From: Stylophora pistillata
Taxonomy: Eukaryota
Assembly: GCF_002571385.2 (NCBI RefSeq)
Contig: NW_019218081.1
Coordinates: 65,855-125,442 of the forward strand
Reading direction: 5' to 3'
DNA length: 59,588 nucleotides
The notes beneath the pieces are model-generated. The model had not been told where the DNA came from. It saw only the letters and a list, made by a program, of their open reading frames with translations, and did not search any database. Below are positions 1 to 59,588 of this stretch, piece after piece; the first letter of the stretch is position 1; every line of letters begins with the position of its first letter. The position numbers and the translations under genes were made by a program.

Positions 1-11960: not shown

Positions 11961-13276
11961 AAAAAACTCTTAAAGAAAAAGAATGTAAAATTAGAGAATT
12001 AAAACAGAAGGAATTCATAGAGAGAAGTTATTATCAAGCCATCGTTCGTTGTTTGTACCCGTGATCATGTCTGGGTCAAAGAACACCAAACACAACGCAA
12101 GAGGAGGAAACAAAGGAGAAAGCATGCAGTCACGATGGTAAGAAGTATCATGTATCACATGAGTATCACGTTTTTTATACTATACATATGCATACGATTC
12201 ACCACACGTGTTACTAAAACGGAATCGTGATTGGCTAAAGATGTATATATGAGAGGGATGTATATATGTTTCCTCCTCTCTCTCTGCTTGGGTATTGTGA
12301 AGACGGCTTCTCCAAAAACGTGCAAGAAAGTAATCGTTCAGCAAGAACAGTTGTACTACCTCGTGGACGCCATAGTAGACCTCCTTATGGCAGAAGATAG
12401 CGAAGACGAGTGTATCATATTAAAAACCATAAGAGATCCATTTGTCATGAAGCCAGACGAGCTGTTCTACTCCAATGAAAAATACAGAGAAAAAAAGACC
12501 GAAGCCATAGACAGCCTTAGGAAGTTATTGCGCTTCATCGTGGAGTGCAAGCTCGAAGAAAAGATGAGAAAAGTCAGCCTCGCGGATGACGAGACTTGAA
12601 AGAGCGAGACATTTTGCAAACAAAGTTCCATGTATGTTTCTTTTTAGATGTAATAAACGTGTTTGCATTGAAACGTGTGTACTCATTTGTGTCTCGATCG
12701 ACTGCCGTAAAGAGCTTCCCGATTCGTATCCCCGAGAACTTTATTACCAGTGGTATCTAGGCTCTCACGAAATCTTTAAAGAACTACTACTACATGTGCG
12801 CTCCTTGGGAAATACCAAACCGCCTGAGTTTTTGGGTGGCTGCATGGTCCATGAGTTGACACCACTCGTTTCATTTTACTTTAGAGCATACCCCTTCTAC
12901 TCACAGTCTTAGTCGGTTAGATTAGTATGTCTAACTCGCGATACCCAAACGCGAAATTTAGGGTCCATTCTCTTTTCTCTGTGTTGTGTGACAATAAATA
13001 ATGTCAAATGCAAAAACAGTGTGTTTGACTTAATCCCTTCGCCATCTTGGATTCTTTTGTTCCCTTTGTTTGAGATTACACCTTGAAAACCTTTATTTTT
13101 TTAAATGAGATACAAAAACCCCACACATGAACCTATGCGATATCCAACCCTAACCCCAAAACCCTAATCCCCCTAAACCCCTCGCGGACCTACGTGGTAT
13201 GAATATTAATGAACCCTCTCGGTCGAATGACTCGGACCCAGGCCACGCAGAAAGGGCTAGACAGAACCCCTACACT
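11960..13276. mobile_element. Compact segment with two small overlapping ORFs, possibly the end of a Polinton/Maverick-like element
   Basis: ORFs at ~12387-12599 and 12586-12912 overlap. Upstream are ATTGG and TATATA motifs; downstream are AATAAA and telomere-like AACCCT repeats. The segment ends at ...CCCCTACACT (AGTGTAGGGG on the minus strand), next to BEL sequence. No hallmark gene is seen. Confidence 0.3.
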
Positions 13277-13391
13277 ATTCACCTACAGGTCCTCACCATG
13301 TTTCCGTCTGGGAAAATGGGGTCAAAGCTTGCAAATATCATCTGAAGCGTATAGTTGGCGAAAGTAAACTCGCGTTCGAAGAGATGGCAAC
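13277..13391 (+). mobile_element. BEL/Pao integrase fragment (empty-site version)
   Basis: SPTGPHHVSVWENG..VKACKYHLKRIVGESKLAFEEMAT. Bases 13343-13391 recur at 15956-16004. Confidence 0.8.
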
Positions 13392-13409
13392 NAAACAATT
13401 CAAAATGAA

Positions 13410-14984
13410 ATGATTGCAACTGTGGGTGCTATCATTGTGAATAATTTGTCACAGGAAATTAGGGATAGCAAATATTTCAGTATTATGTCTGACGAAGCAG
13501 CTGACATATCAAATAAAGAAAATCTTTCTGTGGTGATCAGATTTCTTGATTCGACCAAAACAGTCAGAGAAGAATTTGTGGGATTCTACCTTTGTGAGGA
13601 TGGAACAACAGGAGCAGCTATCAAAGATTTGATAATTAGTGCTGTAACTGATTTAGGACTATCTATGAATGACTGTCGTGGCCAATGCTATGATGGTGCT
13701 GGCAATATGTCTGGGCGCTTGAATGGAGCTTCATCACTTATTAGGGCTCAACATGACAAGGCTATATATGTTCACTGTATGAACCATAGGCTTAACTTGT
13801 GTGTTGCTGACACATGCCAATTACCACTTGTTAGAAACATGATGGATGTTGTAAGAAAAATCTCTGAATTTTTTGACAATTCCCCCAAGCGACAGCAGCA
13901 TTTGATCAGCAAGATTGGAGCACTGATTCCTGCTGCCAACCACTTTGTTTTGGTAAATGTGTGTAAAACAAGGTGGATCGAGCGCATTGATGGTATGGAC
14001 CGAATCGTGGAGCTTCTTCATCCAGTTGTGGCTACCCTTGAAGACATTTCCATGAACAGAAATGCTCCTGGGTGTGGGAACTGGAATCATAACAGCAGAA
14101 ATGATGCGCAAGCCCTAATTAATGCAATCACATTTCCCTTTATTGTTACCCTTGTTATTGTGAGACACATTTTAGACTTAACCAGACCACTCACTGTTAG
14201 GCTGCAAAAGAAAGCAATGGATCTTCTTAAAGCAAAAGAGGAAATTGTTCTGTTGAAGTCAGTCCTAAGGGACATGCAAACTGACATTGATACTAGACAC
14301 CATGCTCTCTATGAAGAAGCTGTTACTCTAGCAAGACTTGTTTCAGTGCAGCCAAGCATGCCCAGGATAAATCAAAGGCAAGTTCATAGAAACAATGCGC
14401 CAGCCCCAACCCCAGAATACTATTACAGGATCAATCTGACAACAGACTTCCTTAACCATGCTCTCATGCAACTGAACAGCAGATTTGAAGATGATGTTTT
14501 TGTGTGCTATAAAGGATTTTCAGTGATTCCTTCTATTTTGTTGGCTACTGACCCCATTTGGAAGGATAATGTTAGAGAATTTTGTAACCATTACAGACAA
14601 GATCTTCCTAATTATGCAGGTTTAGCAGCAGAGCTTATGTTGTGGGAAAGAATGTGGAAGAGCAAAAATGATAGAAGAGAAGAGATCCCTGACAGTATAG
14701 CTACCACCCTAGAACAAATTGACAAGGGTGCTTATGTGAATGTGTATACAATACTTCAAATCCTGATAACCATTCCTATTTCATCTGCATCTTGTGAAAG
14801 ATCCATCTCAACCCTCCGAAATCTGAAGACCTATTTGAGAAATGCAATGGTCCAGGATAGACTGAATGGCTTGGCATTGATGTATACCCACAGAGAAATG
14901 AAATTAGACCTTGAACAAATTATAGATTTATTTGCTAATTTACATCCTAGACGAATGAGAATGGAAAATATTTTAAATGAATAA
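13410..14984 (+). CDS. hAT transposase (DUF4371 + C-terminal dimerisation domain; ZMYM1/PRKRIR-like), N-terminus missing
   Basis: IMSDEAADIS, GQCYDGAGNMSG, VHCMNHRLNL, TRW, SASCERSIS and RLNGLALM. 524 codons with no interruption. Confidence 0.92.
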   Translation: MIATVGAIIVNNLSQEIRDSKYFSIMSDEAADISNKENLSVVIRFLDSTKTVREEFVGFYLCEDGTTGAAIKDLIISAVTDLGLSMNDCRGQCYDGAGNMSGRLNGASSLIRAQHDKAIYVHCMNHRLNLCVADTCQLPLVRNMMDVVRKISEFFDNSPKRQQHLISKIGALIPAANHFVLVNVCKTRWIERIDGMDRIVELLHPVVATLEDISMNRNAPGCGNWNHNSRNDAQALINAITFPFIVTLVIVRHILDLTRPLTVRLQKKAMDLLKAKEEIVLLKSVLRDMQTDIDTRHHALYEEAVTLARLVSVQPSMPRINQRQVHRNNAPAPTPEYYYRINLTTDFLNHALMQLNSRFEDDVFVCYKGFSVIPSILLATDPIWKDNVREFCNHYRQDLPNYAGLAAELMLWERMWKSKNDRREEIPDSIATTLEQIDKGAYVNVYTILQILITIPISSASCERSISTLRNLKTYLRNAMVQDRLNGLALMYTHREMKLDLEQIIDLFANLHPRRMRMENILNE

Positions 14985-15109
14985 TTTAATTTTTGTACCA
15001 GACAGTCACTAATGTTTCTAGAGTACTTGTAAGTTATAAGCCGATCCTGGCTATAAACCACACCATTTTCTTTCCCAGTATATACTTTGCTTACAAGTCC
15101 ATAGCCAGA

Positions 15110-15566
15110 ACTAGCCTCAGCAAGAGTAAAACACTTGATTCCGAAGCGGCCAGGCTTGATGGAAATAAACTAGCGAAAAGAGATTTTAACCTTGAATTTT
15201 ATGAGGGTTTCATCTAAATCTTCGTCAGACTCTCTGTGTTCCATAATATTGGCAAGAGGCAAATCATCTTCGTCAACAAACTCGATTTGCACCGAATTCT
15301 GAGCAAGAAGAGCATTATTTTGATCCGAAGCGGCCGCCATTTTTAAAAAGCTAACTGATCTCACACGTGTTTGAAAATTTTTGAAAATTTATTGCGAAAT
15401 TGATCGAAAAACTACAATTTTTTACATTCAAATGCGAAATTTAGATTTCGTCCGCCATTTTGAAAAATATCTAGGCCCAATCTCGCTCAGAACGAGAGAT
15501 ACGAGCAAAGCTTGGGGGCTAGTAATTTTCCACGCATATGTGCGTGGCTAGGACTCTGAGGGTTAA
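15110..15566 (-). mobile_element. piggyBac-like 5' end fragment inside the hAT 3' region
   Basis: The minus strand begins TTAA|CCCTCAGAGTCCTAGCC, followed by an acidic N-terminal ORF (MAAASDQ..DEDDLPLANI..ESDED). The left boundary is approximate. Confidence 0.5.
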
Positions 15567-15955
15567 AACCTACAGAAACTCCAACACTCCAGACGGCACC
15601 GAGGGTGGAGCAATCCACTCAGAAGAAACTGCAGGACTGGCGGATGAGGATAAGATATATGAAAAATTCGACGCCGGCAATGAGGACGAACAGTAAGCCG
15701 TTTTACTACGCGTCGAAAACAACAAACCGCTCCTTTGGGGAAGCCACTACATAGATAAAGTCCACGACGAACTTCGAACTTGTGCCTGCAATATCTCGGC
15801 TTATCGACGAATATAGAGGTATGCATCTTTTGAATTTGTTATTTCTAAAAATATATGAGGCCACTGAATTTTAAATTTTCGTGGGGAGCATGCCCCCAAA
15901 CCCCCCTAGTTAGGTTGGTGCAAATCACTCATGTAAAATCCTGGATCCACCCCTG

Positions 15956-16460
15956 TGAAGCGTATAGTTGGCGAAAGTAAACTCGCGTTCGAAGAGATGG
16001 CAACTGTTCTGTGCCAAATCGAGGCTTGCCTCAACTCTAGACCACTTTACACAGCACTCGACTCAAATGATGACGATGGAATTGCTCCACTCACCCCTGG
16101 TCAATTTCTAACTGGCAGACCACTCGAAGCACTGACTGACCAAGTTTCAACTACACCCATTTCAACGTTAAAACGATGGTAACTTTGTCAAGCCTCAATA
16201 CAGCATTTTTGGAAACGGTGGTCTACCGAATACCTTCAATAAGTGGAGGCGACCCAAACGAAGTCTTTGTGTTAATGACATTGTGCTATTAAAGGACAAT
16301 CGCACTCCACCATGTCAATGGCCCCTTGGGCGAATCATCAGAATCCATCCTGGACCAGACTAGTTGTTTAGAGTGGTCACTGTCAAAACCAAGACTGCAA
16401 CATTCATTCGACCAGTTGTAAAGTTGTGCCTGCTAATCCCATCAGAGGATACCCTGTAAA
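15956..16460 (+). mobile_element. BEL/Pao integrase C-terminus and DUF5641-like tail, decayed
   Basis: IEACLNSRPL, PLTPGQFLTG, FWKRWSTEYL, DIVLLKD, WPLGRIIRIHPG and RPVVKLC, with stops. Confidence 0.88.
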
Positions 16461-17999
16461 GAAACTGTGTACAATTTAAGAACTTTAGCAAATTGTTAGA
16501 ATCCAGTGCTAAGTATATTATGAACCTCATAAGCTCAGAGAACAAGTATAAGAATGAAATGAACTCAAAGAAACTTTTTTAGGCAACTTTATTAGAAGAA
16601 ACTCAAAAGAACATTTTCCAGAAACATTATTTGAACTAAGGACGTTGAACTTTATGTTGATGGTATCAAGGCCGGCGGAAAAGACACGCTTGAATCAGCA
16701 TTCTTATTTGAATATCTGCCCATGCGCAGTTTTGTACACATTGTCATTACCTCGTGTTTTCAAGTTGTCAGTTAATGTTAGTTTTTAACCTCAATTCATG
16801 TACAACCTTTGAACAAATTGTACGACTCTTTTGGTCAAAAAATACACAGACTTAAAGTCAAATTTCCTCGTGCCTCATTGAACGAGCCCATCCACTTTCT
16901 TCCTTTGCATCGTTTAAAGAAAATCTTGTAAAGTACTCTAAATCTATTGATAAAATATCTTTTGGTTGTAGTTCTACCATTACATTTAAGAACTCTGATG
17001 ATTTTATATATTTTTAGATGCTATTTCATACTTTTATTTGTTAAATTTGTAAGTTTCTCTGCTTAAATTAATGTGCATTTAAATTACCTAATTAATATAT
17101 CTTGTCGATATTTATGCATAGCAGGTCTACATCAGCTTTCGCTACTATATTTTTAACCTGCATTGTTAAATAATGCATGTATGTATGTATGTAAGCCAGC
17201 AGAACCCAGTACCTACACACAGGGTACTCAAACAGTGGTTGAAGAGCTCGCAGAGCAACTGCGTGTGGATGATGAGGTTACTCTTGCAGCTGAAAGACTT
17301 GGGCTTCCTTTAGATGAAGTGGATGATCATGAATCAGATGAATCTGATTATTACAGTGATTTTGAAGATGTAATGAAAGAAGTCCAATCTGAAGCATCAT
17401 GGTTTCTCCAATTTTTTGTATGTTACAGTTATTTACATTTAAAACAGTGAATTCAAAGAGTAAACACTGACAGAAACTGTGCAATAACGAGAAAAAGAAA
17501 AGTTGTGTTGAAGACAAAATATAGTGTAAGAGAATAGTATTTTCCTTCTTGTGCACTGTAGTTTCTCAGGATTTTTAATCACATGGCATGTGATTGCACA
17601 AAGGTGGATTCCAGAACTATAAGATCAACTTAACAGTTTTTTTTTTATTTTAATCAGTTCATTTGCCACACACAATTTAGTTACAATGATTAATAAATTA
17701 CAATGGTTACAAAGTTACAGTGATTAAAGAACAAGAGATAGAAAAGAGTGGGAAAACCATGTACAGATTTACACAATGCTGGCAGAAAATAGGCCCAGAT
17801 TGCATTTCAGAGTATCATTTTTGGCAAAAATTCCTGCGGGAGACCCCCAAAACCAACTGAGCCCCCCATACCCTCTTCGAATGGTGTGCATGCCTTGCTG
17901 TAGCCACCTACTTTATGGACAGAACCTGCTACTCAGTAACCTACCGACAACCCTATATTAACAAGATAAGGTTTCCATTGTTGCCAGCTGAAGCGAAAT

Positions 18000-18850
18000 C
18001 CTCTTTCGAGTTCTTGGAACAGTATTGCCTTAAGTTCCTAACCTCCTCGATCACTCTAGGAGACATTTTATAGTCTTTAACTGAAGAAAGAGGCTATTGG
18101 TGCGACAGATTCATCGCTCTGCCAATTTAATCTCGTTTCAAATGTGAAAAATACCTTCAACTGCACAACAACCCCAAAAAGACAATTGTTCATGGTCCAA
18201 CAGGCCCTTTGCCTGCCAGCAAGATTACTCGAGTGCAAAGAGTGCAAAACTACTTATGGCATTGGGCACTTCACTGACGAAAGTGGATCCCATATTTAAT
18301 TAAAAGGTATTCAGTTGCCTTTGATTGAGGCAAGCAACATGTCCTATGTGGACTGTGATTTCTACAAGTGGATACCAAGCCTTGAGTAAGTGTTGTTCTA
18401 TCGAAGATATACATTCCCCTAAACTTGAGAAGACAGTTGACTTGTATGCAAATTTAAAATTCTTATCATTTTCCTTTGCTAAGTCCTCAAAATTGCATGC
18501 TTACTCTCAAGCCTCAAGCACCAATATCGAATCAAAGGACCAAATAGAAGCATTTGTAAGGGTAAATGGATGAGATAACGCTGCTTGGGGATAATATTCG
18601 GTTTGTATGTTCTTGGCAAATTAGTTAAATACTCCTTAACAGTGCTTCTAAAATAGAAAACACTGGCCTGGGTTCTTTCACTACAAAAAGCAACGAACAT
18701 TATCTCAAGAAATGTCACAAAGGAAATCCACTGTGGAGATATGTGATCCACACAGTCATTTAAAATAAATAGCTGTTTCTCCTGAGTTTGTGGAGCTTTC
18801 TCGCCCGCCTCGACTAGCTCCTGCTATTTGTGGGCAAGAACGGTCTTCAG
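18000..18850 (-). pseudogene. CACTA/EnSpm-like transposase remnant
   Basis: IIPKQRYLIHLPLQMLLFGPLIRYWCLRLESKH matches the PKxHxxxHxP..GPL..W.MRFExKH motif. Frameshifted. Confidence 0.65.
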
Positions 18851-19699
18851 GAACAAGAAAGTGTAAATTAGATCAATAATAATTAGATTAATTAAATTAA
18901 TTAGATTAATTTGTAATTTGTCATTTCCTATTAAGCTTTCTTCTTATCAAGCTTCGATAAACTTCAAACTTCAAATCTTTCCATTTCAAGATCCCCATGC
19001 CTCAGGACAATTGCACTATTTTTGGCATGTGCATAACTCAGAGGAAAGTGCTTACCCTTAATATCAATTATTTGAATAATTATGGAGATTTTGAGACTCT
19101 TTTAAGAAAAAAATTATTAAAATTCAAGATTTTAACCAATTCTGGCTTATATATCATAATAAAGCTGATAAAATGTGGTATCAAAATGGATTATAGTGTG
19201 GCCGTTTTCACAAGCAGAACTGTTTGATTCACCAGAGTCTGTGTTAGGCTCGTCCATACCGCTTTTATTATCGCCTTCTCCCCCCTCAAAAGTCAGATGT
19301 GGCTATCCTCGGGAATATCCATAATCCTAGCAACTTCCTCTGCTTTATACCTTCTCGCTTGCCATGTCACCATGTTGAAATCGCTTTTTGAATGTTTTAT
19401 CAAATATGAGCAAAAAATTACTCGATTATGATTCCAAATGTTAAGTTAATTTTACCTACGCCTTGTTTAAATACCCCTTCAGGACATTTAAATTGAAGGT
19501 TTGAAGAAAAAACATCAAATTCTAGAGAAATAATGCAGCAAAGTCCGTGAAAAATTTCAGCACATTTGTAAACAACCTCAGATATGAAAACTAAAGTCTG
19601 ACCCAAGAACACTATATCTCATGTAAACAATGATTTTTGTCCATAACATCTTGTGCGCGGAATAATCCATCCTTGACAGATTAAGGGTTGATAGCCCTT

Positions 19700-20150
19700 G
19701 TAAGACCAAGTGGACAGCAAAGCAAGTCCTCGCAACTCAACATGCAGACCCTTCTGATGATGACAGTCAACCAGGGCTTGCCATTGAATTTATGCCAGCA
19801 CCACCCAATGGAGCAGAACCTCAAGTTCCAGGCAGTACTACAAGCAGAAACAAGAGCACAGCTGATGAATCAGGGACTGATGACAGGCTACCTGTGGGAC
19901 CTGTTAGGTGTTCAATAAGAACAACTGCTGGACATCATAGTAACCATTACCAACACATGTTCTATGGAGTTTGCTAGAAGTGTTTAGTTCAAGAGATTAT
20001 AACAAGCAAAAGGGAGGGGGAAGGTGTGACAGTCACTAGATATATCATTTCTCAGAGTACCTACATCTAAAGGTTTTTTTTATTCTGTTTGTTAGGAATT
20101 TCACATTATGATTTAGCAAGATTATGATATTATTTAGGAAATCAATGTCT
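19700..20150 (+). mobile_element. Gypsy-type 3' end remnant
   Basis: PVRCSIRTTAGHHSN-like C-terminus, then a polypurine tract AAAAGGGAGGGGGAAGG directly followed by TGTGAC (LTR start at 20025). Confidence 0.5.
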
Positions 20151-21025
20151 TTACAACTGCATGTGTTAGCTCAAATGTGGTTTCACAGAGACCTTGAATG
20201 TTGTTTCATGTGTAGGTAGGAAAAAAGCAAGTGGGTAACGCCTTCATATGTTAGAGGAAATTCCCTACCTTCCACTTTTTGAAATGGACCTTTACTTCTA
20301 TGAAGAAATGGCATAGTATCCCAGGTGAACAGGCATGTGCTAACCCAGATCATAACAGAGCAAATGTTCTAGAAACTTCCAAGGAAGAACAGGCTAACTT
20401 TTTCTAAAACATTTCAAAATGTGGGACCAAACCTGCCATTCTCACCCTAATTGCACCTCAGAATGCTGCATTCGTGCCTAATGAGACCAAATTCCTACCA
20501 AAGCCCCTAACAGAGCTATAAAATGGTGATAATTTGAAAACAACTTTCAAGAACCATTCCAAAAGTCAGAAAATGTATTCAATGTGCTAGCAATAAGAAA
20601 ACCAGAAACTTTCAAGGAAGAACAGGCTAACTTTTCCGAAAACATTTCAAAATGTGGCATCCAACCTGCCATTCACTCCCTAATTGCACCTCACAATGCT
20701 GCATTTGTGACTCCCTTGAGACCAAATCCCTACCAAAGCCCCTTGCAGAGCTATACAATGGTGATAATTTGGGAAATGGCTTTCACGAACAACTCCATAA
20801 GTCAGAAAATGCATTCAATGTGCTGATAACAAGAAAACCAGAAACTTTTAAGGAAGAACAAGCTAACTTTTTCAAAAGCATTTCAAAATGTGGGATCAAA
20901 CCTGCTGATCTCTCCCTAATTGCACCTCAATGCTGCATCTGTGCCTAATGAGATGAAATCCCTACCAAAGCCCCCAACAGAGCTATACAATGGTGATAAT
21001 TTGGAGAATAACTTTCAGGAACCAC
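20150..21025 (+). pseudogene. Decayed ISL2EU second-ORF fragment (copy D) with an internal triplication
   Basis: KWVTPSYV.EIPYLP.FEMD.TS and EEQANFF.NISKCGTKPAIL.LIAP..LPKPL.ELY, which resemble the linker of SWIM-YqaJ proteins as I recall them. Confidence 0.5.
20371..21024 (+). repeat. About 2.8 diverged tandem copies of a ~235-bp unit
   Basis: AGAAACTTYYAAGGAAGAACA starts at 20371, 20604 and 20840. Confidence 0.9.
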
Positions 21026-21399
21026 TATGTTCATGTAATACACTCCAGCAACACACTTCAAATAATTTTGTCACTGGTTCTCAAGTTTCAGTGGTGTGAC
21101 CACACGTCACATCAGTCTATTGTTATCTTCAAAACACCCCTTTTCTTGTTTATGTTTTCTGCAGCTTGTACTGTTATTTTTCTAGTTTTGTGTTCCTTTA
21201 CTGCATGTAAAATATTACTTTATTTTTTATCATTTTCTAGGTAACATCTGTTGGTTATTTCCACTTATTCTATTCTAGATAATTTTACTTCTGTCCACTC
21301 CATTTTGGTTTCTGCCTTGTGTGATTTACCTGCTGAATTGCTGTTGGTTTGCAGTTACACTTAATTGCTTTGAAATCCTGGAATCCTTTTGGTCCAACT

Positions 21400-21882
21400 C
21401 ACTCAACCACCGCCTCCTGTTACATAGACATAGCCTAAATTCAGTCGGAAGGTTTGGGCACCTTTTGATGGGCAACCCAGATCTGTTTGCAGCAGATGTT
21501 GATGAGTGGTAAAGCCCAGCTTAATGCAAAGGTCTTCAAGAAATTGTACAACAATTAGTTCTCTGATGAAGGGTACCACCAGAAGGACAAGAAGGAGAAA
21601 ACAAAGTATTCTTTTGAACTGTTTTTAAAGGACCTAGAAGAAGGATTAGTCCAGGACTTGACTTTAGAGGACTTGCTTGTTTTCATTACTGGAGCAGATA
21701 ACATTCCTCCACTTGGTTTCATTGTTGCCTTTTATAACATGGATTCAGAACCTAGGAGACTACCTTGGTCATCAACATGTTCACTTACCCTCAGCCTATT
21801 AAATGGTTTTGAGGATACCCAAAAATTTGATGCTTTGATTTGTAATGCACTGTTAAACTGCTAGGCATTTAGCAAAGATTAA
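21400..21882 (+). pseudogene. HECT C-lobe (G2E3-like E3 ligase) remnant
   Basis: LTLEDLLVFITGADNIPPLGF..RLPWSSTCSLTLSL. The Cys sits in an STC motif. Stops are present. Confidence 0.65.
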
Positions 21883-22669
21883 CTTTTAGTTAATGGCAAT
21901 CCCTAGCTGGGTAGCAGCCTATTCTTTACAATAGCAAGACAAAGCCAAAATCTGTTGGATGCAAGATTGGAGACATGCACAGTCTATTGCATTTTTCATA
22001 TCCAACATGACATGTAAAATGCACGTGGAAATATCAATTGATTTCGAGCAATAGCTGTGAACAGCTGTTCTGCTCTGCTAAAAATCAAGGACATGATAAA
22101 CAAGGTGAGTTTTTAATATACACCTCTTTAATTGCTAGTTGAAGTCTTCATCAAGGTCATGAACAGTTTAGTGATTACTCTTGAAGAAGACAAGAGATAT
22201 TTTAGTTTGGCTGCTCTATCATGTGAGCAATTTTTGCCAATTAGCAAATGGAGGTGCAAAGATATCATCAATCAAGTCACACTTCATGGAGACCCATTAT
22301 TTTCTCAGTACATTCAGCAGCAGTGAAGTGTTGGGCAAATAATTAATGCTTTCATTCAGAGTTAACTGCCACCTGCAGCTTGCTGGTGTGAAGCCAACCT
22401 ACTTTACGTCCAAAGCGACTTCCCTTCCACAGGTAAATTATTCACAGTATTCCATTTATTTCAAATCATATTATCAGTACTTCCTTCAAGCTCTGACACC
22501 AGCACCCACTTTCACATTGAAACTTCTAGTACAAGTTACTGTTAACCAACCAATCAACACTTGGTTCCCAAGATTCAAGTGACCTTGAGCTAAGAATTGA
22601 GACTTTCACTCACAACCATGACACATGTTAAAGTGCTGCAATGACTCAAGGGTAGGGATAAATATTTTA

Positions 22670-22905
22670 ATAATAATAATACAAAATTTCTATAGCACCC
22701 TATTCAAGAGCTCCAAGGCGCTTCAAAATAAAATGTTTGATAAATTCGAAAAATAATAGGGCAAAATTACAATTATTTAAAGTAGCACTTAAAAGATAAG
22801 TTTAAAGATTGCTCTTAAAAAAATTAATGTAAGATTTAAACTATATTTTACATACTCTGGTAGATTATTCCAAAGTTTAGGGGCAAAAACCAAAAAAGCT
22901 AAATT
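22670..22905 (-). mobile_element. L2/CR1-type LINE 3' end
   Basis: The minus strand reads FLVFAPKLWNNLP..FKSNL.TYLF, then a 3' UTR with a (TTA)n tail. Confidence 0.6.
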
Positions 22906-23639
22906 TTAGGGCTTTGTAACCATTTCAAGAGAAATGGCATGTGAAAGAAATTGTTTAGATTCAGAAAACTAGTTGCAAATGGCTTCTTTTTCCATTTTAA
23001 GCACTAATGGATCTGAAGATTGATTTTTAGAAATCAACTTTGGAAAAAGTTCCAAATAACCCCAGACATTAATTATGCATTTCATTTCATTAATTATGTA
23101 CGTGTATCATTGTTTTTCAAGACAATAACTTACTCCCAAGGGTTTAGCATATATACATTACTAATTAGCACTTACTGCTTCAATGATAGAGGAATCGATT
23201 GAGAGTGGCTTTTTATTCTCTATTTTTGTCCCGCATTCTTCTCCCCTTTATTCCCACTAATTTCTCCTTTTTTGTCTTTTTTACCTTCTTAGCAGCCCTG
23301 CTCAACCTTGATCCATTGCTCTTTAGTCAACATGTTATTACCAGACCATTACCAGACCATTACCTTAACCACTTTGCTACACAAATCAGTTAGGAGTTAT
23401 CATCCAAAAATTACTTTTTGTTTTGCCTTTCCCTGAAAAAATTTTCATAACAATATGTGCATTGATATAATGCCCAAAAGGTCCCCTTTGCACTAAAGAA
23501 TACATTTCTTCTTCTCTACAATTGGCCAAACACCACATAACAAACAAAATTTATTCATCCCTCTTTCTATTGACATCTACAAGACAAGAAGAGAAGAAGA
23601 AGAAGAAGAAGAAGATGGAAAGAATGAACTTATTTCGAC

Positions 23640-36900: not shown

Positions 36901-39288
36901 AAAATAAAGACCTTCAGGTTAAGTTTTGTAGTCTACAGAGTTCAAAAAGTCAATATTGACATTTTGAAAACCTTGTGCCCTGGGTTGGCCTTATTGGCTT
37001 TTAAACAAGCAAACAACAGATACAATTTTTACAGAACATTGTAACTGACTATGACATAAAGCTGCCTCTGAAGCAAAATCTTAATTTGTGTTATTTAACC
37101 ATTAGTCTACAGGTGTCTGATCTCACGCCCAACATGGGTCTCTTCTGGTACTTCTTCACTGAGATGTTTGAACATTTTAGAATTTTCTTTTTGTGGGTGT
37201 TTCAACTGAATGCCTTCTTCTACTGCATCCCCTTGACAATCAAATTGAGGTAACAGTATTTAAACCATGTAATTGTGCCTGTCAGTAGAAACATACTTTT
37301 GACTGTGGTTTTGAGAACAGCAACAGCAGGGGCAAATCAGTTCTCATCCTGAGGTTACCAATTTTTATGCATGCAGCCAATTGGTTAATCCTTCTATATC
37401 CTCCTATATGGATCTTCTTTTCTTATCAGGCTCATTCTCAAAGTTTTACCACCTTTTTGTAAGCATAAACAGAGATTATTTCTTAATAATTAATCTATGT
37501 TTGTTCTTTTAGGAATAGCCCAACATTCCTTGCCTGTATGCTTTGTTCTGTGATGGCCGTCATGAAGTCTTATCCAGGGCTAGGTGATGCTGCTTTACCG
37601 TTGGCCCTCTTGGCACTGTGGGTTCACATATTTCCATGTAAGCGTGTTGTTCTGTCCTTGATTTTTTGTTTTCCTTTATCACATCACCATTGGTGTGACT
37701 GGTCAGCAAATCGCGAGATATTTCTGTGCTATTATATTTTGGTGGGCAAACATGATCGATTGACCCTATTACATACTTTTTGAGGAAAAATTGCATAGTT
37801 GTGGCTATGATACAAAGAAAGTCCTTGGAGTATTGTTAGCTACATATGCTAACAAATTTTCACAAATTCTGCCTTTCACACTAGTGTGCATGCAACGATT
37901 GATTTGTCAGAAATAATCTACCTTTGACTTTTGACCTTTGACCTCTAAGAGTGACTAACACCTAAATTCTCTTTACCTTATCAGCCCTAAATCACGCCTA
38001 AGGTCAAGGGAATAAAGAAAATGATCACCACTCGAAGAAGCTCTTGATTGTTAAACAAATTCTCATTGTCAACACCTAAGGAAATGTATAGAAAACAGTT
38101 TGGAGAAAATGCATGTTGATGGTAGTGTGTAGGGGATTAACAAGTTCTGGCTGAAAGACAATTAAATGAAACGAACATGTCCTCTGCCCTCTTGAATCTC
38201 ATACAGCAGTTCAGGCTACTTGATAAGTATTTTACAATTCTTGTNAATACTTCTGATGTTTTCTTCGCTTTTCTGCGACGCGAGTACGATCTTTATCATG
38301 GAGTATATCCACCTGTTATAAAAGGAGAGCCAGCCTCTATCACTCTGCGGTGATATAACTATGGACATTTTCATGGTAAAAATGTTCAGATGCGACGAAG
38401 CGTTTCAAAACGAGTCATGTGTTGACTGTCCTTCCAAAGGAACACTGTCATGATTTGCCTACATTTGCGCGCATAGGAAGCTATACAGGCGCGCACAAGT
38501 AGTAATATACAGCAGTTCAGGGTACTTGATAAGTATTTTACAATTCTTGTATTCTTCTTGTAGATCTTCGTAACACACTCCTGGTGATGTGCATGTTAAT
38601 TTGTAGTTCGTTCTTGGCTCCAGTCTTCTGGCAGTTGTGGATTTACGCCGGAAGTGCAAATGCCAATTTTTTTTTCGCCATTACGCTGGCTTACTCTACC
38701 GCCCAGGTATTCATTATCAGTCGAGGCCATGTGGTCAAGAATTTTTCGTGGTCATCTGCGTTGTCCGCGCATTAGGATGTCTGCTGGGGATGCAAACTTT
38801 AGTTCTGTTACTACTTTGGTTTTAGTTTTACAACCTTGAATTGAAAACCACTAGAAAAGTTTCTACGATCACAAGCGCATCTAAATACTCATGTCTTAGA
38901 ACAAAGATCAGCCATGAGAAACATAGATACGTCGAACGTTCGAGCTTCCTTTTTTTGGGGAACGCAATAAAAGCATTAGAAGAGTTGGCTTAACTCAGAA
39001 TACCCCGCCACTCATTTCATTGAACAAGGATAGCGTCTATTGTGTTATGCCTCGTTCTTCACTTCCTTGTTTAGAGTTTTCCTACTGAACAAAAAAACGT
39101 AATTTTCACTTTTCAACATCAAATTCTTCCAACTCTGTCAGTAATACAATCAACGCTTTTTTTTTTAATTGCAGATTCTTCTGACTTCTGATGTTTTCTT
39201 CGCTTTTCTGCGACGCGAGTACGATCTTTATCATGGAGTATATCCACCTGTTATAAAAGGAGAGCCAGCCTCTATCACTCTGCGGTGA
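30963..39288 (+). CDS. PIGU: GPI transamidase subunit PIG-U, 12 exons (about 30963-31098, 31317-31381, 31861-31932, 33667-33729, 34487-34590, 34757-34857, 35331-35428, 35909-36060, 37106-37248, 37513-37637, 38564-38707, 39175-39288)
   Basis: The spliced translation gives [82 protein letters not shown] and AFLRREYDL. Introns are GT-AG with matching phases. Confidence 0.95.
32530..32745. mobile_element. TTAA/CCC-GGG-ended non-autonomous element; relatives at ~37940-38140 and ~41485-41686
   Basis: The three segments have CCC/CCT-type starts and GGTTAA/GATTAA ends, and share a TTCTCCTTAC-like core (TTCTCTTTAC at ~37967). Confidence 0.5.
32808..32944. repeat. Palindromic MITE-like element
   Basis: TCTTATTAACCAAGC..GGGAGAATCTTGACC / GGTCAAGATTCTCCC..GCTCGGTTGATAAGA fold back on each other. 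Confidence 0.7.
33163..33604. repeat. Composite repeat: 123-bp direct repeats around a tRNA-like core, plus an inverted partial copy
   Basis: 33163-33285 equals 33410-33532. The minus strand of 33281-33356 has A box TAGCTCAATTGG and B box GGTTTGAATCC. 33538-33604 is an inverted copy. A fragment recurs at ~57270-57313. Confidence 0.85.
36463..36802. mobile_element. MITE with ~140-bp imperfect TIRs
   Basis: ATCAAGGGAGCACGGCAGAATTTATTTTCCCTTGATTT.. / ..AAATCAAGGGAAAATAAATTCTGCTGTGCTCCCTTGAT. Confidence 0.85.
38201..38395 (+). repeat. Duplicate of the PIGU intron-10 end and of most of the last exon plus 3' UTR
   Basis: 38201-38244 matches ~38507-38550 with one substitution. 38249-38395 matches 39184-39330. 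The two parts are separated by the N at 38245. Confidence 0.9.
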
Positions 39289-40031
39289 TATAACTATGGA
39301 CATTTTCATGGTAAAAATGTTCAGATGCGANTCCGCTTTTCCAGAAGTGAGCTTGGGCTGCCTGTGTCTGGATGAGTTGAAGAGAAGAAAAACGGTGTTA
39401 AAATTGACGAGGGTCTAAGTTAAGTAGAACCGAATCGTTCTCATCCGTTTGAGAAACCTAGATTGTCGAACAGTTTTCCGTCAAAGTTTTTACTCCAAAT
39501 GCAAAGTTGTCTGGTTTCATTGTGCTGCTAGACAAGAAACGGGAACTGTTGGCCCATTGCGTTCATATTAGGCGCGGCAAGCGGCTTGAACTCGAAGTAT
39601 TGGAATAAAACAGCTGAATAAAGGCGAGATAGAGATGTATCATTAACAGTATATGTTATAGTACACTTTTTAAAAGTGCAATTAAGATAAAATAATGAGT
39701 TTCCTTAAGTGAAATGGTGTCAAACGTCAGTCTGCTCCAGAACTATAAAAGTTGTTTGTGTATGATCTTCTGAACTATAATTGGCCGAGTCTCAGCGTTT
39801 AAATAACGACTGTCCAACACTTCTCACGACGGTTCATTCCTGACACCACGAACTAACTTTTGTTAAACTCTTCTCGACATCAGTTGCTTTGAAAACCAGC
39901 ACTGAGCGTGTAATGTGCACACTATTGCAGTTCTCCATAGAAAAATTCAAAAACTTAGACGTTTAAGGATTAATATTCTGTTTTTGAAAACAGTCAAAGG
40001 TGATTTCTAGAAATCTCTACATGGTTTCTAA

Positions 40032-40358
40032 TTAATGACGATTATTGTCAGAATATCCTCGCTGAAGTTCTCCTTGCTTGAAAGAATGAAGCATTCCTTG
40101 CAGATAACCATTCACGTACCCATTCATGTAAGCCTCCTTATCCTCCGACTCTGGTACTGTCTTCAGAACGTGTTCTAGTACTCCTTTGATATAACCCAGT
40201 TCATATCCAAGTTTGTATCCTTGCGATACTCTTACGCCAAGTTCTTGCAAAGTTTTCTCCGCTTGTTTCAAAGCCAGCTGCACGATTTCTTTGTCGATAT
40301 CGCCCAAGCTATTTGCGGTTGCTGGGTCGAAACTAACCACCAAAGTTTCTGGATCCAT
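40032..40358 (-). CDS. 108-aa hypothetical protein with two GxxxG ladders
   Basis: ATG in AAAATGG context with an upstream in-frame stop. QGYKLGYELGYIKG and NGYVNGYLQG follow a Yae1/FliH-like pattern. Confidence 0.55.
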   Translation of the reverse strand: MDPETLVVSFDPATANSLGDIDKEIVQLALKQAEKTLQELGVRVSQGYKLGYELGYIKGVLEHVLKTVPESEDKEAYMNGYVNGYLQGMLHSFKQGELQRGYSDNNRH

Positions 40359-41059
40359 TTTAGTTTTGGCCAGATTTTGTGTAGCTATGGAGGTAAAATT
40401 ACATGGTACATCATGATAATCCGAGCAACCTTCTTTTTTCCACTGGCAAAACTATTTAAAAAAAACCAAAAAACTTCAGATAACATTAGAAAAGCACCGG
40501 GGAGATAAAGATAACCCAACAAGGATCAACTCTGGCAAACGATGGAAAAAAGAAAATAAAATTTTCAGGTTGAAATCTTCAAAACTTTAGGCCGGAGTTG
40601 GATATACAAACCGTGGACTGGGAAGGCAGTAATCAGATTTAGGACAAACGTAGGAACTGAGGACCGAAGTATATTTGCACAACTTTGTTTGTAATGATCC
40701 GTTACCAAAGCATCCTGTCACTCCATGCCCCTGTGGAAAATGATAGGCTACTATTTTCTTTTTGTACTTTCGTTAATTATTTACAGCATAATGACATTGA
40801 GGATAATGAACATGTTAGATGTCCCTTGTAGCAAGCTGTGGATTCATTTTATAAACTGCTTTGTTTCCTTAAGTTGCGGTTTTAATCACTGATTAACAGA
40901 GCGTGGAAAACATCTCGCGCTTTCAGTTTACAAGCAGTTTTAATGCTCTCGATAGTAACGGTCTCGAACTAGTCAAGGCCAATTTCAAATGTTATTCTGT
41001 TTTCTTTTCTACCAAAAAGGTTACAAGAAAAGAGGATGAATTAATGAATTCCTTATTTA

Positions 41060-41324
41060 TATTGCGCCCTTTCTATACAATATTCAAAGGCGCAGTACCC
41101 CCCATCAATTTGATAGACACTACACAAAGATATACCACAACACCGGGCACTACGCGCCCAACTCTTTTCGATTTTCGAACAGTGTGTGGGTTCTTTTAAA
41201 GTCCTACAAATTTTTTTATCACATACAAGGGCTTGTGAGACGGGAGCTCCATTTATCGTCCCTATCCGAGAAGACTAGAAAGTCTAACCATTTGCAGATA
41301 TTATTACAAAGGCAGCACTTTCTT

Positions 41325-41358
<34 letters not shown>

Positions 41359-41422
41359 CCGGATTTGAACTCACGACCTCCCGCACAACAGTCGGGCGCT
41401 CTACCAATTGAACTAACCGGGA
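41060..41422 (-). mobile_element. tRNA-derived SINE
   Basis: The minus strand reads CCCGGTTAGTTCAATTGGTAGAGC..GAGTTCAAATCCGGCCGGACCAACACTCAGGGTCT (A and B boxes), followed by a body. The same head occurs at 50432. Confidence 0.8.
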
Positions 41423-42831
41423 GGATATAAACTCAAGAAGTTTTTACACACTTTACTCTGGCTAAGTAGAGTGTTTTTGTCGATTGAACCCTTTCACTCC
41501 CAAGACAGAACTTCTCCTTACGATATCAGTACAAAATGAAGTAGCTAAGTGATGCGAATAAAGAAAATCATCAATTAAGGGACTATAAGTTGAACCGATA
41601 CCAAATTCTCCATTTCAAAATCTTAAGAATTGTGTGGCACACGGTAGGGAGAATTACTAATTAGAACTTGAGAGTTATAGGGTTAATGAGCGTCAAACTT
41701 GTAATTAGTTTGACATTTTTGCGTTTATCCTGTTGTACTGTAAATCGCCAAATCAAGCGTCCCCACTCAAGTGGCCGCTCTTGGAAAGCTAGGGTTAAAT
41801 CGCCTCTTAATAAGGGGCTTAACCGTATTTTTGTTGTCTGTAATTCAGTATCGTACTGTGTGTGTGTGTCTTTTTTTTTTTGTTTGTTTGTTTGTTTTTT
41901 TTTCTTTGTGCCTTTATTTTATATTATAAGGAAAGGGAAAAAGTGTGAGCCGTGTAGCGATTTTTAAAAATAAGGAAAATTGCTTAAATCCTAAGTAACT
42001 ACAGACAAAGAGAAGAGTATAATCCCTTCCTCCCGGCCACCTGTGCACTGAAATCTTTAACTTGGGTTACTTGGCAAGATGGATGGAGGGCAAAACTATC
42101 CTCAGTAGGGTAGTGGTAGTGTATTGCCGTGAATTCTGGATTTCTTTAGTTGAACGCCCAACAACCGAACGTGACACCATGCTAAATAGAAAAAGTACTA
42201 TGATCGAACAAATAGCTGGAAAAAATAGTATGGCGGTTTATTACAAAAGGCTTTAGTAATTTTATTTTCCGATTTAAGCTAAGATTAAGGGAGCACTTAA
42301 TTTCGGCTTGCCCTTTTTCACTCTCAGCTAACGGTTAGTCGGGTGAGTGAGTGAGTCGCAGTTGCGCTAATGCGCGCGAAAATTTCTCCCTTTCCAGTTT
42401 ACCGCAAGCGCTGTCATTTGCATGACTTAAAAGTGAGACAAAACTGGTGACAATTCCCCCATATCGTTATTTCCTGTTTTTGTCTTTGAAATATTCCATA
42501 ATGATACTTAATAAATATTTCTTCTAGAAATTTGCACTCTGTTTCTTCACGATTGTGTAGATAAGCGAACGTTTGTATAAATAATTCGGTAGTTAATATT
42601 AACTTTTCTTATTGGCTACCATTTTCCCTTGTTTGAGATGTAAATAATTTTCCAACATAGTATCGATCTATTCAGTATGATCTGAAAGTTTTACGAAAAT
42701 ACAGGTGTACCCTCTTTTTCGGGGTAAGACCTTAGATCATATATTACATTTTCATCTTGATATGGCGACATTTAAGCTTAATTTATGCGTACTTAAATCG
42801 AAATTCGCCTCAAACTGTTTTACCTCAGTGT

Positions 42832-43686
42832 TTACATTGTACGATTGAGTTCGTCGCTTTCGTCTTCAACCTCTTCCAATACATTATCTACACCATTTCC
42901 CGCCTTTAGAAACCGTCCGGCATTAGACAGAGCTGGTGCTGAACCCCATTGGGTTGGCTTAAAAGTCATGGTTTTATTAAACTCCTCTAAATCTTCCTTT
43001 TCGCTAATATTCATCAAACCTTGATATGCGCGTGTATACAGCTCCATTGACCGGGCTAACAGCTCCATCTCGCAGACCACAAACTCCGAGAAAATCTGCT
43101 TCACATCCCGCATCTTTTGACTTTCGAACTCGTTCATCTGTTCGCGTAAAACCCTCAGCGATCGGTTCGCTTCGCCAGACGCCTTCTGAAATTCAGCCTG
43201 AGCTCTGGCGATCCGCGTTCGATCAGTAGATTTCATCTGTGCTTTTTCGAGATTCTCGAATGACTTCACCTCCCTAGTGGAGAGAGACGAACTAACCCTC
43301 ACGTCGTTCCTCGCCTGCTTGCATTTCGTGTCGTACACGCTGAGTCCTTGAACGAGTTTCTCTTCAATTTTGCTAACCTCTGTGTCTCGTTGATCCTGAA
43401 TGGCGGACAAACATTCAGACATGGTTGTAAGGCCTTGCTTTAATGAGGGAGATTCTTCTTCCGCATAGGCCGTTATTGTCTTGGCCAGCTCGTCGCCCTT
43501 GTTTCGTAATTTCGCTGTTCCTACTGCGTAGCGTTGAAGCATCGCCGCCACCTTGGGAAAATGCGTTTCAACAATGAATATTTTTCTGTCGATAACTTTG
43601 GTTTGGTGTTCGGTAGCCTTGACAGAGGCTTTTAAATCTGGAAGCGATCCTGTAAAATTTCGATCTTCTCGGTTGAGGCGAGCCAT
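42832..43686 (-). CDS. CIBAR1: FAM92/CIBAR-family BAR domain protein, intronless
   Basis: VETHF..Y...TAKLRNKGDEL..YA..E.P.LK.GL, QDQRDTEV and FESQKMRDVKQIFSEF..EM..R.MELYT.AYQ..NI.E.EDLE match FAM92A along its length. Orthology to CIBAR1 versus a paralogue is not established. Confidence 0.85.
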   Translation of the reverse strand: MARLNREDRNFTGSLPDLKASVKATEHQTKVIDRKIFIVETHFPKVAAMLQRYAVGTAKLRNKGDELAKTITAYAEEESPSLKQGLTTMSECLSAIQDQRDTEVSKIEEKLVQGLSVYDTKCKQARNDVRVSSSLSTREVKSFENLEKAQMKSTDRTRIARAQAEFQKASGEANRSLRVLREQMNEFESQKMRDVKQIFSEFVVCEMELLARSMELYTRAYQGLMNISEKEDLEEFNKTMTFKPTQWGSAPALSNAGRFLKAGNGVDNVLEEVEDESDELNRTM

Positions 43687-44409
43687 CGATTTAAAAAGTT
43701 ATTAAGACAGTGTTACTGTGTTTGTTATGCGAATCTTTCGTTTCAAAAGTCGCGTGCTTGCGTTGTTATCTTCAAATCAGAACAATTAAAAGTCACGGCG
43801 ACGTCTTCAGTTAAAATTTGCATGTGAAAGAAATTCACCGTTGCGTTACGGATCATGTGCTGTTCTTCAAGCTGGTGCCATATTGATCAGTCAAGAAAAG
43901 AAAACTACTCATGAGCTATTTTTAGCGATAACTTTGTCACGCGACTGTTTACAGCTTCCAAAGATCATCTGAAACCAGGTCCTGCTGGTCTTTTACACAG
44001 ATTCGGAACTTTTAAGTGGAAGATTGTCATCTATGCCGTGTAGCAGAATAATATTTGAGGACTTGGTTTTGACGATGACAAATTCTGTAGGAATGACTGC
44101 AACCTCTACTAGAAGTGATTTTCCCTTTTTTCCGCCCTGTTTGTTCCTATTGGATAGATACCTATTACATAATCTGGATTCTAATTGATAAGCACACCTT
44201 TAACCGCAGTCACGTGATTATCGATATATCTAACACAATATTAAGCTCATTGGTCTGTTCACGCGTTACTCTATAATAGTATACATCGGAAAATCAATAG
44301 AAATATTAGTTTAGCACATAAGTAGTTTTACTCGTGAACTGAGCTGTAGTATTTTGCCTCCACTTTGTATATATTTAGTAATTTTATTATTTACATTTCA
44401 ACGCTACGC

Positions 44410-44632
44410 AATAGTCTTTTTTACAGTTGTGGGCTTGGTGGCCAAGTCTTTGAACAGGAGTGAGGCTTAGGGTGACCTTGTTATGATAGAGATGTTGCTG
44501 CTTTTCAAATGCAAAATTTTTTTTTGTTATCATGCTAACTAGAAACAGGTCTCTATCACAACAGGGTTACCCTTAGCCTCACTCCTGTTCAAATGCTTGG
44601 CCACCAAGCCCACAACTCTAAAAGGGACTATT
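44410..44632. mobile_element. MITE with ~80-bp TIRs (AATAG...CTATT ends)
   Basis: AATAGTCTTTTTTACAGTTGTGGGCTTGGTGGCCAAG..GAACAGGAGTGAGGCT / AGCCTCACTCCTGTTC..CTTGGCCACCAAGCCCACAACT.TAAAAGGGACTATT. Confidence 0.85.
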
Positions 44633-47039
44633 CAGCCCTTGGCTGCTATGTATTGTTTTGGTTTTGTTTTGGTTTTGTTTCTGCTATGTATTGTTTTGGT
44701 GCTTGGCCACCAAGCCCACAACTGTAAAAGGGACTATTCAGCCCTTGGCTGCTATGTATTGTTTTGGTTTTGTTTTGGTTTTGTTTCTGCTATGTATTGT
44801 TTTGGTGCTTGGCCACCAAGCCCACAACTGTAAAAGGGACTATTCAGCCCTTGGCTGCTATGTATTGTTTTGGTTTTGTTTTGGTTTTGTTTCTGCTATG
44901 TATTGTTTTGGTGCTTGGCCACCAAGCCCACAACTGTAAAAGGGACTATTCAGCCCTTGGCTGCTATGTATTGTTTTGGTTTTGTTTTGGTTTTGTTTCT
45001 GCTATGTATTGTTTTGGTGCTTGGCCACCAAGCCCACAACTGTAAAAGGGACTATTCAGCCCTTGGCTGCTATGTATTGTTTTGGTTTTGTTTTGGTTTT
45101 GTTTCTGCTATGTATTGTTTTGGTGCTTGGCCACCAAGCCCACAACTGTAAAAGGGACTATTCAGCCCTTGGCTGCTATGTATTGTTTTGGTTTTGTTTT
45201 GGTTTTGTTTCTGCTATGTATTGTTTTGGTGCTTGGCCACCAAGCCCACAACTGTAAAAGGGACTATTCAGCCCTTGGCTGCTATGTATTGTTTTGGTTT
45301 TGTTTTGGTTTTGTTTCTGCTATGTATTGTTTTGGTGCTTGGCCACCAAGCCCACAACTGTAAAAGGGACTATTCAGCCCTTGGCTGCTATGTATTGTTT
45401 TGGTTTTGTTTTGGTTTTGTTTCTGCTATGTATTGTTTTGGTGCTTGGCCACCAAGCCCACAACTGTAAAAGGGACTATTCAGCCCTTGGCTGCTATGTA
45501 TTGTTTTGGTTTTGTTTTGGTTTTGTTTCTGCTATGTATTGTTTTGGTGCTTGGCCACCAAGCCCACAACTGTAAAAGGGACTATTCAGCCCTTGGCTGC
45601 TATGTATTGTTTTGGTTTTGTTTTGGTTTTGTTTCTGCTATGTATTGTTTTGGTGCTTGGCCACCAAGCCCACAACTGTAAAAGGGACTATTCAGCCCTT
45701 GGCTGCTATGTATTGTTTTGGTTTTGTTTTGGTTTTGTTTCTGCTATGTATTGTTTTGGTGCTTGGCCACCAAGCCCACAACTGTAAAAGGGACTATTCA
45801 GCCCTTGGCTGCTATGTATTGTTTTGGTTTTGTTTTGGTTTTGTTTCTGCTATGTATTGTTTTGGTGCTTGGCCACCAAGCCCACAACTGTAAAAGGGAC
45901 TATTCAGCCCTTGGCTGCTATGTATTGTTTTGGTTTTGTTTTGGTTTTGTTTCTGCTATGTATTGTTTTGGTGCTTGGCCACCAAGCCCACAACTGTAAA
46001 AGGGACTATTCAGCCCTTGGCTGCTATGTATTGTTTTGGTTTTGTTTTGGTTTTGTTTCTGCTATGTATTGTTTTGGTGCTTGGCCACCAAGCCCACAAC
46101 TGTAAAAGGGACTATTCAGCCCTTGGCTGCTATGTATTGTTTTGGTTTTGTTTTGGTTTTGTTTCTGCTATGTATTGTTTTGGTGCTTGGCCACCAAGCC
46201 CACAACTGTAAAAGGGACTATTCAGCCCTTGGCTGCTATGTATTGTTTTGGTTTTGTTTTGGTTTTGTTTCTGCTATGTATTGTTTTGGTGCTTGGCCAC
46301 CAAGCCCACAACTGTAAAAGGGACTATTCAGCCCTTGGCTGCTATGTATTGTTTTGGTTTTGTTTTGGTTTTGTTTCTGCTATGTATTGTTTTGGTGCTT
46401 GGCCACCAAGCCCACAACTGTAAAAGGGACTATTCAGCCCTTGGCTGCTATGTATTGTTTTGGTTTTGTTTTGGTTTTGTTTCTGCTATGTATTGTTTTG
46501 GTGCTTGGCCACCAAGCCCACAACTGTAAAAGGGACTATTCAGCCCTTGGCTGCTATGTATTGTTTTGGTTTTGTTTTGGTTTTGTTTCTGCTATGTATT
46601 GTTTTGGTGCTTGGCCACCAAGCCCACAACTGTAAAAGGGACTATTCAGCCCTTGGCTGCTATGTATTGTTTTGGTTTTGTTTTGGTTTTGTTTCTGCTA
46701 TGTATTGTTTTGGTGCTTGGCCACCAAGCCCACAACTGTAAAAGGGACTATTCAGCCCTTGGCTGCTATGTATTGTTTTGGTTTTGTTTTGGTTTTGTTT
46801 CTGCTATGTATTGTTTTGGTGCTTGGCCACCAAGCCCACAACTGTAAAAGGGACTATTCAGCCCTTGGCTGCTATGTATTGTTTTGGTTTTGTTTTGGTT
46901 TTGTTTCTGCTATGTATTGTTTTGGTGCTTGGCCACCAAGCCCACAACTGTAAAAGGGACTATTCAGCCCTTGGCTGCTATGTATTGTTTTGGTTTTGTT
47001 TTGGTTTTGTTTCTGCTATGTATTGTTTTGGTGCTTGGC
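44594..47039 (+). repeat. Tandem array of about 23 near-identical 106-bp units
   Basis: The period is 106 bp (ORF calls repeat every 106 bp). Each unit is 39 bp of MITE right end plus 67 bp of GTTTT-rich flank. The array runs into the N at 47040. Confidence 0.97.
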
Positions 47040-48619
47040 NGATTGGTTGAACCACAAGAGCAATGATTATACAGACTACATCGGAACTCGCTTGTACAGC
47101 ATCATTTTGGCTGTTTCGTGATCAAAACTCATCTCATTTTCTTGACCTTTTTTTGATAAAAAATCATTCCATTTGCGTTTTTTTGGAATTAAGTTGATTG
47201 CTTGCAAATCATATCTGATCCACGCGAGTCTCTGATTCTCTTGTTTTAAAGGCATTTGTCGGATCGTTGCTGAATTTGATTTAATTAATTGTCGCGTTCC
47301 CGATGCCGTAGACACGTGGTGTTGAGCACTGGAGTTCGCCAGAAAAACCGCAATGTTGAACTTTAGACAAGTGGCAGCATCAAACTCTTTATTCACTTAA
47401 GCTGGCAGTCTTTGTACAACATAGGCGGTGAAAACTATAGAACGGATGCATGAAGGTTCGATATAAGGAAAACCGAAAGACTACGAAACTAGAAATGATA
47501 AAAATTAGGAATATTACAAGCGTAACTTACATCGGATCTTGACTCCGGGGTAGAGAACTCCTAAACTCCGTTCGGCTCCGAAATGGTTTCGCTACAATGA
47601 TTCCTCGCAACTGAACTACTAGCTAATAGAAGGCGAATTTAGTTCTTACACTTTGACGTAGGGGAAATAGAAATGAACAGTGCTTTGTGTAGCTAGCTTC
47701 GAGCGGATATTCGCTAGTCACGGAATAGAAATCAAACAAAGCGCGCTAACAAATTTAATAGAAATTCATTGAAAGTTTCTTAGTGTCTTAGTGCTAAAAA
47801 CGGAAGAGTTGTTCATAAGTAAAAAAGATTAGAGTTCGTATCCGTAAACGTGACATTAATAGTTTTTAATAGATGTGCCCATGTTCTTAATTGGAATGTA
47901 TGCTGAAAACAATCCTTCTCACCACAACTGAATTGTTGCATTGTTTTGTTGTATTGAGCCCACACGGAGCTTAGCACGATTATTTTTGTCTCAACATATT
48001 GTAAAATTTAATACAATGCAATATCAGAGGGGTGTACAATTACGTAATTTGGCTCGAGTAGAGACTAAATAGAGCAACACCTTAAAACACGACACGGTAC
48101 CTTTGATGTTAGAGTAAACACAACTGCGGCAAATCTACAGTTAGCCACAACCATAATTTGACGCATACAAACGGTAACAGTTGTCCGATGGCTGGCTGGT
48201 TTTGTTTGACTGGTTATATTTCTGGCTTGAAGTACCTGTCGCTCATGATAAACGCTTCTTGAATTATTCAAAGCCAAGCGGATTTGAATTATCCTTGAAG
48301 CGACACTCTGTCTTACAAAAAAACAAAAAGCAACCACACCTGCTGTTGCTCAAAACTTCACAAATTTGATATTTTTCCAAGATGACTTCTAAGTTTGGTT
48401 CATACAAGCAAGCCATACGTTTTAGCTGCATGCGTTGCTGAAAAAGCAATTTTGGAAGCGGTCTGGCAGTAAAGGTTTGGCGACCACAATTTGTAAATTT
48501 AACTAGTGTGCATTGCGAGCAGAGAAAGTGTCCCACGAGTTTGAAAGCATCGAGAGATGAAGGACAGAAATACTCACTATCATCAATAAGGATCTACCAA
48601 GAACGCATTTTGAAGAAAA

Positions 48620-50410
48620 ATGGCTTCAAAAGGCGTTCCGCGAAAATCCGTAGCTTTTAGAGAGGATAGCCCGCAAGAAATCTGGTGTAAATATTGTAGT
48701 AAGACTTACGAAGAGCCAAAAGTTCTTCCATGCTTACATACGTTTTGCAAGCGGTGTATTGGATTAATTGCGGGAGAAAACGAAAATAATCTGTTTTGTC
48801 CAATTTGTCGTTCAGAGGTGGACTTACCCTCGAGAAATCTGGACGATTTACAGCCTAATATAATTGTTATCAGGAAACTCGAAGAGTTTGAGAGACAAAA
48901 ACTGCGACAGCGGGAGGAGGATTGCAGCGGTTGCGAAAACGGCCAAAATCTGGCTTCACATAGGTGCATGGAGTGCCAAGAATTTCTCTGCGGTGACTGC
49001 ACGCTCGCTCATCGGAGAGTTAAATTCACACGCGAACACAAAATTTTGTCTCTGGAAGAATTCGTGGATAGAACAAATCCGATAGAGCACTCAACATCTG
49101 TGGCTTGTGTTGCACATTTTAGCGAAAGCGTAGACATGTATTGCAAAACTTGTAATTTATTAACGTGCATGGAATGTCGAAGAGGGACTGTTCATGAGGG
49201 ACACGATATCGTGACAATACAGAGCGCTGTTGACTCGCTTAAGCCGACACTTTTATCGTTGTTGGACTCTACGCAGAAAAATATTCCTGTCTTACAAAAG
49301 TCGGTGTACGAGATTATTAAGGTTTACGGTCGGTGGCAGAATAAAATCGATGATGTATCGTGGCAAATTCGGAGATGTTCGCGTCGTCTTATTCAAGCCA
49401 TAAAAGAGAAAGAGCATCAGTTGCTAAAGGAACTAAACACCATCAGAGATAATCGCGCTTCTGTACTAGTGAACCACAAGGACGAAATTGAAAGAAACTT
49501 GGTCTGTACCATCGATGGTTGCGATTTCTCCGAGGAGATTATCAAACATGGAAAAGATGGGGACATTCTAGCTGTAAATAGCTTAATTTGTAAACGATTG
49601 TGTGAGTTGCAGGAGAATAAGACCGAGGGAGGGTTGAGTACTGTCAAAGTGGGGTTTGATCCAGATGAGAGGCCCATTTTAGAAGCTATAAAAGAAACAT
49701 TTGGCTCAATAAGTATAGGTCATGAACCCGAAGAGCAATCTAACAGCGAGAAACCTGATAAAGCAACTGAGAAATCACAACTAACGAGTTCACTGCCCAA
49801 TGGAGGCAGTTCTGTATCTTTTGCTTTAGCTGATGATGAAGAATCTAGTCCCAGTACTCTCTCTTCAGACTCGCAAAAGCCTGACAAAGGCATAAGTTCT
49901 CCTTCAAATGTGCCTGCGCTTAACCAAGATCCAAAGTCTACAAACAAGGCAAAAGGTCGTCGATTCAGCTTCCCAGCTTTGACTGTTGGCAAAAAGTCAA
50001 GTGAACCTGTCGGAAAGTTAGCAACGACGGAATTCCTTATTCATACAACTGACAGCCGAGGACGCCCGAGAGAAGTCGGAATACAGCTCGAGTCTCCGGA
50101 CGGAAGTGTCATTTCCGCTAAAGTCCTCGACAACAAAAACGGAACCTATTCGATATTCTACTGTCCTCGGACCCCAGGCGAACACAATTTGTTCGTGAGC
50201 TTGTCCAGCAAACATATCAAGCATGGCAGACGCCTCTTAAATTTTTACGGTTCTTTCGCTGGGTTAAAAGGCGAGGAGTTGACACTGATTTGTAAAACTT
50301 TGTGTTTGATAAAATGGCACGTAACTCCTGGCCTGGTTCAAGTGAAAGACGGCAAGAAAGTTCCGAATCCTGATATAAATTTACAACAAGTTGGTCAATC
50401 AGAGGCGTGA
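48620..50410 (+). CDS. TRIM E3 ligase (RING, B-box1, B-box2, coiled coil, filamin), TRIM45-like
   Basis: CKYC..LPCLHTFCKRC..CPICR, CSGC..CMECQEFLCGDC..H, C..H..YCKTC..C.EC..H..H and DNKNGTYSIFYCP..PGEH. Single 596-codon ORF. Confidence 0.9.
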   Translation: MASKGVPRKSVAFREDSPQEIWCKYCSKTYEEPKVLPCLHTFCKRCIGLIAGENENNLFCPICRSEVDLPSRNLDDLQPNIIVIRKLEEFERQKLRQREEDCSGCENGQNLASHRCMECQEFLCGDCTLAHRRVKFTREHKILSLEEFVDRTNPIEHSTSVACVAHFSESVDMYCKTCNLLTCMECRRGTVHEGHDIVTIQSAVDSLKPTLLSLLDSTQKNIPVLQKSVYEIIKVYGRWQNKIDDVSWQIRRCSRRLIQAIKEKEHQLLKELNTIRDNRASVLVNHKDEIERNLVCTIDGCDFSEEIIKHGKDGDILAVNSLICKRLCELQENKTEGGLSTVKVGFDPDERPILEAIKETFGSISIGHEPEEQSNSEKPDKATEKSQLTSSLPNGGSSVSFALADDEESSPSTLSSDSQKPDKGISSPSNVPALNQDPKSTNKAKGRRFSFPALTVGKKSSEPVGKLATTEFLIHTTDSRGRPREVGIQLESPDGSVISAKVLDNKNGTYSIFYCPRTPGEHNLFVSLSSKHIKHGRRLLNFYGSFAGLKGEELTLICKTLCLIKWHVTPGLVQVKDGKKVPNPDINLQQVGQSEA

Positions 50411-50431
50411 CCGTCTAACCAGTCGTGATAA

Positions 50432-50522
50432 CCGCCTCCCGGTTAGCTCAATGGATAGAGCACTGGACTGTAGTGCGGGAGGTCGAGGGTTCGAGGCCCG
50501 GCCGGACCAACACTCAGGGTCT
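50432..50522 (+). mobile_element. tRNA-derived SINE head, truncated by gap
   Basis: CCCGGTTAGCTCAATGGATAGAGC..GGTTCGAGGCCCGGCCGGACCAACACTCAGGGTCT, same family as 41060-41422. Confidence 0.8.
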
Positions 50523-50670
50523 NNNNNNNNNNNNNNNNNNNNNGGGCTGGGTGGGTTAGGACAGCAGGTCCACATCAGCTATTACAGCTGCCAATTAATC
50601 AACCTGCTTAAACAAATAAATGAACTTGAACTTGAACAACTTGATAGTCATTAGCGTGACAATTCTTTCC

Positions 50671-50953
50671 CAGGGGCGGATCCAGGAACTTTTGATTGGG
50701 GGTGTCCAAACTTTGGTTCAGGAAGGACTGTTGGACTCTTGAGGCAAATTACTTCTCCCCCACACCCCCTCCCACCAGTCGCGGTTGCACGTTAAAATTC
50801 TTACCGTTTACTTGGATTCATTAAAAAAATCAGCCAATTAAAAACTGATATACGATCTTGTCGATGAAAGAATTTCAGTCTCAAAGTTGTAAGCGTCAGG
50901 TCTGATGGGGGGCGATCCGGACTCCCCGGACCCTCCCCCTGGATCCGCCACTG
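50671..50953. mobile_element. Non-autonomous hAT-type MITE
   Basis: TIRs CAGGGGCGGATCCAGG / CCTGGATCCGCCACTG. No clean 8-bp TSD. Confidence 0.8.
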
Positions 50954-53885
50954 TTTCCCTCTCCTCTCCATCAGCTTTCTCTTCTTCGAGACTACCGAAT
51001 TAAAATCAGACTCAATACGGAGCCACGATGGCCATTCTTCCCCTACTACTCCTCAGTGGGTTTCTCTTTTTCAGGACTAGTGAGTTCAATCAAACTCAGT
51101 ACGGAATATAAACCTTGCATATTTTTTGAAACGCGAGTCAAAATCAGTTTAGTGCACTGTTCTGTCTGTTTAATTCTTGGTCGTTCACGATTTGTGGACA
51201 CAATCACGTTAGAAGTGATATTATTTTGATATTTTCAGGGGATGATTGCCTGTTTACGAGTACAATAGTTAAATTTAGATTACAATAAAATCCCAACGAA
51301 ACTTTCGCGAGGAAAATCAATGAAGGGGTCTAACAGCACTTCTCAGGCACAGCAAATCCTGTATTCGTATCAAAAGCAGTATCTCCTTTAGTGATAAGTT
51401 ATCCCGATCACAGATGACTTGTCATAGATTCATTCGTATCAGATGAACATCAGCCCTTGCTTGTATATCAAACAATCAGTTATGTCGGCCAAAATTAAGC
51501 GCCGGATAGCAATTTCAATCACAGTTTAGTGAAAGGATCGTTGAAAATCTCCAGAAATATCGAGCATCTACTAAACTGCAAGCACGCTCGGCTGGGTGTT
51601 TAGGAGAGCACTTCCCATTCTGCTCTCTCGACTCACTCCCCTCTCCCTCTCTTTTTGTACATACCGGCCCGAAAGGACAGCTGGGTACTAGTGTGTTAGT
51701 GCCAGTATGTCCATCCATAGTTAGTAGACTAACTATGGTCCATCTCATAATGCTATCCGCACATAACAACGATCAGCCAATCAAGCAGCTCAAGTTTTTT
51801 AGAGGCTCAAATCTTACGTGAAAAATGGTCTCATTCACACCAGCCTGGAAATCAGTTAAGTAGGTGCAGAAAGTTGTTTAGAATGTTCGCCTGCGATTGA
51901 GGTTTGAAATCAGTCGATGGTTCTTGTCTTGCTTCGTGATATTTGAAGTTGTTACAGCGCAAACAACTAAGATGATCATCCATTGCTCAAAGAAAAATTT
52001 ATTTATTTTTCGTTATTAAAACCAGTTTTGCGACTTGATGTTGACATACACTGGTGTTTAACAGGATTACACTAATTTTCACAACATATCTTCCATATAT
52101 ACATATCGATATATTTTCATAATATATCTGTTCTCTAACGGCGAGGGCTTGAAGATAACGTTTGAAATTCTTCAATCCTTTTCTGCTGGACACCTTGTCA
52201 GCAAAACTAATGTATATATCGTAATAGATAACAACAGAAGCTGATGACCTGGAATCAGGGTTTTAACGGCTTCTGATAATAACAAACAAGGCAGGAACAA
52301 GGCATGAGAGGGGATGAAAATAAAACATACAGCAACTTATCATCATGTATGTCTCAGGCCTCAGTTGAAAGATTATTGCTTTGTAAGAACTCTTTAACAC
52401 TAGGAAAGAAATCAGTAAACTTAATGCCACTTGTTTTGAAAGGTATTTTTGAAATTATTCAATATTTTCATTCTCTAAATATTAGATATACTAAGTATAT
52501 GGAAAATGTAAAGAGACATTTCAGATCAACAGACTGTAATCCCACTTTTCCGAAAGCACTTTGCAAGTCAAGACTTTGTCAAAGAAAACGAATATCGTTA
52601 TACTAAAATCCTTTGAAAGCTAGGAAATAAATGAGATATACTGCTTTACAGACTATAACTATTGTTTAAGTTGTTCTGGTTAAAACATGGAAACCCCTGG
52701 TACTTCATCATTTTGTCATATTGATGTCATCATTTTTTCATATTGATATCATCATTTTGTCATATTGATATCATTTTGTTATTTTCCCTCTTGAACGAGT
52801 TTAATCAGTTCCCTTCCAATTCAGCTTTATTAAGAAATTATATTCCCTTGGCTTTTTTTTTCATTTAAGATTGAGTGTGTAGAAAAATTATAAAAGCTGA
52901 CCAGACTGATGAGAAAACCAAGAGGACATAATGGGATATAGCTATTTTTTCTTAGAAAAACTTAAAGGAACCGGTGATCATGAAACTTAAGAGAGAAAAA
53001 GGTTTACGAATCAGTGTATAAACACCGGATAACAACAGGGAGCATGTCGGGATTGGTTTAAGTTTTGCATCTGATTGGTCGAGAAGGACAAGTGAATCTT
53101 GTAGATCAATCAATAAGCCGGCAAAATCAATCAAGCCGGTAAAACCATTCTAGTTGTATGTTGTAGAGTATTTTGAAGGATTGCTATTTTGAGTATTTTT
53201 AGGTTTACCTTTTGTTTTTTTTAGTCTAGCTTTTTGTGTCGACGTGTTGTTTTTGTAGTTCTTTTGCCTTGACCTTATGTTTCTAGTATGTACTTAAACT
53301 ATTCTTAGTGCACAGATTTTTCTTGTTACCTTGTTAGATTTCATAATCGCTTGTTATGGTTAGAAAAGGCTAGTTTCATAGGTGGTAATGTTTGTGTTGG
53401 TAAAACTGACCTTGAGTTTTACGCACACTGAAGATCCTGTTTGTGCGCAGCTCGATCACTGGCGTACGTTTAATTGATTCCTTGGTGCTCGCCAAGTGCT
53501 TCGGGGCGAGCCACCCAATTCCCCCCTTTGCAAAACAACGAATGCACTCTGGAGTCTCCCACGGTCAGCTAACCCAAGTATGTCTGTGATTTTTGCATTT
53601 AATGCGTGGGCACTCCTTGCTAAAAGTAGAAGAAAAGTAGCAGCAGCAGTAGAGATAGAACGGACCTGAAACATTGTAGTAGGGAAGAAAAAAAAAGAGA
53701 GAAGAGTCCAGAGTCTCAGTACTTCTCTTTAAAAGCCAAGCGAGTGGTAAAGACCCCCAACACGTACATTATTTTGGACACTAAACTAAAAATTCCTCGA
53801 CCATCCATGCAGTGCTCCCCTACCTAATCACTGACAAAAGCAGAATAATTGTATTCGTTAGTTTCTTCTTTTAACTGGTTTATGA

Positions 53886-56303
53886 TCACTCATTGGGAAA
53901 GTAGAAAACCTTAACAGAGTTATTGCCGGCATCTGTGACAGCTACCCGGCCTTCAGGAGTGTAATCAATGCCTAGCGGCCCATTCAACTGCCCGTCACCA
54001 CTCGTTTTTCAGCCAAACTTTGTGACAAAACGCAAGTGCGAGTTAAACACTTGCACGCGATTGGTGCGATCGGAGACGAAGATGTACCCGGATGAGTCGA
54101 CTGTTATTCCCGAGGGATAGTGGAACTCTCCATCCCCGGTGCCAGGTCTTCCAAACTTCCGTTCAAATTTCCCCATCGGATCGAAAATTTGTACACGATG
54201 GTTCGAAGTATCTGTGACGAAAATTTCGCCTTCTTGCGAAGTAGTGATGTAGGAAGGGTTGTTGAATTCTCCATCTTTTGTCCCTAAAGACCCAAACTGG
54301 TTGCAGTAGACTCCATCGCTGTCGAAGACAACAATTCTGTGGTTCTGTTGGTCTGTGACTAGTAGCTGGCCTTCCTCATCCATAGCTACACCCGTGGGGC
54401 TTTTCAAATCCCCCGCACTCCGTCCTTTGCATGATATAACTTTAGACAGGACCCCATCCATACTAAACACTTGAATACGATTATTCTGTTGATCAGCGAC
54501 GGCTATTTGTCCAGCTTGAGAAAAGCACAGACCGGTTGGGGATTTGAACTTGCCGACATCTTCCCCCGAACTGCCAAACTGTCGCAGAAATCCTCCCTTA
54601 CTGGTAAACAGTTGAATTCTATCATTCAGCGTGTCTGCCACAGCTATGATACCATTGCAGGCCGCAGCCACATCACTCGGACCATGCAGCTCGCCTCTCC
54701 TCTTCCCCTTGTAACCAAACCGTAAACAAACAGGAGGAGACTTTGTGGCGAAGCACATGTGACCTTTCTTTGCGTCCACCGTGTAAGGACTCTCTTCTGC
54801 GTGTTCTCCGCGTATTAAAACCGAGATCACATGTTCTCCGTGAATTCTTGGCGTGTAACTGACGGTGTAAAGGCGTGAGCTGTTCTCAGTTATGTTGGAG
54901 GTGAGAATAACTAAGTCGGGAGTCTCGATGCGAACGTCTATGACGTGTTTAGATATCTCCGTACCTTCTCGCACAGCTAAAGCAAAACTTGAGATTTTGC
55001 CAACTGCGGCGTTGAACAATCCTTCCCCAATAAGTCGAACCGTAGGAGGCATGATGCTGCTTTCAAGTTTTCCACCTCTATTTATGACGTCGAATAACAG
55101 GTCTTCTTCAGTGACGTAGTCCAATTCAGGTCCTTCGGTTGGTGACATGTCCTGAATCAGGTTCATTAAGCTTTGCAATCGCCCCGTCATAAAATCTTTC
55201 ACCTTTGTTACTTCAGTGGCACTTCCTTCTCTTAACATCATCTCGATAAGTCCACAATTGCTTTCGATATCTCTGATTCCTTTGTACAACCGTTCCTTTT
55301 GTTGCTCTAGCAAAGTAACTTTGTATTCTCTCATGGCGCCCAAATCTTTTAACAGTCGCGCTTCTCTTTCTTTCAAAGCCCTGATATAGCGCGTTGTCGA
55401 GCTCTTAATTTGCTCCTCAATTGCAAGAGCGTGCTGTGGAATATCCCCGCACGCTTCTTCGATCTCCAACAAGGCCCTTTTTACAAAAGGACTCCTCATT
55501 TTAATCGCACCGAGAAGCGTGGATATTTCTTGCCTATGTTTGCTCGAAGCTTCCCTTAGCGGTTCAAATGTATGCGTTGTTTTGGGGTGATTCACAATAG
55601 TGCACTCTCTGCAGATCAGCTTGTCGCATGTCTGGCAAAAATACGTGAGCTCTTCGCGGCCATGATCTGAGCAGTTGTCAGCGCTGCACTGTGAATTATT
55701 ATTTTCCTCGTCATTGGTCGTCAGCTCATTTAGCGAGATAATTTGATGTTCTCTTGTAACACGCACCCTTCTATGAGCAGCCGTGCACTTGTCGCATAGA
55801 AATTCTGAGCAATCGCTGCATTGTCCTGTAGCTTCAGCGTTATCTTCGCAGTTTCCGCACCGGACTGGTACCTTTTTCTCTTCCAAGACAAAATTTCTCT
55901 TTTGGAGTGTTGCACCGATGAGAAAGTTGACTGGCAACTCATCAATTCCTTTACTGCCTAACTCGCTCGGTAACGAACATACTGGGCAAATAACAGTTCC
56001 TTCAACACCAGAATCGTTATCCACCAGACTCTCGATGCAACTTTTACAAAAGCTATGAAGACACCGCAGAAATTTCGGCCGACGGAAAAGTTGTTTGCAC
56101 ACTGTACACAGAAGGGAAGGATCGTTTAAAACATTTCCATTCTTCGCCGATATTTGAGAAACTTTGGATCCATCAGGAATAATCCCATTTCTTGTCATGT
56201 GAATTTTATCCAGGTTTTCGAGAGAATTCCAGCGATTTGGTTGCGTAATATCGTCGAAATAATCTTCAACGGCTAAACTTTCCCAGGTTTTCCAACGTCT
56301 CAT
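53886..56303 (-). CDS. TRIM-NHL protein (RING, 2 B-boxes, coiled coil, filamin, 6 NHL repeats; TRIM2/3/71-like) with an in-frame TGA at 54009-54011
   Basis: ATG at 56303. Five NHL repeats precede the TGA, and 40 more codons after it form a sixth repeat ending at a TGA at 53886. Confidence 0.9.
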
Positions 56304-58445
56304 CGTGATAGCGATTCGCTTCAAAGCAGTTTAATTTTGAACTTCAATCTAAAATATTAGTCTTTCACTTTGCAGCCATGGAGACAGAAACCAAGAGAAA
56401 ACATGTCTTCAGTCGCAAGCGATGTCTTGAAAGCGACTTTCTCGCTTCAGTCTGAACAACTGCAACAAAAAAAGTTACTTTCAACTTGGGTAATTACCAA
56501 AACTTGACAGTTCTCTTGTTTAATCGTAGCATGAAATGGCTACCTTGCTGATTAATTTAATATGAAAATGCTTGTGATACTTTAGAGGCAGTGGGTGGTA
56601 ATGAGTTGCAAATAATTTATGCGTTAGCAAGGGAAGTTGTAAGCGTTATTGATAACTTTTGCATCATCTTTTGAGGGGGAACGAAAGAGGCGGCAATGAC
56701 ATGGTGTCTGTGTCAAAAAACTCACGAACTTGACTTAGTGCACTCTTATTTTTACGAATTTCTCTGGAAAGGGGGCGAAGGTTATGTTTTTGTCGCATCG
56801 AGGCCCAGAATCAAGCTTTTGTCATTATCAAAACTTTCCCAAACTGAATAATTTCAAACATTTTCCTTAGATTCCTCTGTCTTTTAAAAGAAGGAATCAA
56901 GGTGTCGAAAAAAAAGGATTGTATCTGGAGCTTCTCGCAAAATTTCAAGCAATATACCGCCGCTTTAACGCTTATTATGCATAAAAATGTTTTTAAATAC
57001 CTTCATCGTGCAAGAAGAGCCAAAGGCACTCGGTGCGGTTAACAGGTGGCTGTTATCAAACTTAAGGACGTAAACCAATCACGTTGCTGCACAGTTACGA
57101 TTTAGAAATTCTGTTTATTTTGTTAAAAGCTGTTTAGAAACGCAGCATGGAAATAAGTACAATTGATTTGGTGGCAATACCCCTTCTTTAAAAATGACTC
57201 AAATCGCATTTTTAGCTGAGGAAATTGCGAGGACTGTAACTCAAACTGATCTATCGATAGATAAGGCAGTATGATGCAGGATCCTCGCAGTAGAGAGCGC
57301 TATTTATGCAATAGGCAGTATTACACAATTTTCGTTTTATCTTCCCACACCAAACCGCAGTACCTGTTTCTAAGCATAGCATTTACGTAAGTTTACTTGT
57401 AAGAGATGTCAATAGTTTATAAATAGATTACGTCGCAACATTTAGCAATGACAATAAAAGTTGCACGATATATCACTCAGGTCAAGAAAAATTGAGAATA
57501 CCACGACTTTATGTCATCGCTTTTTTCGATCCAATGATGCTGGTTTGAGAAGTGTTGCATTCTACTTAAAACCTTTAAATTAAACGGCCCAAGATATGTT
57601 TGTGTTTTTTAACTAGGTAAGTTACACGTCGGCATTGGCATAACCACTTTGTTCAGCTTCCCTTTACAGCTAGGGGGGGAGGGGGCTGGGGGTCTTTGAG
57701 TTCTCAAAGAATGGCTGCGAAGGTGACTGGAGTGATGATTAATTTAGTTTGATGCGACCCATCATCAGGGTCAAAGTGAAGAGTCTTCGAAACGCCAGCC
57801 ATAGAGGAACAATTAAATGCAGGGAGCCTCGGACGAAAGGAAAATCTCAGCCGCTTCTTTCTTTTGAAAGCCAGTCATAGAAACATACGTTCAAATTTAG
57901 AGGAGCACAAGTTACTACAGGGTCACTTTTCATTCCAAATCCTATTCATGACGCCCGATCAGCGGAAACCAGAGAAAAAGAAGGCGCGCGAAAAAAGGTG
58001 CGTCAACGTCACAAGGCCACCTCGATAAAAGGTTCTCCATCGTTTCTGCCGCCAGTAGTTGGTCAAAAGGTTTCTCATTTTTTTGGGAACTATTTTTATT
58101 TCAAACAAACACGCGGAAGTATCGATAAAAAAATGTAATCCTTATCAGAACATTAAAAATACCCATTAAAAATTAAAGGGTTACGTGCCTTGTTGTATTC
58201 TTGTAGACAGTCATCTGGAAGAAAAAATTTCACAAATGCATTAACCACCATATATAATTAAATAGTGCTTTTACTATGCTTCAAAGCACACATAGTGTAG
58301 CGCCTGATTATATTTGTAAGCTTATTAGTTTACGATTCCTACTAAATGCAAACAAATGTTTAATCAGAAACTTGTCTAGATAGCCCCAAGAGACAAGATG
58401 TAAACTACACTACGAGCAAGGGCCTTTCCCTCTTCAACCACGAAC

Positions 58446-58661
58446 CAGTAGTATAGGACGGGTGTATGGTCTAAACCAATGAAGGAATGACACGTCATCA
58501 AATAACGTTAAGTCACAAACAACCAACCAATTAAATGAAAATACGTCACACAACACTAAACCAATCATGCAAAACAACATCACAAATTTTGTGACGTAAT
58601 GTTATTTAATGACGTGTCATTCGCTTATTGGTTGAGACCATACACCCGCCCTATACTACTG
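58446..58661. mobile_element. MITE with ~60-bp imperfect TIRs
   Basis: CAGTAGTATAGGACGGGTGTATGGTCT..AATGACACGTCAT / ATGACGTGTCATT..AGACCATACACCCGCCCTATACTACTG. Confidence 0.85.
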
Positions 58662-59588
58662 TCAACCTAGTGACATCACTGGCCTGGACTCTACCTCTAG
58701 TTATAAGCGTAATATAAAAACTTACCTTTTTCAGCCGAGCTTTCAGTTTGTTTCCCCAGTCATGTAGTGTTTTATTTTTTTCAAGGGAATTATTAGGTTT
58801 GGTGAAATATTTGTTTATTTTTAAGTTTACATTGTTTTTAATTAGTTTCCACAATTAACAAGAATTTTTGTTTTCTGTGAAGTGTATTTGATCATAATTC
58901 CATGTAATTTGCGCAATACAAATTCTAATTGTTATTATTATTATAGAATTATTGTAAAAAGTATTGGTAAAGTACTGACGTCTAGTGTGAAAACGTCAAA
59001 TGTCAAAATTCAAACTCAATCGTGCCGAACCATCACTCTTTCCTTCTTGTCATACAGAGTAAAATCAGTTTTATCAACTGAGTTGATAGTGTAGATTGGC
59101 CACTGTAAAAAGTTTCAAAGCTGGCTTACTCCCTTTTCTTAGAAAATAGTCTAGCTCAGTAGAAGATGGTCGAGGATTACTTCTTTACAGAATGCTAAAG
59201 AAAGCCAGCGAAGGAAAAACATGGATGGTGACGTCAAGGAATAGGATTTGCGTATTCGATAGAGACACTTTTTTTGTAGAGAACAGCGAGGAAGAATGTA
59301 GCTGAAGGATGAAATACAAGAAAGAAATTCTAGTATTAAGTTCGAAATGAGATGGAACGCCATACCTTTCCGCTTGCCTTCGAGTTACTGGGTCTTAAAA
59401 AAGACATAGCTATCACCTTTGTCGACTTTCATCGTCGACAATTAAAATACACTTGCAAATGGATTAAAAGAAGAAACATTAAAGTGCACCTGACCCCTAA
59501 ATTTCTTTTTCACTTAAAAAAAATCTTCCTGCTTTGGTAAGTATTTCTTCGAAAAAATTGTTAGTTTTGGTTAAACCCTCATTTTTTT

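What the first reader, a model, noticed from the sequence alone, without database searches (positions are those of the whole stretch)
53886..54011. In-frame TGA separates a TRIM-NHL protein from its sixth propeller blade
Seen: ..FVTKFG-TGA-KTSGDGQLNGPLGIDYTPEGRVAVTDAGNNSVKVFYFPNE-TGA. The 40 codons after the stop form an undamaged NHL repeat, and the rest of the gene is intact. Established: NHL domains are six-bladed propellers, so stopping early should break the fold. Possible explanations are a recent nonsense allele, a base-call error, programmed readthrough or selenocysteine. The context UGA-A is not the strong UGA-CUAG readthrough signal, and I saw no convincing SECIS downstream, so a nonsense allele or error is the more likely default.
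Basis: partly seen in the sequence, partly recalled or inferred. Interest (0 to 1): 0.7.

Follow-up and report, generated by a model that had tools for sequence, protein, structure and literature searches.

The report
False stop in coral TRIM71-like gene
The stop codon that cuts this coral's TRIM71-like gene short stands only in the reference assembly, while sequencing runs of the same coral and related corals read glycine or arginine there, so it is likely an assembly error at a heterozygous base and not a case of stop-codon recoding.

Summary
In detail: an 805-codon TRIM-NHL frame (RING, two B-boxes, coiled coil, filamin, six NHL repeats) has TGA at codon 765, ahead of an intact sixth repeat. 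It is not recoding. The T of the TGA (window 54011) was seen in 0 of 8 sequencing runs laid on it: four read GGA (Gly, including both polyA RNA runs), four read AGA (Arg). Three runs of one sample that closely matches the window show both GGA and AGA, so that sample is heterozygous and the assembly holds a third letter. Orthologues have Gly (19 of 19 aligned; GGG in 6 of 6 coral DNA loci), never Cys; no SECIS was found. Best reading (0.7): assembly error at a heterozygous CpG site. Rival (0.27): a real rare or somatic nonsense allele; GGA-to-TGA changes are common in this genome's broken TRIM-NHL paralogues, and my test for an assembly-wide letter-conversion bias was negative. Earlier scan notes mention other breaks in this genome (unchecked). 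Ordinary; low interest.

The parts
53886..56303 (-). TRIM71/Lin41-like TRIM-NHL coding sequence, 805 codons plus stop, one uninterrupted frame apart from codon 765
   Evidence: coral orthologue loci align over 1-805 without an intron, 5 of 6 loci (the sixth is cut by its contig end)
54009..54011 (-). In-frame TGA in the assembly (codon 765); GGA or AGA in every run laid
54011..54012 (-). Polymorphic site: first base of codon 765 is the G of a CpG (GGC|GGA) in the Gly allele; alleles G and A on the gene strand
   Evidence: CpG read from the sequence
53889..54008 (-). Sixth NHL repeat (three strands of the last propeller blade)
   Evidence: Pfam PF01436 31 bits; model strands 766-771, 777-781, 786-791 of P0001, pLDDT 81-91
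53886..53888 (-). True stop codon (TGA), at the same place in coral orthologues
55977..56108 (-). RING finger
   Evidence: PF00097, residues 66-109
55557..55859 (-). Two B-boxes
   Evidence: PF22586 residues 149-188, PF00643 residues 209-249
54780..55046 (-). Filamin repeat
   Evidence: PF00630 residues 420-508
53889..54731 (-). NHL beta-propeller, six repeats, 24 predicted strands

Best explanation
The TGA stands in this assembly but in none of the sequencing runs examined, and it is likely an assembly error at a heterozygous base in an otherwise ordinary, intact TRIM71/Lin41-like gene. Shown: the species carries two sense alleles at codon 765, GGA (Gly, the state in other corals) and AGA (Arg), and one sample carries both. 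Inferred: that sample is the source of the assembly or shares its haplotypes, and the consensus put a third letter where the two alleles disagreed (an unresolved ambiguity replaced by a wrong base is my leading guess; how it happened is not shown). Inferred from family knowledge: the real product is an 805-residue RING E3 ligase with a complete six-bladed NHL propeller that likely binds RNA or protein partners; no recoding is needed.
For: Position 54011 (+ strand A in the window): C in X1, X9, X15, X17 and T in X2, X8, X4, X5; A in 0 of 8 runs from 6 samples and 6 studies. X1, X4 and X5 are one sample and give C, T, T. That sample is close to the window: X1 differs at 1 of 967 bases (this site), X5 at 5 of 3481, X4 at 7 of 3434; the tool flags X5 as a possible source. 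Of 25 variable positions this is the only one with two non-window letters; a private change would hit one of the sample's 9 variable sites in 3481 bases with chance about 0.3% (a post-hoc figure). Both polyA RNA runs bridge the site with GGA. Gly in 19 of 19 homologues with a residue there, of 20 aligned, in 28 of 29 further cluster members, and GGG in 6 of 6 coral DNA loci. Single N letters that keep reading frames (6 in the window; 7 in 256 kb of other loci) show that the assembly had unresolved single bases. False premature stops are a documented error class of short-read assemblies (PMC9516821, passages).
Against: That the sample is the source is not shown: at 55204 and 57218 both laid runs differ from the window. 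At six other variable sites of the sample the window has a letter that the sample also shows, so heterozygous sites are not generally corrupted. A test for an assembly-wide C/T-to-A conversion was negative (15 vs 11 mirror-class stops, p = 0.56), and only 1 of 150 listed 7tm_1 matches holds a stop. GGA-to-TGA is a common route to stops in paralogues, on both strands (7 of 51 stops).
Confidence: 0.7

Rival explanations
1. A real but rare nonsense allele: a third allele at a mutable CpG site, private to the assembled colony or somatic in part of it. The protein would end after five NHL repeats, keeping RING, B-boxes, coiled coil and filamin but with an unclosed propeller.
For: GGA-to-TGA accounts for 7 of 51 internal stops found in 32 of 80 paralogue loci (33 of the 80 were chosen because they showed stops; two of the 7 are a duplicated pair). 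36 of 150 listed NHL matches in this genome hold stops (my count). The strand-bias test for an artefact was negative. A public database protein (P0035, 764/764 identical) ends at this stop, but it most likely derives from the same assembly.
Against: 0 of 8 runs show it. If the closely matching sample is the source, its two alleles are already G and A. The gene is single-copy (one DNA match; next protein match 41-43% identical), 75-93% identical across the 15 closest homologues, and shows no other damage.
Confidence: 0.27
2. Programmed readthrough or selenocysteine insertion at the UGA, giving short and long isoforms or a selenoprotein.
For: An in-frame UGA followed by a conserved tail is the pattern such genes show; nothing else.
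Against: The UGA is not conserved even within the species. No Cys or stop at the column in any homologue; human TRIM71 has Ala. No Rfam SECIS match at E up to 10 in 50500-54100 and 0 SECIS-like hairpins in 3409 bases downstream by my own pattern, which had no positive control. Context is UGA-AAA.
Confidence: 0.02
3. The genomic TGA is real and is removed in RNA by editing or by a small intron.
For: Both RNA runs read GGA.
Against: DNA-type runs also lack the TGA; no joints, insertions or deletions were listed across the site; U-to-G editing is not a known route (recalled).
Confidence: 0.01

Closest known systems
TRIM-NHL proteins (TRIM71/Lin41, TRIM2, TRIM3, Drosophila Thin, Brat, Mei-P26)
   Same: RING, two B-boxes, coiled coil, filamin, six NHL repeats. 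Model matches zebrafish Lin41 filamin-NHL (6fpt, E 3.6e-39) and the NHL domains of Thin, TRIM2, TRIM3, TRIM71 (TM-score by target 0.92-0.95). 51% identical over 816 columns to a Nematostella protein named TRIM71-like by NCBI.
   Different: Only 34-40% identical to the solved bilaterian domains; one-to-one orthology to TRIM71 was not tested by a tree; RNA binding and ligase activity untested. The assembly, but no run, has a stop before repeat six.
False premature stop codons in short-read assemblies (PMC9516821; passages read)
   Same: A stop in the reference that the underlying sequence data do not support; that paper counts such loci as errors when 80% of aligned reads mismatch.
   Different: Here only assembled contigs could be laid, not reads, and the source individual is not established; the site is also a true Gly/Arg polymorphism.
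Eukaryotic selenoproteins and UGA-readthrough genes
   Same: In-frame UGA with a conserved downstream frame.
   Different: UGA not conserved, no Cys homologues, no SECIS found, no readthrough context.

Membership tests
TRIM-NHL protein | RING, B-box(es) and coiled coil at the N-terminus | tested here: met
   PF00097, PF00643, PF22586 over cut-off; long helix 239-349 in the model
TRIM-NHL protein | Filamin repeat followed by a six-bladed NHL propeller | tested here: met
   PF00630; six repeats and 24 strands when read through with X; fold matches
TRIM71/Lin41 orthologue | Groups with bilaterian TRIM71 rather than TRIM2/3 in a tree | not tested
   Only similarity ranks: Thin and TRIM71 score above TRIM2/3 by sequence
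TRIM71/Lin41 orthologue | Binds RNA hairpins through the NHL top surface; E3 ligase activity | not testable with these tools
   family knowledge, recalled; 6fq3 title shows the RNA complex
Selenoprotein | UGA conserved in relatives or aligned with Cys | tested here: not met
   Gly in 19 of 19 and 28 of 29 proteins, GGG in 6 of 6 loci, GGA/AGA in 8 of 8 runs
Selenoprotein | SECIS element in the 3' UTR | tested here: not met
   No SECIS among 4 Rfam matches at E up to 10; 0 pattern hits (no positive control)
Programmed stop-codon readthrough gene | Stop codon fixed in the species and kept in relatives, with a leaky context | tested here: not met
   Stop absent from 8 of 8 runs and all orthologues; context UGA-AAA
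Programmed stop-codon readthrough gene | Ribosome footprints or peptides beyond the stop | not testable with these tools
   no such data
False stop from assembly error | Raw reads of the source individual lack the stop letter | tested here: inconclusive
   Contigs of 3 runs of a closely matching sample lack it; raw reads not available, source not established
Pseudogene | Further disabling changes or relaxed selection | tested here: not met
   One stop only; synonymous differences outnumber non-synonymous about 3 to 1 on both sides of it; covered by polyA RNA contigs in two studies

The most novel reading that the evidence does not exclude
Codon 765 is a three-allele CpG hotspot (Gly, Arg, stop) in a conserved single-copy TRIM71-like gene, and the assembled colony is a somatic mosaic or rare carrier whose stop allele makes a ligase-competent protein with a broken propeller that could poison the normal one through the coiled coil.
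Probability: 0.15. Interest if true: 0.25.

Novelty: not a real feature. Interest (0 to 1): 0.07.

Why it matters
Mainly as a correction: the public protein P0035 is truncated at this stop, so the database entry for this coral gene likely lacks its last propeller blade wrongly. It is also a caution for the scan: a lone in-frame stop in this assembly should be laid against runs before recoding is proposed. The only biological residue is a common Gly/Arg polymorphism at a position that is Gly in all other anthozoan orthologues seen; it is probably tolerated, since repeat five has Arg and human TRIM71 Ala at the matching place.

Tried and rejected
1) Assembly-wide conversion of the C/T ambiguity code to A (idea recalled from how some tools pack letters; no paper held all four search terms). 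Tested on 80 paralogue loci: 15 stops of the predicted class against 11 of the mirror class, p = 0.56, Fisher p = 0.43. Not supported; real pseudogene stops dominate that set, so power is low. The first tally had a strand bug (all loci called minus) and was discarded and rerun. 2) The one 7tm_1 gene with a stop (C348): the stop lies in a variable loop near a scaffold gap and no close paralogue aligned; uninformative, not followed. 3) SECIS searches: nothing. 4) A second, intact genomic copy: none. 5) Paper search for TRIM-NHL + coral + selenocysteine (listing of 15 of 175 seen): no listed title or abstract start concerns a recoded TRIM-NHL gene; this is one search, not proof of absence. 6) P0018 (624 aa) ends early at another place; its cluster mate P0063 is full length with Gly. 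7) Region 53300-53770 is repeat-rich, so its differences were not used.

Full report
Observation. The minus strand holds a frame from the Met at 56303 to a stop at 53888-53886, broken once by TGA at 54011-54009. The TGA is codon 765 of 805. Pfam finds RING, two B-boxes, a filamin repeat and NHL repeats before it and one more NHL repeat in the 40 codons behind it (31 bits, cut-off 20). The six repeats line up by eye. A model folded with X at the stop and 20 homologues as alignment gives 24 strands in the NHL part; the stop lies in the loop after strand 21 and would remove the last three (pLDDT 81-91 there; whole model 66, the N-terminal half poor). The model matches Lin41 filamin-NHL and the NHL domains of Thin, TRIM2, TRIM3 and TRIM71.

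Organism and orthology. Runs that hold the stretch are labelled organism A or coral metagenome; named relatives are Desmophyllum pertusum (607/724 identical) and Nematostella vectensis (51%, NCBI name TRIM71-like). The gene is single-copy: one DNA match, and the next protein matches in the genome are 41-43% identical. The tail-to-tail neighbour at 48620-50410 is found in the same arrangement in 4 of 6 coral loci, so those loci are orthologous.

Relatives. At the stop's column 19 of 20 aligned homologues have Gly and one ends earlier. Of 29 further cluster members listed, 28 have Gly; the other, P0035, is 764/764 identical to the window's protein and ends at the stop, so it is most likely the annotation of this same assembly. 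Protein collections cannot show an internal stop, so DNA was checked too: 6 of 6 coral loci from metagenome contigs have GGG (some may be one species). No homologue has Cys.

Sequencing runs. Eight of 24 listed runs were laid, all as assembled contigs. At 54011 the window has A on the + strand. X1, X9, X15 and X17 have C (GGA, Gly); X2, X8, X4 and X5 have T (AGA, Arg); none has A. X15 and X17 are polyA RNA libraries of two studies and bridge the site by more than 200 bases; DNA in them is not excluded. X1, X4 and X5 are one sample and give C, T, T, so it is heterozygous here. It is also the closest to the window (1 of 967, 7 of 3434 and 5 of 3481 differences, against 21 of 2892 for X15). At six of its other eight variable sites one of its runs shows the window's letter; at two (55204, 57218) both laid runs differ, which a heterozygous source would also give now and then. 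If it is the source, a diploid with G and A leaves no room for T. The G allele sits in a CpG (GGC GGA), which explains a G-to-A polymorphism by the usual deamination route (recalled).

Mechanism. The simplest account is that the assembly consensus failed where two alleles disagreed. The coincidence is strong: this is the only one of 25 variable positions with two non-window letters, and an independent private change would land on one of 9 variable sites in 3481 bases about 0.3% of the time (post hoc, and CpG sites mutate faster than average). The assembly holds single N letters that keep reading frames, so unresolved bases existed. I guessed that a C/T ambiguity was turned into A and tested the strand bias this predicts in 80 paralogue loci; the result was negative (15 against 11, p = 0.56), and stops are rare in 7tm_1 genes (1 of 150 listed). 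So the error, if it is one, is sporadic and its cause is not shown. The same test gave the rival real support: 7 of 51 paralogue stops stand where the closest paralogue has GGA, on both strands. A rare or somatic nonsense allele therefore keeps about a quarter of the odds. The paralogues are a large, often broken family, whereas this gene is conserved and otherwise undamaged.

Recoding. It needs a stop that is fixed in the species; this one is absent from every run laid. No SECIS was found by Rfam or by a simple pattern (no positive control), and the context is UGA-AAA. Rejected.

Literature. Three searches (listings and abstract starts only) and passages of one paper, PMC9516821, which lists false premature stops as the rarest but real class of false gene loss in older short-read assemblies. 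No supplements were read; none is expected to bear on the verdict.

Earlier scan notes (unchecked) mention other interrupted genes in this genome, one intact in RNA from another sample and one with stops in some individuals only; they fit both the error and the real-allele reading and did not change mine.

Verdict. An ordinary coral TRIM-NHL gene with a stop found only in the reference; likely an assembly error at a Gly/Arg heterozygous site. Interest 0.07.

Noticed in passing
window 54011: Gly/Arg polymorphism at codon 765: Arg allele in 3 of 6 samples, Gly in 4 of 6 (one has both), at a position that is Gly in all other anthozoan orthologues seen. Repeat five has Arg and human TRIM71 Ala at the matching place, so it is probably tolerated.
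   Followed up: partly
window 48620-50410 (+): A second TRIM gene (RING, B-boxes, filamin; no NHL match in its 596-codon frame) lies tail to tail with the TRIM-NHL gene, and does so in 4 of 6 coral loci at 78-86% identity. A conserved, possibly NHL-less TRIM2/3-like protein; further exons were not looked for.
   Followed up: partly
genome G000, many contigs (L064-L143): A large TRIM-NHL expansion: 201 matches to the NHL part, many in tandem clusters; 36 of 150 listed rows hold stops. Looks like birth-and-death evolution.
   Followed up: partly
window 8564, 11100, 13392, 38245, 39331, 47040: Six single N letters; three lie in long open frames (511, 237 and 508 codons, transposase-like by eye) and keep the frame.
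   Followed up: partly
L032:1353-1355 (G000:C348, +): A 7tm_1 receptor gene with one in-frame TAA in an intracellular loop, close to a scaffold gap.
   Followed up: partly
window 53300-53770: High-copy repeat just downstream of the gene: contig depth hundreds to thousands of times the single-copy level.
   Followed up: no
window 42000-48000: Strong negative AT skew (down to -0.34), suggesting a low-complexity or tandem repeat tract.
   Followed up: no
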